A stretch of 64,000 nt of DNA, from assembly GCA_015233405.1 (NCBI GenBank), contig JADFXT010000006.1:3848-67847 (forward strand), written 5' to 3'. Below are positions 1-64,000 of this stretch, piece after piece. The position numbers were made by a program, and so were the translations under genes. This stretch comes from Candidatus Omnitrophota bacterium. GTDB taxonomy: Bacteria; Omnitrophota; Gorgyraeia; Zapsychrales; Zapsychraceae. The notes under the pieces are model-generated. The model had not been told where the DNA came from. It searched no databases and saw only the letters and a list, made by a program, of their open reading frames with translations. Within the stretch, counting starts at the first letter, position 1. Every line of letters begins with the position of its first letter.

Positions 1-3000
1 ACATCAACGCCTTCCTTGGGTAAAGCCCCTTTTCCTTTTTCTAAATAATTTAAAAATGCCAAACGTGTGGCTTCACTATACTGCCGGCCTTCCACAACCT
101 GTTCTAACGGAGCTGTGATCATTTTTATAAAACTATCGACTGAATTCTTTCCCGAATTGTTGCTCACTGATTCGATCCCGCGCTCAACCATATTATTGGT
201 AAAAAAGCTCCTGAGCTGACGCACGACCTGCCACTCGGCAAAAGAAGGCAACCCTGCCACCTTGGCGCCTAATTCAGGATCCGCCTTGGCCAGATACTCT
301 TTCATGGCCTGAGGAATCGGCGTTTCTGTGCCTATCAAATCGTTCATATCGACGCTGAATACAAATTCATCCAACCCGCGCTGGTGTACCATTTGCCTGT
401 ATTCACTCAAGGGCACTATGGCGTTACACTTTTCCATTAATGCGTCCAATGCTTCTTCTTCAGATGGGCTCAAAACAACGCCGGCCTTACGCAGTTCACT
501 GACAAATCCATAAATATGATAGACCGTGTCAAAAACATTTCTCCATGGAGAATTTCTCGGGCTTTCAGACCATTTTTCTTGTTCCGACTGGGACTTGGCG
601 TACCCCATATTTTCTTCAAGATTCTTGCCTATTCCTACGATGTATTGTCCTTTTAACGATAACCCGCCTTGAGGTTCATAGGGTAAAACACCTTGGCCGT
701 TGCTGACAGTAAATGTTATTTCAGGATATCCTTTTCTATCATCGATCTTCTGCTCGCCTGATGCGTTTCCTACCTCGCTCAATGTGGGGTGTTCCGTAAG
801 CAAAGACACTCTTTTCATTTCTTCAGAATAAAATAACCCTTTTCCTTTAACGACAATAAAATGCCTAAGTTTGTTCCTTGTTTCGTAAACGCCGACAACC
901 TGATACTGATCGCCAACCTTTACACCCAGCTTGGCGGATGCAGTTTCATCCGCTGTTTTCCAACCAGTTTCTTCATCTTTTATCCTTTGATATTCCTCAA
1001 AGGCCTGCATATAAATAAACATCTCCCTGCCATTATCCCTGACAACACTCGCAGACTGTTCCACGTTCGCTCTTTTGTTCATATTGCGAAAAGGTGAATC
1101 TTTAAACTGCTTTTTCATGATGGCAGCCCTTTGGCTGTCAGTTAAAGGAAAACTATGCTGGTTAATATCTTCCCAGCTTAATGCGTTTGGTTCTTCGGCG
1201 TCAATATTGCTGCTTTTAAGATCAGCTTTATGGATCTCTCCTTCTTCATTGATGACATACAACGGTAAATTACTCTTTCGAGCGGCATCCACTGCTTGTT
1301 CTTTGGAAATAGTCGCATAATATCCCTGGGCACTCTCAAAGAAAAATAAACCACTAACGACGGGTTCAGCCACAACAACCTCCGTGTAACCCCTAACCCC
1401 GCTGCTTTCGGCCGCTGCATTAAAATTGCTTTGCATATCGTTCATATCACTATTCACTGTTCTTACGGAATATATATCGTCGGGTTCACGTCCGGTATCG
1501 CCTTTGCTCACATTGACAATGGTACCCTTTGATAAAATGGCGCCAAACCCGCACCAGCCTGGATTGGGCTGAACAAGGCGATTGCTTTGATCCATGCGCC
1601 GTGTATACGTAGAAAGCGTGGGCATAAAAGCCATCATCATCTCAAGTTTCTCGAACACGCTACGCCGGTTCGCAGCTCCACCGCCTTCTAATTCTCGGTT
1701 ATTTTTTGATAGATCTTGAATACCGTGAAGGACCAGAACATTTTTTTGGTCGCCAACCTGAACGGTATCAGCAATGTTCTCCTCAAATATTTTGAGAGGA
1801 TCGGCAGATTTTATCGCTAATTCATTGGATGCTGGCGCCGCTGTATGCCGCACGCCTTCAGCCGTAACAATATCGTCCTTATCATTAATTTCCTGCTGAA
1901 CGCTCATGGCCTGGTCTTTATTAAGCAACGCTGGCCCAAGAATTCTTTTAACGATCTTTCCAAAATTATCTCCTGCTTTCGTGGCATAAGATGCCGCCCC
2001 GCCGGAGAAGTATTTCTTAGGAATAACGGATTGACTGACAGGGTCGTACTCTTCTTTAATAATGTTATACACGCCCTTACGGAAGGCCTTCACATATTGG
2101 TTCCAAATCTCCTGATTCGTCTTCGGGTCTTTCTGGTCGACACCTTTGACCTTGGATTTATCCGCGTAAACTTTTGCCAAAATAGATTCCTTTAAAACTC
2201 TCTTGTACCACGCCGCCAAAAGCATTCCGCTGTAAACCTGGCGTAACGGCGCGAAATTCTTTCCTTCATTGACTTCTTTTTCGAGCGCGGGAATAATGAC
2301 GTCATTTAAAACCTTCGTCGACATCTCACTTAAATTTTTGGTCTTATTCTTGACCTCTCCCGCGGCATTCTTGATGGCATTATGTTCGAGCGCCACATAA
2401 TCCTCTTCCAGCATAACTTTCAAATGATTCTCAATTACATAAGCCGTATTATCTTTTTCATAAATGACCGCGTTATCCGGGACGATCCACACTTTGTTGA
2501 ATGTGTCGACGGGAACATCGACGGTCCCATAAAGTTCATACGCTTTCTTATAAACCTTGTTCCAGAACGCCTTGCCGACCTCGCTCTCCGGGAACATCAA
2601 AGATGAGGTAATTTGCTTAAGTAAATAATCCTGCGCCAAAAGGTCACGGCCCATTTCTGTAAGCCCAAAATCTTCTTCCACGATGCGGTTCTTTTCGTAA
2701 GGCGAAAGGTTGACCCACTGGTTCTCATCCGGAACAGCTAAAGACGCTAAGAAATATTTAATGAGATTCGTATAAACATCCTGTTTCTGGTCGGGAGCGA
2801 AATTTTGATCGCCGCGATGGATAATAAAATCGAATTTGAAAGGATCTTCAGGATGGATAGTAATGCCTTTAAGAATGGCTGGCATGAAAGCTGAGCTTAA
2901 ATTGACCATCGTGCCCGGCACGGGCATCCATGGCATTTCCTGCGCTCTCGCCGGTGGCAATATGGAAGTCAAACAAAAAGCAACCAGAATAATAATGCTA

Positions 3001-3023
3001 ACAATTTGTTTTAACCGTTTCAT
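1..3023 (-). CDS. Large secreted protein, paralog A of a three-member family (first ~1007 codons; C-terminus lies beyond the left window edge)
   Basis: Not in the supplied ORF track because there is no stop inside the window. The ATG is the cat at 3021-3023. Hand translation MKRLKQIVSIIILVAFCLTSILPPARAQEMPWMPVPGTMVNLSSAFMPAILKGITIHPEDPFKFDF... stays open in the stretches I translated at both ends. The N-terminus looks like a signal peptide. The first ~340 aa align with ORFs 42160..44469 and 45494..49432 (WVNLSPYEKNRI, GRDLLAQDYLLKQITSSLM, TFNKVWIVP, LKVMLEEDY, KKYFSGG). Confidence 0.8.
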   Translation of the reverse strand, partial: MKRLKQIVSIIILVAFCLTSILPPARAQEMPWMPVPGTMVNLSSAFMPAILKGITIHPEDPFKFDFIIHRGDQNFAPDQKQDVYTNLIKYFLASLAVPDENQWVNLSPYEKNRIVEEDFGLTEMGRDLLAQDYLLKQITSSLMFPESEVGKAFWNKVYKKAYELYGTVDVPVDTFNKVWIVPDNAVIYEKDNTAYVIENHLKVMLEEDYVALEHNAIKNAAGEVKNKTKNLSEMSTKVLNDVIIPALEKEVNEGKNFAPLRQVYSGMLLAAWYKRVLKESILAKVYADKSKVKGVDQKDPKTNQEIWNQYVKAFRKGVYNIIKEEYDPVSQSVIPKKYFSGGAASYATKAGDNFGKIVKRILGPALLNKDQAMSVQQEINDKDDIVTAEGVRHTAAPASNELAIKSADPLKIFEENIADTVQVGDQKNVLVLHGIQDLSKNNRELEGGGAANRRSVFEKLEMMMAFMPTLSTYTRRMDQSNRLVQPNPGWCGFGAILSKGTIVNVSKGDTGREPDDIYSVRTVNSDMNDMQSNFNAAAESSGVRGYTEVVVAEPVVSGLFFFESAQGYYATISKEQAVDAARKSNLPLYVINEEGEIHKADLKSSNIDAEEPNALSWEDINQHSFPLTDSQRAAIMKKQFKDSPFRNMNKRANVEQSASVVRDNGREMFIYMQAFEEYQRIKDEETGWKTADETASAKLGVKVGDQYQVVGVYETRNKLRHFIVVKGKGLFYSEEMKRVSLLTEHPTLSEVGNASGEQKIDDRKGYPEITFTVSNGQGVLPYEPQGGLSLKGQYIVGIGKNLEENMGYAKSQSEQEKWSESPRNSPWRNVFDTVYHIYGFVSELRKAGVVLSPSEEEALDALMEKCNAIVPLSEYRQMVHQRGLDEFVFSVDMNDLIGTETPIPQAMKEYLAKADPELGAKVAGLPSFAEWQVVRQLRSFFTNNMVERGIESVSNNSGKNSVDSFIKMITAPLEQVVEGRQYSEATRLAFLNYLEKGKGALPKEGVD

Positions 3024-3050
3024 ATGCCCCCTTCATATCTAACTTTCTCC

Positions 3051-3086
3051 AAAAAAAATACCTATTCCCAAATAATTAGGAATAGG
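3051..3086 (-). terminator. Intrinsic terminator acting as expression platform of the paralog A riboswitch
   Basis: Minus-strand RNA CCUAUUCC-UAAUUAUUUG-GGAAUAGG followed by UA + U8. It lies between the aptamer and the RBS/ATG at 3023. Confidence 0.75.
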
Positions 3087-3098
3087 TTTCTCATGTTC

Positions 3099-3186
3099 GC
3101 GACTTCGGTGGTCAGGCTGTCCTATTCCTTTAGGACCCTATAACTTTGCGCCCCCACCTTACGATGGGTTTGCCATTTCGATTCAC
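3099..3186 (-). promoter_or_regulatory. c-di-GMP-I (GEMM-I) riboswitch aptamer, copy A
   Basis: Minus-strand RNA AAUGGCAAACCCAUCGUAAGGUGGGGGCGCAAAGUUAUAGGGUCCUAAAGGAAUAGGACAGCCUGACCACCGAAGUCGC. It shows GGCAAAC, then a GNRA(GUAA)-capped stem, then GCGCAAAG, then CCUAAA, in the order I recall for the V. cholerae Vc2 aptamer. Confidence 0.8.
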
Positions 3187-3193
3187 TATAATA

Positions 3194-3223
3194 AGTATAA
3201 AATATTAATAGGAGAAATGCCAG
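3194..3223 (-). promoter_or_regulatory. Candidate sigma70-type promoter of the riboswitch A leader (CTGGCA-18-TATACT)
   Basis: Reverse-complement reading. The same layout (TTGGCA-18-TATACT, followed by TAT) recurs upstream of riboswitch copy B at 44745..44774. The predicted transcription start is a few nt before the aptamer. Confidence 0.5.
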
Positions 3224-3280
3224 CAAATGAAGCCTTTTTTAATGGAAACAGGAAAACGGTTCCTTTTAAAGACTAACCAA

Positions 3281-3317
3281 GAGAAAAAAAAGAAGCCTCT
3301 GATTTGAAAAAATCAGA
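3281..3317 (-). terminator. Possible terminator after the Fic gene
   Basis: Minus-strand hairpin UCUGAUUU-UUUC-AAAUCAGA, then GGCUUC and U8. The U-run is separated from the stem by 6 nt, so this is weak. Confidence 0.35.
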
Positions 3318-3321
3318 TCAA

Positions 3322-4509
3322 TCAGGCAAGCGCAGAGGTGGATAAATCTCTTAACAAATAACTCGTACTTCGTCCGCCTGCGGAATCTTTCTTCAAAATT
3401 CCTTTCTCCACAAGTTCAAGAATATCTCTGTGAGCTGTATCCTGAGAACACTTCGTTATTTTCGCCCATTTTGATGAAGTAAGTTTACCTTCAAAACCTT
3501 CAAATAACTTTTTAATCATGGTTTGCTGGCGAGCATTTAAGGATGCACCCTGGTGAGCATCCCAAAATTTTGCTTGTTTAAACACTGCGGCCAATGTATT
3601 TTCCGTTGTGTCAAGCGCCCGGTTCAAGCAAGCTAAAAACCACACAAGCCATGCTGTAATATCAACGCCTGCCTGTCCGGCAGGCAGGCCTGCTTTCGAG
3701 GTATCAGTATTCTTTTGCGTTTTCTCAAGAACATCATAATAAGCACTACGTTCTTGTCGAATCTGAACAGACATACTGTAAAAACGATTTTTACTGCCGT
3801 CGGCACGTGCAAGCTGCATATCAGAAATCGCTCGCGCTATACGTCCATTGCCATCATCAAATGGATGAAGCGTCACGAACCACAAATGGGCTATTGCCGC
3901 CTTTAGCACTGGGTCTATATCCATCGTTTTACCTGTGGCAAGCGAAGCCGAACCATTAAACCAATTTAAAAAATCTTTCATTTCTTTTTTAAGACGTTTG
4001 GCTTCTGGTGCTTCATAATGCACTTTTTCACGTCCAACAGGACCAGACACAACCGTCATAGGCCCATTTTTATCATCACGCCAAGCGCCAACGATGATTT
4101 TATGCATTCCGCTTCTGCCAGCAGGAAATAAACTGGCCTGCCAGCCAAACATCCTATTCTTGGTAAGAGGCTTATCAAATTTCTGAGTGGCGTCGAGCAT
4201 CATTTCGACAATGCCGTCCACATGACGATCAGAAGGAACAAGCCCGCCAACGTCCATGCCCAACCTGCGGGCAATAGATGAACGCACTTGGGCGGCATCA
4301 AGAATTTCACCTTCGATCTCACTGCTCTTTAAAACATCCAGCGTAAGAGTTTTAAGAACGGCCTCACAGCGCAAAGAAAACCCTAAAGATTCCATCCGGC
4401 CGAGCAACCTTCCCTGACGATTTCTTACAGAACCCAACACAGAGGCAATCTGTCCTTCGTCCCATGTGAATTTCGGCCAAATTTTTAACTGGTGAATATA
4501 TTTCATCAT
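3322..4509 (-). CDS. Fic/DOC family protein (Fic_N-type N-terminus, Fic core, C-terminal winged-helix-like tail)
   Basis: Carries the Fic motif HPFDDGNGRIARA. The N-terminal segment SSEIEG matches the [ST]xxxE[GN] inhibitory-helix motif. MMKYIHQLKIWPKFTWD is a typical family start. The track ORF start at 4575 lies inside the predicted promoter, so I prefer ATG 4509 or 4506. Confidence 0.85.
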   Translation of the reverse strand: MMKYIHQLKIWPKFTWDEGQIASVLGSVRNRQGRLLGRMESLGFSLRCEAVLKTLTLDVLKSSEIEGEILDAAQVRSSIARRLGMDVGGLVPSDRHVDGIVEMMLDATQKFDKPLTKNRMFGWQASLFPAGRSGMHKIIVGAWRDDKNGPMTVVSGPVGREKVHYEAPEAKRLKKEMKDFLNWFNGSASLATGKTMDIDPVLKAAIAHLWFVTLHPFDDGNGRIARAISDMQLARADGSKNRFYSMSVQIRQERSAYYDVLEKTQKNTDTSKAGLPAGQAGVDITAWLVWFLACLNRALDTTENTLAAVFKQAKFWDAHQGASLNARQQTMIKKLFEGFEGKLTSSKWAKITKCSQDTAHRDILELVEKGILKKDSAGGRSTSYLLRDLSTSALA

Positions 4510-4565
4510 TTTCCCCATATTTTGTGCGGAAATAACACCATTTATTCTCCGCATCCTATGCGTAG

Positions 4566-4594
4566 AATATACCATGGATTCTCCGCATGCGCAA
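4566..4594 (-). promoter_or_regulatory. Candidate promoter of the Fic gene (TTGCGC-17-TATATT)
   Basis: Reverse-complement reading of 4594..4566. It is overlapped by an 18-nt direct repeat ATGCGGAGAATnnATGGT at 4571..4588, repeated at 4537..4554. Confidence 0.45.
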
Positions 4595-4904
4595 GCTGAA
4601 ATACAATTAACTTTTTTAGGTTATTTCTCTTCGCTAGAAAACATTTAAAAGTAAGACTTGGACCCTTGATGGAAAAGATTTATGGATTTTGTGGAAATCC
4701 CTACGGCTGACCGAAGACGAAACCTGCCTGCCGGCAGGCAGGTGTCTGAGGAAGTGGTTGAGCATCTGCGAAACCATCGGGCGAAACTGACCTCGGACGC
4801 AATGTCCGAGGGAATGGTTGAGCCATCGGGTGAAACCACAACCCTTTACCTCGCTTCGCTCGTCCAAGGGTGTTCTTTTCGCCTCGTCTAAAGAAAGGAA
4901 GGCG

Positions 4905-4943
4905 AAAAACAAAAAAAACGGCAGGGTCATTAAAACCCTGCCG
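4905..4943 (-). terminator. Rho-independent terminator downstream of ORF 4974..5336
   Basis: Minus-strand CGGCAGGGU-UUUAAUG-ACCCUGCCG followed by U8 G U5. Confidence 0.7.
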
Positions 4944-4973
4944 CTTCGCCCGTGCTTCCCTCACGAGCATAGG

Positions 4974-5336
4974 TTAAGTCAGAATCGCTGACTTTTTGGG
5001 GGAGAAGATATCTGTTTTCCAATAAATTTGTATATTCAAATTATGCTGGAAATTCACTTTAAGGATCATGCGCTGATGTGCCATAAAAAAACTCCCGACG
5101 CATTTCAAATTGACCTGTTCAAGCTTATGTTTTGTATCAATAGATTTTGTAATAAAAATCTCCGGGGATTCAGGAACTTCAGGCTCCTCTGTCAGCTTAT
5201 TGACTTCCGTGACCCGATAAAAGAAACTTTTACGGATATGCGTAATGCAATCCTTGTCCTCTATCTTTTGGCAGATAGACAACTCCTTCGTCCCTTTTTC
5301 GAAATCTTTTTTATTTTTGAAGATCACCCGTTTCAT
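4974..5336 (-). CDS. Hypothetical protein (121 aa from MKRVIFKNKKDFEKG)
   Basis: ORF track 4974..5438. An internal ATG at 5336 has AGGGGA about 8 nt upstream, and the terminator follows directly. No recognisable motifs. A mirror plus-strand ORF 5028..5381 is the alternative. Confidence 0.45.
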   Translation of the reverse strand: MKRVIFKNKKDFEKGTKELSICQKIEDKDCITHIRKSFFYRVTEVNKLTEEPEVPESPEIFITKSIDTKHKLEQVNLKCVGSFFMAHQRMILKVNFQHNLNIQIYWKTDIFSPKKSAILT

Positions 5337-5639
5337 TTTCTCGTCCCCTTTTGTTTTTCCCTTCCTCCATTGAAAGTATAACACCCCAGGAAGGGCTAAC
5401 AAGAGCACGGGCTCGCTTTGCGGGAACCGTTTTCTCATTTTTATCAGCGACGAGGATATAAAAAAGGCGGGAAAATAATAGGAAAAAACTTTTTTAAAAA
5501 TTCTTGGAATTTAAAAAGAAAGGATTATTTGGTAAAAATATAAGCTTATTTTTTATTTTTTTATTCTTAAGAATTAAAGAATATTTCAAAATGAACGTTT
5601 TCTAGCCAAATTATTGAAAAATTGGCAAAAAAACTCATT

Positions 5640-6287
5640 TTATAGGGTTTCTGCAGGTTCTTTGGCCTTTTTTCTGAATGGAAACGGCACTTTGGATTCT
5701 TGGCCAGACAAAAGCCGCTTAATATTGGACTTGTGGCGGAAGACAACAAAAATACAGAAAATAATACCTAAAACAACAATTTGTAACGGTTGGCTTGTCA
5801 ACACCATATAAATAGGAAGCGCTGTGGCCGCAACGATAGAAGAAAGAGATACAAATCCTGTTAACAAAAAACATACCACCCATGTTAACACGGTCCCTAA
5901 TAAGACCGGCCGGATGACAGCAATTTTAATAGTAAGCCCAATGAGCACGCCCAAAGTCGTGGCAATGCCTTTGCCGCCTTTAAATTGAAGAAAGCAGGTC
6001 CAATTGTGACCGCAGACAACAGTCAAAGCCATAAGGACTCTTGGCAAAATATCCGGCGTTCCCAAGAGGTCGGGAACAACACTCACGGCAACCACGCCTT
6101 TTAAAATATCCAGAATTAAAACTAGAATCCCCGGGCCTTTTCCCAAGACACGAAAGACATTCGTCGCCCCGACATTGCCGGAGCCATGTTGACGGATATC
6201 AATCCCTTTGAGCAACTTCCCGAAAATATAGGCCGTTGGAATAGAGCCGATAAGATAACTAATAATCATTCCTAAAGCAATCATCAT
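5640..6287 (-). CDS. plsY: Glycerol-3-phosphate acyltransferase PlsY
   Basis: Motifs GSGNVGATN and FKGGKG; polytopic membrane profile; 215 aa. Confidence 0.9.
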   Translation of the reverse strand: MMIALGMIISYLIGSIPTAYIFGKLLKGIDIRQHGSGNVGATNVFRVLGKGPGILVLILDILKGVVAVSVVPDLLGTPDILPRVLMALTVVCGHNWTCFLQFKGGKGIATTLGVLIGLTIKIAVIRPVLLGTVLTWVVCFLLTGFVSLSSIVAATALPIYMVLTSQPLQIVVLGIIFCIFVVFRHKSNIKRLLSGQESKVPFPFRKKAKEPAETL

Positions 6288-6850
6288 TTGATCCCTCCTG
6301 TGTTAAGGACTTTCATGCCGGTGCGAATATAATCGACGGCAGAAATAAATGTAAAAACTAACATGACATCCCAAATAATAAAAGAAAACGGCCACTGAAG
6401 AAAAATGCCGATAACGGAGACGACTTGAAGAAAGGTCGTGCTTTTTCCCCAAAAGGTCGGCGCCACATCAAGCGTTCGCTGGACCAAATAAAGGATCAAT
6501 CCTCCGACGACCAAAAAAAGATCCCGGCTAATAACCGCAATCACAATCCAGCCCGGGAAACGGATCGGGTCATGCCAAAAGCTTCCCTTATAATACAGAC
6601 AGATAAAAGCGCTCATCAAAAGCAGCTTGTCCGCCAACGGATCTAAAATAGCACCCGCTTTTGTTTTTTCGCGGAATGTGCGCGCCACGTAGCCGTCAAT
6701 CGCATCCGAGATGACAGCAAACAAAAAAATCCCCAGCGCCGTCCATCGCAGATAATCTTTGTCCGGAGAATCATAAAAGACAGCAGCAATGAAAAACGGC
6801 ACCGCAAGAATCCGGCAAATCGTAATCTTATTAGCGAAGGTTAGAGACAT
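6284..6850 (-). CDS. pgsA: CDP-alcohol phosphatidyltransferase (PgsA-like)
   Basis: DAIDGYVAR...GAILDPLADK matches the DG(x)2AR(x)8G(x)3D(x)3D motif. There is a 4-nt overlap with plsY. Confidence 0.85.
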   Translation of the reverse strand: MSLTFANKITICRILAVPFFIAAVFYDSPDKDYLRWTALGIFLFAVISDAIDGYVARTFREKTKAGAILDPLADKLLLMSAFICLYYKGSFWHDPIRFPGWIVIAVISRDLFLVVGGLILYLVQRTLDVAPTFWGKSTTFLQVVSVIGIFLQWPFSFIIWDVMLVFTFISAVDYIRTGMKVLNTGGIK

Positions 6851-6860
6851 AACAAGAACC

Positions 6861-7889
6861 TTATTTTTGAAACGATGTTTTACTTAAAAACTGTTGCCTA
6901 AAGATAAATGAAGCCATTTGCTCAGCTACAATTTCATGTCCTCTAATGTTAGGATGCCACGGATCAAACCACGCACCCGGGGCACTTTTACAGCGGACAT
7001 CCTCCTGCCTATATTGTTTAAAAGCGTCTATCCCGTCCAAAAATAAAAGACGATTTCTTTCTGCAAATGATTTCAGGTCCCGATGTATATTGGAATACGG
7101 ATATCTAGAAAAGTCGTGCAAGTATTTTGAAAAAACAGGATGAACATAAAACAATACCGGCACATGATGATCGCTAGACCACCGTCCTATCTCCTCTACG
7201 CCCGCTCTCACTTGGTCCTTATAAAGAGCATGCAAAAATTGATGATATTCCTTGTTTTTGCCAATCCCGACGATGTTTTCTCGAATATAAAAAAGTTTTC
7301 TTGCGATATAAGCCATTAAGGCTGACTTGGGATGCGAGAAATATATTGCCGCGTCATTGTTGCCAAAATGGTATAACGGATTGGCTGGATCATTCAGGCA
7401 ATAAGACCAAATAATTAAATCCGGATGATATAATCCCGCCTCTTTCTTAAGAATTCTCAACTCTTGCGACATCGCATATCCGATCCTGGCTAAAATAACA
7501 ACTTCAATACGCCTGTCGATCACATTTTTCTGTAACAAATCTTCCAAAACATGCGGAAAACTTTTCCCGTCGCTTAAGCCTGCCCCGCCGGCGATAGAAT
7601 CCCCAATGACGACAATCCGAAAAACGCCCTGAGGCTTGGCAAATGAGTGTTCTGTATCACGATACCCTTCGGAATTGACACCGGGAGCATCTTTTCGATA
7701 TTCATAGATTAATACCGGATCAGCTGAAGCCGTGAATATCGTTTGTGTCCCATCGGCAGAATGTCCTCTCACCAGCTTTTGATGCATTAAGTTATCATGC
7801 GCTCGGCATAAAAATTCAAGAGAAAGAACCAGAAGAACGAAAAAAAAGACCCACTTAAACCGCCAAAAATATTGAATCCGATTATTCAA
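6861..7889 (-). CDS. SGNH/GDSL-type hydrolase family protein with N-terminal membrane anchor
   Basis: VVIGDSIAGG (GDS block) and DPWHPNIRGH (DxxH block); hydrophobic N-terminus. Confidence 0.6.
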   Translation of the reverse strand: MNNRIQYFWRFKWVFFFVLLVLSLEFLCRAHDNLMHQKLVRGHSADGTQTIFTASADPVLIYEYRKDAPGVNSEGYRDTEHSFAKPQGVFRIVVIGDSIAGGAGLSDGKSFPHVLEDLLQKNVIDRRIEVVILARIGYAMSQELRILKKEAGLYHPDLIIWSYCLNDPANPLYHFGNNDAAIYFSHPKSALMAYIARKLFYIRENIVGIGKNKEYHQFLHALYKDQVRAGVEEIGRWSSDHHVPVLFYVHPVFSKYLHDFSRYPYSNIHRDLKSFAERNRLLFLDGIDAFKQYRQEDVRCKSAPGAWFDPWHPNIRGHEIVAEQMASFIFRQQFLSKTSFQK

Positions 7890-7926
7890 TATTGACTCCG
7901 CTGATTATAAATGAAGAACATTCCCT

Positions 7927-8262
7927 CTATTCATCCACCCATTTTAACTTAACGCCGGTTTCAGGATCATATTCCACATTCGGCGCATATCTTTTTCCCG
8001 TCGACGGAGAATATTTAACACGATGGTTTCCTTTTAAAGATTCCGCCACGGAATTGACCGCTGTCTGGGTCTGGGGGTTGTTCTCAATATCTTTGACCAC
8101 ATTATTCAGCTGTTTGTCCGTCAAGTCCTTGCCCGTTAAGGCCTTTGCGGCCGTTGTTAATGCAGTCTTCGCATCCTGGGGATTTTCCTTCGATGAAACA
8201 GGTCTAACCGTCTGACATCCAAACACGCAGACGATAAAAAACAATAACGAAATCCGAAGCAT
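7927..8262 (-). CDS. Small putative lipoprotein
   Basis: The internal start MLRISLLFFIVCVFGCQ has a lipobox-like FGC. The upstream part of track ORF 7927..8400 translates a cgaaat-type repeat and is probably not coding. Confidence 0.5.
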   Translation of the reverse strand: MLRISLLFFIVCVFGCQTVRPVSSKENPQDAKTALTTAAKALTGKDLTDKQLNNVVKDIENNPQTQTAVNSVAESLKGNHRVKYSPSTGKRYAPNVEYDPETGVKLKWVDE

Positions 8263-8396
8263 AAAATCCGAAATCCGAGACAAGGCCCAAAATTCTAAGC
8301 TCGAAATCTTAAACAAATCAGGAATAATTTGTTTCGAATTTTGATATTCGAATTTGATTCCATTTGTTTCGATTTTCGTGCTTTGATATTCAGATT

Positions 8397-8990
8397 TCAT
8401 TTTTTAAGCAGCATTTCCATACGATTCATCGGCCAATAAACAAATTCCGCACGGCCGACAATATTTTCTTGTGGGACAAATCCCCAGTAGCGACTGTCAT
8501 GACTGGAGGCGCTATTATCGCCGAGCACAAAGACGTTTCCGTCGGGAATCTTTGTTTTCTTCCCTTCCTGGCCATAGTCTCCGCCATTATAATATATTCT
8601 ATCCTTAATGCGCGGTTCATCAACAAGCTGATCGTTGATATAAATATGCCCGTCTTTGATTTCCACGGTTTCCCCACCGAAGGCAATCAGCCGCTTGATA
8701 AAATCTTTTTTGGGGTCCTCCGGATAGACAAAAACAATAATGTCTCCGCGCTTAGGGACGGAAAATCCATGGATACGATTTCTGGTAAAAGGGATCTTCG
8801 GACCATAACGTAATTTGTTGACCATCAACCGGTCGCCTTCAATCAGTGTCGGCCTCATCGATCCGCTGGGAATTTTAAAAGCCTGGATAAAAAAAGTCCG
8901 GATGACCATCGCCAGAATAAACGCGATAAGAATAGACTCGACCCACTCACGAATTTCTGATTTATATTTTAACTTCGTTTCGTCGACCAT
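8397..8990 (-). CDS. lepB: Signal peptidase I
   Basis: SGSMRPTL (Ser box), GDNSASSHDSRYWG, and an N-terminal TM segment. Confidence 0.9.
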   Translation of the reverse strand: MVDETKLKYKSEIREWVESILIAFILAMVIRTFFIQAFKIPSGSMRPTLIEGDRLMVNKLRYGPKIPFTRNRIHGFSVPKRGDIIVFVYPEDPKKDFIKRLIAFGGETVEIKDGHIYINDQLVDEPRIKDRIYYNGGDYGQEGKKTKIPDGNVFVLGDNSASSHDSRYWGFVPQENIVGRAEFVYWPMNRMEMLLKK

Positions 8991-9130
8991 TTTCTCTTTC
9001 CCCTATCCTTTTAAAATTCGAATCTCGAAACTCGAAACAAATCTTAAATCCCAAGCAACAAAAGATTTGATATGTCTTTAAGATTTAGGATTTTGTATTT
9101 GTTTCGGATTTCGGATTTCGAATTTTCTTT

Positions 9131-10921
9131 CTAGATTTTAAGCGCCGCCATAAAAGCTTCCTGCGGAACTTCCACGTTGCCGATTTGCTTAAGTTTCTTT
9201 TTCCCTTCTTTTTGCTTCTCCCAAAGTTTGCGTTTGCGGGTGATGTCCCCGCCATAACACTTGGCTGTAACATTTTTCCCGACGGATTTAACGCGGGCGC
9301 TCGAAATGATCCGGCCGTCACAAGCCGCCTGGATCTTCACTTCAAACAACTGCTGAGGAATCAGATCTTTAAGTTTCGTGACCAGGCTTAAGCCTTTTTC
9401 ATACGCCCGGTCTTTATGCACAAGGCAAGAAAATGCGTCGCAAACTTTTTCATTAATTAAAATATCCAGTTTGGAGACCTTCGTCGGTAAATATCCTTTG
9501 AATTTATAATCCATTGACCCATAGCCGCGGGTCACGGATTTGACCATATCATTAAAATCCACAATGACCTCCGACAACGGAATGTCGAAAACAATTTTCA
9601 TACGGTCTGAGACAAATTCGCTGCCGACATAGATCCCGCGCTTGTTTTTGGTCAATTCCATGATGGTATCCATGTGCTCGACCGGCGACAAAATGATCAC
9701 CGTCAAATAAGGCTCTTCCATTTTCTCGATCTGCGAGCCATCCGGAAGCTCCGACGGATTCTCCAGGTCAATCACCTTGCCATCTTTCATTTCAATACGA
9801 TACTGGACGTTCGGCGTTGTCAAAATAAGGTTCAGATCATATTCCCGTTGAAGGCGTTCCTGGACAATATCCATATGCAGAAGCCCCAAAAATCCGCAGC
9901 GAAACCCATTGCCAAAAGATTGAGACGTTTCCGGCTCATAGACGAGGCTCGGGTCACTTAAACGAAGTTTTTCAATGGCCTCCCGAAGCGCCATGAAATC
10001 CTTGGAATTGACCGGATAAATCCCGCAGAAGACCAATGGCTTAAGTTGGCGGTAACCTTCTAAGGGCTGAGGCGCAGGATTGGCGCTGTCCGTGATCGTA
10101 TCTCCAACGCGGACCTCCCGCGGCTCGTGGATATTGCAGGTGAAATACCCGACCTCGCCGGCCGTCAATTCTTTGACCTTGACCGCCTGAGGCGTAAAAA
10201 CGCCAATTTCCTCAATATGATAATCCTTGTTCATGTGCATCATACGGATCCCCATATGCGGCTTTAAAACGCCCTGCATGACACGGACATAAATAATGAT
10301 GCCTTTGTAAATATCATACTTCATATCAAAGATCAGCGCCTGCAAAGGCTCGTCATCTTTGCCTTCCGGCGCCGGGATAAAATCCACGACTTTTTCAAAA
10401 AGCTTGTCTATCCCAATCCCTTCTTTGGCAGACACGCACTGAATATCTTCTTCCTTAAATTTGAGGATCTCCATCATCTGAAGTTTGGCATGATCCACGT
10501 CGGCGTTAACAATATCGATCTTGTTTAAAACAGGCAGGATTTCCAAATGGTTATCAATAGCCAGATAATAATTCGCGACCGTCTGCGATTCAACGCCCTG
10601 GGAAACATCCACAACCAACAAAGCACCTTCGCAGGCCTTAAGAGACTTTTCGACTTCATAGCAAAAGTCCACGTGGCCGGGGGTGTCAATGAGATTAAAA
10701 ATGTAGTCTTTACCGTTTAAGGATTTATAGTGAAGCCTGACCGCGGACGCCTTGATGGTGATCCCGCGCTCGCGCTCCAAGTCCATATCGTCCAAAAGCT
10801 GGTTATGAAAGTTTCTCTCGTCGATAGCGCCGGTGAACAAAAGAAAGCGGTCCGCCAGCGTGGATTTGCCGTGGTCAATATGGGCAATGATAGAAAAATT
10901 TCTAATGAGTGATTTATCCAT
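9131..10921 (-). CDS. lepA: Translation elongation factor 4 (LepA)
   Basis: IRNFSIIAHIDHGKSTLADR G-domain; 596 aa; classic lepA-lepB pairing. Confidence 0.95.
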   Translation of the reverse strand: MDKSLIRNFSIIAHIDHGKSTLADRFLLFTGAIDERNFHNQLLDDMDLERERGITIKASAVRLHYKSLNGKDYIFNLIDTPGHVDFCYEVEKSLKACEGALLVVDVSQGVESQTVANYYLAIDNHLEILPVLNKIDIVNADVDHAKLQMMEILKFKEEDIQCVSAKEGIGIDKLFEKVVDFIPAPEGKDDEPLQALIFDMKYDIYKGIIIYVRVMQGVLKPHMGIRMMHMNKDYHIEEIGVFTPQAVKVKELTAGEVGYFTCNIHEPREVRVGDTITDSANPAPQPLEGYRQLKPLVFCGIYPVNSKDFMALREAIEKLRLSDPSLVYEPETSQSFGNGFRCGFLGLLHMDIVQERLQREYDLNLILTTPNVQYRIEMKDGKVIDLENPSELPDGSQIEKMEEPYLTVIILSPVEHMDTIMELTKNKRGIYVGSEFVSDRMKIVFDIPLSEVIVDFNDMVKSVTRGYGSMDYKFKGYLPTKVSKLDILINEKVCDAFSCLVHKDRAYEKGLSLVTKLKDLIPQQLFEVKIQAACDGRIISSARVKSVGKNVTAKCYGGDITRKRKLWEKQKEGKKKLKQIGNVEVPQEAFMAALKI

Positions 10922-10962
10922 AGATATTTATGAAAAGATTACAAAGGAATTCGTGGAGTTTT

Positions 10963-11658
10963 TCAATTCTTTATATGCTTTAGCATCTCCTCAACCACCT
11001 GTTCGGCGGTCAGGGGCGTGGAGTCGATATAAATCGCATCGTCGGCTTTCTTAAGCGCTCCATATTTTCTTGTAAGATCTTTTTCGTCCCGTTCCTGGAC
11101 ATCCTTTAATAACTGAGCAGCATCGACCATCTGCCCTTTGGCTTCAAGCTCCTTGATCCTGCGCTTAGCGCGCTCTTCAACATTTCCATCCAAATAAAAT
11201 TTACGGTACGCATTCGGGAACACAACCGTTGTCACGTCCCGGCCTTCGACCACAACGCTTTTCTTTGACCCCACGGAGCGCTGCCATCTGACCATAATTT
11301 CCCGGACACGCGGCGCACGGGCCACATAAAATGTATGATTGGTCACATTGAGCGTCCGGATCTCTTCGCTCACGTCCTCCCCGTCCAGAAAAACCTTAAG
11401 CTTTTCAAAATCCCCTTCAAGGTCAATGGACGTCTTGTTCGCCAACTCAACCAGCTTATCTTCATCGTCTAAATTAATCCCCTGCCGAAGGGCTTTAAGG
11501 GTCAACGCACGATACATCGCCCCGGTATCAAGATACGCGCATTGTAATATCGAAGCCAACCGTTTGGCGACCGTACTTTTTCCGGCACCGGCCGGGCCAT
11601 CAATCGCTATGACACGGATCCCTTCATCTCGACGAGTATTACTGTTGCAACAGGCCAT
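10963..11658 (-). CDS. cmk: Cytidylate kinase
   Basis: IAIDGPAGAGKSTVAK P-loop and overall Cmk-like length. Confidence 0.9.
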   Translation of the reverse strand: MACCNSNTRRDEGIRVIAIDGPAGAGKSTVAKRLASILQCAYLDTGAMYRALTLKALRQGINLDDEDKLVELANKTSIDLEGDFEKLKVFLDGEDVSEEIRTLNVTNHTFYVARAPRVREIMVRWQRSVGSKKSVVVEGRDVTTVVFPNAYRKFYLDGNVEERAKRRIKELEAKGQMVDAAQLLKDVQERDEKDLTRKYGALKKADDAIYIDSTPLTAEQVVEEMLKHIKN

Positions 11659-12499
11659 CTCGTTTCTCCTTTGACTTTGTAAAATAGGTCAACAAACCGT
11701 TTTGGTCATCGTCCACAATCGCCTTACGCAGTTCAGAAAGGGACTTCACAAACTCATCCAAAGAATTCACAATATTTTTAGAATTTAAGAAACAGATATC
11801 GTGCCACATCTGCGGCGAAGACGACGCCACACGCGTTGTGTCCCGAAGCCCTGAGGCACCAAATTCCAGAAATTCCTGAGGGATGGTTCCCATCAGGGCA
11901 AATGCCACGAGATGCGGCAAATGACTGACATAAGCCAAAATCTTGTCGTGTTCTTCCGGAGGCAAATATTTCACCCGAACTCCCAATTTCGTCCATAAGG
12001 CAGTGACGCGGTCTTTGGCCTGTGCATGTGTTTTGGGCGTCGGCGTCATCAGGCATAAAGAATTTTCGAAAAGATTCTCCTGCGCAAAATCGACCCCTTT
12101 TTTCTCGGAACCGACCATCGGATGAGAACCGACAAAGAAAACAGACTGAGGTAAAACCTTTTCAGCCTCTTCGACGATATCCGCTTTGGCGCTTCCCATA
12201 TCCGTCACAATGCACCCGCGTTTTAAATGCGGGGCAATGGCCGGAAGAAGTTTCTTAATGGCCTCAACGGGCGTCGACAATATAACTAAATCGGCATTAT
12301 TGACGGCTTTCCTGACGTCGGTAAAACCAATATCAATGGCCTTCATCTTCATGGCATTGACCAGCGTTGATTGTTTTTGCGAAAGACCAACGATTTCACG
12401 GGCCAGCTGATGTTTTTTAAGCGCCAAACCTAGCGAGCCGCCCATAAGCCCCACGCCAATAATCGTAACCTTTCTAAATGACCAATTATTTAAAATCAT
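11639..12499 (-). CDS. tyrA: Prephenate/arogenate dehydrogenase
   Basis: IIGVGLMGGSLG Rossmann motif, HPMVGSEKKG, and an aromatic-pathway neighbourhood. Confidence 0.85.
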   Translation of the reverse strand: MILNNWSFRKVTIIGVGLMGGSLGLALKKHQLAREIVGLSQKQSTLVNAMKMKAIDIGFTDVRKAVNNADLVILSTPVEAIKKLLPAIAPHLKRGCIVTDMGSAKADIVEEAEKVLPQSVFFVGSHPMVGSEKKGVDFAQENLFENSLCLMTPTPKTHAQAKDRVTALWTKLGVRVKYLPPEEHDKILAYVSHLPHLVAFALMGTIPQEFLEFGASGLRDTTRVASSSPQMWHDICFLNSKNIVNSLDEFVKSLSELRKAIVDDDQNGLLTYFTKSKEKRDGLLQQ

Positions 12500-12554
12500 A
12501 AAATCTCTTTTCCTTTTTTTTCCTCCCCAAAAGGGTGAGGGAAAATTTTTCTAA

Positions 12555-13574
12555 TTACCGCATCGTTCGCCCAACCGCCTGGGCCACTTTTTCCAAATCG
12601 TTCATGAGATTGGCAAAATTTTCCGGGATCAATGACTGCGTCCCGTCGGATAAAGCCTCTTCGGGATTGTCATGGACCTCAATAATAAGCCCATCGCATC
12701 CGGCAGCGACAGCCGCCTTAGACACGCCAGAGACAAGCCCCCAACGCCCTGTGCCATGGCTCGGGTCAACGACGACGGGTAAATGAGATAACTGCTTCAC
12801 TAAGGGAATGGCATTGATGTCCAACGTATTTCTCGTCGCTGTTTCAAAGGTACGAATACCGCGTTCGCACAGGATGACATCAAAATTCCCCTTCGATAAG
12901 ATATACTCGGCCGACATGAGCCATTCTTTGATGGTCGCGCTAATGCCCCGTTTTAATAACACCGGTTTTTTTGTTTGCCCGACTTCGTTAAGAAGAGAAA
13001 AATTCTGCATATTGCGTGCGCCGATCTGGAATATGTCCGCATATTTTGATACAAGCTCGACGTGTCTGGGATCCACCACTTCCGTCGCAACCGCTAAATC
13101 CAACTTCTCTCCGACTTCTTTCAAATATTTTAATCCCTCTTCGCCCAACCCTTGAAACTCATACGGTGACGTTCTGGGCTTAAACGCGCCTCCGCGAAGG
13201 ATGGTCGCACCGGCTTTTTTGACCTCGACGGCGATATTATACAACCCGTCTCGACTCTCAACCGCGCAAGGACCGGCCATCATGATAATCTTGGGACCGC
13301 CGATCTTGATCTTGTTGTTGATCTTAACGATAGAATTTTCTTTTTTAAATTCCCGAGAAACAAGTTTATATGGTGCCAAGACCGGGATCACCTGTTCGAC
13401 GCCCGGAAAAACCTCGAGGGGCGTTACGCGTAGAACATCTTCAGGCCCGATCAACCCGATAACGGTCCTCTCCGTTCCACGCGAAATATTGGCGCGAAGC
13501 CCAAGCTTGGAAACTTTCTCGACAATATGCTGGATCTGTTCCTCTGTAGCTTGAGGATTCAAGACGACGATCAT
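12555..13574 (-). CDS. 3-deoxy-7-phosphoheptulonate (DAHP) synthase, type I-beta with N-terminal regulatory domain
   Basis: Motifs GPCAVES, LKRG and DPSHG. The ~70-aa N-terminal ferredoxin-like extension resembles the Thermotoga-type enzyme. Confidence 0.85.
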
Positions 13575-14659
13575 AAGACCTCCTTTAAAGTTTTGACCAA
13601 ACGCTTATTTTCTGCCGGCATCCCAATCGAAACCCTGATGTAATGTTCCATTCCCCAGGCACGCATATCGCGAACAATCACTCCTTTTTCCAAAAGCTTT
13701 CGGCAAACGAGTGAAGAATCTTCCTCGACGCGGATTAAAATGAAATTTGTGTATGTTTTAACGAACTTCAGCCCTAACGATTCAAAACTGCGAAATAAAA
13801 ATTGCCGCTCTTTCTCGACTTGTCCGGCGAGCTTGCGATAATAAGGCTGGTCCTTTAAACACGCCAAGGCGGCTGCCTGGGCCAAGGAATTGATATTAAA
13901 CGGCTCTCTTAAGCGCTCGAGCCAGCTGACAACCTCAATACTAGCGACGCCATAACCGACACGGAGCCCCGCCAAGCCATAAATCTTTGAAAACGTCCGG
14001 GTGACCAAAACATTCTGGTATTTCTTTACCAGCGAAATCGCATTGCCGTAATCTTTAGCCTGGACGAATTCAAAATAAGCCTCGTCGATAAAAATAAGAA
14101 CATCGGTCGGCAATTGCTTAATAAACTTCTCTAATTCCTTTTGAGGAATATAACTACCGCAAGGGTTATCAGGATTTCCCAAGAAAACGATCCTTGTCTT
14201 TTTGGTCACGGCCTTAAGCATCGCATCTAGGTCATAACGAAAATCCGGCGTGACGGCAATGGCTTTTACGTTCGCATCTTCCAGGACTGATGCTATTTTA
14301 TAAATCAAAAAGGTCGGGCTAGCAATGACCACTTCATCACCGGGCCGAACAAAAGCGCGCGCTGCCATGACGATAATTTCATCGGAGCCGTTGCCGAAAA
14401 TGATCTGAGCGGGATTGACCTCTAAACGCTTGGCCAATTCCTGACGAAGATAAAAACAACTGCCGTCGGGATAACGGTTAATGTCGAGTGCAGCCTTTTC
14501 AATCGCCTTCAAGACTTTCGGCGATGGAGGATAAGGATTTTCATTCGAGGCCAGCTTAATGACGCTCTTTAATCCAAATTCCCGCTTAACTTCCTCAATA
14601 GGTTTTCCGCCCACATAAGGCAAAACATTCAAGACTGATTGTTTAACAATATTTTTCAT
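13571..14659 (-). CDS. hisC: Histidinol-phosphate/aromatic aminotransferase (class II)
   Basis: [16 protein letters not shown]-lysine region; 362 aa; embedded among aromatic biosynthesis genes. Confidence 0.8.
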
Positions 14660-15720
14660 GATTCATCCGCCGGATAAGACCCGGCTACTTTTAAATATTT
14701 ACACATTCCCTCGAGTTCTTCCAAGGCCTGTTGGATCTTTTTATCGTCTCGGTGGCCGACCATGTCGACGAAGAAATAATAATCCCAGGCTTTTTTTCTC
14801 GACGGACGGGACTCTATCTTCGTCAAATTGATGCCGAGCTTGCTAAAAGGAACGAGCATATCATGCAGCGCGCCGACTTTGTCTTTAATTGAAAAGATGA
14901 TCGAGGTCTTGTCCTTACCCGTTGGAGGAACATCCTGTTTGGAGATAACATAAAACCGCGTCATATTGTTCTCCGCGTCCTGGATGTTCGAATGGATAAT
15001 TGGGACCTCATAGACTTTCGCAGCCAGACTGGAGGCGATCGCGGCAGCATAACGCTGCTTGGCCGCCTTTTGCGCGGCTTCCGTCGTCGAAGCGACCCAA
15101 ATCTGCCCTGCTTCGGGAAGATTATTCGCCAGCCAGTTACGGCATTGGCCAAAGACGCTCGGATTCGAGTAAACCGTCTTAATGTCCTTCAAATTTTCTT
15201 TCGACAATAAGTGGTGTTCAACTTTAAGCGTCATCTGGGCGCAAATTTTTAGCTCGGAGTCGACCAAAACATCAAACGTATGCGTTACCGCACCCTCGAC
15301 GGAATTCTCAATCGGGACAACACCGTAATCGCATTCATTGTGCTCAACTTTCTGAAAAACTTCTGTGATGCTGGTACAAGAAACATACGTCACTTGAGAG
15401 CCGAATTTTTTATTGGCGGCCATATGCGAAAACGAACCTTGTGTGCCTAAATAAGAAATCTGCAAAGGTTTTTCCAAAGACAGCGAGCTCGACATGATTT
15501 CCCTGTAAATCGCCTCCAGCCCTTCTGGTTTCATCGGCCCCTTACTTAACGCCTTGACCCTGTCTAAAACTTCCCTTTCCCGATGCGGGGCATAGATGCT
15601 TTCATTATTCTGAAGCTTCTTCTTTCCGATCTCAAGGCTGACCTTGGCGCGCTCATCTAAAAGCGGCACCAGTTTGTCGTCGATCGCATTGATTTTTTTA
15701 CGTAATTCTTCTAGGCTCAT
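14656..15720 (-). CDS. pheA: Bifunctional chorismate mutase / prephenate dehydratase
   Basis: N-terminal CM helix (LEELRKKINAIDDKLVPLLDERA), a PDT core and a C-terminal ACT-like region. Confidence 0.9.
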   Translation of the reverse strand: MSLEELRKKINAIDDKLVPLLDERAKVSLEIGKKKLQNNESIYAPHREREVLDRVKALSKGPMKPEGLEAIYREIMSSSLSLEKPLQISYLGTQGSFSHMAANKKFGSQVTYVSCTSITEVFQKVEHNECDYGVVPIENSVEGAVTHTFDVLVDSELKICAQMTLKVEHHLLSKENLKDIKTVYSNPSVFGQCRNWLANNLPEAGQIWVASTTEAAQKAAKQRYAAAIASSLAAKVYEVPIIHSNIQDAENNMTRFYVISKQDVPPTGKDKTSIIFSIKDKVGALHDMLVPFSKLGINLTKIESRPSRKKAWDYYFFVDMVGHRDDKKIQQALEELEGMCKYLKVAGSYPADES

Positions 15721-16409
15721 TTTTCCACGTCCTCTGTAGGAGATTCTTGTTCTGATTGATGGCCCGGTTCGGCCTGAGAACCTTCGCCGGCGTTATGTTC
15801 TTCAAGGGCTGTTTCCTTGTCGGAAATAAGCCCTGGAAATTCTTCCAACTTCGGCAAATCCTCCAAAGATTTTAATCCAAAATATTCTAAAAATTGCTTC
15901 GTCGTTCCGTACAAATACGGTTTTCCCGCTACATCTTTGCGCCCGATGATCTTGATCAGCTCTTTATTTAAAAGATGTTCCACGACTCCGTCGGAATTGA
16001 CCCCGCGGATGATCTCGATATCCGCCCTTGTGACGGGTTGCTTATATGCCACAATGGCCACGGTTTCCAAAGACGGCTTGGACAACTTTTCTTTATGTTT
16101 GGTTTTATAAAACGCACGGACCGATTCAGCGTAAATGGAGTTCGTCAGCATTTGAAACCCGCCGGCGATTTCCATAATCACCATGCCGCTTTTGCGCGTT
16201 TGATATTCTTCCTGCAAAAGCCCCAAGGCCTTTTTGATGTCTCCCATCCCGACGGCAGGAAAAACTTTCTTTAATTGCTCCAACGCCACAGGCTGCTCAT
16301 TAACAAACAAGATCGATTCAATCACTCCTTTGATGTGGGTCATCTGCCCGTCGACTTCCGGGGCCGGAGGCTTTACAGCTGCTTGATCTGCTAAAGGTTG
16401 TTCTTCCAT
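15717..16409 (-). CDS. scpB: Segregation and condensation protein B
   Basis: IESILFVNEQPVALEQL and a tandem winged-helix layout, with an acidic C-terminal tail. Confidence 0.85.
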   Translation of the reverse strand: MEEQPLADQAAVKPPAPEVDGQMTHIKGVIESILFVNEQPVALEQLKKVFPAVGMGDIKKALGLLQEEYQTRKSGMVIMEIAGGFQMLTNSIYAESVRAFYKTKHKEKLSKPSLETVAIVAYKQPVTRADIEIIRGVNSDGVVEHLLNKELIKIIGRKDVAGKPYLYGTTKQFLEYFGLKSLEDLPKLEEFPGLISDKETALEEHNAGEGSQAEPGHQSEQESPTEDVEK

Positions 16410-16410
16410 A

Positions 16411-17040
16411 TTAAGAGCTCACCTTCTGTTTATAAATTTCATTTAACAATTCTTCTGCTGTTTGAATATCCGGTTTACGCTCAAGCGCTTTACTGATCAT
16501 ATTCTGGGCTTCGGGCTTTTTATACTGTAACTGAAGAAGCACATGCAGGGCTTCTTCCTGCCAGATCGCTTGAGGAATTGGCTTTTTCTCGACGGAAGAG
16601 TCATCACGGATGAGTCCGAACCGTCCGACTTTCCCCTGAAGTTTAGCGACGATCTCCTTGGCCCTCTGCGCTCCAATACCGGGCAACGTCTTTAAGTATG
16701 CCAAATCCCCCTGGTCGATGGCGGCGGCAATTTCTGAAATCGGTTTATTGAGGGCTCTGACCGCTGCTCGCGGGCCGATACCGGAGACCGTGATAAATTG
16801 CAGGAAGAAATCCCGTTCGATCTCATGGATAAAGCCGATCAAAACCGGAACGCCGCTCGATTGTGTCAGCTGGAAATAATGATAGGTGATCAAATGGATA
16901 TTGCCATCTGTATCAAGCGTCTGGTCCACGCGCTCAATCACAGAAAGCGCAACAATCACCTCATAGAACAATCCTCCGACGTCAATAATAAGCGATTGTT
17001 CTTTTCTTTGAATAAGTTTTCCTGTAATTTCAGCGATCAT
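16411..17040 (-). CDS. ruvA: Holliday junction branch-migration complex subunit RuvA
   Basis: MIAEITGKL start, HhH motifs (LPGIGAQRAKEIV), 209 aa. Confidence 0.9.
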   Translation of the reverse strand: MIAEITGKLIQRKEQSLIIDVGGLFYEVIVALSVIERVDQTLDTDGNIHLITYHYFQLTQSSGVPVLIGFIHEIERDFFLQFITVSGIGPRAAVRALNKPISEIAAAIDQGDLAYLKTLPGIGAQRAKEIVAKLQGKVGRFGLIRDDSSVEKKPIPQAIWQEEALHVLLQLQYKKPEAQNMISKALERKPDIQTAEELLNEIYKQKVSS

Positions 17041-17519
17041 ATGGCGCGACCTTGAAGTTGGGCATAACCGAGCGCTAAAGCTAATGCGTCACTGGCGTCT
17101 AATGTCAACTTTTTCTCGTCAAGATTCAGATAATGGGCGACCATTCGACGTGTCTGCAATTTTGAGGCGTTCCCATTTCCGGTTAAAGCTTTACGGACCC
17201 GTTTAGGGCTCTCTTCGACTAACACAATATTTTTCTGCGCGCACAACAAACAAATCACTCCACGCACATGGCCTAAAATCCCGACGGTCATCGGATAATC
17301 ATAATGAGCGTATAATTTTTCCAGGATAAGTTTTTCGGGATTATATTGGCAAAGGATTTCATCAAGGACTTTATAGACTTTATGAATACGCGCTTCAAGC
17401 GGATCTTTGGCCCGGGGATTAATGCTTCCGGTTTCGAGCAGAATGACACCCTCTTTTTGGATATCAACAACTCCGTATCCGGTCACATTAGTCCCTGGGT
17501 CAATACCAATGATCTTCAT
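17037..17519 (-). CDS. ruvC: Crossover junction endodeoxyribonuclease RuvC
   Basis: MKIIGIDPGTNVTGYGV catalytic start; 160 aa. Confidence 0.9.
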   Translation of the reverse strand: MKIIGIDPGTNVTGYGVVDIQKEGVILLETGSINPRAKDPLEARIHKVYKVLDEILCQYNPEKLILEKLYAHYDYPMTVGILGHVRGVICLLCAQKNIVLVEESPKRVRKALTGNGNASKLQTRRMVAHYLNLDEKKLTLDASDALALALGYAQLQGRAI

Positions 17520-18280
17520 TCTTGAGCGGCTTCGGCAGAAATCTTTTCCATTTCTTCGTCTGAGATATCAAAGTTCGCATACACATTCTGAACGTCTTCC
17601 TGCTCTTCCAACGATTCCATCAGGCTCAAAAGCTGACGGGCATTGTCGCCGGTCACTTTGATATAAGAACTCGGGATCATGGTCACTTCCGCAGAATTGA
17701 CCGGTATCCCTTTGGCCGTGATCGCATCCTTAACCGCCATAAAATTCGCTGGATCGGTCGTCACATCAAAATATTTCCCGTCGGAGCTGATATCTTCGGC
17801 CCCGGCATCAAGAGCGATTTCCATCAAAGCGTCCTCGCTGGTCTTATCTTTCTCGATGGTAATAAAACCTTTTTTCGTGAACAGAAACGCGGTGCTTCCC
17901 GGACCCGCCATGTTTCCGGCTTTTTTGTTTAAAAGATTCCGGACTTCTGCCGTAGTACGGTTCTTATTGTCCGTCAGTCCAGAAATAAGCATTGCAACGC
18001 CACCCGGACCATAAGCGTCGAACATAAACGTTTCATAAACAATACCCGGAAGTTCGCCTGTCCCTTTTTTAATGGCGTTCTCGATATTATCCTTAGGCAT
18101 ATTGATGCTTCGAGCACGGTCAATAGCCGTTCGTAGCGCTGGGTTCGTTTCAATATTCCCACCGCCATTTTTGGCTACGGTCGTGATTTCCCGGATAACC
18201 TTTGTAAACGCGGCGCCTCTTTTTGCGTCGGTCGCTGCTTTTTTGTGTTTAATTGTGGCCCACTTTGAATGACCTGACAT
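17516..18280 (-). CDS. yebC: YebC/PmpR family DNA-binding transcriptional regulator
   Basis: MSGHSKWATIKHKKAATDAKRG, the hallmark N-terminus. Confidence 0.9.
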   Translation of the reverse strand: MSGHSKWATIKHKKAATDAKRGAAFTKVIREITTVAKNGGGNIETNPALRTAIDRARSINMPKDNIENAIKKGTGELPGIVYETFMFDAYGPGGVAMLISGLTDNKNRTTAEVRNLLNKKAGNMAGPGSTAFLFTKKGFITIEKDKTSEDALMEIALDAGAEDISSDGKYFDVTTDPANFMAVKDAITAKGIPVNSAEVTMIPSSYIKVTGDNARQLLSLMESLEEQEDVQNVYANFDISDEEMEKISAEAAQE

Positions 18281-18340
18281 ACTAACTACCTCCTATTTGG
18301 TTAACTAATTTATAGACAATTTAATGCCTATCTTCTATTT

Positions 18341-18892
18341 TTATGGTTTGCTTGCAGTTGGTTCCTTGCCCAACCCATCACGCTGTTGTTTAACAAAAGA
18401 TAAAAAATTTTTTATGACCTCTTTAGTTATCTTTTCCTCAAATTCTTGAGAAGAATATTTAGATATCTCCCCTAATTTATACCGAGGGTCTTTAAACCAA
18501 GAATCTAAGATTTCTAATATCTTCGCTTCGGCCATCCCGCCGGGCTTCAACTCACTCCGACTAACCTCAGAGAACTTTGATGAAACCCAAACCGGGAAGA
18601 TGCGTTTAGGTATCTTTTTTTCAACAAACTGCTCACGAGAGATCATTACTATTGGAGCAGGATGCCCCAGCGACAAATCTTTTCCTTCACTGTCAATCAG
18701 TGATATTCTAATGCTCCCTCCATCCTTATATACATCAGCAAAAGTCACCGTTATCGGCGGAGTGAGCTTATTCAAGATTTCAATCGCTTTATCTTCCGAA
18801 ACAGTTTGCCCAACCGCCGGGCTCAAAAAGGCAAAAGAAACAAAAAGTACAAAAATAATTTGAAACAACGTTCTTCTCATCGTGCTCGACAT
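18341..18892 (-). CDS. Hypothetical secreted protein
   Basis: Signal-peptide-like N-terminus (FVLFVSFAFLSPAVGQ). AAAGGAGGAG RBS upstream. No recognisable domain. Confidence 0.55.
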   Translation of the reverse strand: MSSTMRRTLFQIIFVLFVSFAFLSPAVGQTVSEDKAIEILNKLTPPITVTFADVYKDGGSIRISLIDSEGKDLSLGHPAPIVMISREQFVEKKIPKRIFPVWVSSKFSEVSRSELKPGGMAEAKILEILDSWFKDPRYKLGEISKYSSQEFEEKITKEVIKNFLSFVKQQRDGLGKEPTASKP

Positions 18893-18937
18893 TTCTTCTC
18901 CTCCTTTTTGTTCATCAATCCCGATGCTTCAAATATT

Positions 18938-19292
18938 CAAGCAAGGCAAATAAGCCGAGTTCTGTTGCTCTCTAGAAAATCTTCGAGCGACGGTTATTGA
19001 ACTCACTTAAAGGATTGCTCCTTTAACTCTTGCAGCCTACCCGGGAATATTGGCGAAACGGGCCGCTTCGCTCCGGAAAACCGGATCTTCCCCTATTTGG
19101 CATTGCTCCGTGCAGAGATTGCTCGTTTCACCCCTTCGACCTTTCGGTCTCAGGTATCGTCACTGTGGCTCTGATCCTCATCCGGTATGATTTCCCAGAC
19201 GGTCCCGCATTATCGGGATGCACTACCCTTGGGAGCTCGGACTTTCCTCCCCAACGAATCCAATCGTCGAGGCAACCATCTTGCCTTGCTTA
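18938..19292 (-). ncRNA. rnpB: RNase P RNA, bacterial type A
   Basis: The minus-strand RNA contains GGGGAGGAAAGUCCGAGCUCC (CR-I), GCCACAGUGA, GGGGUGAAA, CCCGGGUAGGCUGCAAGAG and ACAGAACUCGGCUUAU (CR-V). The P1 helix is GCAAGGCAA / UUGCCUUGC. Ends are approximate (+/-5 nt). Confidence 0.85.
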
Positions 19293-19720
19293 ATTTTAAT
19301 AGCTTGCGTTGCCAAGCGGTCCGCGTCTTTATTTTGTTCTCGAGGGATATTCTTTATCTCGACCTTCTTAAATTTTGACGCGAGACCCGTAACTTCCTGA
19401 AAAAGAACGAATAATTTCTCATTTTTAACTTTATACTGACCAGAAACCTGACGGGCCAATAATTCGCTGTCCGTAAAAATCTTTAAATGCTGCGCCTCTA
19501 AAAGGGCCGCTTCTTTCAGGGCATATTTCAAAGCGGAATATTCAGCAATATTATTCGTCGCATCACCAATCGATTCCGAAATTTCTTTAAGGACCGTCTC
19601 GCCTTCTTTGATCACCACGCCCACACCCGCCGGACCTGGATTTCCGCTACACGCCCCGTCGATAAATATGGTCAACGCCTCTCTCAAAGATTCTCCTTTA
19701 AATACAAGATCCTCGAACAC
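19223..19720 (-). CDS. rnhA: Ribonuclease HI
   Basis: DGACSGNPGPAGVG, TNNIAEYSAL and NKDADRLA catalytic blocks. The probable true start is the TTG at 19690, after AAGGAG and overlapping the upstream stop as TTGA. The last ~23 codons read into rnpB. Confidence 0.85.
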   Translation of the reverse strand: MFEDLVFKGESLREALTIFIDGACSGNPGPAGVGVVIKEGETVLKEISESIGDATNNIAEYSALKYALKEAALLEAQHLKIFTDSELLARQVSGQYKVKNEKLFVLFQEVTGLASKFKKVEIKNIPREQNKDADRLATQAIKIKQGKMVASTIGFVGEESPSSQG

Positions 19721-20433
19721 ACCTCACACTCAACCATTTTCTCGCCCATTTTTACTTCATTAATGACCTGCGGATTAAGGCCCAAAAAACATCCTCCGCA
19801 CGTATGGCCATTAATCGGAACAACCGCAATGCCGTCTTTGTGATTCAAAACTCTCTCATAACGGACTAAAACGTCCTGGGCAACATGCGGAATGATCTCT
19901 TGGCGCTGTGTTTTTAACTGGGCAACTTTCCCTTCAACGGTTCTGACATAATCATCCACTTCTTTCTTTCGGTCCAAATATTGTTTCTCTTCCTGCGCAA
20001 CATGCTGCTTTTCCTTGTTGATCTCAGCCTGGATCTGGTCGCTGTCATCATATGACAAAAGAATTTTTTCCTCAATTACGGATTTATCCGCCTTGATGTG
20101 CTCGATTTCAGAAAGCTTGGCCTTATATTCTTCGTTCTTCTTGACCTGCGAAAGCTGGGAATTAGCCTTAACGATCTGGTCCTCTTTGGTTTTCATATCA
20201 ACTTCAAGGTCTTTGCGCGCCACCACCGTTTTTTTCAAATTCTCTTCTAATTCATGCAACCGAGTTTTTTTGGCCTCAAACTGTTCCTTTAGCGCTTGGA
20301 CTTCTTTAGGCTTTTCTTCCAATTCCTTCTTAAACTCATAAACCTGTCCGTCGATCTTTTGCAATTCTATCAGCTTTTGAATCTGCTCCTTGATTTTATT
20401 CTCCGTCACAGTTATGCCTTTCTTCCTGAACAA
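19684..20433 (-). CDS. Coiled-coil protein with C-terminal C4 zinc ribbon (COG1579-like)
   Basis: Long heptad-rich sequence ending CGGCF...CEVCSRIL. Confidence 0.7.
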   Translation of the reverse strand: MFRKKGITVTENKIKEQIQKLIELQKIDGQVYEFKKELEEKPKEVQALKEQFEAKKTRLHELEENLKKTVVARKDLEVDMKTKEDQIVKANSQLSQVKKNEEYKAKLSEIEHIKADKSVIEEKILLSYDDSDQIQAEINKEKQHVAQEEKQYLDRKKEVDDYVRTVEGKVAQLKTQRQEIIPHVAQDVLVRYERVLNHKDGIAVVPINGHTCGGCFLGLNPQVINEVKMGEKMVECEVCSRILYLKENL

Positions 20434-20449
20434 ACATCATAAGGGAAAT

Positions 20450-20526
20450 TGGTGGGCACAGAAGGACTCGAACCTTCGACCTCTGCCATGTGAGGGCAGC
20501 GCTCTAACCAGCTGAGCTATGCGCCC
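20450..20526 (-). tRNA. tRNA-Val (anticodon CAC), CCA encoded
   Basis: Reverse complement GGGCGCAUAGCUCAGCUGGUUAGAGCGCUGCCCUCACAUGGCAGAGGUCGAAGGUUCGAGUCCUUCUGUGCCCACCA folds as a cloverleaf by hand. Confidence 0.9.
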
Positions 20527-20669
20527 AAAAAAGTGCTAAGAAATAAGTTGTAAGGTATAAGTAAAAACTTAAAAACAAAATCCTATTCTGTGGGCTTACC
20601 TATTTTGGGCTTTTAAAAGATCTTTGTCTTTACTTACTACTTATCGCTTACAACTTATCACTTATTTGC

Positions 20670-20743
20670 TGGGCCCACAGGGACTCGAACCCCGGACCAA
20701 GTGATTATGAGTCACCTGCTCTGACCGACTGAGCTATGGGCCC
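20670..20743 (-). tRNA. tRNA with CAU anticodon (elongator Met or Ile2; not initiator-like)
   Basis: Reverse complement GGGCCCAUAGCUCAGUCGGUCAGAGCAGGUGACUCAUAAUCACUUGGUCCGGGGUUCGAGUCCCUGUGGGCCCA. The anticodon stem lacks the three G-C pairs of initiators. CCA is not encoded. Confidence 0.85.
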
Positions 20744-20749
20744 GAAAAA

Positions 20750-20778
20750 ATATTAAAAAATACCATTTTCTAGCTCAA
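20750..20778 (-). promoter_or_regulatory. Candidate promoter for the tRNA pair (TTGAGC-17-TAATAT)
   Basis: Reverse-complement reading. The -10 ends ~7 nt before the tRNA 5' end. A second upstream TTGAAA-17-TATGCT is also present. Confidence 0.5.
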
Positions 20779-20867
20779 ATTTGAATTCCAGCATAACATA
20801 AGCATTTCTGAATTTCAACACATTTCCCATGACAAAATCTAAATATCTATAATTATAAGTAATACTA

Positions 20868-20900
20868 ATTAAAAGGCCTGCTTAAGGATCAAGCAGGCCT
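20868..20900 (-). terminator. Likely terminator after rpoD
   Basis: Minus-strand AGGCCUGCUU-GAUCCUU-AAGCAGGCCU followed by UUUUAAUU. Confidence 0.6.
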
Positions 20901-20926
20901 TTATTCATACATTTTTTCAGCTATTT

Positions 20927-22531
20927 TTAGATAGCTTCATCATCGCGCAGCGCCATGTCTAAGAACTGTTTGACACGTCTTGAGCGCGTTGGATGGCGCA
21001 GTTTCCGCAGAGCCTTGGATTCGATCTGACGCACACGTTCCCGGGTGACATTAAATTCTGTCCCAACTTCCTCGAGCGTGCGGGTCGTTCCATCATGGAT
21101 GCCGAAACGAAGCTCTAAAATTCTTCGTTCACGGTCTTCCAGCGTATTTAATATGCTACCGATCTCATCTTTGAGCATCGATTGCAATGTCGCATTCGCT
21201 GGAGAAACAGCCTTTTTATCTTCGATAAAATCACCGAAATGCGTATCGCCCTCATCACCAATAGGTGTTTGGAGCGAAATCGGCACCTGGGAAATCTTTA
21301 AGATTTCTTTGACCTTCGACACCGGAATCCTCATTTGCTTAGCAATTTCCTGTGGCGTTGGTTCGCGGCCGTATTCCTGGACAAAAAGCCTGGAGACACG
21401 GATAATTTTATTAATGGTTTCCGTCATGTGGACCGGAATACGAATTGTTCTCGCCTGGTCGGCAATGGAACGGGTAATGGCCTGACGAATCCACCAGGTG
21501 GCATACGTCGAAAATTTATACCCGCGTGTATATTCAAACTTTTCAACAGCACGGATAAGGCCCATATTCCCTTCCTGAATCAAATCCAGGAATGAAAGCC
21601 CGCGGTTAATATATTTCTTGGCGATAGAAACGACAAGTCGCAAGTTCGCCTCGACCAAAAGTTTTTTGGCCTTGTTAAACTTTGATTGCCGCATGCGAAT
21701 AATTCTTAAATGATCTTTTAACGCCTTGATCGGCTGTCCGAGCTCTGACTGTAATTTATTTTTTTCGGATTTAAGACCGCTGGCATTTTCAATTTTCTTT
21801 TTACCGCTTAAAACTTTCTCGATTTTTTCTGTCCGCTCGATCATTTCCATCAAATGATCGACAATCGCTTCATTAAAGGACGCCGTTAACTTAAACTTAG
21901 CCAACAAGTGAGCGGATTTGTCCGTCCCTACTTTTGTCCGATTGACCTCGTCTTTGATCTTTTTTAAGTCCCGAAGAAGTTTCGGCCGTCGCTCGAGCTC
22001 ATCTTTAACAACATCTTCGACGTTGATCTCTTCATTTAAAACCTTGTTGATCATATCAAGCGCTTCTTTTCGAGCAAAAACCGTTTTAAAGAGCGCTTCG
22101 GCGAACTTGATTTCCGCCTCTTCAATACGCTTGGCTAAACTGATTTCATTTTCCCGGGATAATAACGGAATGGACCCCATTTGTTTGAGGTACATCTTTA
22201 CAGGATCATCGAGAGGGATAAATTTATCCGAATACACATCGTCTTCTTTGTTTTCTTCTCTTACGCGTCGGATTTCTTGCTCACGAGATTCCTCCTCCAC
22301 CTCTTCTGCGCCTTCCGCAGCAGGCTCCGGGGTCTCTTCGTCAGACTCAATGACCTTGATATCCTTGCCGTCTAAGATGTCAAAGACCTTGTCGATCTCT
22401 TCGGATGACTCGACGCTATCGGAAAGGGCTTCATTGACTTCATCATAAGTCAAAAACCCTTTCTTCTTGCCCAAGACAAGCAATTTTTCGATGTCTTGCT
22501 TCAACTCATTTTTTTTGTTCTCTTGTTTCAT
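20927..22531 (-). CDS. rpoD: RNA polymerase sigma factor RpoD (sigma-70)
   Basis: Regions 1.1 to 4 are recognisable ([32 protein letters not shown]). Confidence 0.95.
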
Positions 22532-22545
22532 GCCGTCTCCCGATG

Positions 22546-24312
22546 TTATTGTTTGATTAATTGATTAAATTCTTCTTTAAGTTTATCAAGCTCATTATGA
22601 TTCCCCGCCAGTTCTGCCTCACGAATCTTTTCCAGCATTTCTTTCCGAAGAACCATCTTTTTATCTTTCTTGATGCGATTAACACAATCCTGGTAGATCT
22701 TTTCCTTATCCCCCGTCGTCACTTGTTCTTCTTGCATTAAGCTGCTGATCATCTGCTGCATTTTCTCATCGTCAAACGAACTTAAAAGACTTGCAAAATT
22801 GATTTTCTTTTCTTTCGCATACATGTCGAAAATCTTGGATATAACGTTACGAATCTCCTGATCTTGAAAGTCTTCGAGGGGGACCTCCTTTTTCATTTGA
22901 GGAATTAAATCCTGTTGGTCTAAGATGATTTTTAAAATGTTTGATTCGACAGCCCTCGACGGGCTTTTTTCCGCTGCTGAAGATTTCACTTCCGGATGAC
23001 CGGAAACTTTTTTTATCTTGTTCAGTTCCGTCATCACAGAAGCCTCATTGATATTTAAACTCCGGCTTAACCGCGAAACATATCCGGAACGAATCACCGC
23101 ATTATCAAATTTCGCAATCGTACTCAACATCTCCTCGACGATACGGGCCTTGCCTTCAACCGTCTTAACATCATAAAGCTTGGTCATGGCCTGCAATTTA
23201 TAATCAAATATTGGTCTAGCATCGACGACGTTTTCTTCAAAAGCCTTTACGCCAAATTTACGGACAAAAGAATCCGGGTCTTCGCCTTCCGTCAAGCTTG
23301 CGATCTTAACCTGCATCCCTTCTTCAACCAACGTATCTAAACTGCGCAGCATCGCGGCCTCTCCGGCCTTGTCCATATCAAAAAGCATCACAATATTTCT
23401 CGTATAGCGACGAAGAAGGCGGATCTGATCAACCGTCAGCGCCGTCCCTAAACAGGCCACAATATTTCGAACGCCGTGCTGAAAAGGGATCAGGCAATCC
23501 ATATATCCTTCGGTGATAATAACGCAATCCTTCTCGGCGATGGCTTGTTTCGCCAAATGAAATCCGTATAAATGATGCCCCTTCGTGTAAACAAATGTCT
23601 CCGGAGAATTGAGATATTTAGCCGTATCGTTTTTCTTAAGCGTTCGTCCGCCAAATGCCCGGCAATGGCCTAACGTATCAAAGATCGGGAACATCACGCG
23701 CTCGCGGAAACGATCATAATATCCATCGCGATTGTCCCTGGGAATAATCAACCCCGCTTTTTCCAGGAAAGCTAAAGTATAACCTTTATTCTTCAAAAAT
23801 TCAAGGAGACCATCCCACCGATTAAGCGCATAACCCAATTGAAACTGTTTAACAGCCTCCAGATCAATTCCGCGGCTTTTTAAATAATCGCGCGCCGTCG
23901 AGGTTTCCGGCGATATGTCAGAGAGCAAAATCTTGTGATAATACTGCGCGGCCTCGGCATTCACCTCAAAAATCTTCTGGCGCATGTGGCTATCCTGGCC
24001 GCCTTGCGGACGCGCATCTTCGGGCAAAATAATTCCGGCGCGTTTCGCCAATAATCGAACAGCCTCCGGAAATTCCATACGCTCATGCTTCATAATAAAA
24101 TTAACGACATTTCCGCCCACACCGCATCCGAAGCAATGAAAGATCTGTTTGTCCGGATTGACCATAAACGATGCCGTCTTTTCATTATGAAAAGGGCACG
24201 TGGCCTTAAAATTCCGTCCTGACCGTTTTAACGGCAAATAGGATGAGATCACCTCGACGATATCCGAGCGATCAATGACCTGAGAAATGCTGTCTTCAGG
24301 AATAAGTCCCAT
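22546..24312 (-). CDS. dnaG: DNA primase
   Basis: [26 protein letters not shown] zinc finger, followed by TOPRIM (EGYMD). Confidence 0.95.
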
Positions 24313-25283
24313 TATCTTTTAAATCTCCTAAACCCGGAACATTCGAGAACTTCCAAGGAACTCTTTTTCTCTATTTTATCTAAAAGCAAATTCATCCCCA
24401 AATTATCACTGGCAATATGCCCTGCCACAATCACATTTAAATATTCACATTGAATTTTCTTAAAATGCTCCTCGGATAAATGCATACAGACCAGCGTCTT
24501 GACGCCCGCCTGAGATAACCGCGCAAAAATATCTTTCGAGCCTTCCGTACCGCCCGTCATATCGACGAAAACTTTTCCAACTTTGTCTTCAGGCTTGCCT
24601 AAGACGATCTTAGGACCGGCTTTGCCCGTCGACGCGGACTGATATTCCGGCTCTTTCATTAAAAGACGGACAGCGTCTTTTAAAGTCTTTGGATTTACGG
24701 TCTCCATCAAATTTTGCAAATACGACGCCACATGATTATCCGCCGGAGTATGACAACACATCAACGCCATGTCCAAAAGTTTCGCCGCATCCACCGTCCG
24801 CATATGATTCGACCCATGGACCCGGCGATTCACATCACCGATACGTTTGCTCATGAGGTCTTCCGCGACCTTTTTTTCAAGCCCTAAATTAACCAATAAA
24901 TCCGTCTGTAGCGACATGACCTCATAAAAACCCGCCCATGCGTGGCCTTCAGGATGATGCGCCAAAACAAGGTCAATTACTTTTCCTTTTTGCGATAACC
25001 GTTCGGCTAAAAGGATCTCAGCCGGATCGATATCAATCCCGACCAATATGCGCTTTATCTCTTTAGAGACATCTCCGTAAAGAATACGCGTATCGGCATA
25101 AGGATTACGTAAATCCTCTTTATCAAAGAACTTTCGTCCGTCCGTTTTTGCTACCTTAATTTTTTTTCTTTGCTGACGGAACGTTTCCCTGAGTTGGACT
25201 TTCGTCCTTAAATCTGCTTTAATTCCTTCTTGGACGCAAAATGAATAAAAATCTTTTAATTTCAAAACGAAACCTTTCCACAA
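24312..25283 (-). CDS. Nif3-like (DUF34) metal-binding protein
   Basis: AHHPEG, CHTPADN and GHIASD blocks resemble NIF3/YqfO. Position next to dnaG-rpoD matches Firmicute-type synteny as I recall it. Confidence 0.6.
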   Translation of the reverse strand: MWKGFVLKLKDFYSFCVQEGIKADLRTKVQLRETFRQQRKKIKVAKTDGRKFFDKEDLRNPYADTRILYGDVSKEIKRILVGIDIDPAEILLAERLSQKGKVIDLVLAHHPEGHAWAGFYEVMSLQTDLLVNLGLEKKVAEDLMSKRIGDVNRRVHGSNHMRTVDAAKLLDMALMCCHTPADNHVASYLQNLMETVNPKTLKDAVRLLMKEPEYQSASTGKAGPKIVLGKPEDKVGKVFVDMTGGTEGSKDIFARLSQAGVKTLVCMHLSEEHFKKIQCEYLNVIVAGHIASDNLGMNLLLDKIEKKSSLEVLECSGFRRFKR

Positions 25284-25308
25284 AAAATCTATCGAGTCAA
25301 CGGTTTAA

Positions 25309-25893
25309 TTATTTTTTAGGCGCTTCCAAAGCTTTTGTCTGCGCGGGCGGTTGCTCAGCCAGAATTCTGAAAATTTCTAAATTAACCGGTTCGCCCGGCA
25401 TGAGCTTTCCGATCATCGTATCATACGCAAACCGGTATATCGCCGGAGAAACCTTCTTAAAATAAACTCCACTAAAAGAATTGACCGAAGAATCTATAAG
25501 ATATGGTTCCTCGGACGCCATCAGCCCTGCTAAAAAAAGTCCGCATAAAAGAACTCTTCGGACCAAAGACAATATCATCCCTGTAATTTTATTAAAATTG
25601 GGATGGCCTTCGAGTTGTAGAATAAATTTCCATCCCTTACGCAGCAAAGAAAAGAATGAATAAACCCAAATCGCTAAAATACAAAAAGAAAACAACTTCA
25701 ATATCGGATAATTAAACGTAATCCGAATCAAAGTATTAGAAAAAGTCATATAATAATGCAAAGCAACAATCGTCGCCAGAAAAACTCCTAATAAACGGAA
25801 AATTTCTGTGACAAAATCGGTTCTTCTCCCGACAGAAATACCACGCAAAAAAATTCCTATCATGAAAAGATCAACCCAACTAAATTTGATCAT
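25309..25893 (-). CDS. CvpA-family membrane protein
   Basis: Start MIKFSWVDLFMIGIFL, four TM segments. The upstream part of the track ORF (to 25983) is probably non-coding. Confidence 0.55.
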   Translation of the reverse strand: MIKFSWVDLFMIGIFLRGISVGRRTDFVTEIFRLLGVFLATIVALHYYMTFSNTLIRITFNYPILKLFSFCILAIWVYSFFSLLRKGWKFILQLEGHPNFNKITGMILSLVRRVLLCGLFLAGLMASEEPYLIDSSVNSFSGVYFKKVSPAIYRFAYDTMIGKLMPGEPVNLEIFRILAEQPPAQTKALEAPKK

Positions 25894-26058
25894 TATTAGC
25901 CCTGTTCTTTTAAGGAAGCACTTCAAAGTGGTGAAAGTATAACACACGACCTTTCCCCTGTCAAGGGAAGCGCTTTCTCGCATAAACTATTGAAATAGAA
26001 TAACTTACAATCTTACAAAATAATTAAAAATAATTAAAAAACCATCTTGTAGATTAGC

Positions 26059-26087
26059 TTGACAACCGTCCTTTTAAATGTTATGTT
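26059..26087 (+). promoter_or_regulatory. Candidate promoter of the diguanylate cyclase gene (TTGACA-17-TATGTT)
   Basis: Direct reading of the plus strand. Confidence 0.5.
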
Positions 26088-26160
26088 TCATGCCATATAG
26101 AACTTGGACTATTAACACCCTATATCAATCAATACGCTTTATAAAAAAGGCCCTATACGG

Positions 26161-27357
26161 ATGGAAGACTCATTATTAAAGAACACAGATGAAGCTGAAA
26201 TAAGAATCAACGAGGCGGCGGAAAAGCTTAAGCGCGTCGAACGAGACCTCTCTACTCTCTATGAGGTCAGTAACGCTATGCGTACCACGCTTGACTTAAA
26301 TCATATCCTTTATATCATCCTTACAGGAGTGACCGCCCATACCGGTCTAGGATTTAACCGTGCCGTTTTATTTCTCGTCAATGAAAAAGACCAACGCTTA
26401 GAGCCAAAGATGGCCATCGGCCCTGATTCCGGCGAAGATGCCAAACGTATTTGGGATAATATCCAGAAATATAACCAAGGTCTTAATGACCTTATCGGTA
26501 AAGATAAGCTTTCTTATAATATCAATCAATCCAGCCTTTATAAAGCAATTAAACAGCTCAAGATCCCTTTAAATTCCGAGAATCTTCTCTCCGATGTTTT
26601 TTATACCGGATTGGCCACACACATTACGCAAGATAATATCGAAGAGTATCAGAATGATACGTTCTTAAAATTTTTCATGACCAAAGAACTGGTCATCATG
26701 CCTTTACGCGCCAAAGATAAGGTCAACGGTCTTATTGTGGCGGATAACCTTTTTACGCAAAAGCCGATCTCCGACGACGATCTGAAAATCTTTACCATGT
26801 TGGCCAACCAAGCCGGATTGGCGATTGAAAATTCACGGCTTTATGAAATGATCATCCAAAAAAGTCACACCGATGCGTTAACGGGATTATGGAACCACGG
26901 TTATTTCCAGGAAGAAATCACCAAAGAACTCGAGCGCCATCAAAGCGAACGGCAATCCTTAAGCCTTTTGATGATCGACATGGATAATTTTAAAACACTC
27001 AACGATTCGCACGGACATCAATACGGCGACATTGTTTTAAAAGAAATTGCGAGCCTGTTAAAAGATTCTTCCCGGGAAACAGATTATGTCTGCCGCTACG
27101 GCGGAGAAGAGTTTTCGATCATCCTGACCCAAACATGGAAAGAACAAGGCCATATTATCGCCGAACGCATTCGTCAGCGGATCGAACAAAAAGATTTCTT
27201 AAAACCGAATTCAAATGAGATGTTAAGAACAACGGTGAGCATTGGATTGGCGACTTTTCCGGAAGATGGTCAATCGAAAGAAGAATTAATTACGAAAGCG
27301 GATAAGGCGATGTATATCGCGAAATTCAGCGGCAAGAATCAAACGTGTTCAGCCTAG
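26161..27357 (+). CDS. GAF domain-containing diguanylate cyclase (GGDEF)
   Basis: GGEEF active site. RETD lies exactly 5 residues upstream, which is the RxxD I-site. The N-terminal region is GAF-like. This is the only plus-strand gene in the window. Confidence 0.9.
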   Translation: MEDSLLKNTDEAEIRINEAAEKLKRVERDLSTLYEVSNAMRTTLDLNHILYIILTGVTAHTGLGFNRAVLFLVNEKDQRLEPKMAIGPDSGEDAKRIWDNIQKYNQGLNDLIGKDKLSYNINQSSLYKAIKQLKIPLNSENLLSDVFYTGLATHITQDNIEEYQNDTFLKFFMTKELVIMPLRAKDKVNGLIVADNLFTQKPISDDDLKIFTMLANQAGLAIENSRLYEMIIQKSHTDALTGLWNHGYFQEEITKELERHQSERQSLSLLMIDMDNFKTLNDSHGHQYGDIVLKEIASLLKDSSRETDYVCRYGGEEFSIILTQTWKEQGHIIAERIRQRIEQKDFLKPNSNEMLRTTVSIGLATFPEDGQSKEELITKADKAMYIAKFSGKNQTCSA

Positions 27358-27463
27358 ATTTAAAATTTCCGACGGGAGATAAGGGCGATTAATGTTGCAG
27401 ATTCTAAGAAGTCTTCTCCTCCCCCTTTAAAAGTCCTTATCTCCCATCTTTTCCCTTCCTCCG

Positions 27464-30400
27464 TCAAACTCCTGCAGCAACTGCTTCCTCCTGAACTACT
27501 TCTCTTTCCTTAAACTTGACCGACACGATACGAGAAACGCCTGTTTCAGGCATTGTGATCCCATACATGACATCTGAATTAGCGATGGTCTTTTTATTGT
27601 GCGTGATGACGATGAACTGCGCGATCTTCGCGAAGTCCTTTAGCAAAAATCCAAAACGCCCGACGTTAGATTCATCCAAGGCCGCGTCAATTTCGTCGAG
27701 CACGCAGAACGGACTTGGATTGACCTTAAATACCCCGAACACCAGGGCTATAGCGGTGAGGGTTTTCTCCCCACCTGACATGAGGCTGATACTTTGCAAT
27801 TTCTTCCCAGGAGGTCTTGCTACAATATCAATACCGGACTCCAAAACATTTTCGGGATCTAGCAAGACCAACTGGGCTTCTCCTCCTCCAAAGAGCATAC
27901 GGAAATAGATACGGAATTCTTCACCGACTTTGGTAAACGTATCTAAGAACATTTGCCTCGTCGAGCGGTTGATCTTATTGATCGTGGCCATCAACTGCGA
28001 CTTGGCTTCTAAAAGATCGGATTGCTGCTTGGTTAGAAACTCAAAACGTTCCTTTAACGCTTCATATTCTTCAATAGCGACCAAATTGACGCTGCCATAG
28101 GAATCGCAGCGCTTTTTCATTTTCTCGACGTCAACAGAAACCTGGCTCCAATCAAGCTCCTCGGTCTCAAGAAGGAAACTATAATCTTCAGGTTCTTCCT
28201 TGGTTTTCTTACGCGGGATCATCGAGTCATATTGAGCTAACCGGGACTGCCGGTCATCCTGCTTAAACACATTCGGCTTATAAAAAACATCTGAACTGTC
28301 CATCAATTCAAGAGGCGCTAAGGCCATCGAACTATCAATCGTTTCTTCTTTGAGCGCTTCTTCGGGATGCTGGACCTTATAAAGGACTTTATCAAAATCG
28401 ATTTTATACGTTTGAAGCAGCCGGGCCTTGATGCTTTGCATCTCAAAAGAAATCTTCTGGTCGTTTAATTCCTGGCTATGTTTGTTCTTCTGAATATCGT
28501 CGAGCTCGTCCTGCAAACAATTCATATTATCCCGGGCCGTATTGATCTTCTGGCCGACATACCCTTTCTGGATCTCATAATCACGCAAGACCGCTTCAAG
28601 CGACTGGCGATTACGGTTAAGCTCTTCGATTCTCTGTTTAATATTCTCGATCTCTCTTTGATAGTCCTCTTCCTTGGCCTGTTGCGCAACGATTTCATCG
28701 TCGATCTTTTTGATCTCTCCCAAATCGTTGTCCAAAGAATCGATAAACATCACCAGGTTGGCTTTCTGGCTCTTCAATTTATCCTTATCGGATTGGATTT
28801 CCGCCTCAAGCTGGGCGATGGCGATGGTCGTTTCTTGACGGGCCTTCAGCTGTTCTTCGATATGAAACTGGCTTTCTTTGACCGCGCCTTGGCAAAAAGC
28901 AATCTCCTGATTGATAGAGTCCAACAAAGCGTTCGCGGCTTCTTCTTTTTTCTTTGCTTCCATCAAATGTTCACGGACCTCGACGAATTCCGAGCTGACA
29001 AGTTCCAGCTCATTAATCAATTTGCTGATTTCTTCTAAGATATCTTTTCGCTGGGCCTCCAGAATAGAGTACTCTTTTTCCTTGCTTTGGCATTCTTCTT
29101 CCAAACGCACTTGGATTTTCTGCTCTTCCTTGATGCGTTCCAACAAATTATTCTTTTGAAATTCAAGCTGGCCAATTTCCTGATTGATCTCATCGATCTT
29201 TTGGGAAATCTGTTGAGGATCCAGCTCAATAAACTTCGTCTCGCAGATGATCTCATAAAGCTGCTGGACCTGAATATACTGAGGATCGTCGACGGACAAA
29301 TTGGCCTTCAAAGACTCCAAGCGCTCTGGATTTAATAGCCTTACGTTCTTGACTTTTCCGATGATCCCGGTGTGATGGCCTAACGGCGGGACTTGCGTGA
29401 TGAATCTCCCCTCGACCACAGGATCCGGCATGTCCTGATACTGCACATGCATCTTCTCGATAAAATCTTTCTGGGAAATCAAAAAAAGCTTTTTCTTTTC
29501 AAGCGTATCAATGGATTGTTTTAACGACTCTAATTGACTCTGAAGCTCTTCGATTTGCTGGTCTTTATTTTGTTTTTCGAGTTCGAGCTCGCCTAGGACC
29601 ACTCTGGTCGAGCTAAGTTTGTCTTCCATCGTTCTTAATTTCTCATCGACCTGATGCTTCTCGCTTTCAACCTTTTCATTTTCCATTTCCAAACGACGTT
29701 TTCTCGCCAAAGCGCCTTGCATCTCCTTCATAATATCGGTCAGGTCATTTCGTAAATTCACCTGCTCGGCGGTCAATCCAAATGTTTTTTCTTCGCTTTC
29801 TCTAATACATTTCTTGGCATGGTCGATGGTTTCTTCTATGACGGCCAAGGCCTCGCGCCGCTTAATTAGATTTTCCTCATTCGAAACAATACTCTTCTCG
29901 ACGGAGATCAGGCTTTCCTTGAGTTCCTCAATACGCTGTTGATGCCCACGACAGCGATCGATCAGTTGCTGTTTCTGTTCTTTTAGACGGATGTCATTAC
30001 GGCGGATATTATCGACGCGCTCTTCGTTAAACGCGATCTGTCCATTGTTAACATTAATTTGCCCGTCGATCTTGATCTCTTCGGATTTAATCTCATTGAT
30101 CTTCTGGTCCAATTCCCCGACGAGGTTAATTTGATCGGTCAGCGCCTGAGACAACAGTTCAATTTGCTGGTCTAAGAGCGTTTCTTTCTCTTTCAAACCG
30201 TCCATCTCAGAAACTAAGCTGTCCTTTTTTTGGGAAAATCCGTCCAGATGATATTTCGCAACACGCAGTTCCAATTTCTTTAATTTCTCAAACTCAACCT
30301 TATATTTCCGCGCCTTATCGGCCTGGCGTTCAATCGAACCGATTTGTCGTCGGATTTCCGTAATGATATCATTAATGCGCAGGAGATTATTTTCCGCGTC

Positions 30401-30946
30401 CTCCAACTTGCTCAACGCCTCTTTCTTCTTGGCCTTATAGCGTGTGATACCGGAGGCCTCGTCCAGGATAAACCGTCGGTCTTCCGGCTTGGAGCTTACG
30501 ACCAAGTCGACTTTGCCCTGCTGGATCATCGAATACGCTTCCGCGCCGATACCCGTTCCCATTAAAAGCTGCGTGATGTCTTTTAACCGCACGATCGTTT
30601 TATTAAGAAGATATTCACTTTCCCCGGAACGATATTGCCGACGAGTAATGATGACTTCCTCGTCGTCGGTTGGAAGCATTTTAGACTTATTATCAAAGGT
30701 CAGGCTCACTTCTGCCATCCCTAAAGGTGCTCGCTTGTCCGTTCCGTTAAAAATAATGTCTTCCCGAGATGACCCGCGAAGCTCTTTCATGCTTTGTTCG
30801 CCCAAGACCCAGCGGATAGAATCGAAGATATTACTTTTTCCGCAGCCATTTGGCCCGACGACAGCCGTGATGCCGGGCTCAAAATTCAAAACGGTCTTTT
30901 CTGCGAACGATTTAAATCCGAATATCTCGAGCTTTTTAAAATACAT
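27464..30946 (-). CDS. smc: Chromosome partition protein Smc
   Basis: Walker A GPNGCGKSN, long coiled coils, hinge, LSGGEK signature, Walker B CVLDEIDAALD. Confidence 0.95.
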   Translation of the reverse strand: MYFKKLEIFGFKSFAEKTVLNFEPGITAVVGPNGCGKSNIFDSIRWVLGEQSMKELRGSSREDIIFNGTDKRAPLGMAEVSLTFDNKSKMLPTDDEEVIITRRQYRSGESEYLLNKTIVRLKDITQLLMGTGIGAEAYSMIQQGKVDLVVSSKPEDRRFILDEASGITRYKAKKKEALSKLEDAENNLLRINDIITEIRRQIGSIERQADKARKYKVEFEKLKKLELRVAKYHLDGFSQKKDSLVSEMDGLKEKETLLDQQIELLSQALTDQINLVGELDQKINEIKSEEIKIDGQINVNNGQIAFNEERVDNIRRNDIRLKEQKQQLIDRCRGHQQRIEELKESLISVEKSIVSNEENLIKRREALAVIEETIDHAKKCIRESEEKTFGLTAEQVNLRNDLTDIMKEMQGALARKRRLEMENEKVESEKHQVDEKLRTMEDKLSSTRVVLGELELEKQNKDQQIEELQSQLESLKQSIDTLEKKKLFLISQKDFIEKMHVQYQDMPDPVVEGRFITQVPPLGHHTGIIGKVKNVRLLNPERLESLKANLSVDDPQYIQVQQLYEIICETKFIELDPQQISQKIDEINQEIGQLEFQKNNLLERIKEEQKIQVRLEEECQSKEKEYSILEAQRKDILEEISKLINELELVSSEFVEVREHLMEAKKKEEAANALLDSINQEIAFCQGAVKESQFHIEEQLKARQETTIAIAQLEAEIQSDKDKLKSQKANLVMFIDSLDNDLGEIKKIDDEIVAQQAKEEDYQREIENIKQRIEELNRNRQSLEAVLRDYEIQKGYVGQKINTARDNMNCLQDELDDIQKNKHSQELNDQKISFEMQSIKARLLQTYKIDFDKVLYKVQHPEEALKEETIDSSMALAPLELMDSSDVFYKPNVFKQDDRQSRLAQYDSMIPRKKTKEEPEDYSFLLETEELDWSQVSVDVEKMKKRCDSYGSVNLVAIEEYEALKERFEFLTKQQSDLLEAKSQLMATINKINRSTRQMFLDTFTKVGEEFRIYFRMLFGGGEAQLVLLDPENVLESGIDIVARPPGKKLQSISLMSGGEKTLTAIALVFGVFKVNPSPFCVLDEIDAALDESNVGRFGFLLKDFAKIAQFIVITHNKKTIANSDVMYGITMPETGVSRIVSVKFKEREVVQEEAVAAGV

Positions 30947-30986
30947 AAGGTCTCCTCTTTAGCGTCTCCAAGCAGGTCTTTAAGGA

Positions 30987-31244
30987 TTATTTTTTATTCT
31001 TTTTCAAAATGTCTTTAACAATTCTTACTGTTTCATTTAAGGTCACGAATTTCCCGAGATTTTCTTCCGGGATCGTGATGCGGTATTTCTTCTCAATCGC
31101 CGCTAAAATCTCCAAAGCCATCATGGAATCCATCCCCAGGTCCTTAACAAAATTTGCGTCGAAATCAATCTTTTTTGGTTCTTCTTCTAAAACTTCTGCG
31201 ACCAAATCTAAAATATCTTTTTCCACGTCTATTGTAGCGACCAT
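30987..31244 (-). CDS. Acyl carrier protein-like (phosphopantetheine-binding)
   Basis: DLGMDSMMALE with the Ser attachment motif; 85 aa; AAGGAGG RBS. Confidence 0.75.
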   Translation of the reverse strand: MVATIDVEKDILDLVAEVLEEEPKKIDFDANFVKDLGMDSMMALEILAAIEKKYRITIPEENLGKFVTLNETVRIVKDILKKNKK

Positions 31245-31254
31245 CTATTCCTCC

Positions 31255-31428
31255 TTATTCTTGATGACTTTCTAACCAAGCATCAATTTTTTCTTTTTTA
31301 AATCTCCATTGGCCTACCGCTTTAATGGCAGGGATTCTTCTGTTCTTTACCCATTCATAGATAGTTCGCCTCTTTACTCTTAAATAATGGGCGACCTCTT
31401 CTATCGTCATTAATTCTTGAACTTCCAT
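31255..31428 (-). CDS. Small helix-turn-helix protein (excisionase/MerR-like HTH), 57 aa
   Basis: Below the ORF-track size cutoff. Hand translation: MEVQELMTIEEVAHYLRVKRRTIYEWVKNRRIPAIKAVGQWRFKKEKIDAWLESHQE. Confidence 0.6.
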   Translation of the reverse strand: MEVQELMTIEEVAHYLRVKRRTIYEWVKNRRIPAIKAVGQWRFKKEKIDAWLESHQE

Positions 31429-31749
31429 TAAAATTTCTCTTTTCCTTATTATTTATACGGCGAGGCATTGATCTTCATTTACCACTTTATTATGTTATCT
31501 ACTCAATGTCAACTATTTTTTATATTTTTTTTTGTTTAAGACATTAACAATCATTAATGAGTCGTATTAATCGTTAATAGTCTTTATTATTCATAAAGCA
31601 TTAATTTATATGCATAAAAATCTATTTTAATACTTTTTATTTATTTGTCTTCTTTAACATTACATATATTAACATATATATGCAGAATAAGACATAAAAA
31701 AATACAAAAAAATTAATGTTTTTCTAAGGTTATTTTTATTTAGGAAGGA

Positions 31750-32946
31750 TTAACGATTTAATGCTTCTTTGAACTTGCGGGTCAATAGAGGAACAACTTG
31801 AAAGAGATCTCCGACGATGCCATAGGTGGCGACAGTAAAGATCGGAGCGCTAGGGTCTTGATTGATGGCGATAATAATGTCGGATGATTGCATACCGACG
31901 AGATGTTGGATCTGTCCGGAAATTCCGCAGGCGATATAAATTTTAGGGCACACCGTTTTACCGGTTTGTCCGACTTGATGAGAATATGGCATCCATCCGC
32001 TGTCGACGGCCGCGCGCGAAGATCCGACGGCGCCGCCTAAAACTTTTGCCAGCTCCTCGAGAAGCGCAAAATTTTCCGGCCCCTTCATGCCTCGTCCGCC
32101 GGAGACAATAATATCTGCCTCGGCGATATTGGCTGTTGAGGTTATTTCCTCGACGACATCCAAAAGTTTTGTGCGGGACTTCAGAAGGACTTTCGGGATC
32201 ACCTCTTCGATGATTTTCCCTTTACGATTCGGATTCACAACGGCTTCTTTGAAAACTTTATGACGGACGGTGGACATTTGCGGACGATGATTTTTACTAA
32301 GGATCGTCGCCATAATATTTCCACCGAACGCCGGCCGAGTTTGCAAAAGAAATCTTTCTTTTGTGTCAACATCCAAACCCGTACAATCCGCGGTCAATCC
32401 TGTATGGATCTTGACGGCAACGCGTGAAATCAGAGAACGGCCGATGACTGTTGCACCGCATAAAAATATTTCCGGACGATATTTGCGGATCAAATTAACA
32501 AGCACGTTCGTATAAGGCTCGTCGAGAAAATGTTCCAATTCCGGCGCATCCACGACATAAACATTATCCGCCCCACGAAAAATAAGTTCCTGGCATTTGC
32601 CTTTAACATTATGCCCGAGGATAACGCACGAAAGCTCAACGCCAAGTTTGTCGGCGAGCTCACGGCCTTTTCCTAAAAGTTCATAAACAACCGGTTGAAC
32701 CGCTCCGCGCTTCTGTTCGCCAAAAACCCATACGCCTTTGTAAGCCTCGAGGTTCGGGGTTCGAGACGCTTCGCGCTTGATCTCAATCGCTTTAAAATTA
32801 CATGAATCCTGGCACGCTCCGCATAAAGTGCATTTGTCCAAATCAATCACTGCTTTTTTATTGGACATGGACAGCGCAGAAAAAGGACACACCTTAAGGC
32901 AAATGGTGCAGCCGGTACATTTATCATTGTTAATTTGTATACTCAT
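31750..32946 (-). CDS. etfA: Electron transfer flavoprotein alpha subunit with N-terminal 2x[4Fe-4S] ferredoxin domain
   Basis: CTGCTICLKVCP and CTLCGACQDSC clusters, followed by an EtfA core (IACGISGQIQHLVGM). Confidence 0.9.
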   Translation of the reverse strand: MSIQINNDKCTGCTICLKVCPFSALSMSNKKAVIDLDKCTLCGACQDSCNFKAIEIKREASRTPNLEAYKGVWVFGEQKRGAVQPVVYELLGKGRELADKLGVELSCVILGHNVKGKCQELIFRGADNVYVVDAPELEHFLDEPYTNVLVNLIRKYRPEIFLCGATVIGRSLISRVAVKIHTGLTADCTGLDVDTKERFLLQTRPAFGGNIMATILSKNHRPQMSTVRHKVFKEAVVNPNRKGKIIEEVIPKVLLKSRTKLLDVVEEITSTANIAEADIIVSGGRGMKGPENFALLEELAKVLGGAVGSSRAAVDSGWMPYSHQVGQTGKTVCPKIYIACGISGQIQHLVGMQSSDIIIAINQDPSAPIFTVATYGIVGDLFQVVPLLTRKFKEALNR

Positions 32947-32949
32947 ATT

Positions 32950-33732
32950 TTATCCGATATGATTCTTTAATAAATCCACTAGGTTAGTTGCAGACTCTTC
33001 CGGGTCGCCTTCAAACATCTGCCCTTTAGGACGAGGAGGCGGTGTAAAAATCTTTGAAACCCACGTCGGTGATCCCGTTAATCCCAAACGGTTTTCTTCG
33101 ATATCCAAATCGATGGCCTTCCATGCCAGGATAACGGCCTTCTTCGCGGCCATACGCCCTTTAAGGGAAGGAATCCTCGGCTCATTGATCTCTTTAACGA
33201 CCGTGATCAAACAAGGCATGCTGGTCTCGACGATCTCAAAACCTTCTTCCGTCATGCGCTCAATCTTCGCCTTGCCGTTTGCGATCTCTTCGATCTTTTT
33301 TACGTACGTCACCTGAGGAATATCAAGCTGGGTCGCGATACCGGGACCAACTTGTGCTGTATCTCCGTCGGAAGCTTGCTTCCCGCAGATGATCATGTCG
33401 ACATCTTTAATTTTATTGATTGCCCGCGCCAAAGTATAACCGGTCGCCAGCGTATCAGAACCGGCGAACGCGCGGTCGCTGACCAAAACCCCTTCATCAC
33501 AGCCCATGGAAATGGATTCACGTAAAACAGCTTCCGCCTGAGGCGGGCCCATGGTGATGACAGTCACCTTGCCGCCAAATCGCTCCTTTAAACGCACGCC
33601 TTCTTCGATCGCGTACACGTCGAAAGGATTGATGATGGACTGAACGCCTTCACGAATCAGCGTATTGGTCACAGGGTCAATTCTGACTTGGGTCGTATCT
33701 GGAACTTGTTTGATGCAGACAACGATATTCAT
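32950..33732 (-). CDS. etfB: Electron transfer flavoprotein beta subunit
   Basis: MNIVVCIKQVPDT start; 260 aa. Confidence 0.9.
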   Translation of the reverse strand: MNIVVCIKQVPDTTQVRIDPVTNTLIREGVQSIINPFDVYAIEEGVRLKERFGGKVTVITMGPPQAEAVLRESISMGCDEGVLVSDRAFAGSDTLATGYTLARAINKIKDVDMIICGKQASDGDTAQVGPGIATQLDIPQVTYVKKIEEIANGKAKIERMTEEGFEIVETSMPCLITVVKEINEPRIPSLKGRMAAKKAVILAWKAIDLDIEENRLGLTGSPTWVSKIFTPPPRPKGQMFEGDPEESATNLVDLLKNHIG

Positions 33733-33738
33733 AATTTT

Positions 33739-34896
33739 TTATACAACCCCTGATGATCGCTCTCGAATTAAATCGCGGGCGATAATATTTCTCTGGATTT
33801 GATTGGTGCCTTCGTAGATCTGGGTGATTTTGGCATCACGCATATATTTTTCCGCCGGATATTCCTTAATATAACCATACCCGCCGAAAATCTGAACGGC
33901 ATCGACGGTCACTCTCATCGCCATATCGGAGGCGAATAATTTAGCCATAGCGGATGAACGCGTCACATCTTTAACGCCAGCGTCGATTTGACGAGCTGCA
34001 GCATAGACCAAAGCACGAGCCGCTTCGATCTGTGTTGCCATATCGGCGAGCATGAACTGAATGCCCTGAAAACTGGAAATAGGCTTGCCGAATTGCACAC
34101 GCTGCTTGGCATATTCTAACGCTGCATCCAATGAACCCTGCGCAATACCGACTGCCTGAGCGCCAATTCCTGGACGAGACATATCAAACGTTCTCATCGC
34201 AATAATGAAACCTTGGCCTTCTTTGCCCAAAAGATTTTCTTTAGGGATTTTGCAATCTTGAAAGATCAGCTCACGAGTTGCAGAAGCACGGATCCCAAGC
34301 TTTTCTTCCTTTTTACCGAATGTAAATCCAGGAGTCCCTTTCTCGACGATAAACATGCTCGCCCCACGGGCTCCACGGGATTTGTCCGTCATCGCCACGA
34401 CGGTATAAATATCCGCTTCCCCGCCGTTGGTGATAAAACACTTTGTTCCGTTTAAAATATAATGGTCGCCTTCTTTCTTGGCGGTCGTTTGAGTCCCACC
34501 GGCATCTGACCCAGCACCGGGCTCTGTGATCCCAAATGCACACAACGTTCCCTTAGCTACTCTTGGAAGATATTTTGCTTTCTGTTCATCATTTCCAGCG
34601 ATCAAAATAGGATCGACGCCCAACGCGGTCCCGGCATATGCTAAAGCAATCCCTGCGCATCCACGGGAAAATTCCTCGGTCGCGATACACAAATCCAAGA
34701 TCCCGCCGCCCATACCGCCATATTGTTCGTCAATAAAAAGTCCGAACAAATCTGCATCGGCCATGACCTTTACAACGCTGTGAGGAAATTCCTCGGTCTT
34801 ATCTAATTCCGCCGCAACAGGCTTGATCTTTTCTTCCGTGATCTGACGGCAGAGGTCGCGAATCATGATCTGCTGCTCTGACAATAAATAATCCAT
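33739..34896 (-). CDS. Acyl-CoA dehydrogenase (butyryl-CoA dehydrogenase-like)
   Basis: GITEPGAGSD, IYEGTNQIQ, 385 aa, adjacent to etfBA. Confidence 0.9.
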   Translation of the reverse strand: MDYLLSEQQIMIRDLCRQITEEKIKPVAAELDKTEEFPHSVVKVMADADLFGLFIDEQYGGMGGGILDLCIATEEFSRGCAGIALAYAGTALGVDPILIAGNDEQKAKYLPRVAKGTLCAFGITEPGAGSDAGGTQTTAKKEGDHYILNGTKCFITNGGEADIYTVVAMTDKSRGARGASMFIVEKGTPGFTFGKKEEKLGIRASATRELIFQDCKIPKENLLGKEGQGFIIAMRTFDMSRPGIGAQAVGIAQGSLDAALEYAKQRVQFGKPISSFQGIQFMLADMATQIEAARALVYAAARQIDAGVKDVTRSSAMAKLFASDMAMRVTVDAVQIFGGYGYIKEYPAEKYMRDAKITQIYEGTNQIQRNIIARDLIRERSSGVV

Positions 34897-34994
34897 TCTT
34901 ATCCTCCTAAAGATAGTGAACTTCTTAAAACGTCCTTAAAAAACTTTTCCATAGTACCAAGCCTTTTAAAAAAAGGCAACATTTTTTTATAAAA

Positions 34995-36206
34995 TTATCT
35001 TGAAATAGAAGTTCGCTTCGGGACAATCACAATTCCGGATGTGGTGAGGACGAATCGCTCTCTATCTAATTCCAAGTTATAACCGATTTGACTATTTGCG
35101 GGGATGATGACTTCTTTGTCGATGATGGCATTTTTTATTTTTGCATTTTCTCCGATGGTCACGCTTTCCATGATCACAGAATCTTTTATTTCCGCGCCGC
35201 TCTTGACCTTGACCCCAGGAGACAAAATGGAATGGTCAATCAAAGCCCCTTCAATCACGCACCCGCCGGAGACCATGGAGTTGACCACATGCCCTGTCCC
35301 TTGAGTTGTATTCACAATTCGAATAGGCGGATAGGGTTCCTGATAGTTGCGCATCGGCCAGGCCCGGTCGTATAAATTAAAATCCGGCTTCTCTTTAAGC
35401 AAATCCATGTTCGACTGATAATACGCGTCCCGGGTCCCGATATCTCGCCAATAAAGCGGGCTGCCTTTCTCGTCCATAAAATTATAGGTGTAAATATTAC
35501 AATTTTTTTTGACCATTTGAGGGATCACGTTCCTGCCGAAATCATGTTGAGAAAAAGCTTTTTGATTGTCGATCTCAAGCTCGCGAACAAGCACGTCTTT
35601 ATTAAACACATAAATTCCCATCGACGCCAAAACTCTCGTCGGATTACCGGGAATGGTCTTCGGCTCCTGAGGCTTTTCTTGAAAGCCCAGAACACGATTT
35701 TGTGCGTCCACTTCAATAACGCCAAAATCCTTGGCCGTTTCCTTCGGCATCGGCACGCAGGCGACAGTTAAATCCGCGTTCTTTTCCTTATGATAGGCGA
35801 TCATCTTTTCATAGTTCATTTTATAAACGTGGTCGCCGGCCAAGATAAGGATTTGTTTGGGATCTAAGTCCTGGAAGGTATAAATATTTTGATAGATCGC
35901 ATCTGCGGTTCCGCGGTACCAATCATCACTAATACGCTGCTGGGCAGGAACAACATCGATAAATTCCCCGAGCTGAGAGGAAACCACGTCCCAACCGCCT
36001 AAGATATGTTTTTGGAGAGAAAACGATTTATATTGGGTAAGAACAAAAATCCGTCTTAATCCGGAATTAACGCAGTTACTTAAGGTAAAGTCGATAATAC
36101 GATAAACCCCGCCAAAAGGGACCGCTGGCTTGGTCCTATCACGGGTCAGGGGATCCAACCGCTCGCCCCTTCCACCTGCTAAAATAAATGTTAATACGTC
36201 TCTCAT
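34995..36206 (-). CDS. glgC: Glucose-1-phosphate adenylyltransferase
   Basis: ILAGGRGERLDPLTRDRTKPAVPFGG N-terminus, followed by a left-handed beta-helix C-terminus. Confidence 0.9.
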   Translation of the reverse strand: MRDVLTFILAGGRGERLDPLTRDRTKPAVPFGGVYRIIDFTLSNCVNSGLRRIFVLTQYKSFSLQKHILGGWDVVSSQLGEFIDVVPAQQRISDDWYRGTADAIYQNIYTFQDLDPKQILILAGDHVYKMNYEKMIAYHKEKNADLTVACVPMPKETAKDFGVIEVDAQNRVLGFQEKPQEPKTIPGNPTRVLASMGIYVFNKDVLVRELEIDNQKAFSQHDFGRNVIPQMVKKNCNIYTYNFMDEKGSPLYWRDIGTRDAYYQSNMDLLKEKPDFNLYDRAWPMRNYQEPYPPIRIVNTTQGTGHVVNSMVSGGCVIEGALIDHSILSPGVKVKSGAEIKDSVIMESVTIGENAKIKNAIIDKEVIIPANSQIGYNLELDRERFVLTTSGIVIVPKRTSISR

Positions 36207-36509
36207 ATGATTATAATATTTTAATTAATGAAAATATATTATAGTTAGATTAAAAATTTTTGCAACTACTTTGTTTCCCTACACTTTTGGCTATAAAGAA
36301 GATTTCTTCTTATATTATTAAAAACCACCTTCATTTGACAACATTTCACTAAATAATGATTTTTCTCTAAAAACTATCAAGTTTAGCGTTTTCTTATGAA
36401 AAATCCATATTTTATTAAAGTGTATCAATTTATCTAATAAACAATATATTAAAACATATAAATCCCACAAAATCAAACAAAATGCAAATAATTACGTTAA
36501 TATTTCCCA

Positions 36510-38786
36510 CTAATTTGAATTTTCGGCATCAGAACACACATCGTTGCATGTCTTATTTTCTTTAAAAATCATGTATTTTTTATCAAAATCTGCTTTTAAA
36601 ACACTTTTACTCTGTTTGTTCTTTGATTCAACCGATAAAATATAGCTATAAAGCTCTTTTCCTCTTGAATAAGCCCCTTGCCGGCACATAAGATCCACTA
36701 AGGCCAGGATATCTTTATACGATCTTGTCTTTTTAGGATAAATTTGCTTTAAAACCTCCAAAGCCTTATCATATTGCTTATTTTTAATATATGCCTTAGC
36801 CAGAAAGAAAAACCCCTTCATATCATCCGACCAGAATCTGGTGAGCTTTTTATACTGGTCTATGGCATAAGGATACTGTCCCAAATCGAGATAAGCCAAA
36901 GCAAGATTAAACCGCCCCTCTTTATCGCTTGGCACCATCGCGGAAGCAATGCGGAAATATTCAAAAGCCTGCTGATATTGCTTCTTTTGCGCGTAGATCT
37001 TCCCTAATAATTCATAAGACTGGAAATAATTAGGCGATATTTTAAGCCCATCTTTTAGTTCCAGCAGAGCTTGATCATTTAGCCCCAGAGATTCAAGCGT
37101 AAACGCCCTGTCATAATTCTGAAACGGCAAGGTCGCCTGTTCCCCGATTCTAAACAAGTCCACCTTAGGAGGCTGCCATTTTGTTAAATCTATGCGGAAT
37201 TTATCAATCCATGCTTTATTTTGAGGGATATTTTTCAAGAAAATCGCCCCGTCGTCACCGAAATACACCAGCGTCCAATCTTTACTCTTATAAATATATT
37301 TTAAAATATTTTTAGGAATATGCTGCCGGGCAGAATTCATCAGCGCGCCCGTTAAATGATATTTTGAAACAGCCTTTTCAAACAACTGGACGTTGCCGTC
37401 CTTCCACATCTTATTGTATTGCAGGAAGAACTTGCCTCCATAAACCTCTGTTCTTCCGTCGATAAAAACCCGTATGTTCGGATAAACATTGCCGAGCAAA
37501 TACGCTCCGGAATTAAAGTCATTAAAAAAATTACCTTTAATATTGTTCTTTTTTAAGAACACAACTGCTTTATGCGGAAACCCTTGTGTTGTGACTCCGC
37601 CGCCGAACTCCGCTTTTCTTTCATAGGTGTCGAGGTCATAATAATATTTGGAAACCATGGCTTGGCCATAGCGAAACAACCCCGCCGCAAAAATCAAATG
37701 AAGCATGATCAATGTAATATATTTAAATTTCTCGTCGGAAAATCTGAGCGGCACAACCTGGCTGGCATTGATATTGAGCAGATTGGTAATGGACACAAGA
37801 TAGGCGGTAAAAGCAAAGAAGGGAATATTACGAATAGCAATTAAAGAGAAGGCGAGAAAAATAATCCAAAGCAGCAGCGCGCTGATATCAATATTGCGCC
37901 GGTTAAAAATAAAGGTCAAGAAAGACAAAAAGATGGAAAGCTTGAAATATCCCATCTGCCCGGAATCCCAAAGTGTTGCCATTGTCACGGGACGCTGCAA
38001 TTCCTGGATATATTGGAAAAAGATCTTGTTCTCGCCCGACAATGAGAAAAAGACGCGCAAAGGATACAAGGCGCCTTCCACGACCGAAGGATTAAAGAAG
38101 CAGGCAAAAATGACAATAATAAGGATCTTCTTTAACCGCCCATATTCTTCATCCGTCAACCGTCCCGCCGAGTCCCATTCATAAGGAAGCGGCACATGTC
38201 TTTTCATCCATTCGGAGAAAATTCCGATCAACACAAACAACGGGCCAAAAAAGAAGAATCCGTGCATATTGGTCCACAAAACCTGGACGAAAAATAAAAC
38301 ACCCAGCGACCATTTCTTATCGATGTGCAGCGCCAGGATAAAAATATAAACGGCAAAAAATAAAAGGCTGAAAAGGTCCGGCCTTAACGTAAAGCGGTAT
38401 TGATAGACCATAAAAACAATGATCAAAAAGAAGTTGGTCAAAAGCAACCGGTTCTTATTATAACCGATCAATAAAAGGAAAAACATCGTCAAGGAAACCA
38501 AGACGATCTGCATCCTTAATAATCCGTCCGCGCCTAAATCCTTATAAATATTATACGCCAAGACCTGAAAGAGCCACTCATGATTGATCCAAGGCTTTCC
38601 GGTAATCGTGCACGAAAGAACATCAAAATCAGGGACAAAATGATGCAAGGTAATGAATTTTCCCATGGCCAGATGGAGCCATAAGTCGAGGTCCTTGACT
38701 TCCAAATTGGCCGCACAGACCAAGACCCCGAATAAAATGACCAGAGGAAAAAGCCCAAAAAAATAATTCAATCTTTTCCAAAGCAT
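36510..38786 (-). CDS. Polytopic membrane protein with C-terminal TPR repeats (GT-C-like architecture; function unproven)
   Basis: About 11 hydrophobic segments. KDLDLWLH follows TM1 directly, and VLWTNMHGFFFFGP is conserved. The last ~200 aa are TPR-like. It is a paralog of 38858..41059. Confidence 0.6.
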   Translation of the reverse strand: MLWKRLNYFFGLFPLVILFGVLVCAANLEVKDLDLWLHLAMGKFITLHHFVPDFDVLSCTITGKPWINHEWLFQVLAYNIYKDLGADGLLRMQIVLVSLTMFFLLLIGYNKNRLLLTNFFLIIVFMVYQYRFTLRPDLFSLLFFAVYIFILALHIDKKWSLGVLFFVQVLWTNMHGFFFFGPLFVLIGIFSEWMKRHVPLPYEWDSAGRLTDEEYGRLKKILIIVIFACFFNPSVVEGALYPLRVFFSLSGENKIFFQYIQELQRPVTMATLWDSGQMGYFKLSIFLSFLTFIFNRRNIDISALLLWIIFLAFSLIAIRNIPFFAFTAYLVSITNLLNINASQVVPLRFSDEKFKYITLIMLHLIFAAGLFRYGQAMVSKYYYDLDTYERKAEFGGGVTTQGFPHKAVVFLKKNNIKGNFFNDFNSGAYLLGNVYPNIRVFIDGRTEVYGGKFFLQYNKMWKDGNVQLFEKAVSKYHLTGALMNSARQHIPKNILKYIYKSKDWTLVYFGDDGAIFLKNIPQNKAWIDKFRIDLTKWQPPKVDLFRIGEQATLPFQNYDRAFTLESLGLNDQALLELKDGLKISPNYFQSYELLGKIYAQKKQYQQAFEYFRIASAMVPSDKEGRFNLALAYLDLGQYPYAIDQYKKLTRFWSDDMKGFFFLAKAYIKNKQYDKALEVLKQIYPKKTRSYKDILALVDLMCRQGAYSRGKELYSYILSVESKNKQSKSVLKADFDKKYMIFKENKTCNDVCSDAENSN

Positions 38787-38857
38787 TTTAAAATCCCTTT
38801 CTTATGATCGGAAGGAAAACGACTTCCATAAGTATAGCATTTATTCCGAATCCGGGT

Positions 38858-41059
38858 TTACGGATAGGATAATGCGCGCATTTCCTGCCGAATTTTTTCA
38901 TTGCCAGGATCTTCCTTTAAAACCATTCCATAAACTTTCTTCGCCAGAGCAAAGCGTTTCTGCAAAACCAAGGCATCGCCTATTTCTACAAGATCGTCGA
39001 CGAAGAATGGCGCGCTATGATACGCACTATCAATGGCATCAAAGGCCTTATCATATTTTTTTTCTTTGATCAAGACAAGCGCCATCAAATACAAGGCTTT
39101 AAAATTATGCGGGTCCTCTGTTACAATTTTACTGACCTGTTTCTTTGCATCGGCCACAGCGTCTAAATAATAGAACCCCTTGGACAAATAGTAACGCGTT
39201 TCCAAATTATTAGGGTCGAGCAATTTTGCTTTTCGAAAATCCACGAACGCATCTTTGTATCTCTTTTCTTTAAGGGAAATCCGGCCTAAAATCTTGTAGG
39301 CCTCCACAATGCCGGGGTCAATGCGTAACGACTCTTCTGCTTCGGCCTTCGCCTGCTGCCAAAGCCCCAAAGCCAGAAAGGCATTGGCTCGGTTCAAATA
39401 TTGATACGGCAAAACACTCCTCGCCCCCACTTTAAGCAGATCCAATTCCGGGACTTTCCAATTCTTTAAATCCATCTGATAAGCGCTGATCCATTTCTGA
39501 TTTTGCGCAACGTCTTTAAGGAACACGACGCCGTCGTAATCAAAATAAACCAATTTCCAATTCTTATCCTGATACAAAGACCGCAAGAGCCGCTCCGGAA
39601 CAAGATCATAAAGCCAATTAAGAAAAACGCCGGTCAATTGATACCGCTTGGCATCCCTGTCAAACAATAGCTTATCGCCATGGCAGATCTTGTCATATTC
39701 CTTAAAGAATTTCGGGCCGTAAAGTTCTGTCCGCCCGTCGATAAAAACCTTAATCCGCGGGGAAGTCCGGCCTAAAAGATACGCGCCGGAATTAAATTGG
39801 TTAAAGAAATTCCCCTGGATCTTTTTACTGGCCAAGAAATCCACGGCTTTATAGGGGAACAATCTTTTGGAAACCCCGCCGAACTCACTTTTACGCTCAA
39901 AGGTATCAAAATCAAAGTATCCCTGCATCGACAACGTGCCAAAATAATTGATCATCCAGCAAACTAAAACTATTTTTAAGGCGGCGGAAAGAATATATTT
40001 TAACTTGATCCGATCCTGGAGAATCTTGATCTGATTCAAAGCCCCAAGATTGGAAAGAAACGCCACATAAGCGATCAAAAGAAAAAAGACAAGATTTCGT
40101 AAGGCATTTAATCCAAAACAAAGGAAAACGAGCCATAATGCCAGGATGCCAATGTTGATCTTTCGCCGATTGGCGATAAAGCTGGCCAAGGAGACGAGGA
40201 TCGCTAAGCGAAAATACCAATACGGATGGAACGAAAACAGCGTCTTAAAAGTGATCGGCTTGGCCAATTCCACGATCTGGTCGAAGAAAACTTTTGTTTC
40301 CCCGTGAAGAGACATCAAGACACTAAACGGATAACAAACGCCTTTTAACCCATACGGATTAATGAAGCACGCCAGAAAAACCAGCACAAAAGCCTTCTTT
40401 AAGAAATTATAATCTTTGTCGCTTAACTTTCCCGTCGCATTCCAATCGTAAGGTAACCGCACATGCCGTCGGACGTATTCAGCGGCAATTCCTAACAAAA
40501 TGATCAATGGCCCGAGGATAAAGAATCCGTGGATATTGGTCCACAAAACCTGAATGAGAAACAACACAGCCAAAGCGCCCAAGCCGGCGGGCGCGATGAG
40601 AATGACGAGATAAATGGTCATAAAAAGAAAACTGAAAATGTCCGGACGGATGGTCAACCTCGTCTCAAAAGTCAATAAAACGAGGATTAAAAATGCGAGC
40701 GGTAAAAGCTGATTCTTGGACCTAAAGCCTAGAAAAACAAGAAGAAGAAAGGTAAGAAAAACAACGCCCACCTGAAGATCGATCAGCCCGTCGAAGCCGC
40801 TGAACCGATGGACCTGATAAACGATCGTCTGAAACAGCCACTCATGATTAAGCCAAGGCCGGTTGGCGAGGCTGCACGAGAAAATATCGACTTTAGGGAT
40901 AGAGGCGTGCTGGACGATATATTTGCCCGACGCCAAATGAAGCCATAAATCCAGGTCCTTGATTTCAATATTCGCCTCAAAAATAACCAGGCCCAACAAG
41001 ACAAGAAGGGCGATGAAGCCGGCGAGAAAATTTAATTTTTTAAGAAACGCTTCGCTCAT
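38858..41059 (-). CDS. Polytopic membrane protein with C-terminal TPR repeats, paralog of 36510..38786
   Basis: Shares KDLDLWLHLASGKY, NHEWLFQ, VLWTNIHGFF, GNFFNQFNSGAYLLG and FIDGRTELYG with its neighbour. Confidence 0.6.
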   Translation of the reverse strand: MSEAFLKKLNFLAGFIALLVLLGLVIFEANIEIKDLDLWLHLASGKYIVQHASIPKVDIFSCSLANRPWLNHEWLFQTIVYQVHRFSGFDGLIDLQVGVVFLTFLLLVFLGFRSKNQLLPLAFLILVLLTFETRLTIRPDIFSFLFMTIYLVILIAPAGLGALAVLFLIQVLWTNIHGFFILGPLIILLGIAAEYVRRHVRLPYDWNATGKLSDKDYNFLKKAFVLVFLACFINPYGLKGVCYPFSVLMSLHGETKVFFDQIVELAKPITFKTLFSFHPYWYFRLAILVSLASFIANRRKINIGILALWLVFLCFGLNALRNLVFFLLIAYVAFLSNLGALNQIKILQDRIKLKYILSAALKIVLVCWMINYFGTLSMQGYFDFDTFERKSEFGGVSKRLFPYKAVDFLASKKIQGNFFNQFNSGAYLLGRTSPRIKVFIDGRTELYGPKFFKEYDKICHGDKLLFDRDAKRYQLTGVFLNWLYDLVPERLLRSLYQDKNWKLVYFDYDGVVFLKDVAQNQKWISAYQMDLKNWKVPELDLLKVGARSVLPYQYLNRANAFLALGLWQQAKAEAEESLRIDPGIVEAYKILGRISLKEKRYKDAFVDFRKAKLLDPNNLETRYYLSKGFYYLDAVADAKKQVSKIVTEDPHNFKALYLMALVLIKEKKYDKAFDAIDSAYHSAPFFVDDLVEIGDALVLQKRFALAKKVYGMVLKEDPGNEKIRQEMRALSYP

Positions 41060-41182
41060 AGGAAAAACTTATTTTGCAGGATAAGGTGCATGGTTTAAAA
41101 CCAAACTGGGGAGTATAATATCACAGATATTCCGTCTAATGAAAAAATATTGCGCAAAAAAAAGAGCCCTGTGATTTGCCAA

Positions 41183-42080
41183 CCCCGCTTCACACCACGC
41201 CGTCATCCCAGATTCACACCACATTTTCATCTCCGCTTCATACCACACTGTCATCCCCGCTTCATCCCACACTGTCATCCCCGCTTCATACCACACTGTC
41301 ATCCCCGCTTCATACCACACTGTCATCCCCGAATGCTTTAGTCGGGGATCCATGATTTTTAAAAGCTGGATTCCCGACAAAAAATTTCGGGAATGACAAC
41401 GTGTGCAAAAATTTCGGGAATGACAGCAAGTGCAAAGATTTTGGTAATCACAGCAAAGGCAAAAATTCTGGAAATGACAGCAAGTGCAAAGATTTTAGAA
41501 ATGACACAAAGGCAAAGAGTTTGAGAATGACCTAATGGTTGTCATCCCCGCTTCACACCACGCCGTCATCCCAGATTCACACCACATTTTCATCTCCGCT
41601 TCATCCCACACTGTCATCCCCGAATGCTTTAGTCGGGGATCCATGATTTTAAAAAGCTGGATTCCCGACAAAAAATTTCGGGAATGACAACGTGTGCAAA
41701 AATTTCGGGAATGACAGCAAGTGCAAAGATTTTGGTAATCACAGCAAAGGCAAAAATTCTGGAAATGACAGCAAGTGCAAAGATTTTAGAAATGACACAA
41801 AGGCAAAGAGTTTGAGAATGACCTAATGGTTGTCATCCCCGCTTCACACCACGCCGTCATCCCAGATTCACACCACATTTTCATCTCCGCTTCATCCCAC
41901 ACTGTCATCCCCGCAATGTTTAGGCGGGGATCCATGATTTTAAAAAGCTGGATTCCCGACCTGCACTGCCGGCAGGCAGGTAAAAAATTTCGGGAATGAC
42001 AACGTGTGCAAAAATCTCAGGAATGACAGCAAGTGCAAAGATTTTAGAAATGACACAAAGGCAAAATTTTAAGAATGGCA
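41183..42080. repeat. Higher-order repeat array A1: three composite units (348, 291, ~259 bp) built from 24-nt and 27-nt modules around a double-hairpin core
   Basis: The 291-bp period is measured from cctaatggtt at 41531 and 41822. The core is gtcatccccg..cggggatccatgatttt(t)aaaagctggattcccgac. The track ORFs here (MTVWYEAGMTVW...) are translation artefacts. Confidence 0.9.
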
Positions 42081-42086
42081 TTAAAC

Positions 42087-42123
42087 AAAAAAAGAGCCCT
42101 GTGATTTGGCAATCAAAGGGCTC
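42087..42123 (-). terminator. Rho-independent terminator of paralog B
   Basis: Minus-strand GAGCCCU-UUGAUUGCCAAAUCAC-AGGGCUC followed by U7, 37 nt after the stop at 42160. Confidence 0.7.
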
Positions 42124-42159
42124 AACATCCCGCGGCTAAAATCAGCCTTAAATTGAAAT

Positions 42160-44469
42160 TTACGACGGCTCTTTGGCCCGCTCGTCGCTCTTGGCATAAT
42201 TATCTTCGCCGGGCTTTTTATTGATCCCTAAAAATATCGGGACGCTCACGACCGGCACAATATTAATGATGACCGGCGTAAGCCCTGTAATATCCTGCGG
42301 CCTTAAATTCTGAAGATTCGCCGGAAGATTAAATTTCGTCGACTGCCCTGTTTTTTGTAGATCCAAAAATTTCGGGCTTAAGTCGATACCACCGACGTCC
42401 TCTTGATTATTCGTGGCGGCCTTAGCATCTTGAACGCTCATCGCAGCATCCGGATTAGCGACAAAATGCGTTGCATTCTTAAAATCCATCGCCTTAAAAG
42501 CCAATCGCATATCCTGTTTAAATTGCTGTGAAGCTCCGCTTAAAGACTTTATCTGGCTTATGTCGTAACGAATCAACTGAACACGCCCATTAATAACTTT
42601 TCCAAACAAACCATTTCTCTGCAGCACATTTGCCGGATTTTTTGCTATGGAATTCGCTAAAAACGCCGGATTAGCGCGATGGTTTTCTTCCTTACTTATC
42701 GCACTCTCGATAATTCCAAGAGAACTCTCAACTTTATTAACACTCTGAGAATCTGCTTGTGAAATTTTTCCCGCTGCCTGAGCCTGAGCAATAGCCGCCT
42801 GAAAAGATGTTACAGCCGCTTTCATTTGCGCCACACCTTGCTCAAAATTCTTTTGATCCTGTTGAGGATTAGCATTCATGTTCGTTATTCCGATAACCGT
42901 CGATGACGAATTAGAATGACCCGTGGCTGAATGACTTGCGGTTGAATTTGTCGAAGAACTTTGTTTAGAAGCACTCGCTGCTTGCCCGTCTTCAATAGTA
43001 GAAATAGACTCTCTCTGTCGCTTCGTTCCTTCTGCTGGCTTCTCCCCCAACAACTTCTCTTCTTCTTTACCGGTTTCTTTGCTACTCATCGCAGAATCTT
43101 TTTCTTCCGTCTTAACAGTAGCATCTTCTTTTTTGACGTCAACAGCCGAATCTTTTGCCGTTTCTTCACTATTAGGATTTTTCTGCTCCACTAACTCATC
43201 TGGTTTCTTTACATCCGGCGGCTTACCATTATTTCTTGGCGGGCCACCAGCCTCAACCGGCGGCTTTCCTGCAGGATGAGAACCTAGCATTTTCGCATCA
43301 ACAACCAAACCATTTTCATTTGCCTCTTTTTCCAGTTCAGGAGAAAAGGGATTTTCATGCCTTCTTTCCAGAATCTCACCTACATTCTCAAGAGCGGCCC
43401 CGCCGGAGAAATACTTTTTAGGAATGATCTTTTTTTCCACCGGGTCATAGTCTTCCTTAATATAGTTATACACGCCCTTCTTAAACGCCTTAAGATACTG
43501 CTCAAAAATTTTCTCTTTCACATTTTTATCCGCCACATCAACGCCGTTGACCTTATTCTGGTCGACATAAACCTTGGCAAGAATACTTTCTTTTAGCGTG
43601 CGCTTAAACCACGCCGCTAAAATAAGCGACTGATAGATCTGGCGTAGTTGAGCAAAATTCGTTCCCTGATTGACTTCCTTTTCGATCTCAGGAATGACGA
43701 CCTCTTTCATGATCTCGGTTGAAAGCGCGGCATCTGCTGTCTTTTTATTTTTTATCCTCGGCGTCGAGAGGTCTGAATTTTTGATCTCTTTCATGGCCTC
43801 ATAATCTTCCTCGAGCATAACTTTTAACTTACTCTCGACGATATACGCATGGTCTTGATTTTCATACACAACCGCTTTTTGCGGGACGATCCAAATTTTA
43901 TTAAAGGTGTCAACCGGAATGTCTATTGTGCCATAACGCTGATAAGCCTTTTGATAAACCCGGGCCCAGAATTCTTTGCCGATCTTTTGTTCCGGATACA
44001 TCAACGACGAGGTTAATTGCTTTAAAATATAATCCTGCGCCAAAAGGTCGCGTCCCATTTGCGTGACGCCAAAACCTTCCGGAATGATACGGTCTTTTTC
44101 ATAAGGAGAAAGGTTGACCCAAAGGTCATCCTCCGGCACCGTTAAGGAAGCAAGAAAATATTTGATGAGCTTTAACGATTCCTCTTTTAAAGCGGCGTCG
44201 CTCAGTTTTCCATCCCCGCGATTGACCAAAAAATTAAAATGAAATGGGTTATCCGGAAAGATCTTTAACCCTCTGATAACAAGCGGATTAAAATTCGGGC
44301 TTAAGTTTACCATGGTCCCTGGCGTTGGAAGCGAGAGGTCGGATGATAAAACCACTTGAGCCAAGACTGGCTGAGCCAAGAAACTAAAGATGGTTAAGAG
44401 CGCGATGATCTTTATTGCGATTTTTTTTACTTTCAAATTTGCCTTCTTTCCTTGTTCCATGTTCTTCAT
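42160..44469 (-). CDS. Secreted protein, paralog B (conserved N-domain, low-complexity Ser/Thr/Lys/Glu-rich middle, conserved C-terminal tail)
   Basis: Signal peptide (IIALLTIFSFLAQPVLAQ). The N-domain aligns with paralogs A and C. The C-terminus DVGGIDLSPKFLDLQ...GLTPVIINIVPV..PIFLG is shared with paralog C. Confidence 0.85.
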   Translation of the reverse strand: MKNMEQGKKANLKVKKIAIKIIALLTIFSFLAQPVLAQVVLSSDLSLPTPGTMVNLSPNFNPLVIRGLKIFPDNPFHFNFLVNRGDGKLSDAALKEESLKLIKYFLASLTVPEDDLWVNLSPYEKDRIIPEGFGVTQMGRDLLAQDYILKQLTSSLMYPEQKIGKEFWARVYQKAYQRYGTIDIPVDTFNKIWIVPQKAVVYENQDHAYIVESKLKVMLEEDYEAMKEIKNSDLSTPRIKNKKTADAALSTEIMKEVVIPEIEKEVNQGTNFAQLRQIYQSLILAAWFKRTLKESILAKVYVDQNKVNGVDVADKNVKEKIFEQYLKAFKKGVYNYIKEDYDPVEKKIIPKKYFSGGAALENVGEILERRHENPFSPELEKEANENGLVVDAKMLGSHPAGKPPVEAGGPPRNNGKPPDVKKPDELVEQKNPNSEETAKDSAVDVKKEDATVKTEEKDSAMSSKETGKEEEKLLGEKPAEGTKRQRESISTIEDGQAASASKQSSSTNSTASHSATGHSNSSSTVIGITNMNANPQQDQKNFEQGVAQMKAAVTSFQAAIAQAQAAGKISQADSQSVNKVESSLGIIESAISKEENHRANPAFLANSIAKNPANVLQRNGLFGKVINGRVQLIRYDISQIKSLSGASQQFKQDMRLAFKAMDFKNATHFVANPDAAMSVQDAKAATNNQEDVGGIDLSPKFLDLQKTGQSTKFNLPANLQNLRPQDITGLTPVIINIVPVVSVPIFLGINKKPGEDNYAKSDERAKEPS

Positions 44470-44484
44470 CTTTTTTCCCCCCCC

Positions 44485-44522
44485 AAAAAAAACGCCTATT
44501 CCCTAATTAATAGGAATAGGCG
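44485..44522 (-). terminator. Intrinsic terminator acting as expression platform of the paralog B riboswitch
   Basis: Minus-strand CGCCUAUUCCUAUUAAUUAGGGAAUAGGCG followed by U8, then G8 A6 G and ATG. Confidence 0.75.
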
Positions 44523-44553
44523 TTGACTATTTCTCTAGAATAAAGAACCTCTA

Positions 44554-44645
44554 GCGATTTCGGTAGTCAGGCTATCCCTATTATCCTTCAAGGACCCTAT
44601 AACTTTGCGTCCTACCCTTACGAGTAGTTTGCCGTTTCGTTTCAC
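44554..44645 (-). promoter_or_regulatory. c-di-GMP-I (GEMM-I) riboswitch aptamer, copy B
   Basis: Minus-strand RNA GAAACGGCAAACUACUCGUAAGGGUAGGACGCAAAGUUAUAGGGUCCUUGAAGGAUAAUAGGGAUAGCCUGACUACCGAAAUCGC. It is collinear with copy A and has compensatory changes in the GUAA-capped stem. Confidence 0.8.
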
Positions 44646-44744
44646 TTTTAAGCGTTCGAGTAACTCTTACGAACGTTATTTCGCTGACCGTCGCCATTCT
44701 CCTTTATTTATGCGAAAGTCAGTAATTCCTAACATCTGTTGATA

Positions 44745-44774
44745 AGTATAGAACATATTTTCTAATAATGCCAA
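44745..44774 (-). promoter_or_regulatory. Candidate promoter of the riboswitch B leader (TTGGCA-18-TATACT)
   Basis: Homologous in sequence and spacing to 3194..3223. The leader here is ~95 nt longer than in copy A. Confidence 0.5.
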
Positions 44775-44816
44775 TTTTGGGAAGAAATATTTTTGGGCAA
44801 GAAAAATCACTTTTTT

Positions 44817-45474
44817 GCTGTCATTCCCGAAATCTTTGCCCTTGCTGTCATTCTCGAAATCTTTGTCCTTGCTGTCATTCCCGAAATCTTTGCCCTTGCT
44901 GTCATTCCCGAAATCTTTGCCCTTGTTGTCATTCCCGAAATCTTCTATCGGGAATCCAGCCTTTTAAAATCATGGATCCCCGCCTAAACATTGCGGGGAT
45001 GACAGTGTGGGATGAAGCGGGGATGCCAATCCTTAATTCCTTGCTGTTATTCCCAAAATCTTTGCCCTTGCTGTCATTCCCGAAATCTTCTATCGGGAAT
45101 CCAGCCTTTTAAAATCGTGGATCCCCGCCTAAACATTGCGGGGATGACAGTGTGGTGTGAAGCGGGGATGACAATCCTTAATTCTTTGCTGTTATTCCGG
45201 AAATCTTTGTCCTTGCTGTCATTCCCGAAATCTTTGCCCTTGTTGTCATTCCTGAAATCTTTGTCCTTGCTGTCATTCCCGAAATCTTTGCCCTTGCTGT
45301 CATTCCCGAAATCTTCTATCGGGAATCCAGCCTTTTAAAATCGTGGATCCACGCCTAAACATTGCGGGGATGACAGTGTGGGATGAAGCGGGGATGACAG
45401 TGTGGTGTGAATCGGGGATGACAAAAAGGTAAACATCGCGGAATGGCAAAAAAAGAAAGGCATTCAGAGATGAC
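44817..45474. repeat. Higher-order repeat array A2 (three composite units; inverted relative to A1)
   Basis: 27-nt modules gtcattcccgaaatctttgcccttgct start at 44820, 44847, 44874 and 44901. A full hairpin follows, then a second hairpin, then 24-nt gcggggatgacagtgtgg(g/t)(a/g)tgaa modules. The CHSRNLCPC-type track ORFs are artefacts. Confidence 0.9.
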
Positions 45475-45493
45475 AGAAAAACCATTTATTCAA

Positions 45494-48400
45494 CTAATAA
45501 ACCCGCTTCTCCACCGTAATTGCCACTTGGGAGATTTGGACCGGCTGGCCATTTTGCTGCTTCTGGCTGTTAGGAATAAATCCGAGCAATAGCGGAAGCT
45601 GCACAGGCGTAATGGCTTCAATATGAACAATGACAGGCGCCAGGCCTTCGATGTGAAAATCTAAAATAGGAGCGCTAGAAAAAGAAACACTAGGTCTCCC
45701 TTTATCTGTCTTTATTTCTAAATCCAAAGATTTCGAATTTAAGTCGATACCACCCGGGGCTTCCATTGCCGCAGTTTTATCTTTTTCAACAGCCATTGCC
45801 TTATCTCCAATATTATCAGGAAGCTTATTGATCAAAGACAAGTCCAAAGCTTGTTGATAATATTGCTTCATAATATCAAGATCAATAGGAGATTTTCCTA
45901 ATGCCTCTTTGGCTGTTTTTGCAATGTCGATAAAATCATTTAACCGCTGCTCAGAATATTTATTTGCTATATGATGCATACTAAAAATACTCGAACCAAG
46001 AAAGGATCCATCAAATCTATAAGCAAGAACCACAGACATCGGAATATATAAATTATTATTTTCTCCCATATAATCTTTGATTAAACTTCCATTTACGGAT
46101 AAACTTCTCCAAGAAAGCAAGACATCTCCAGGGCTGTTTAAAGATAAAAATGTTGCTTCTCCAAAAGTTCGATAGAGATTTTCTAAAAGCCCTCCATAGA
46201 TTAAGTCTTTTCTTTCTGTATGATTATGAATCTGCGCAGCAAGTTTTGTTTTTGCATATGTCGCCTGATCATCGGACAAAACTTTAAATACAAATTGTGG
46301 CTGACGTACAGACTTAAGAATAGTTCCAATCTCTCCATGAAGTAACGGAATATATAAAGCTGTTACTTTTGATTTTCCATCCTCTTTAAAGACTGGTGTT
46401 TTGACATCCTTCTCGCCTTCTTTTAAAACCAAATCAGTTATTTCTTGCGCTGTAATATTCTCGGCGGTCTTTCCAGGAAAAAACTTCGCCAAGACTTTGT
46501 CCAAAAGTAAATGGCCCAAAGAATGTTTCCCCAAAAGAATTTTATCCATAGGCACAAAAATCTGTCTTTCATGAAAAATTTTTAATTCCGGGAATGTCGC
46601 CCACGGACAAAACAACAATCCCAACTGTCCAGCTTCATTTACAGCAAATACCGGGCCAAAAACAGGAGCTTCATCAATTCCAATAAATTCAGCCTTACCT
46701 TCAGGAATTCCAATCATGGGCTGCGACGGATAAGCAATATGCGTTAACCGTTTATTATCTTGATTAGGATTAATTAGAAAACTTTGAACTTCAATACCAT
46801 AATTATAATACGCCAATTGGCGGCTCATGCTTTGGACAACATCTTGAAGGTTCGTCACCTTATCAAGTTGGTTGGCCTTTGGCTCCAGATCTTTTCTGGT
46901 TAAGCCCAATTCTTTGATCCAATCTGTGGACTTCTTCCCAAAGTTGAATAAAGCCATCATCGCTTTATCGCCGATATTGTCAGGGAGTTTATTGATCAAA
47001 GACAAATCCAAAGCTTGTTGATAATAATCTTTGATAACATCAAAATCCATTGGAGCTTTTCCCAATGCTTCTTTAGCCCTATTTGTAATCGTTATAAAAT
47101 CATTTAAACGCTCTTTACCCCAATTGGCAGCCACATAATGAGGACTAAATATACTCGACCCAAGAAAAGCGCCATTGAATCTGTAGGCAACAACCATGGA
47201 CATTGGAATGTATAAAGGGATCTCCTCCCCCATATAGTCTTTCATGACGCTTTTATTCACAGGCAGAGATTCCCAAGAAGTCTTTATGTCTCCCGGGCTG
47301 TTTAAAGATAAAAATGTTGCTTCTCCAAATACTTGATAAAGGTTCTCTAAAAGCCCCCCATATATTAAATCCTTTCGTTCTGTATGATTATGGATCCTCG
47401 CAGCAAATTTTGTCTTGGCAAATGTCGCTTGATCATCGGTTAAAACTTTAAATAAAAATTGTGGCTGATGCACGGATTTAAGAACAGTGCCTACCTCTCC
47501 ATGTAGAAGAGGAATATATAAAGCTGTTACTTTTGATTTTCCCTCACCTTTAAAAACATTCGTCTTGATATCCTTATCGCCTTCTTTTAAAACCAGATCT
47601 GTTATTTCCTGCGCTGTAAGTTCCTCTGCTGTCTTACCAGGAAAAAATTTCGCCAACGCTTTTTCCGGAAGCAAATGTCCTAAAGAATGTTTCCCTAACA
47701 GGAATTTATCCGGAGTAACGAAAATTTGCCGCTCATGAAGAATTTTTAATTCTGGAAATGTCACCCACGGACAAAACAATAATCCTAACTGGCCGGATTC
47801 ATTAACAGCAAACACTGGACCGTAAATAACCTCTTCGTCTCCTCGGATAAACTCAGCATTCCCTTCAGGAACTCCAATCATCGGCTGCGACGGATAAGCA
47901 ATATGCGTTAATTTTTTATTGTCTTCATTAGGATTAATTATGAAACCTTTAAGTTCGACGCTGTAATTATAATACGCCAGTTGCCGGCTCATGCTTTGGA
48001 CAACATCTTGAAGGTTCGTCACCTTATCAAGTTGGTTGGCCTTTGGCTCCAGATCTTTTCTGGTTAAGCCCAGTTCTTTGATCCAATCCGTGGCTTTGCT
48101 TTTCCCAAAAGTAAACAAACTCATCATCGCTTTATCGCTCTTAGCATTATTTAAGACAACCTTTAATCGAAATCCATTATCGCTTGCGGGTAAAGAGGCG
48201 GATTGGTTTAAGGAAAGCTGGTTATGGTCGGTAATAAGTGCCAGGTCTTTTTGCGTCACGCCGACGGTTCCGCCGGAGAAATATTTCTTAGGAATGATTT
48301 CTTGACGGGAAGAATCGTATTCTTCTTTAATGACGTTATAAACGCCTTTTTTAAAGGCTTCGAGGTATTGATCATAAATCTTCTCTTTGGATGATTTATC

Positions 48401-49426
48401 TTCAACATCAACGCCCAAGATCTTATTTTTATCCACATAAATCTTTGCCAAGAACCCTTCCTTGAGCCTTTTCTTATACCACGTCGCCAAGATCATGGAT
48501 TGATAGATCTGACGAAGCTGGCTAAAATTTTCTCCGGAATTGACTTCTTTTTCAATGGCAGGAAGGATGATTTCTTTGAGAATTGAAGAACATCTGTCAT
48601 TCCCGCGAAAGCGGGAATCCAGTAACCCGTTTTTAGACCCTGGATCCCGGGTCTGCGCCCGGGATGACAACAAACCAGAATCGGGATGACCAATAGAAAA
48701 CTGACTGGCCGCCAAATCCCTCGCAGATGCTCGGGACTCCGCACTCGTTTTGAACGCTTCGTAATCTTCCTCCAACATGACCTTAAGCTTTGACTCGACC
48801 ACAAACGCTGCGCCGTCGTGTTCGTAAACCACCGCACGCTCGGGGACAATCCAGACCTTATTAAACGTATCCGTGGGAATATCCGTAACGCCATACTCGG
48901 AGTTTACTTTCTTATAAATCTCCTCCCAGAACTTTTTACCGGTTTCGCCGTCTGGATGCATCAAGGACGCGGTGATCTGCTTTAAAATATAATCCTGGGC
49001 TAATAGGTCGCGGCCCATTTCGGTCATGCCTAAAGATTTTGGCGCGATACGGTTTCTCTCATACGGCGAGAGGTTGACCCATTGTTCACCTTCGGGAATT
49101 GTCAAAGACGCCAAAAAATATTTCACCATTTTTAAGGATTCATCTTTTAATGCCTTGGAATCAAGATTTAGCTTTTGAGTTCCGCCATCGACGATAAAAT
49201 CGAATTCAAACGGATTTTTAGGGTTCGGCTTGACTCCTTTAAGGAGGACCGGCGTAAATGCGGGGCTTAAAGTTACCATGGTTCCCGGCGCGGGAAGATT
49301 CGCCACATTCTGGGCATAAAGAAGTGTGGACGATAAGATCGTATTGAAGCCAAACAGCATGGCCACCAATAACGAACAAACGCGGGTCATCAAAATATGT
49401 TTTTTGTTATAAAAAGATGCCACCAT
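45494..49426 (-). CDS. Giant secreted protein, paralog C (conserved N-domain, two tandem 389-aa modules, conserved C-terminal tail)
   Basis: The track ORF starts at GTG 49432; ATG 49426 sits 10 nt after AAGGAG. Signal peptide (...LLVAMLFGFNTILSSTLLYAQN). The N-domain and C-tail are shared with paralog B. Confidence 0.85.
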   Translation of the reverse strand: MVASFYNKKHILMTRVCSLLVAMLFGFNTILSSTLLYAQNVANLPAPGTMVTLSPAFTPVLLKGVKPNPKNPFEFDFIVDGGTQKLNLDSKALKDESLKMVKYFLASLTIPEGEQWVNLSPYERNRIAPKSLGMTEMGRDLLAQDYILKQITASLMHPDGETGKKFWEEIYKKVNSEYGVTDIPTDTFNKVWIVPERAVVYEHDGAAFVVESKLKVMLEEDYEAFKTSAESRASARDLAASQFSIGHPDSGLLSSRAQTRDPGSKNGLLDSRFRGNDRCSSILKEIILPAIEKEVNSGENFSQLRQIYQSMILATWYKKRLKEGFLAKIYVDKNKILGVDVEDKSSKEKIYDQYLEAFKKGVYNVIKEEYDSSRQEIIPKKYFSGGTVGVTQKDLALITDHNQLSLNQSASLPASDNGFRLKVVLNNAKSDKAMMSLFTFGKSKATDWIKELGLTRKDLEPKANQLDKVTNLQDVVQSMSRQLAYYNYSVELKGFIINPNEDNKKLTHIAYPSQPMIGVPEGNAEFIRGDEEVIYGPVFAVNESGQLGLLFCPWVTFPELKILHERQIFVTPDKFLLGKHSLGHLLPEKALAKFFPGKTAEELTAQEITDLVLKEGDKDIKTNVFKGEGKSKVTALYIPLLHGEVGTVLKSVHQPQFLFKVLTDDQATFAKTKFAARIHNHTERKDLIYGGLLENLYQVFGEATFLSLNSPGDIKTSWESLPVNKSVMKDYMGEEIPLYIPMSMVVAYRFNGAFLGSSIFSPHYVAANWGKERLNDFITITNRAKEALGKAPMDFDVIKDYYQQALDLSLINKLPDNIGDKAMMALFNFGKKSTDWIKELGLTRKDLEPKANQLDKVTNLQDVVQSMSRQLAYYNYGIEVQSFLINPNQDNKRLTHIAYPSQPMIGIPEGKAEFIGIDEAPVFGPVFAVNEAGQLGLLFCPWATFPELKIFHERQIFVPMDKILLGKHSLGHLLLDKVLAKFFPGKTAENITAQEITDLVLKEGEKDVKTPVFKEDGKSKVTALYIPLLHGEIGTILKSVRQPQFVFKVLSDDQATYAKTKLAAQIHNHTERKDLIYGGLLENLYRTFGEATFLSLNSPGDVLLSWRSLSVNGSLIKDYMGENNNLYIPMSVVLAYRFDGSFLGSSIFSMHHIANKYSEQRLNDFIDIAKTAKEALGKSPIDLDIMKQYYQQALDLSLINKLPDNIGDKAMAVEKDKTAAMEAPGGIDLNSKSLDLEIKTDKGRPSVSFSSAPILDFHIEGLAPVIVHIEAITPVQLPLLLGFIPNSQKQQNGQPVQISQVAITVEKRVY
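45806..48136 (-). repeat. Intragenic tandem duplication: two copies of a ~389-codon module inside paralog C
   Basis: Copy 1 is 48136..46970 and copy 2 is 46969..45806, each starting DKAMM(S/A)LF(T/N)FGK. An identical 88-bp tract occurs at 47985..48072 and 46821..46908. Confidence 0.9.
48596..48690. repeat. Palindromic double-hairpin element (MITE/REP-like) lying inside the paralog C reading frame
   Basis: gtcattcccgcgaaagcgggaatccag-N19-ctggatcccgggtctgcgcccgggatgac (73 bp) plus an extra half-site. The same 73-bp element is intergenic at 51133..51205. Confidence 0.8.
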
Positions 49427-49582
49427 AGCCACATGTCTCCTTAAAAATAAAAGGGTTTTGAATTTAGTGAAAGTAGACTTCTCTTTTGAGAAAACAGAGC
49501 CCTGCGTTTTTTCTCTAAAAGAGTTTCACCCTTACTGTGGCTGGATGGTGTTACTTCAATAAGGATGGATAATTGTGATGAA

Positions 49583-49610
49583 AATATAACATACTTTTGG
49601 GAAAATGCAA
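49583..49610 (-). promoter_or_regulatory. Candidate promoter of paralog C (TTGCAT-16-TATATT)
   Basis: Reverse-complement reading. It leaves a ~140-nt leader without GEMM-I motifs. Confidence 0.5.
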
Positions 49611-49698
49611 ATTTTTGTAGGCAGAATTTTTAATAAGTGGTAAGTGGGGACGTTCCCCAATTTCTATTCAAGGGTGTCCCTTATTAATCTTAAATACT

Positions 49699-50109
49699 CT
49701 TGCTGTCATTCCCGAAATCTTCGCACTTGTTGTCATTCCCGAAATCTTCTATCGGGAATCCACTCCTCCAAACCTTCTGGATCCCCGCCTGAAAATTGCG
49801 GGGATGACAATGCTTAGCTCTTTGCTGTCATTCCCGAAATCTTCGCACTTGTTGTCATTCCCGAAATCTTCTATCGGGAATCCACTCCTCCAAACCTTCT
49901 GGATCCCCGCCTGAAAATTGCGGGGATGACAGTGTGACATGAAGCGGGGATGACAATGCTTAGCTCTTTGCTGTCATTCCCAACTTCCTCGATTTTTTAT
50001 CTAGAAATGATTGGGAATCCAGCCTTTTAAAATCGTGGATCCCCGACCTGTCTGCCGACAGGCAGGCTAAAACATTCGGGGATGACAGTGTGGTCTGAAG
50101 CGGGAATGA
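49699..50109. repeat. Higher-order repeat array A3 (three composite units, same orientation as A2)
   Basis: Units 1 and 2 repeat at a 122-bp period (gtcattccc at 49705 and 49827). Unit 3 carries the cctgtctgccgacaggcagg palindrome. Confidence 0.9.
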
Positions 50110-50143
50110 AAAATTTTTATTATGAATCAATAATGGAGGGAAA

Positions 50144-50977
50144 TTATGGTTCGCAAGACAGGACAAAATGGCCTTTGGATTTCTCTTCAAAAATGGCATC
50201 CGAGGAGACGAAAATCTCTCCTTTATCGATGAACTTATATTCCAAAGACGCGGTCAAAAGTTCCTTCGTGTACGGATGAAGTGGATTATGAAAGACCTCA
50301 TCGGTTGAGGCATATTCCACAATTCTTCCCTTATACATGACCGCGATTTTCTGGCAGACTTTCTTGACGACTTTAAGATTATGAGAAATAAATAAATACG
50401 TCACATCAAAGTTCGACTGAATATCCTTAAGTAGATCCAAAATTTGTTTCTGAATGATCACATCCAAAGACGAAACGGCTTCATCTAAAATAAGCAAGCT
50501 CGGGTTCATGACCAATGCGCGGGCAATGGCGATGCGCTGGCGCTCACCGCCGCTAAACTCATGCGGATATCGGTTTAAAATATTCGCCGGTAATTGGACC
50601 GCCGAAAGAGCGTGGCGGATCTTCTCTTCTTTGTCCGTTACCTTCTCTATGCCTTCAGCGACGATACTGCGCACGGTAAAGCGCGGGTCAAGGCTGCTGT
50701 GGGGATCTTGAAATACCATTTGAACGATTTTACGAAAATCTTTAAGTTCTTTTCCGCGGGCGGCCGTAAAATTTTCCCCATCTAAAAAGATCTCGCCGGA
50801 ATCAGGCGTCAAAAGCTTAAGGATGATTTTAGATAAGGTGGTCTTGCCGGACCCGGATTCGCCAACGAGCCCAAGGTTTTCTCCGCGAAGAACGGACAAG
50901 CTCACATCATCCACGGCCTTCACAATTCTTTGGTGACCGGAATGAAAATATTTTTTTATGTTCTTAAGTTCTAACAT
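50144..50977 (-). CDS. Peptide/nickel ABC transporter ATP-binding protein (OppF/DppF-like)
   Basis: GESGSGKTT Walker A, FSGGERQRIAIARAL signature, LILDEAVSSLD Walker B. Confidence 0.9.
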   Translation of the reverse strand: MLELKNIKKYFHSGHQRIVKAVDDVSLSVLRGENLGLVGESGSGKTTLSKIILKLLTPDSGEIFLDGENFTAARGKELKDFRKIVQMVFQDPHSSLDPRFTVRSIVAEGIEKVTDKEEKIRHALSAVQLPANILNRYPHEFSGGERQRIAIARALVMNPSLLILDEAVSSLDVIIQKQILDLLKDIQSNFDVTYLFISHNLKVVKKVCQKIAVMYKGRIVEYASTDEVFHNPLHPYTKELLTASLEYKFIDKGEIFVSSDAIFEEKSKGHFVLSCEP

Positions 50978-50997
50978 TTTTAATTTCTCTTTAATAT

Positions 50998-51281
50998 GTC
51001 ATTGTGAGGAGCCCGCCAAAGACGGGCGACGTGGCAATCTTTTTTAAATTAAAAGGATTGCTTCGCCCTGCCTGCCGTGTACTTACTTCAGAATTTTGGT
51101 AACATTTTATCCTGCTAATAATCTCTTTTGATGTCATTCCCGCGCAAGCGGGAATCCAGGAAATACTTTTAAGACGCTGGATCCCGGGTCTGCGCCCGGG
51201 ATGACAAAAAAGAAAAAACGGGATGACAGAAAAGGCAAACATTTCGTGGGTGACCGCAATGGCAAACATTTCGCGGATGAC
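50998..51281. repeat. Intercistronic composite of palindromic modules between the two ABC ATPase genes
   Basis: Contains gtcattgtgagg..gcaatc, a cctgcctgcc half-palindrome, the 73-bp double hairpin at 51133..51205, and degenerate ...ggatgac half-sites. Confidence 0.85.
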
Positions 51282-51288
51282 AACCTGA

Positions 51289-52071
51289 CTATACTGCCGC
51301 CTCGAGTAATTCCCGCGTATAATGATGCTTCGGTTCAGTCAGCACGGCCTTTGTATGCCCAGCCTCGACGACCTTTCCTTCTTTCATCACCACAACTTCA
51401 TTCGACAAATGCCGCACAAGACCTAGATCATGCGTGATCAGTAAAATGGACAACTTCAATGTCCGGTTCAATTCCTTAAAAAGCTCGACGATCTTAGCCT
51501 GAATGGTCACATCTAAACTGCTCGTCGGTTCATCGGCGATGATCAACTTAGGATTTCCTGCAATAGCCTGCGCGATCATGGCGCGTTGGCGCATACCGCC
51601 GCTTAACTGATGCGGATAGCTCTTGGAAATTCTTTGCGGGTCCGCGATCTCGACGGTGTCAAGAAGATGCAAGATCTGTTTCTGCCGCTCTTGCCGGTTT
51701 AAATCCGTATGATATTTGAGGACTTCCTCAATCTGAAAACCAATGGTAAAAAGAGGATTGAAGGCTTGAAGCGGGTCCTGAAAAACAAAGCCGATATCTT
51801 TGCCGCGCATCCTTTGGATTGTTTGGTCATCGACGGATAAAAGGTCCTGTCCGTCGAAAATTATGCTGCCCTTCTCAATTGTCAAAGCCGGCGAAAGAAG
51901 CCGGCCAATCGACAAGCCCGTCGTGGTCTTTCCGCTTCCGGATTCGCCGACTAAAGCAACGATCTCTTCTTTCGGGATATCCAATGAAACATCCGAAACA
52001 AGATGTTTCTTATGTTTATCCTGCCCGACAGACACCGTTAAATTTTTAATAGAAACGACTATGTCCTTCAT
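51289..52071 (-). CDS. Peptide/nickel ABC transporter ATP-binding protein (OppD/DppD-like)
   Basis: GESGSGKTT, LSGGMRQRAMIAQAI, IIADEPTSSLD. Confidence 0.9.
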   Translation of the reverse strand: MKDIVVSIKNLTVSVGQDKHKKHLVSDVSLDIPKEEIVALVGESGSGKTTTGLSIGRLLSPALTIEKGSIIFDGQDLLSVDDQTIQRMRGKDIGFVFQDPLQAFNPLFTIGFQIEEVLKYHTDLNRQERQKQILHLLDTVEIADPQRISKSYPHQLSGGMRQRAMIAQAIAGNPKLIIADEPTSSLDVTIQAKIVELFKELNRTLKLSILLITHDLGLVRHLSNEVVVMKEGKVVEAGHTKAVLTEPKHHYTRELLEAAV

Positions 52072-52073
52072 GG

Positions 52074-53126
52074 CTATTCCTCAACGCCTTTCATTAAAGG
52101 GTCGAAACAATCGCGTAAAACATCGCCGACGATATTAAAACTGATGACCGTGATGAAAATAAAAAGCCCGGGAAGAAGAATCCACGGATGAAACTGGATA
52201 TGCGCGATGTTCATGGCATCCGTCAGCATATTGCCCCAGCTCGCCAATGGGTCCTGAATGCCTAAGCCGATCAAACTTAACGCCGCTTCGCCTAAAATGT
52301 ATCCGGGAATGGAAAGCATAATGGCGACGATGGAATACGAAAGCGTGTGCGGCAAAATATGCCGCGTGATAATGGCAAAATCCGATAGTCCCATGGCCTT
52401 CGCGGCCAGGACATATTCCCGTTCTCTGAGTGAAATGCTCATGCCGCGGATAATGCGCGCTAAACCGGCCCAACCGATAAAAGATAAAATAACCACGACG
52501 GCAAAGTAAACCTGTAGCGAACTAAAATTCTCCGGCACCGCAGAGCGAAGCGCCAGCATCAGATAAAATCCCGGCACCATCATGAACATTTCACACCCCC
52601 GCATGAGGATATTATCGACGACGCCGCCATAATATCCAGCAATGCCGCCGACCAAAAGCCCCAAAATAAAAGAAATCAAAACGCCGATAATACCGATGGA
52701 TAACGAAATCCTGGCGCCGTACAAAAGCCGCGAGAAAACGTCCCGGCCGCGAGAATCTGCGCCGAATAGATAAAGTTTTCCAGGCGCCTCTACGCCAAAA
52801 AGATGAATGTCCGTCGAGATAAGACCTAAAAATTTATAGCGGTCTCCTTTAAAGAAAATACGTAAAGAATATTTTTGGGTCGTATCTTCCTGATAAACGC
52901 GTTTGTGGAATTCGTCAAAACTGAATGTCTGTGCATAAACAAATGGAAAATGAAGTTGGCCTTTATCGATGCAATGAATTTTTGTCGGCGGGGCGTAAGA
53001 ATGCTGGCGGTCTTCATTATTATAATGATACGGCGCCAAAACATCGGCAAAAATGGCCGCAGCGTAAAGCACGACGAGAATATAAAGGCAAATCAAGGCC
53101 TTGGGCGACTTTTTAAATTCCTTCAT
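52074..53126 (-). CDS. Peptide ABC transporter permease (OppC/DppC-like)
   Basis: The start MKEFKKSPKALICLYILVV at 53126 is preferred. The 76 upstream codons of the track ORF translate a repeat element. BPD-type permease core. Confidence 0.85.
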   Translation of the reverse strand: MKEFKKSPKALICLYILVVLYAAAIFADVLAPYHYNNEDRQHSYAPPTKIHCIDKGQLHFPFVYAQTFSFDEFHKRVYQEDTTQKYSLRIFFKGDRYKFLGLISTDIHLFGVEAPGKLYLFGADSRGRDVFSRLLYGARISLSIGIIGVLISFILGLLVGGIAGYYGGVVDNILMRGCEMFMMVPGFYLMLALRSAVPENFSSLQVYFAVVVILSFIGWAGLARIIRGMSISLREREYVLAAKAMGLSDFAIITRHILPHTLSYSIVAIMLSIPGYILGEAALSLIGLGIQDPLASWGNMLTDAMNIAHIQFHPWILLPGLFIFITVISFNIVGDVLRDCFDPLMKGVEE

Positions 53127-53204
53127 CGCTAATTGAAACTGGCTTAGGTGACATTGTGATTCACTACCTCTCGACTTAAAATCCGTTTTACAAGAAAAAG
53201 CAAT

Positions 53205-53311
53205 GTCATCCCCGCAATCTTTAAGCGGGGATCCAAGATTTCCACCTGGATTCCCGCCTTGGTTCGCCCTTCGCTTACCATCCCGCAATAAGCGGGATCG
53301 CCGGGAATGAC
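53205..53311. repeat. Intercistronic palindromic unit between the two permease genes
   Basis: gtcatccccgcaatctttaagcggggatcc ... ctggattcccgcc ... tcccgcaataagcggga ... ccgggaatgac. Confidence 0.85.
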
Positions 53312-53343
53312 AAACAGGGAGATTGAAAAAAGATTTTTTTCGT

Positions 53344-54312
53344 TTATTTGTCATATCGAATCCTCGGGTCGGACCACGCCAAAAGGATGTCCGCGATCAA
53401 ATTTCCCAAAAGTAAAAGGACGCCGCCCATGAGCATGCTTGCCATAACAAGATAGATGTCTTTGGACCGCACGGCGGTGAGCATCAAAGAGCCCAAGCCC
53501 GGCCAGCTACAGATAATTTCCGTCAATGCTGCCCCGCCGAGCAACCCGGAAAGCTCATAGCCGAATAATGTGATCAAAGGGTTGATCGCGTTTCTTAGCG
53601 CATGACGGTAGAAAACCACGTGTTCCGGCAAGCCTTTGGCACGGGCGGTTAAAATATATTGTTGGCGCAAGGTTTCTAAAAAATTTCCTCGCATGATCCG
53701 CTGAAGCGCGGCCATAGACCCCAAAGAAATTACCACCGTCGGGATCACGAGATGTTTTAATAGATCAATGAATTTCCCAAAAGTGGAAAGCTGGTCGTAC
53801 TGAGCGCTGTGCATGCCCCCTAAGGGAAGGATTCCTGTCTGGCTCGCGAAATATAATAATAGAATCGCCAAAAAGAAACTTGGGACAGAAAGGCCGGCAA
53901 AGGACAATAGCGACAAAGATTTATCGACAAATTTATTCCGTCGTACAGCCGCCCAAATGCCGAGCGGAATCGCAATAAGCCAGGTCAAGAGCAGACTCGC
54001 CAGAGATAAAATGAACGTATTAAATAGCCGCCCGGAAAGCACACGCGCCACGGGCACATTATAGAAAAACGAATAGCCGAACTCGCCTTTAAACATATTC
54101 TTAATCCAGGTGAAATACTGGTCTAGGACCGGCTTGTCGAGATGATAAAGCCGTTCATAGCGGCTGATGGTTTCTTTCGAAATTTGCGGGTCAAGCCGCA
54201 TGCTGTCAAAGAAATTCCCCGGCGTCATCTGGATCAAGATAAACGTCAACAACGACATCGCCAGAAGTAGCGGAATGGAAATGAGAATGCGTTTGATGAT
54301 ATATTTAAACAT
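53344..54312 (-). CDS. Peptide ABC transporter permease (OppB/DppB-like)
   Basis: The start MFKYIIKRILISIPLLL at 54312 is preferred; the upstream 40 codons are repeat-derived. Confidence 0.85.
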   Translation of the reverse strand: MFKYIIKRILISIPLLLAMSLLTFILIQMTPGNFFDSMRLDPQISKETISRYERLYHLDKPVLDQYFTWIKNMFKGEFGYSFFYNVPVARVLSGRLFNTFILSLASLLLTWLIAIPLGIWAAVRRNKFVDKSLSLLSFAGLSVPSFFLAILLLYFASQTGILPLGGMHSAQYDQLSTFGKFIDLLKHLVIPTVVISLGSMAALQRIMRGNFLETLRQQYILTARAKGLPEHVVFYRHALRNAINPLITLFGYELSGLLGGAALTEIICSWPGLGSLMLTAVRSKDIYLVMASMLMGGVLLLLGNLIADILLAWSDPRIRYDK

Positions 54313-54333
54313 AAAAAGCTCTTCCTCCGGTCT

Positions 54334-54458
54334 GTCATTCCCGAAATCTTTTACCTGCCTGTCGGCAGACAGGTCGGGAATCCAGATTCTCAAATACCGT
54401 GGTTCCCCGACTAAGACATTCGGGGATGACAATTATTCAAGATGTATTTGAGGATGAC
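54334..54458. repeat. Palindromic unit (copy 1 of a direct pair flanking the small ORF)
   Basis: gtcattcccgaaatctt + cctgcctgtcggcagacagg + tcgggaatccagattctcaaataccgtggttccccgactaagacattcggggatgacaattattcaagatgtatttgaggatgac. Confidence 0.85.
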
Positions 54459-54476
54459 AAAACTCATAAGATTATA

Positions 54477-54713
54477 TTAATAATTAAAAATATCTTTCAG
54501 CGAATAATTCTTTGCCGCAAAAGTATTGAGGGCATTAAGGATCTTAAGCTTAACGTTCGGCGTGAGCCTCCGGCCCTTTATCGCTTTATGGACCATCTTA
54601 TGTGTAATCTGTTCCGTTGAACAAGCGACCAAGTCATGAGACTTAATCCCAAGCTCCGTCATGATCCCGGCGATCGGCTGTTCTCCTAAATCTTTTTCGA
54701 TATTATTATCCAT
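54477..54713 (-). CDS. Small hypothetical protein (78 aa), possibly DNA-binding
   Basis: Clean ORF between two repeat units inside the ABC operon. No motif I can name with confidence. Confidence 0.5.
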   Translation of the reverse strand: MDNNIEKDLGEQPIAGIMTELGIKSHDLVACSTEQITHKMVHKAIKGRRLTPNVKLKILNALNTFAAKNYSLKDIFNY

Positions 54714-54734
54714 AGCAAAAAACCCAACCTAACT

Positions 54735-54839
54735 GTCATTCCCGAAATCTTCTGTCGGGAATCCAGATTCTCAAATACCGTGGTTCCCCGACTAAGGCAT
54801 TCGGGGATGACAATTATTTAAGATGTATTTGAGGATGAC
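54735..54839. repeat. Palindromic unit (copy 2 of the direct pair flanking the small ORF)
   Basis: Near-identical to 54334..54458 except that it lacks the 20-nt cctgcc..ggcagg palindrome. Confidence 0.85.
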
Positions 54840-54843
54840 AAAT

Positions 54844-56559
54844 TCATTTTTTTATATAAATCTCTTCAATATTATGCAACACGCCGCCGAAGTTCGTGGG
54901 CTTGAGGTTGCCGAATTTATTTCTGACCGCAAAAATGTTACTGCTTAAAACCGTATAAATCAAAGGAAGTTTGTCGGCGACAATTGCCTGGAATTCATCG
55001 TAAAAAACTTTTCGTTTATCTTCATTAAGTTCCTGCACGCCTTGGGTAAATATTTCGTCAATCCGTTTCTCCCACTCGGTGGCCGGCTTCTCTTGCCTCG
55101 GATACCACATATGAAGCTGGCCGCTCGACATCCAGACGTTATTGCCGAAATGCGGATCACCCCCGCCGGTTAATCCAAGGATAATGGCATCCCACTCAAA
55201 GGTGCTGGTGAGCTTGCTAACGAGGGTATTGAATTCTAAAATTTTAAAATTCACTTTCATTCCCAGCTGCTCTAAGTCATGTTCAATGATTCCCGCGATC
55301 TGAAGACGCTCGACGGCTCCGGCGTTGGTGTAGAGATTAAATTCAACCGCCTGGCCGTCAGGGTCTTTAAGAACGCCATCGTTTCCGACCTTAAAACCGG
55401 CTTCCATTAAAATCTTCCTCGCCTCATCCAAGTTATAATCATATCTTTTCACGTCGGGATTATACCAGAACCCGTCGGCCTGGCTAATGGGCGAGAACTG
55501 TTCGTAGCCTAAACCATTATTTAGAATCTCGATGATCTTCTTCCGGTCGATGGCATACGCCACGGCCTTGCGAAAAGAAACATTGGTAAACCATTTCAAT
55601 TTTTGAGGCTCAACAAACGGTTTTTGCGTCTTAGGATTGGCCCCTTGGTTCTGATTAAAGACAACAAAATTTGTTCCAAAAGATGGGCCGGTCTCATAAA
55701 CAGTAAAATTCCCCTTTTTCTCCTCCGGCTTAAATACAGGAAAATCATTGCCATTTAAAGCATAATAATCAATTTCTCCGTCGAGAAACTTAAGGATCGC
55801 CGTGTCCGGATTCTGAACGATCAAATAAATAACCCCGTCCAGATAAGGAAGGCTCTCTCCTTCTTTGGAATTCTTCCAATAATAGGGATTGCGTTTAAAG
55901 ACCAACCTCTCGCCGGGTTTATAGTCGGTGAGCTTAAACGGCCCGGTGCCGACAATCTCCTTGGGGTTGGTATCAATGCCCCAGGTAAAATTGAACGTTT
56001 TATCCCGGACTGTTTTTTCTAATTTATGCTTAGGCAAAATCGCCTGAGTCATGCTGCGCAAAAAAGGCGCAAATTTAACCGGGAGCTTAAACTCGACGGT
56101 GTAATCATCGATTTTTTTGACTTGAAACGTCTTGCCATCGATCGTGAAGATATCCCTGGAGGAGCTTGGGATGTCGTCGTTATAGATCAACTCATTAAAG
56201 GTAAAGACAACATCATCTGCCGTAAAGCGAATGCCGTCGTTCCAGGAGACATCCTCTCTTAAATAAAATGTCCATGTGAGCCCATCTTCGCTGATGTTCC
56301 AGCTTTTCGCCAGGTTCGGCTCGACTTTAAGAGTAAACGCATTAATCGTGGTCAGCCCTTCGAAAATCAGGCCCGTCACCGTCGAAGTCGATGTCTCTTT
56401 GGCGATAATATCGTTAAAGGATTTTGGGTCGGAGGTGGTGGATAAGACAAACGTCCCTCCATATTTACTTAAAAGTTCCGGAGAGGCCGCATACGAAGTT
56501 AAAGGGAAAAGAAGAATGACCAGAAAAACGGATATGAGACGAATTCGTATATCTTTCAC
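54844..56559 (-). CDS. ABC transporter substrate-binding protein, family 5 (peptide/nickel)
   Basis: Signal peptide, 571 aa, SBP_bac_5-like blocks (WNDGIRFTADDVVFT). Confidence 0.85.
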   Translation of the reverse strand: MKDIRIRLISVFLVILLFPLTSYAASPELLSKYGGTFVLSTTSDPKSFNDIIAKETSTSTVTGLIFEGLTTINAFTLKVEPNLAKSWNISEDGLTWTFYLREDVSWNDGIRFTADDVVFTFNELIYNDDIPSSSRDIFTIDGKTFQVKKIDDYTVEFKLPVKFAPFLRSMTQAILPKHKLEKTVRDKTFNFTWGIDTNPKEIVGTGPFKLTDYKPGERLVFKRNPYYWKNSKEGESLPYLDGVIYLIVQNPDTAILKFLDGEIDYYALNGNDFPVFKPEEKKGNFTVYETGPSFGTNFVVFNQNQGANPKTQKPFVEPQKLKWFTNVSFRKAVAYAIDRKKIIEILNNGLGYEQFSPISQADGFWYNPDVKRYDYNLDEARKILMEAGFKVGNDGVLKDPDGQAVEFNLYTNAGAVERLQIAGIIEHDLEQLGMKVNFKILEFNTLVSKLTSTFEWDAIILGLTGGGDPHFGNNVWMSSGQLHMWYPRQEKPATEWEKRIDEIFTQGVQELNEDKRKVFYDEFQAIVADKLPLIYTVLSSNIFAVRNKFGNLKPTNFGGVLHNIEEIYIKK

Positions 56560-56587
56560 ACGAAAAATGCCTTTTAGAAAATCAGAT

Positions 56588-57001
56588 TTATTTTGCGGGT
56601 TTAGTTGCTGCGTCTTTCTTAGGTTCTGCTTGCGTTGCCGCCACTGGAGCCGGCTGAGCTTTTGCCGGAGCAGCCACCGGAGTCGCCGCTTGGGTCTTCG
56701 TCGCAGCTACGGGTTGTTGTTCCTCGGCCTTTTGTTGCTTTTTCTGCAAGGCAGCAATACTGGACATCAGCGACTGGTCTCGCTTGGATGAGAAATATGC
56801 CAGGCTCATACAGGTAATCAGAAAAATGATACCGATGATCGTTGTTCCCTTAACCAAAAATTCATTGGTCTTGGCGCCGAAAAAAGACTCCGCCGAAGCG
56901 AAGGCCTCGGTCAATCCGCCGCCGCGGCCAGATTGCATCAAAATAATGGTAATTAATAAAGCACAAGCAATAACATGAATAAAAGTAATAACCCCTGTCA
57001 T
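56588..57001 (-). CDS. secG: Preprotein translocase subunit SecG with extended Ala/Pro/Lys-rich tail
   Basis: ILMQSGRGGGL...FGAKT core; tpiA-secG synteny. Confidence 0.75.
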   Translation of the reverse strand: MTGVITFIHVIACALLITIILMQSGRGGGLTEAFASAESFFGAKTNEFLVKGTTIIGIIFLITCMSLAYFSSKRDQSLMSSIAALQKKQQKAEEQQPVAATKTQAATPVAAPAKAQPAPVAATQAEPKKDAATKPAK

Positions 57002-57097
57002 AATTCCTCCCGATTCAGTTTGTTCTATTTTTTATATTTATCCCAAATATTGCGCGACGATAAGTCTCGCACAAAAAGATGAATGCAAAATCTGAGT

Positions 57098-57859
57098 TTA
57101 TGCTGGAATAGCGCCTTTGACGATCGCTGAAAAAGAATCGCTCTTTAAACTTGCGCCGCCGACCAAAGCTCCGTCGACATCCGGTTGCGCCATCAGTTCC
57201 TTGATATTATCAGGCTTAACACTTCCACCATATTGGATACGTACGCTCTGCCCGACATCTTCACTAAATTGCTTTACCAAAAGTCCGCGGATATATTTAT
57301 GCGCTTCTTCGGCTTGTGCCGGAGTCGCGGTCTTTCCTGTTCCGATCGCCCAGACCGGTTCATAGGCGATAACGCACTTCACCATTTCTTCATTGGTCAA
57401 TCCGGCCAAAGACTCTTCGCACTGTTTCTTAAGAACATCCATGGTCTGTCCGGCTTCGCGCTCTGCCAAGACTTCTCCGACGCAAATAATCGGCGTTAAG
57501 TTGTGCTTAAGCGCCGCTTTGATTTTCTTATTGACCGTCTGGTTCGTTTCGCCGAAAAACTGGCGGCGTTCCGAGTGGCCAATAATCACATACTGGGCAC
57601 CAGCGTCTTTAATCAAAGGAGCAGAAACTTCGCCGGTAAATGCGCCAGAGTCTTCCCAATAAAGGTCCTGAGCGCCCACGCCGATATTCGACTCCATGAG
57701 GCATTCATAAACATCCCTGAGAACGACAAACACAGGACAGACAACGATATCGACCCCTTCAACATCACAAAATTCGCGTTTTAAAATGGTCACCAGCTCA
57801 ATGGCTTCCAACGCATTCTTAAATAATTTCCAATTTCCTGCAATGATCGGTTTTCTCAT
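57098..57859 (-). CDS. tpiA: Triose-phosphate isomerase
   Basis: IAGNWK, IIGHSERR, AYEPVWAIGTG. Confidence 0.95.
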   Translation of the reverse strand: MRKPIIAGNWKLFKNALEAIELVTILKREFCDVEGVDIVVCPVFVVLRDVYECLMESNIGVGAQDLYWEDSGAFTGEVSAPLIKDAGAQYVIIGHSERRQFFGETNQTVNKKIKAALKHNLTPIICVGEVLAEREAGQTMDVLKKQCEESLAGLTNEEMVKCVIAYEPVWAIGTGKTATPAQAEEAHKYIRGLLVKQFSEDVGQSVRIQYGGSVKPDNIKELMAQPDVDGALVGGASLKSDSFSAIVKGAIPA

Positions 57860-57872
57860 TTGGTATGTTCCT

Positions 57873-59054
57873 TTATTTATCCTTGAGTGCAGCTACGCCC
57901 GGTAAGACCTGTCCTTCCAGAAACTCGAGCGATGCGCCGCCGCCGGTTGAAATATGCGTCATTTTATCTTCTACGTTAAATTTTTTGGCCGCGGAAGCGG
58001 AATCCCCGCCCCCAACGATCGTCACGCAATTCTTTAATGTCGCTAAATATTCCGCGATTTCTTTGGTCCCTTCGGCATAGGCATCTTTTTCAAAAACACC
58101 GACGGGCCCATTCCAAACAACTGTTTTAGCCGTTGAAAGGACTTCCTTAAATTTCGCAATAGTTTTAGGTCCAACATCCAAACCTTCCCAACCATCTTCA
58201 ATATCGGTGACGATTTTCTTTTCTTCGGGCTTTTCAAAATCCTTGACCACCACAAAATCTTCACTTAACACAATTTTTACGCCTTTAGCTTTAGCTTTTT
58301 CAAGCAGCCCTTTAGCCAAATCCACTTTATCTGCCTCGAGAATGGACTTGCCAATATTCTTGCCCATGGCTTTTAAGAAAGTGTACGCCATCCCGCCGCC
58401 GATCAAAAGCGCGTCGGCCTTATTGATCAAATTTTCAATGAGCAAGATCTTATCGGAAACTTTCTTGCCGCCTAAAATGACCACAAACGGTCTTGCGGGA
58501 TTATCCACGGCTTTGCCAAGGTAATTGATCTCTTTCTCTAAAAGGAAACCGGCCACGGCTGGGAGAAATTTTGCGATTCCTTCGGTCGAAGCATGGGCGC
58601 GATGAGCAGTACCAAACGCATCATTAACATAAATTTCAGCCAAATCCGCCAATTTCTTTGAGAATTCAGGGTCATTCTTCTCTTCTTGCTTATAAAAACG
58701 AAGATTTTCAAGAAGAACCACACGCTCAGAACTCTTGGCGATTGATTCTTTCACTTTGTCGCCGATGCAATCATCAAGCATAAGGACTTTTTCGCCTAAA
58801 AGTTGTTCGAGCTTCTTAGCGACGGGAGTCAAGCGTTCTGCTTCAACAACTTGGCCCTTTGGACGGCCTAAATGGCTCATCAAAATCAATTTGGCGCATC
58901 CTTGTCCTAAAATATATTTAATGGTCGGCAAAGAGGCCACAATGCGCATATCATCCGTGATATTTAAGCTCTCATCCAAAGGAACATTAAAATCACAGCG
59001 CATAATCACTTTTTTACCTTTTAAAGCGATGTCTTTGACGGTCATTTTGTTCAT
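57873..59054 (-). CDS. pgk: Phosphoglycerate kinase
   Basis: RCDFNVP, SHLGRP, GGGDS. The start at 59054 follows AGAGGGGGA. Confidence 0.95.
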   Translation of the reverse strand: MNKMTVKDIALKGKKVIMRCDFNVPLDESLNITDDMRIVASLPTIKYILGQGCAKLILMSHLGRPKGQVVEAERLTPVAKKLEQLLGEKVLMLDDCIGDKVKESIAKSSERVVLLENLRFYKQEEKNDPEFSKKLADLAEIYVNDAFGTAHRAHASTEGIAKFLPAVAGFLLEKEINYLGKAVDNPARPFVVILGGKKVSDKILLIENLINKADALLIGGGMAYTFLKAMGKNIGKSILEADKVDLAKGLLEKAKAKGVKIVLSEDFVVVKDFEKPEEKKIVTDIEDGWEGLDVGPKTIAKFKEVLSTAKTVVWNGPVGVFEKDAYAEGTKEIAEYLATLKNCVTIVGGGDSASAAKKFNVEDKMTHISTGGGASLEFLEGQVLPGVAALKDK

Positions 59055-59198
59055 GGAATCCCCCTCTTTATTTCTCATTATTTAATATTAATAGTGATAA
59101 CAAATTGCTCCTATTATATATAAGGTTCGTAGTTTGTCAAATTAATCCTATTTCTTCAAGCCAATACCTGTAGAAAATCATTCTCAAGAAAACGACTG

Positions 59199-60302
59199 TC
59201 ATTTTTTAAGGATAACCGCTAATTGCGTCGCGATTTGTTCCCCCATCTTCTTCATGCCTTCCGTACTAAAATGACAGCTATCGTTAAAAAGAAAGTCCTT
59301 TTCTTCCATCCCCTGAACTTCCACATAAACAACTTCTGGGATCTCTGTGGCGACCTCTTTTAACGAAGCTATATTGGCTTTAAAAGTTTTCAAAAAAATG
59401 TCTTTATGTTGCTCCCCATTTTCAAAAATACGCAAGAAATCGATAGCTTTTCCTTGTTCAATAACAGGATTATAATTAAATCGCACAATAACCGGCAAGA
59501 TGCCGTGGCCCAGCGCGACTTGACATAAACTTTTGATATTCCTTTTAAACGTCTCTGGGGCTTGAGGCGTAAATTCTCCTCTAACTTTTAAAGGGAATTT
59601 GTTAATAAAACTAATAAGCGAAACGGCGTGGCCAAACCGATAAACTATTTTCTTGCGCAATAACGAATAAAAGAAAGAATGGTTAAAATGAGGGATTTTA
59701 TTCCAGGCATTGGGTTTAAGTTCTTTATTGATCCGCGCATGTGAATAATCCGATTTAAAACCTTCCAAAATCCCCGTGCACCAAGCATCATTGATCGACT
59801 CATAAATTACAACAGCATCCGGATGAAAGTCCAAAAGACGTAACTCAAAATCGATTAAGATCTCCGCCGAAGTATAGCCTGCACATCCTGCATTCAGGAC
59901 TTCGATGGAATCACCCAATTTTTCCTTTAAATATTTTTCCAGCCAATGAGGATAGGTATTATCAGGATCATCCCCGTCGGCCATTTCAGTTGTAGAACCT
60001 CCAACACAAAGGACGCGCAAACACCCTTGTTTCTTTTCAAAAGAAACATCTTGGGTCCCTTCAAACCCAAAATTATTCGTTGCATAACTGCCATGCGGCA
60101 ATTTTCCGGAACATTTTGGCCTCTTGGTATAAATAATGTACGGATGATTTTCATAACGTAGTACTTTAGGGACCAACGGATCCCACTGCGGATCTAAACG
60201 CCAAAAAGACGTTTTTAATCCCTCCCGTGCATGCTTGGAGGGCATAGTACATCGTAAAGCCAACTCAATAGCACATAAAAAAACAATGATTCCTATTACC
60301 AT
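59199..60302 (-). CDS. SGNH/GDSL-like hydrolase family protein (membrane-anchored)
   Basis: LCVGGSTTE and DSCHFSTEG blocks. Distant resemblance to 6861..7889. Confidence 0.5.
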   Translation of the reverse strand: MVIGIIVFLCAIELALRCTMPSKHAREGLKTSFWRLDPQWDPLVPKVLRYENHPYIIYTKRPKCSGKLPHGSYATNNFGFEGTQDVSFEKKQGCLRVLCVGGSTTEMADGDDPDNTYPHWLEKYLKEKLGDSIEVLNAGCAGYTSAEILIDFELRLLDFHPDAVVIYESINDAWCTGILEGFKSDYSHARINKELKPNAWNKIPHFNHSFFYSLLRKKIVYRFGHAVSLISFINKFPLKVRGEFTPQAPETFKRNIKSLCQVALGHGILPVIVRFNYNPVIEQGKAIDFLRIFENGEQHKDIFLKTFKANIASLKEVATEIPEVVYVEVQGMEEKDFLFNDSCHFSTEGMKKMGEQIATQLAVILKK

Positions 60303-60431
60303 AATGGATAAATGTCCTTAGGAACTTCTTGAGAAGCTGATTTTCTCTCTTTCGGCTTAGAAAAATTGTTGCTCTTTCTTCGCCCAGAAAGAAATTCTAT
60401 GATCTTGCCTAATATTTTTCTAAAGAAAGTA

Positions 60432-62388
<1,957 letters not shown>

Positions 62389-62402
62389 AGAGAATTTTCT
62401 CC

Positions 62403-63686
62403 TTAGGATTGATGAGTCATCGCGACCAGAAGTCCAATGCTCGCCCACAAGTGGCTTGATAATTGTAATGAATAAAATTGCGTATCCAGAAAACTGTGGA
62501 ACAGAAAAGCGAAAATTCCGGCCAGCAATCCAATGGAAAGCGGGCAAAAAAAGCTCCTTTGAGCATATTGATTCTTTATCCGGTCCAAAGAACTGTTAAA
62601 TAAACTCGCCAGAACCCATAAAAAAAGGATTAATCCGACGATCCCCGTTTCAACCAGGATCTGCAGATAACAATTATGCGCGTACGTCGGATACCAGTTT
62701 AATAATGCAATCGTATGACTCTTTTTATATTCTTCATAGGTTCGCATAAACGTGTTAACGCCATGGCCCAAAACAGGTTTTTCTTTAAACATCGCCAAAC
62801 TATCTTTCCAGACATCTAATCTCCAATCCACCGACCCTCGGACAGCCATTTCAGGATTGACCATTTTCTTAAAAAGTTCCGGTCCTTTGATAATAAGAGG
62901 AATCAGAAGAAGAAGCGGAATAAAGTAAACGACATATTTCTTCAGATTTTTTTTAAGCCAAAAATAAATCGCACCCACAAAAAGCATCCCCCAAAAAACT
63001 CCCATCCAAGCACCGCGAGAGAACGTAACAAACATCGCCCATACTAAAATCCCAGAAGGAATAATCCACAAAATTCGCCAAAGCCCCTTCATTCTAGAAA
63101 GAAAGACTGAAACACCTAAAAGGACAACCACGGATAAATAGGCAGCCAAATCGTTAGGCGTGTTAAACCCAGCCGTTGCGCGGTGAACGGTGGTGGAAAT
63201 ATCGCGGCCTAAAAAGAAATCCTTACCTGTAATGTAATACTGGATGATACCATCAATTGCCGTCGAGAAAGAAGTAAAAAACAAAATCCCTAAAGCCGCA
63301 AAAATCTGTTTTCTGCTTTTAAAGACCTCTATCATGAGAAAATAAATCAAGAACCATCGAAGCGTCTTACCAAAAACGCCAATCAAAGACTGCTTCATCA
63401 GCATGCCCTGTGGCACAGATAAAAGGCACGCGACAAAAAATAAAGCTATTGGCAAATTAAGCGCGCTAGATTGAGGCTTAAAAATCTTCGCTTTCTGGGA
63501 AAACGGCAACAAGGAATTGCACTGAATGAGGATAATCCTTTTGACGAGCCAAAGAACCGTGGAAATGACAACACAAGTTTCGATCACAGCGCCACTATAC
63601 GGAAGCCAAAAAAGTAAAACACACATAAAGAAACAGATCCCTGCATCTATTTTTGCCGTGACAGGTGTTGATTCTATTCTCTGCAT
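62403..63686 (-). CDS. O-antigen ligase/polymerase family membrane protein
   Basis: About 10 TM segments and a FSRGAWMG Wzy_C-type loop. Confidence 0.7.
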
Positions 63687-63689
63687 CGC

Positions 63690-64000
63690 CTAATAAGCCC
63701 CTTTTCCTTTTAAAACAACTGGAACAGTCTGAAACAAAATGCTTAGATCAAGCCAAAAAGACCAGTTGTTGATATACCAGATGTCCCATTTCACCAGACG
63801 GATAAAAGACAAATCGCTTCGACCTCTGATTTGCCACAAACCCGTAATCCCTGGACGGACCTCAAGGCGTTTAAGCTGATTTAAGTCTTCCTTTTCAATT
63901 TGGTCAATAGGAAGCGGCCTGGGGCCGACCAAACTCATATCACCTTTAAGGACATTCATGATTTGCGGTAATTCATCGAGGCTGTATTTGCGCAGGATTT
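63690..64000 (-). CDS. Polyprenyl-phosphate sugar transferase (bacterial sugar transferase family), C-terminal part; N-terminus beyond right edge
   Basis: ..[28 protein letters not shown]...[16 protein letters not shown]. The frame stays open to position 64000. Confidence 0.85.

Follow-up and report, generated by a model that had tools for sequence, protein, structure and literature searches.

The window analysed here, 64,000 nucleotides of a Candidatus Omnitrophica MAG, carries three paralogous genes (A, B and C) of a very large, uncharacterised Omnitrophota protein family with approximately 4,500 members, and one of them, paralog C, contains a palindromic repeat within its reading frame. 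The protein encoded by paralog C consists of a signal-peptide-like N-terminus, a family domain of approximately 390 amino acids, two internal repeats of approximately 388 amino acids each and a C-terminal GGIDLN...PVI motif, and the repeat finder reports a 1164-nt internal repeat in its gene. Pfam searches with paralogs B and C gave no significant domain, and a Foldseek comparison of the N-terminal domain model with the PDB returned nothing below E=0.35. Arrays of related repeats occupy the intergenic DNA around B and C, and the motif GTCATYCC occurs 55 times in the window versus 3.4 expected, with 53 of the 55 occurrences falling within 41-55 kb. The genes and arrays are arranged as follows.

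1..3023, minus strand: paralog A, cut off by the start of the window; its 38-residue loop has no hairpin and serves as an empty-site reference
41177..42093, no strand assigned: array in the intergenic DNA downstream of paralog B, in which half-site repeats and double hairpins make up three units of 291 bp
42160..44469, minus strand: paralog B, which encodes 769 aa and is identical to HQL24_05090; its 39-residue loop likewise has no hairpin and serves as an empty-site reference
44806..45433, no strand assigned: array in the intergenic DNA between C (which it follows) and B (which it precedes), where related composite elements combine 27-nt repeats of the left half-site, double hairpins and 24-nt repeats of the right half-site
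45494..49432, minus strand: paralog C, the host gene, 1312 codons, identical to NCBI HQL24_05095 (P0001, 100%)
49691..50121, no strand assigned: array in the intergenic DNA upstream of paralog C, composed of related double hairpins

Two elements in the opp operon (53201-53241 and 54320-54408) were considered as further copies within ORFs and rejected, since the Pfam domains of the operon begin downstream of them, which places these copies upstream of the real starts and thus in intergenic DNA.

The element in paralog C is composed of two hairpins and a trailing half-site, and a sister copy lies between genes in the same window.

48595..48690, plus strand: the whole 96-bp inserted unit, consisting of hairpin L, a 17-nt spacer, hairpin R, a 9-nt gap and a 12-nt half-site
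48595..48622, plus strand: hairpin L, TGTCATTCCCGCGAAAGCGGGAATCCAG, an Ssn-related motif (SRM) of the NTS type whose 8-bp stem closes a GAAA loop, read LDSRFRGND from the mRNA strand
48640..48669, minus strand: hairpin R, an inverted SRM whose minus-strand sequence is TGTCATCCCGGGCGCAGACCCGGGATCCAG, translated as LSSRAQTRDPG
48679..48690, plus strand: trailing half-site AATCGGGATGAC, a second copy of hairpin R's 3' arm followed by ATGAC, read GHPDS
48710..48742, minus strand: a probable older, decayed hairpin that codes for AESRASARDLA; in the protein it precedes the insert by 8 codons
51132..51227, plus strand: intergenic sister copy of the 96-bp unit, delimited by the repeat finder and by segment comparison

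An earlier note on this DNA had described a 73-bp element at 48596..48668 and 51133..51205. Both locations hold, but the unit starts one base earlier (T 48595) and is longer: the half-site aatcgggatgac, which had been regarded as an extra of the in-gene copy, is present in the intergenic copy as aaacgggatgac (51216-51227, 11/12 identical), and because it is common to both copies the shared unit is 96 bp, or 32 codons. In the output of the repeat finder, 48595-48690 aligns over 96 nt with 51132-51227, the identity being 86% (83/96), and the 13 differences are unevenly spread, with 27/28 positions identical in hairpin L, 10/17 in the spacer, 30/30 in hairpin R, 5/9 in the gap and 11/12 in the half-site. 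Hairpins L and R are each present exactly two times in the window versus none expected from shuffles. The 60-nt flanks of the two copies are identical at 18/60 and 15/60 positions, which is chance level, so that homology stops at the element borders. The borders of the copies examined show no sign of a target-site duplication. Further half-sites continue beyond the intergenic copy up to about 51293, and unrelated metagenome contigs show an identical hairpin-plus-half-site layout.

The element does not represent a new family: both of its hairpins are of the published SRM type. All four hairpins of the two copies match the SRM pattern HGTCWYN(0-2)YYVSBRHN(0-5)WNVSBRGN(0-2)RNCYNB, which has 9 matches in the window versus 0.12 expected in first-order Markov random sequences. 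Under the search rule of PMC11893778, which allows at most one mismatch to the Neisseria NTS/dRS3 consensus CGTCATTCCCGCGMAVGCGGGAATCYRG, the segments 48595-48622 and 51132-51159 each match with a single mismatch (the first base is T, not C), whereas hairpin R fits the SRM pattern only. Both hairpins are predicted to form the ssDNA hairpins that characterise SRMs: hairpin L folds with an 8-bp stem at -9.0 kcal/mol (z -5.8) and hairpin R with an 8-bp stem at -8.6 kcal/mol (z -3.2). A 25-mer of hairpin L occurs in at least 120 genome stretches from many phyla, and the taxa with the motif include Povalibacter, Devosia, Sphingomonadaceae and Rickettsia, all named in PMC11893778. The exact 29-mer of hairpin R is present in 25 metagenome contigs. 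No Rfam family covers the element at gathering or E<=1 thresholds, and the long hairpins drew only chance matches resembling plant miRNAs.

Within paralog C the unit encodes ORF residues 248-280 on the minus strand, and it was confirmed that the element is read as ...HPDSGLLSSRAQTRDPGSKNGLLDSRFRGND... within an ORF of 1312 codons that is free of stops and annotated as a protein in NCBI. The predicted peptides of this region include NGLLDSR and DLAASQFSIGHPDSGLLSSR. As the unit amounts to 32 codons with no stop in the frame used, the gene is intact and the loop gains 32 residues. In that frame the intergenic sister copy is interrupted by a stop codon within the spacer. The loop lengths reported earlier, 38 and 39 residues in paralogs A and B and 69 in C, are correct; the paralog alignment leaves a clean gap at the insert in A and B, and the roughly 30 additional codons coincide with the element, in that the 96-bp unit accounts for the residues that A and B lack. 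The modal loop length in the protein family is 40 residues and the segment is absent from most members; P0002, the best architectural relative, has a loop of only 25. After P0001 the next best match to C is only 34% identical, which leaves no close ortholog to serve as a true empty allele, and when the 43-aa insert peptide served as the query of a protein search, no candidates came back, even though the peptide is part of P0001. In the AlphaFold2 model (mean pLDDT 68, pTM 0.61) residues 236-271 have pLDDT <50 and form a coil between helices 219-236 and 274-297, both of which are modelled confidently. The insert is thus predicted to be a low-confidence, disordered segment in a loop or surface position of the kind occupied by RPE inserts.

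The same loop carries hairpin repeats in other family members. Among the 120 best homologs, five have SRM doublets in this loop and nowhere else. In addition to C these are P0042 and P0081, which belong to the same MAG and whose inserts are known from the peptide only, and P0115 and P0090, which come from other MAGs. Outside the loop the SRM-bearing proteins are 55-60% identical, versus a family median of 60%, and they are not each other's nearest relatives. All five insertions have one orientation and place the last hairpin in one reading frame. Two further types of hairpin repeat are found in the same loop of other members. P0040 has a true GTAG-type doublet there, which is a different element. 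The loop is a hotspot. The AESRASARDLA-type motif beside the insert recurs in at least 12 family members and in P0059 is coded by a perfect 8-bp hairpin, TCCCGCGC-AACG-GCGCGGGA; judging from these sequences, the hairpin at 48710..48742 is probably a relic of an older element. In-frame SRMs are also found elsewhere, in ileS of a Rickettsia endosymbiont and in an hsdM-like methylase. Many SRMs that appear to span ORFs in high-GC loci have no Pfam support for those frames and were not counted as in-frame.

It is proposed, with a probability of roughly 0.85, that a 96-bp non-autonomous SRM-doublet repeat has become coding DNA of a flexible, permissive loop in paralog C, and that its effect is likely near-neutral. 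The proposal builds on direct results of this analysis, namely what the repeat is, that it lies in frame in an ORF that is intact, that A and B have empty sites, that the insert is predicted to be coil and that such inserts recur in other family members. The repeat, two inverted SRM hairpins of the NTS/dRS3 type with a trailing half-site, would have joined a loop of the conserved N-terminal domain, either by insertion or possibly by copying from a nearby intergenic element, and would have lengthened it by 32 polar amino acids that are probably disordered. For the protein this is in all likelihood neutral or almost neutral, in keeping with what is reported for Rickettsia RPEs. Across this very large Omnitrophota family the permissive loop would have been colonised repeatedly by hairpin repeats, and the repeats may spread as ssDNA hairpins acted on by a GIY-YIG nuclease of the Ssn type, as has been proposed for NTS (PMC11893778).

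Simple tolerance does not fully explain why the five insertions share orientation and frame. A possible, though unlikely, explanation for this behaviour is a single old insertion, after which the strongly conserved flanks LKVMLEEDY and IIREIIIPEIEKEVN allowed the loop to recombine as a cassette from one paralog or genome to another, its hairpins being refreshed later by gene conversion from intergenic copies. In favour of this, orientation and last-hairpin frame are uniform, C, P0042 and P0081 have a common right border (...RGNDR-x-SS), the flanks of the paralogs are 63-70% identical in DNA, and the scatter of SRM-bearing proteins in the domain similarity ranking is what loop mosaicism would also give. 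However, hairpin subtypes, spacer lengths and left borders differ among C, P0042/P0081, P0115 and P0090, the right border of P0115 lies 9 residues from that of C, and each insert resembles the intergenic copies of its own genome. Somewhat less probable still is that the insert is kept for a function, either as a site at which an Ssn-type nuclease cuts ssDNA and so shapes recombination or uptake of the paralogs, as in Neisseria, or as a selected variable surface peptide. Dense SRM arrays flank B and C in a manner that echoes the NTS-gene-NTS layout around surface-protein genes (PMC11893778), and all five cases use one polar frame. The hairpins are identical at 57/58 positions between the two copies while the spacers have diverged, but a recent origin could explain this equally well; no nuclease gene was found in the window, and the presence of unrelated repeat families in the same loop fits passive tolerance better than a specific function.

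Two further explanations would remove the insertion altogether, and both are very improbable. The element is multi-copy and MAG assemblers often break or misjoin at repeats, by which an intergenic element could have been placed inside the gene; yet both flanks continue the paralog alignment in the same frame around exactly 32 codons, the in-gene copy differs from its sister at 13/96 positions and is open in the frame used where the sister is not, and a like in-frame insert is present in the independent assemblies L001 and L150. The least likely of all is that the segment has been part of the coding sequence since ancestral times and that such genes gave rise to the intergenic copies as fragments, which a family of this size could leave scattered between genes; against it, the hairpins occur in phyla without this protein family, outside the 96 bp the intergenic copies have no similarity to the gene, and most family members lack the segment. 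The observation is confirmed: the in-frame insertion is real, and it brings a known type of repeat into a phylum and a protein family that are new for it.

With this case, RPE-like 'protein-coding palindromes' extend beyond Rickettsia into a candidate phylum that is free-living. The inserted element is assigned to the NTS/SRM hairpin type, for which a partner enzyme was reported in 2025, and one loop of a very large, uncharacterised Omnitrophota protein family stands out as a natural insertion-tolerant site. Should RPE4-type elements prove to be SRM doublets of the same kind as these inserts, the spread of palindromic elements, and how they come to end in frame, becomes testable with a known nuclease family. 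A tentative and rather unlikely extension holds that inverted SRM doublets may constitute one pan-bacterial hairpin superfamily, tied to GIY-YIG Ssn nucleases and including at least some Rickettsia RPEs, which would routinely become protein, with the loop of this massively expanded, secreted Omnitrophota family as a preferred landing or exchange site. Selfish hairpins would then be a source of loop diversity, and targeting or the exchange of cassettes, beyond mere tolerance, would account for the common orientation and frame.

NTS/dRS3 repeats and SRMs are bound and cut by GIY-YIG SsnA nucleases, and the Ssn-family GIY-YIG gene (cd10448) is often flanked by repeats (PMC11893778, Nat Commun 2025). 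Like the repeats described there, the present element is multi-copy, clustered around particular genes and spread across many phyla; coding-sequence copies, Omnitrophota and RPEs are not mentioned in that paper, and inverted doublets with a fixed short spacer and trailing half-site arrays are also absent from it. An HMM built from 120 homologs found no ssnA-like or GIY-YIG gene in the 64-kb window or in L001. On another Omnitrophota contig, L052, a GIY-YIG gene (Pfam PF01541, E=9e-17) lies 7 nt from a double hairpin. Its protein has thousands of homologs, of which none among the best 120 is labelled as from the MAG of paralog C, and in the PDB it gives only a weak UPF0213 match.

The element resembles REP doublets (REPIN/BIME, with their RAYT transposases) in having two short inverted palindromes with a short spacer and in forming mostly intergenic, clustered mosaics. 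Unlike REP doublets it carries the conserved end motif GTCAT in place of the GTAG that defines REPINs, and the partner proposed in the literature for this element type is a GIY-YIG nuclease and not a Y1 transposase. Intragenic MITE fusions (the 107-bp Correia element, ERIC, YPAL and Coxiella QMITE; PMC2229807, PMC10969869) are likewise small, non-autonomous, open in frame and fused in frame, but such MITEs have long terminal inverted repeats and often TA target duplications, whereas the present element has a pair of separate short hairpins and shows no duplication.

A further comparison is with the Rickettsia palindromic elements (RPEs). As in these, a palindromic repeat occurs both between genes and in frame within an intact gene, at a predicted loop position. 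The unit in C is shorter, 96 bp compared with 105-146 bp (PMC2229807), its host belongs to the Omnitrophota, and the insertions are concentrated in one loop of one paralog family, in contrast to RPEs, which are found in many unrelated genes. The earlier note had regarded the insertion as RPE-like but of a different element family. The first part stands, as the palindrome is in frame and the gene open. As to the second, the loop peptide and the N-terminal domain of C match none of the NCBIfam RPE models (RPE1-5) at E<=1 in a search that recovered RPE4 in Rickettsia ileS as a control, but the hairpins themselves are known SRM/NTS motifs, and at least in a Rickettsia endosymbiont RPE4 (NCBIfam TIGR03777) is likewise an inverted SRM doublet of equal architecture and end motifs. 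The copy annotated as RPE4 in ileS of a Rickettsia endosymbiont reads GTCAT-hairpin-ATCCAG, 37 nt, CTGGAT-hairpin-ATGAC, and its second hairpin is read in the same frame, as LDTVDKPRYD compared with LDSRFRGND in C. As the two doublets have the same architecture, the element is a relative of that RPE4 copy at the DNA level, and the comparison with Rickettsia is closer than was first thought.

The double-hairpin repeat sits in paralog C, an open reading frame of 1312 codons which contains no stop of the kind expected of a pseudogene, and which a protein search found to be 100% identical to the NCBI entry 'MAG: hypothetical protein HQL24_05095 [Candidatus Omnitrophica bacterium]' on a 141-kb contig. 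The N-terminal domains of paralog C and its relatives in the window, paralogs A and B, share 51-54% identity in a three-way alignment. Between the conserved blocks LEEDY and EKEVN (hereafter the loop) there are 38 residues in A, 39 in B and 69 in C, and A and B show a clean gap of 25 columns where C has SRAQTRDPGSKNGLLDSRFRGNDRC, with a few further extra residues in C. The repeat unit corresponds to residues 248-280 of the reading frame, so that the extra codons coincide with the element as the earlier note had proposed.

Features of the window (nucleotide positions; strand where assigned)
3023 to beyond the window start: paralog A
42160..44469: paralog B (HQL24_05090)
45494..49432, minus: paralog C, host of the insert
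45794-46265 and 46958-47429: parts of two tandem ~388-aa repeats in paralog C (period 1164 nt, 76-81% DNA identity)
3104-3184, minus, and 44559-44643, minus: c-di-GMP-I riboswitches (Rfam RF01051, 59-60 bits) directly upstream of paralogs A and B
41177-42093: composite hairpin array near paralogs B and C, with tandem half-sites
44806-45433: the same
49691-50121: the same
51207-51293: tandem half-site array beside a double hairpin
41955-41990 and 50040-50080: second small palindrome (CCTGCACTGCCGGCAGGCAGG / CCTGTCTGCCGACAGGCAGG) within an SRM-type hairpin loop, as though one repeat were nested in the other
53201-53241, 54320-54461 and 54703-54842: smaller SRM-type hairpins in an opp/dpp-type operon
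18935-19291, minus: RNase P RNA (class A), ordinary and unrelated to the insert
20453-20526, minus, and 20670-20743, minus: two tRNA genes, likewise ordinary and unrelated

Hairpin L (GTCATTCCCGCGAAAGCGGGAATCCAG) occurs exactly twice in the 64-kb window, at 48596 and 51133, as does hairpin R (CTGGATCCCGGGTCTGCGCCCGGGATGAC), at 48640 and 51177, where shuffled sequence would give an expectation of 0; this confirms both the in-gene and the intergenic copy described earlier. A repeat finder aligned 48595-48690 with 51132-51227 at 86% identity across 96 nt, the matches being distributed over hairpin L (27/28), spacer (10/17), hairpin R (30/30), gap (5/9) and half-site (11/12). The 60-nt flanks match at 18/60 and 15/60 positions, which is the level of chance, and the shared unit therefore measures 96 bp with sharp borders. 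The earlier note had delimited a 73-bp element followed in the gene by an extra half-site; the repeat is real and the half-site is present, but the intergenic copy carries one too and it is thus counted as part of the unit.

Rfam holds no family for the element. Its hairpins match known motifs. Hairpin L fits the consensus of the Neisseria Transformation Sequence (NTS, CGTCATTCCCGCGMAVGCGGGAATCYRG, which includes the dRS3 repeat) with one mismatch, and both hairpins in both copies fit the degenerate Ssn-related motif (SRM) defined in the same paper (PMC11893778). The SRM pattern matches nine times in the window against 0.12 expected, and both hairpins are predicted to fold as single-stranded DNA into 8-bp stems. 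By these matches and stems the element is an inverted doublet of a known and very widespread hairpin motif. A scan of one genome per species found GTCATTCCCGCGNAAGCGGGAATCC in at least 120 genome stretches; among the matches listed, in which it is frequently an inverted pair, the hosts include Alpha-, Beta- and Gammaproteobacteria, Desulfobacterota, Bacteroidetes, Dehalococcoidia, Patescibacteria, Terriglobia, Planctomycetes, Nitrospirae and Elusimicrobia as well as a Rickettsia endosymbiont and one Omnitrophota MAG. The target that SsnA, a GIY-YIG enzyme, binds and cuts is the hairpin in single-stranded form, the NTS-ssnA-NTS layout has been likened to an insertion sequence, and for the multiplication of SRMs an analogy with REP/RAYT has been proposed only; the paper contains nothing on coding copies, Rickettsia palindromic elements (RPEs) or Omnitrophota (PMC11893778). 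One Omnitrophota contig (L052) has a GIY-YIG gene whose start lies 7 nt away from a double hairpin. When 120 homologs of the encoded protein were made into an HMM, it had no match in the two sequences searched, the 64-kb window and the comparison locus L001, and a nuclease link is therefore one that we infer for this genome.

The surroundings of paralogs B and C are rich in related sequences. The window has 55 occurrences of GTCATYCC where 3.4 would be expected, and 53 of them fall between 41 and 55 kb. The composite arrays are ordered as 27-nt left half-site repeats, GTCAT-hairpin-ATCCAG, a short spacer, GGAT-hairpin-ATGAC and 24-nt right half-site repeats, a hairpin-plus-half-site layout that, in unrelated metagenome contigs, also adjoins exact copies of hairpin R. 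The tandem half-site arrays repeat every 24 or 27 nt, and a unit consists of one hairpin arm plus GTCAT/ATGAC. Rfam detected no c-di-GMP-I riboswitch upstream of paralog C, where an SRM array lies instead. The smaller hairpins of the opp/dpp-type peptide transporter operon (SBP_bac_5, two BPD_transp_1 permeases, two ABC ATPases) occupy short intergene spacers and inflate the apparent permease reading frames at their 5' ends. Two long reading frames of this operon were considered as further hosts and rejected: their Pfam domains start downstream of the elements, which therefore precede the true starts of the genes. Within the window, paralog C holds the only in-gene copy.

Homologs of the ~390-aa N-terminal domain number in the thousands (4467 matches among 8000 candidates scored), all Omnitrophota where an organism is named; hydrothermal-vent metagenome records make up the other named sources. 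The domain has neither a Pfam match nor a significant fold match in the PDB, is joined to varied C-terminal partners (glycolytic and sugar-nucleotide enzymes, methyltransferases and response regulators, among others), and most family members end in a conserved GGIDLN...PVIINI motif. Of the best 120 homologs of paralog C, P0002 from 'Candidatus Zapsychrus exili' is alone in also matching the C-terminal part (34% identity over 63% of the query), its match extending well past the N-terminal domain.

In the 88 of the best 120 homologs with a delimitable loop, loop length ranges from 25 to 81 residues; the modal length is 40, and these loops show a conserved pattern that can be recognised. The P0002 loop has 25 residues and no hairpin peptide. 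The in-gene and sister copies are identical at 57/58 hairpin positions, whereas the flanking coding DNA is 63-70% identical to paralog B. Only two of the six frames of the in-gene copy are open, and the sister copy has a stop codon in the frame used by paralog C. None of this suits ancestral coding sequence; loop lengths, identities and frames fit a repeat which entered paralog C and, being in frame and open, persisted. The in-frame insertion is real, and the interpretation first given to it holds. An AlphaFold2 model of residues 3-432 (alignment of 50 sequences; mean pLDDT 68, pTM 0.61) places confident helices at 219-236 and 274-297 and coil with pLDDT below 50 at 236-271. The insert, model residues 246-278, is thus predicted to be a disordered loop whose final residues lengthen the next helix.

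The same loop holds repeats in other family members. Among the best 120 homologs, SRM doublets are translated alike in four: P0042 (LSSPQSLSGDPAVDSRLRGNDR) and P0081 (...LSSPQSLGGDP...DSRLRGNDRNRDGNDRNGKRND, half-site repeats included) from the same MAG as paralog C, and P0115 and P0090 from other MAGs, with double hairpins confirmed in the DNA of the latter two. The 120 homologs total 177,053 residues, and all nine SRM-peptide matches among these fall within this loop. Outside it the SRM-bearing proteins are 55-60% identical to one another, no closer than the family median of 60%, and their loops differ in hairpin subtypes, spacers and left borders, which favours several separate events. Other repeats occur here too. 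In P0040 (L149 4001-8737) a REPIN-like GTAG-type REP doublet (GTAG-hairpin ... hairpin-CTAC) replaces most of the loop, which at 37 residues is near canonical, and length alone therefore under-counts repeat-derived loops. P0059 and P0116 carry a TGTCC-N8-GGACA plus TCCCGCGC-N4-GCGCGGGA pair encoding MSHQKD...AESRA.ARD, a peptide that recurs in at least 12 family members and, in a probably decayed form, in paralog C eight codons upstream of the insert. Perfect 7-9 bp hairpins, one to three each, are found in 6/6 non-canonical loops with available DNA and in neither paralog A nor B. All five SRM insertions share orientation and frame, which tolerance alone does not explain; selection for the polar frame (LDSRFRGND over WIPAFAGMT) could account for it, as could targeting or a swapping of loop cassettes among paralogs.

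RPEs, the 107-bp Correia element, ERIC, YPAL and QMITE are known examples of small palindromic repeats fused in frame to genes (PMC2229807, PMC10969869). Across 120 genome loci 13% of 233 SRM matches lie inside reading frames of at least 250 aa, versus 62% for random positions, so that SRMs are mainly but not exclusively intergenic. Domain matches support two in-frame cases in other genes. One is an hsdM-like methylase in a metagenome contig with three in-frame SRM hairpins; the other is ileS (TIGR00392, E=3e-257) of the Rickettsia endosymbiont of Polydrusus tereticollis (L077 862-4269, minus), which holds two different in-frame hairpin elements. The first, an NTS inverted pair read as CHSREGGNP...LDSRLRGND (74-nt core), matches no NCBIfam RPE model; the second is an RPE4 segment (TIGR03777, 32 bits, cutoff 24) with the DNA GTCATCCCGGGGCAAAGATCCCGGGATCCAG, 37 nt and CTGGATACCGTGGACAAGCCACGGTATGAC. 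Within the literature library searched there was no paper linking RPEs to GIY-YIG or Ssn and none on such repeats in Omnitrophota. The pan-bacterial hairpin family and the phenomenon of in-frame palindromic insertion are already known; the novelty lies in the host phylum, in the presence of this element type within coding DNA, in a hotspot confined to one loop of a huge paralog family and in the architecture shared with RPE4. The earlier note had seen a resemblance to RPEs in a different element family. The resemblance stands and the insert matches no NCBIfam RPE model, yet the RPE4 of this ileS is likewise an inverted SRM-type doublet, and translation of its second hairpin uses the same frame. 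The paralog C insert works like an RPE and has the architecture of RPE4 while belonging to no described RPE family.
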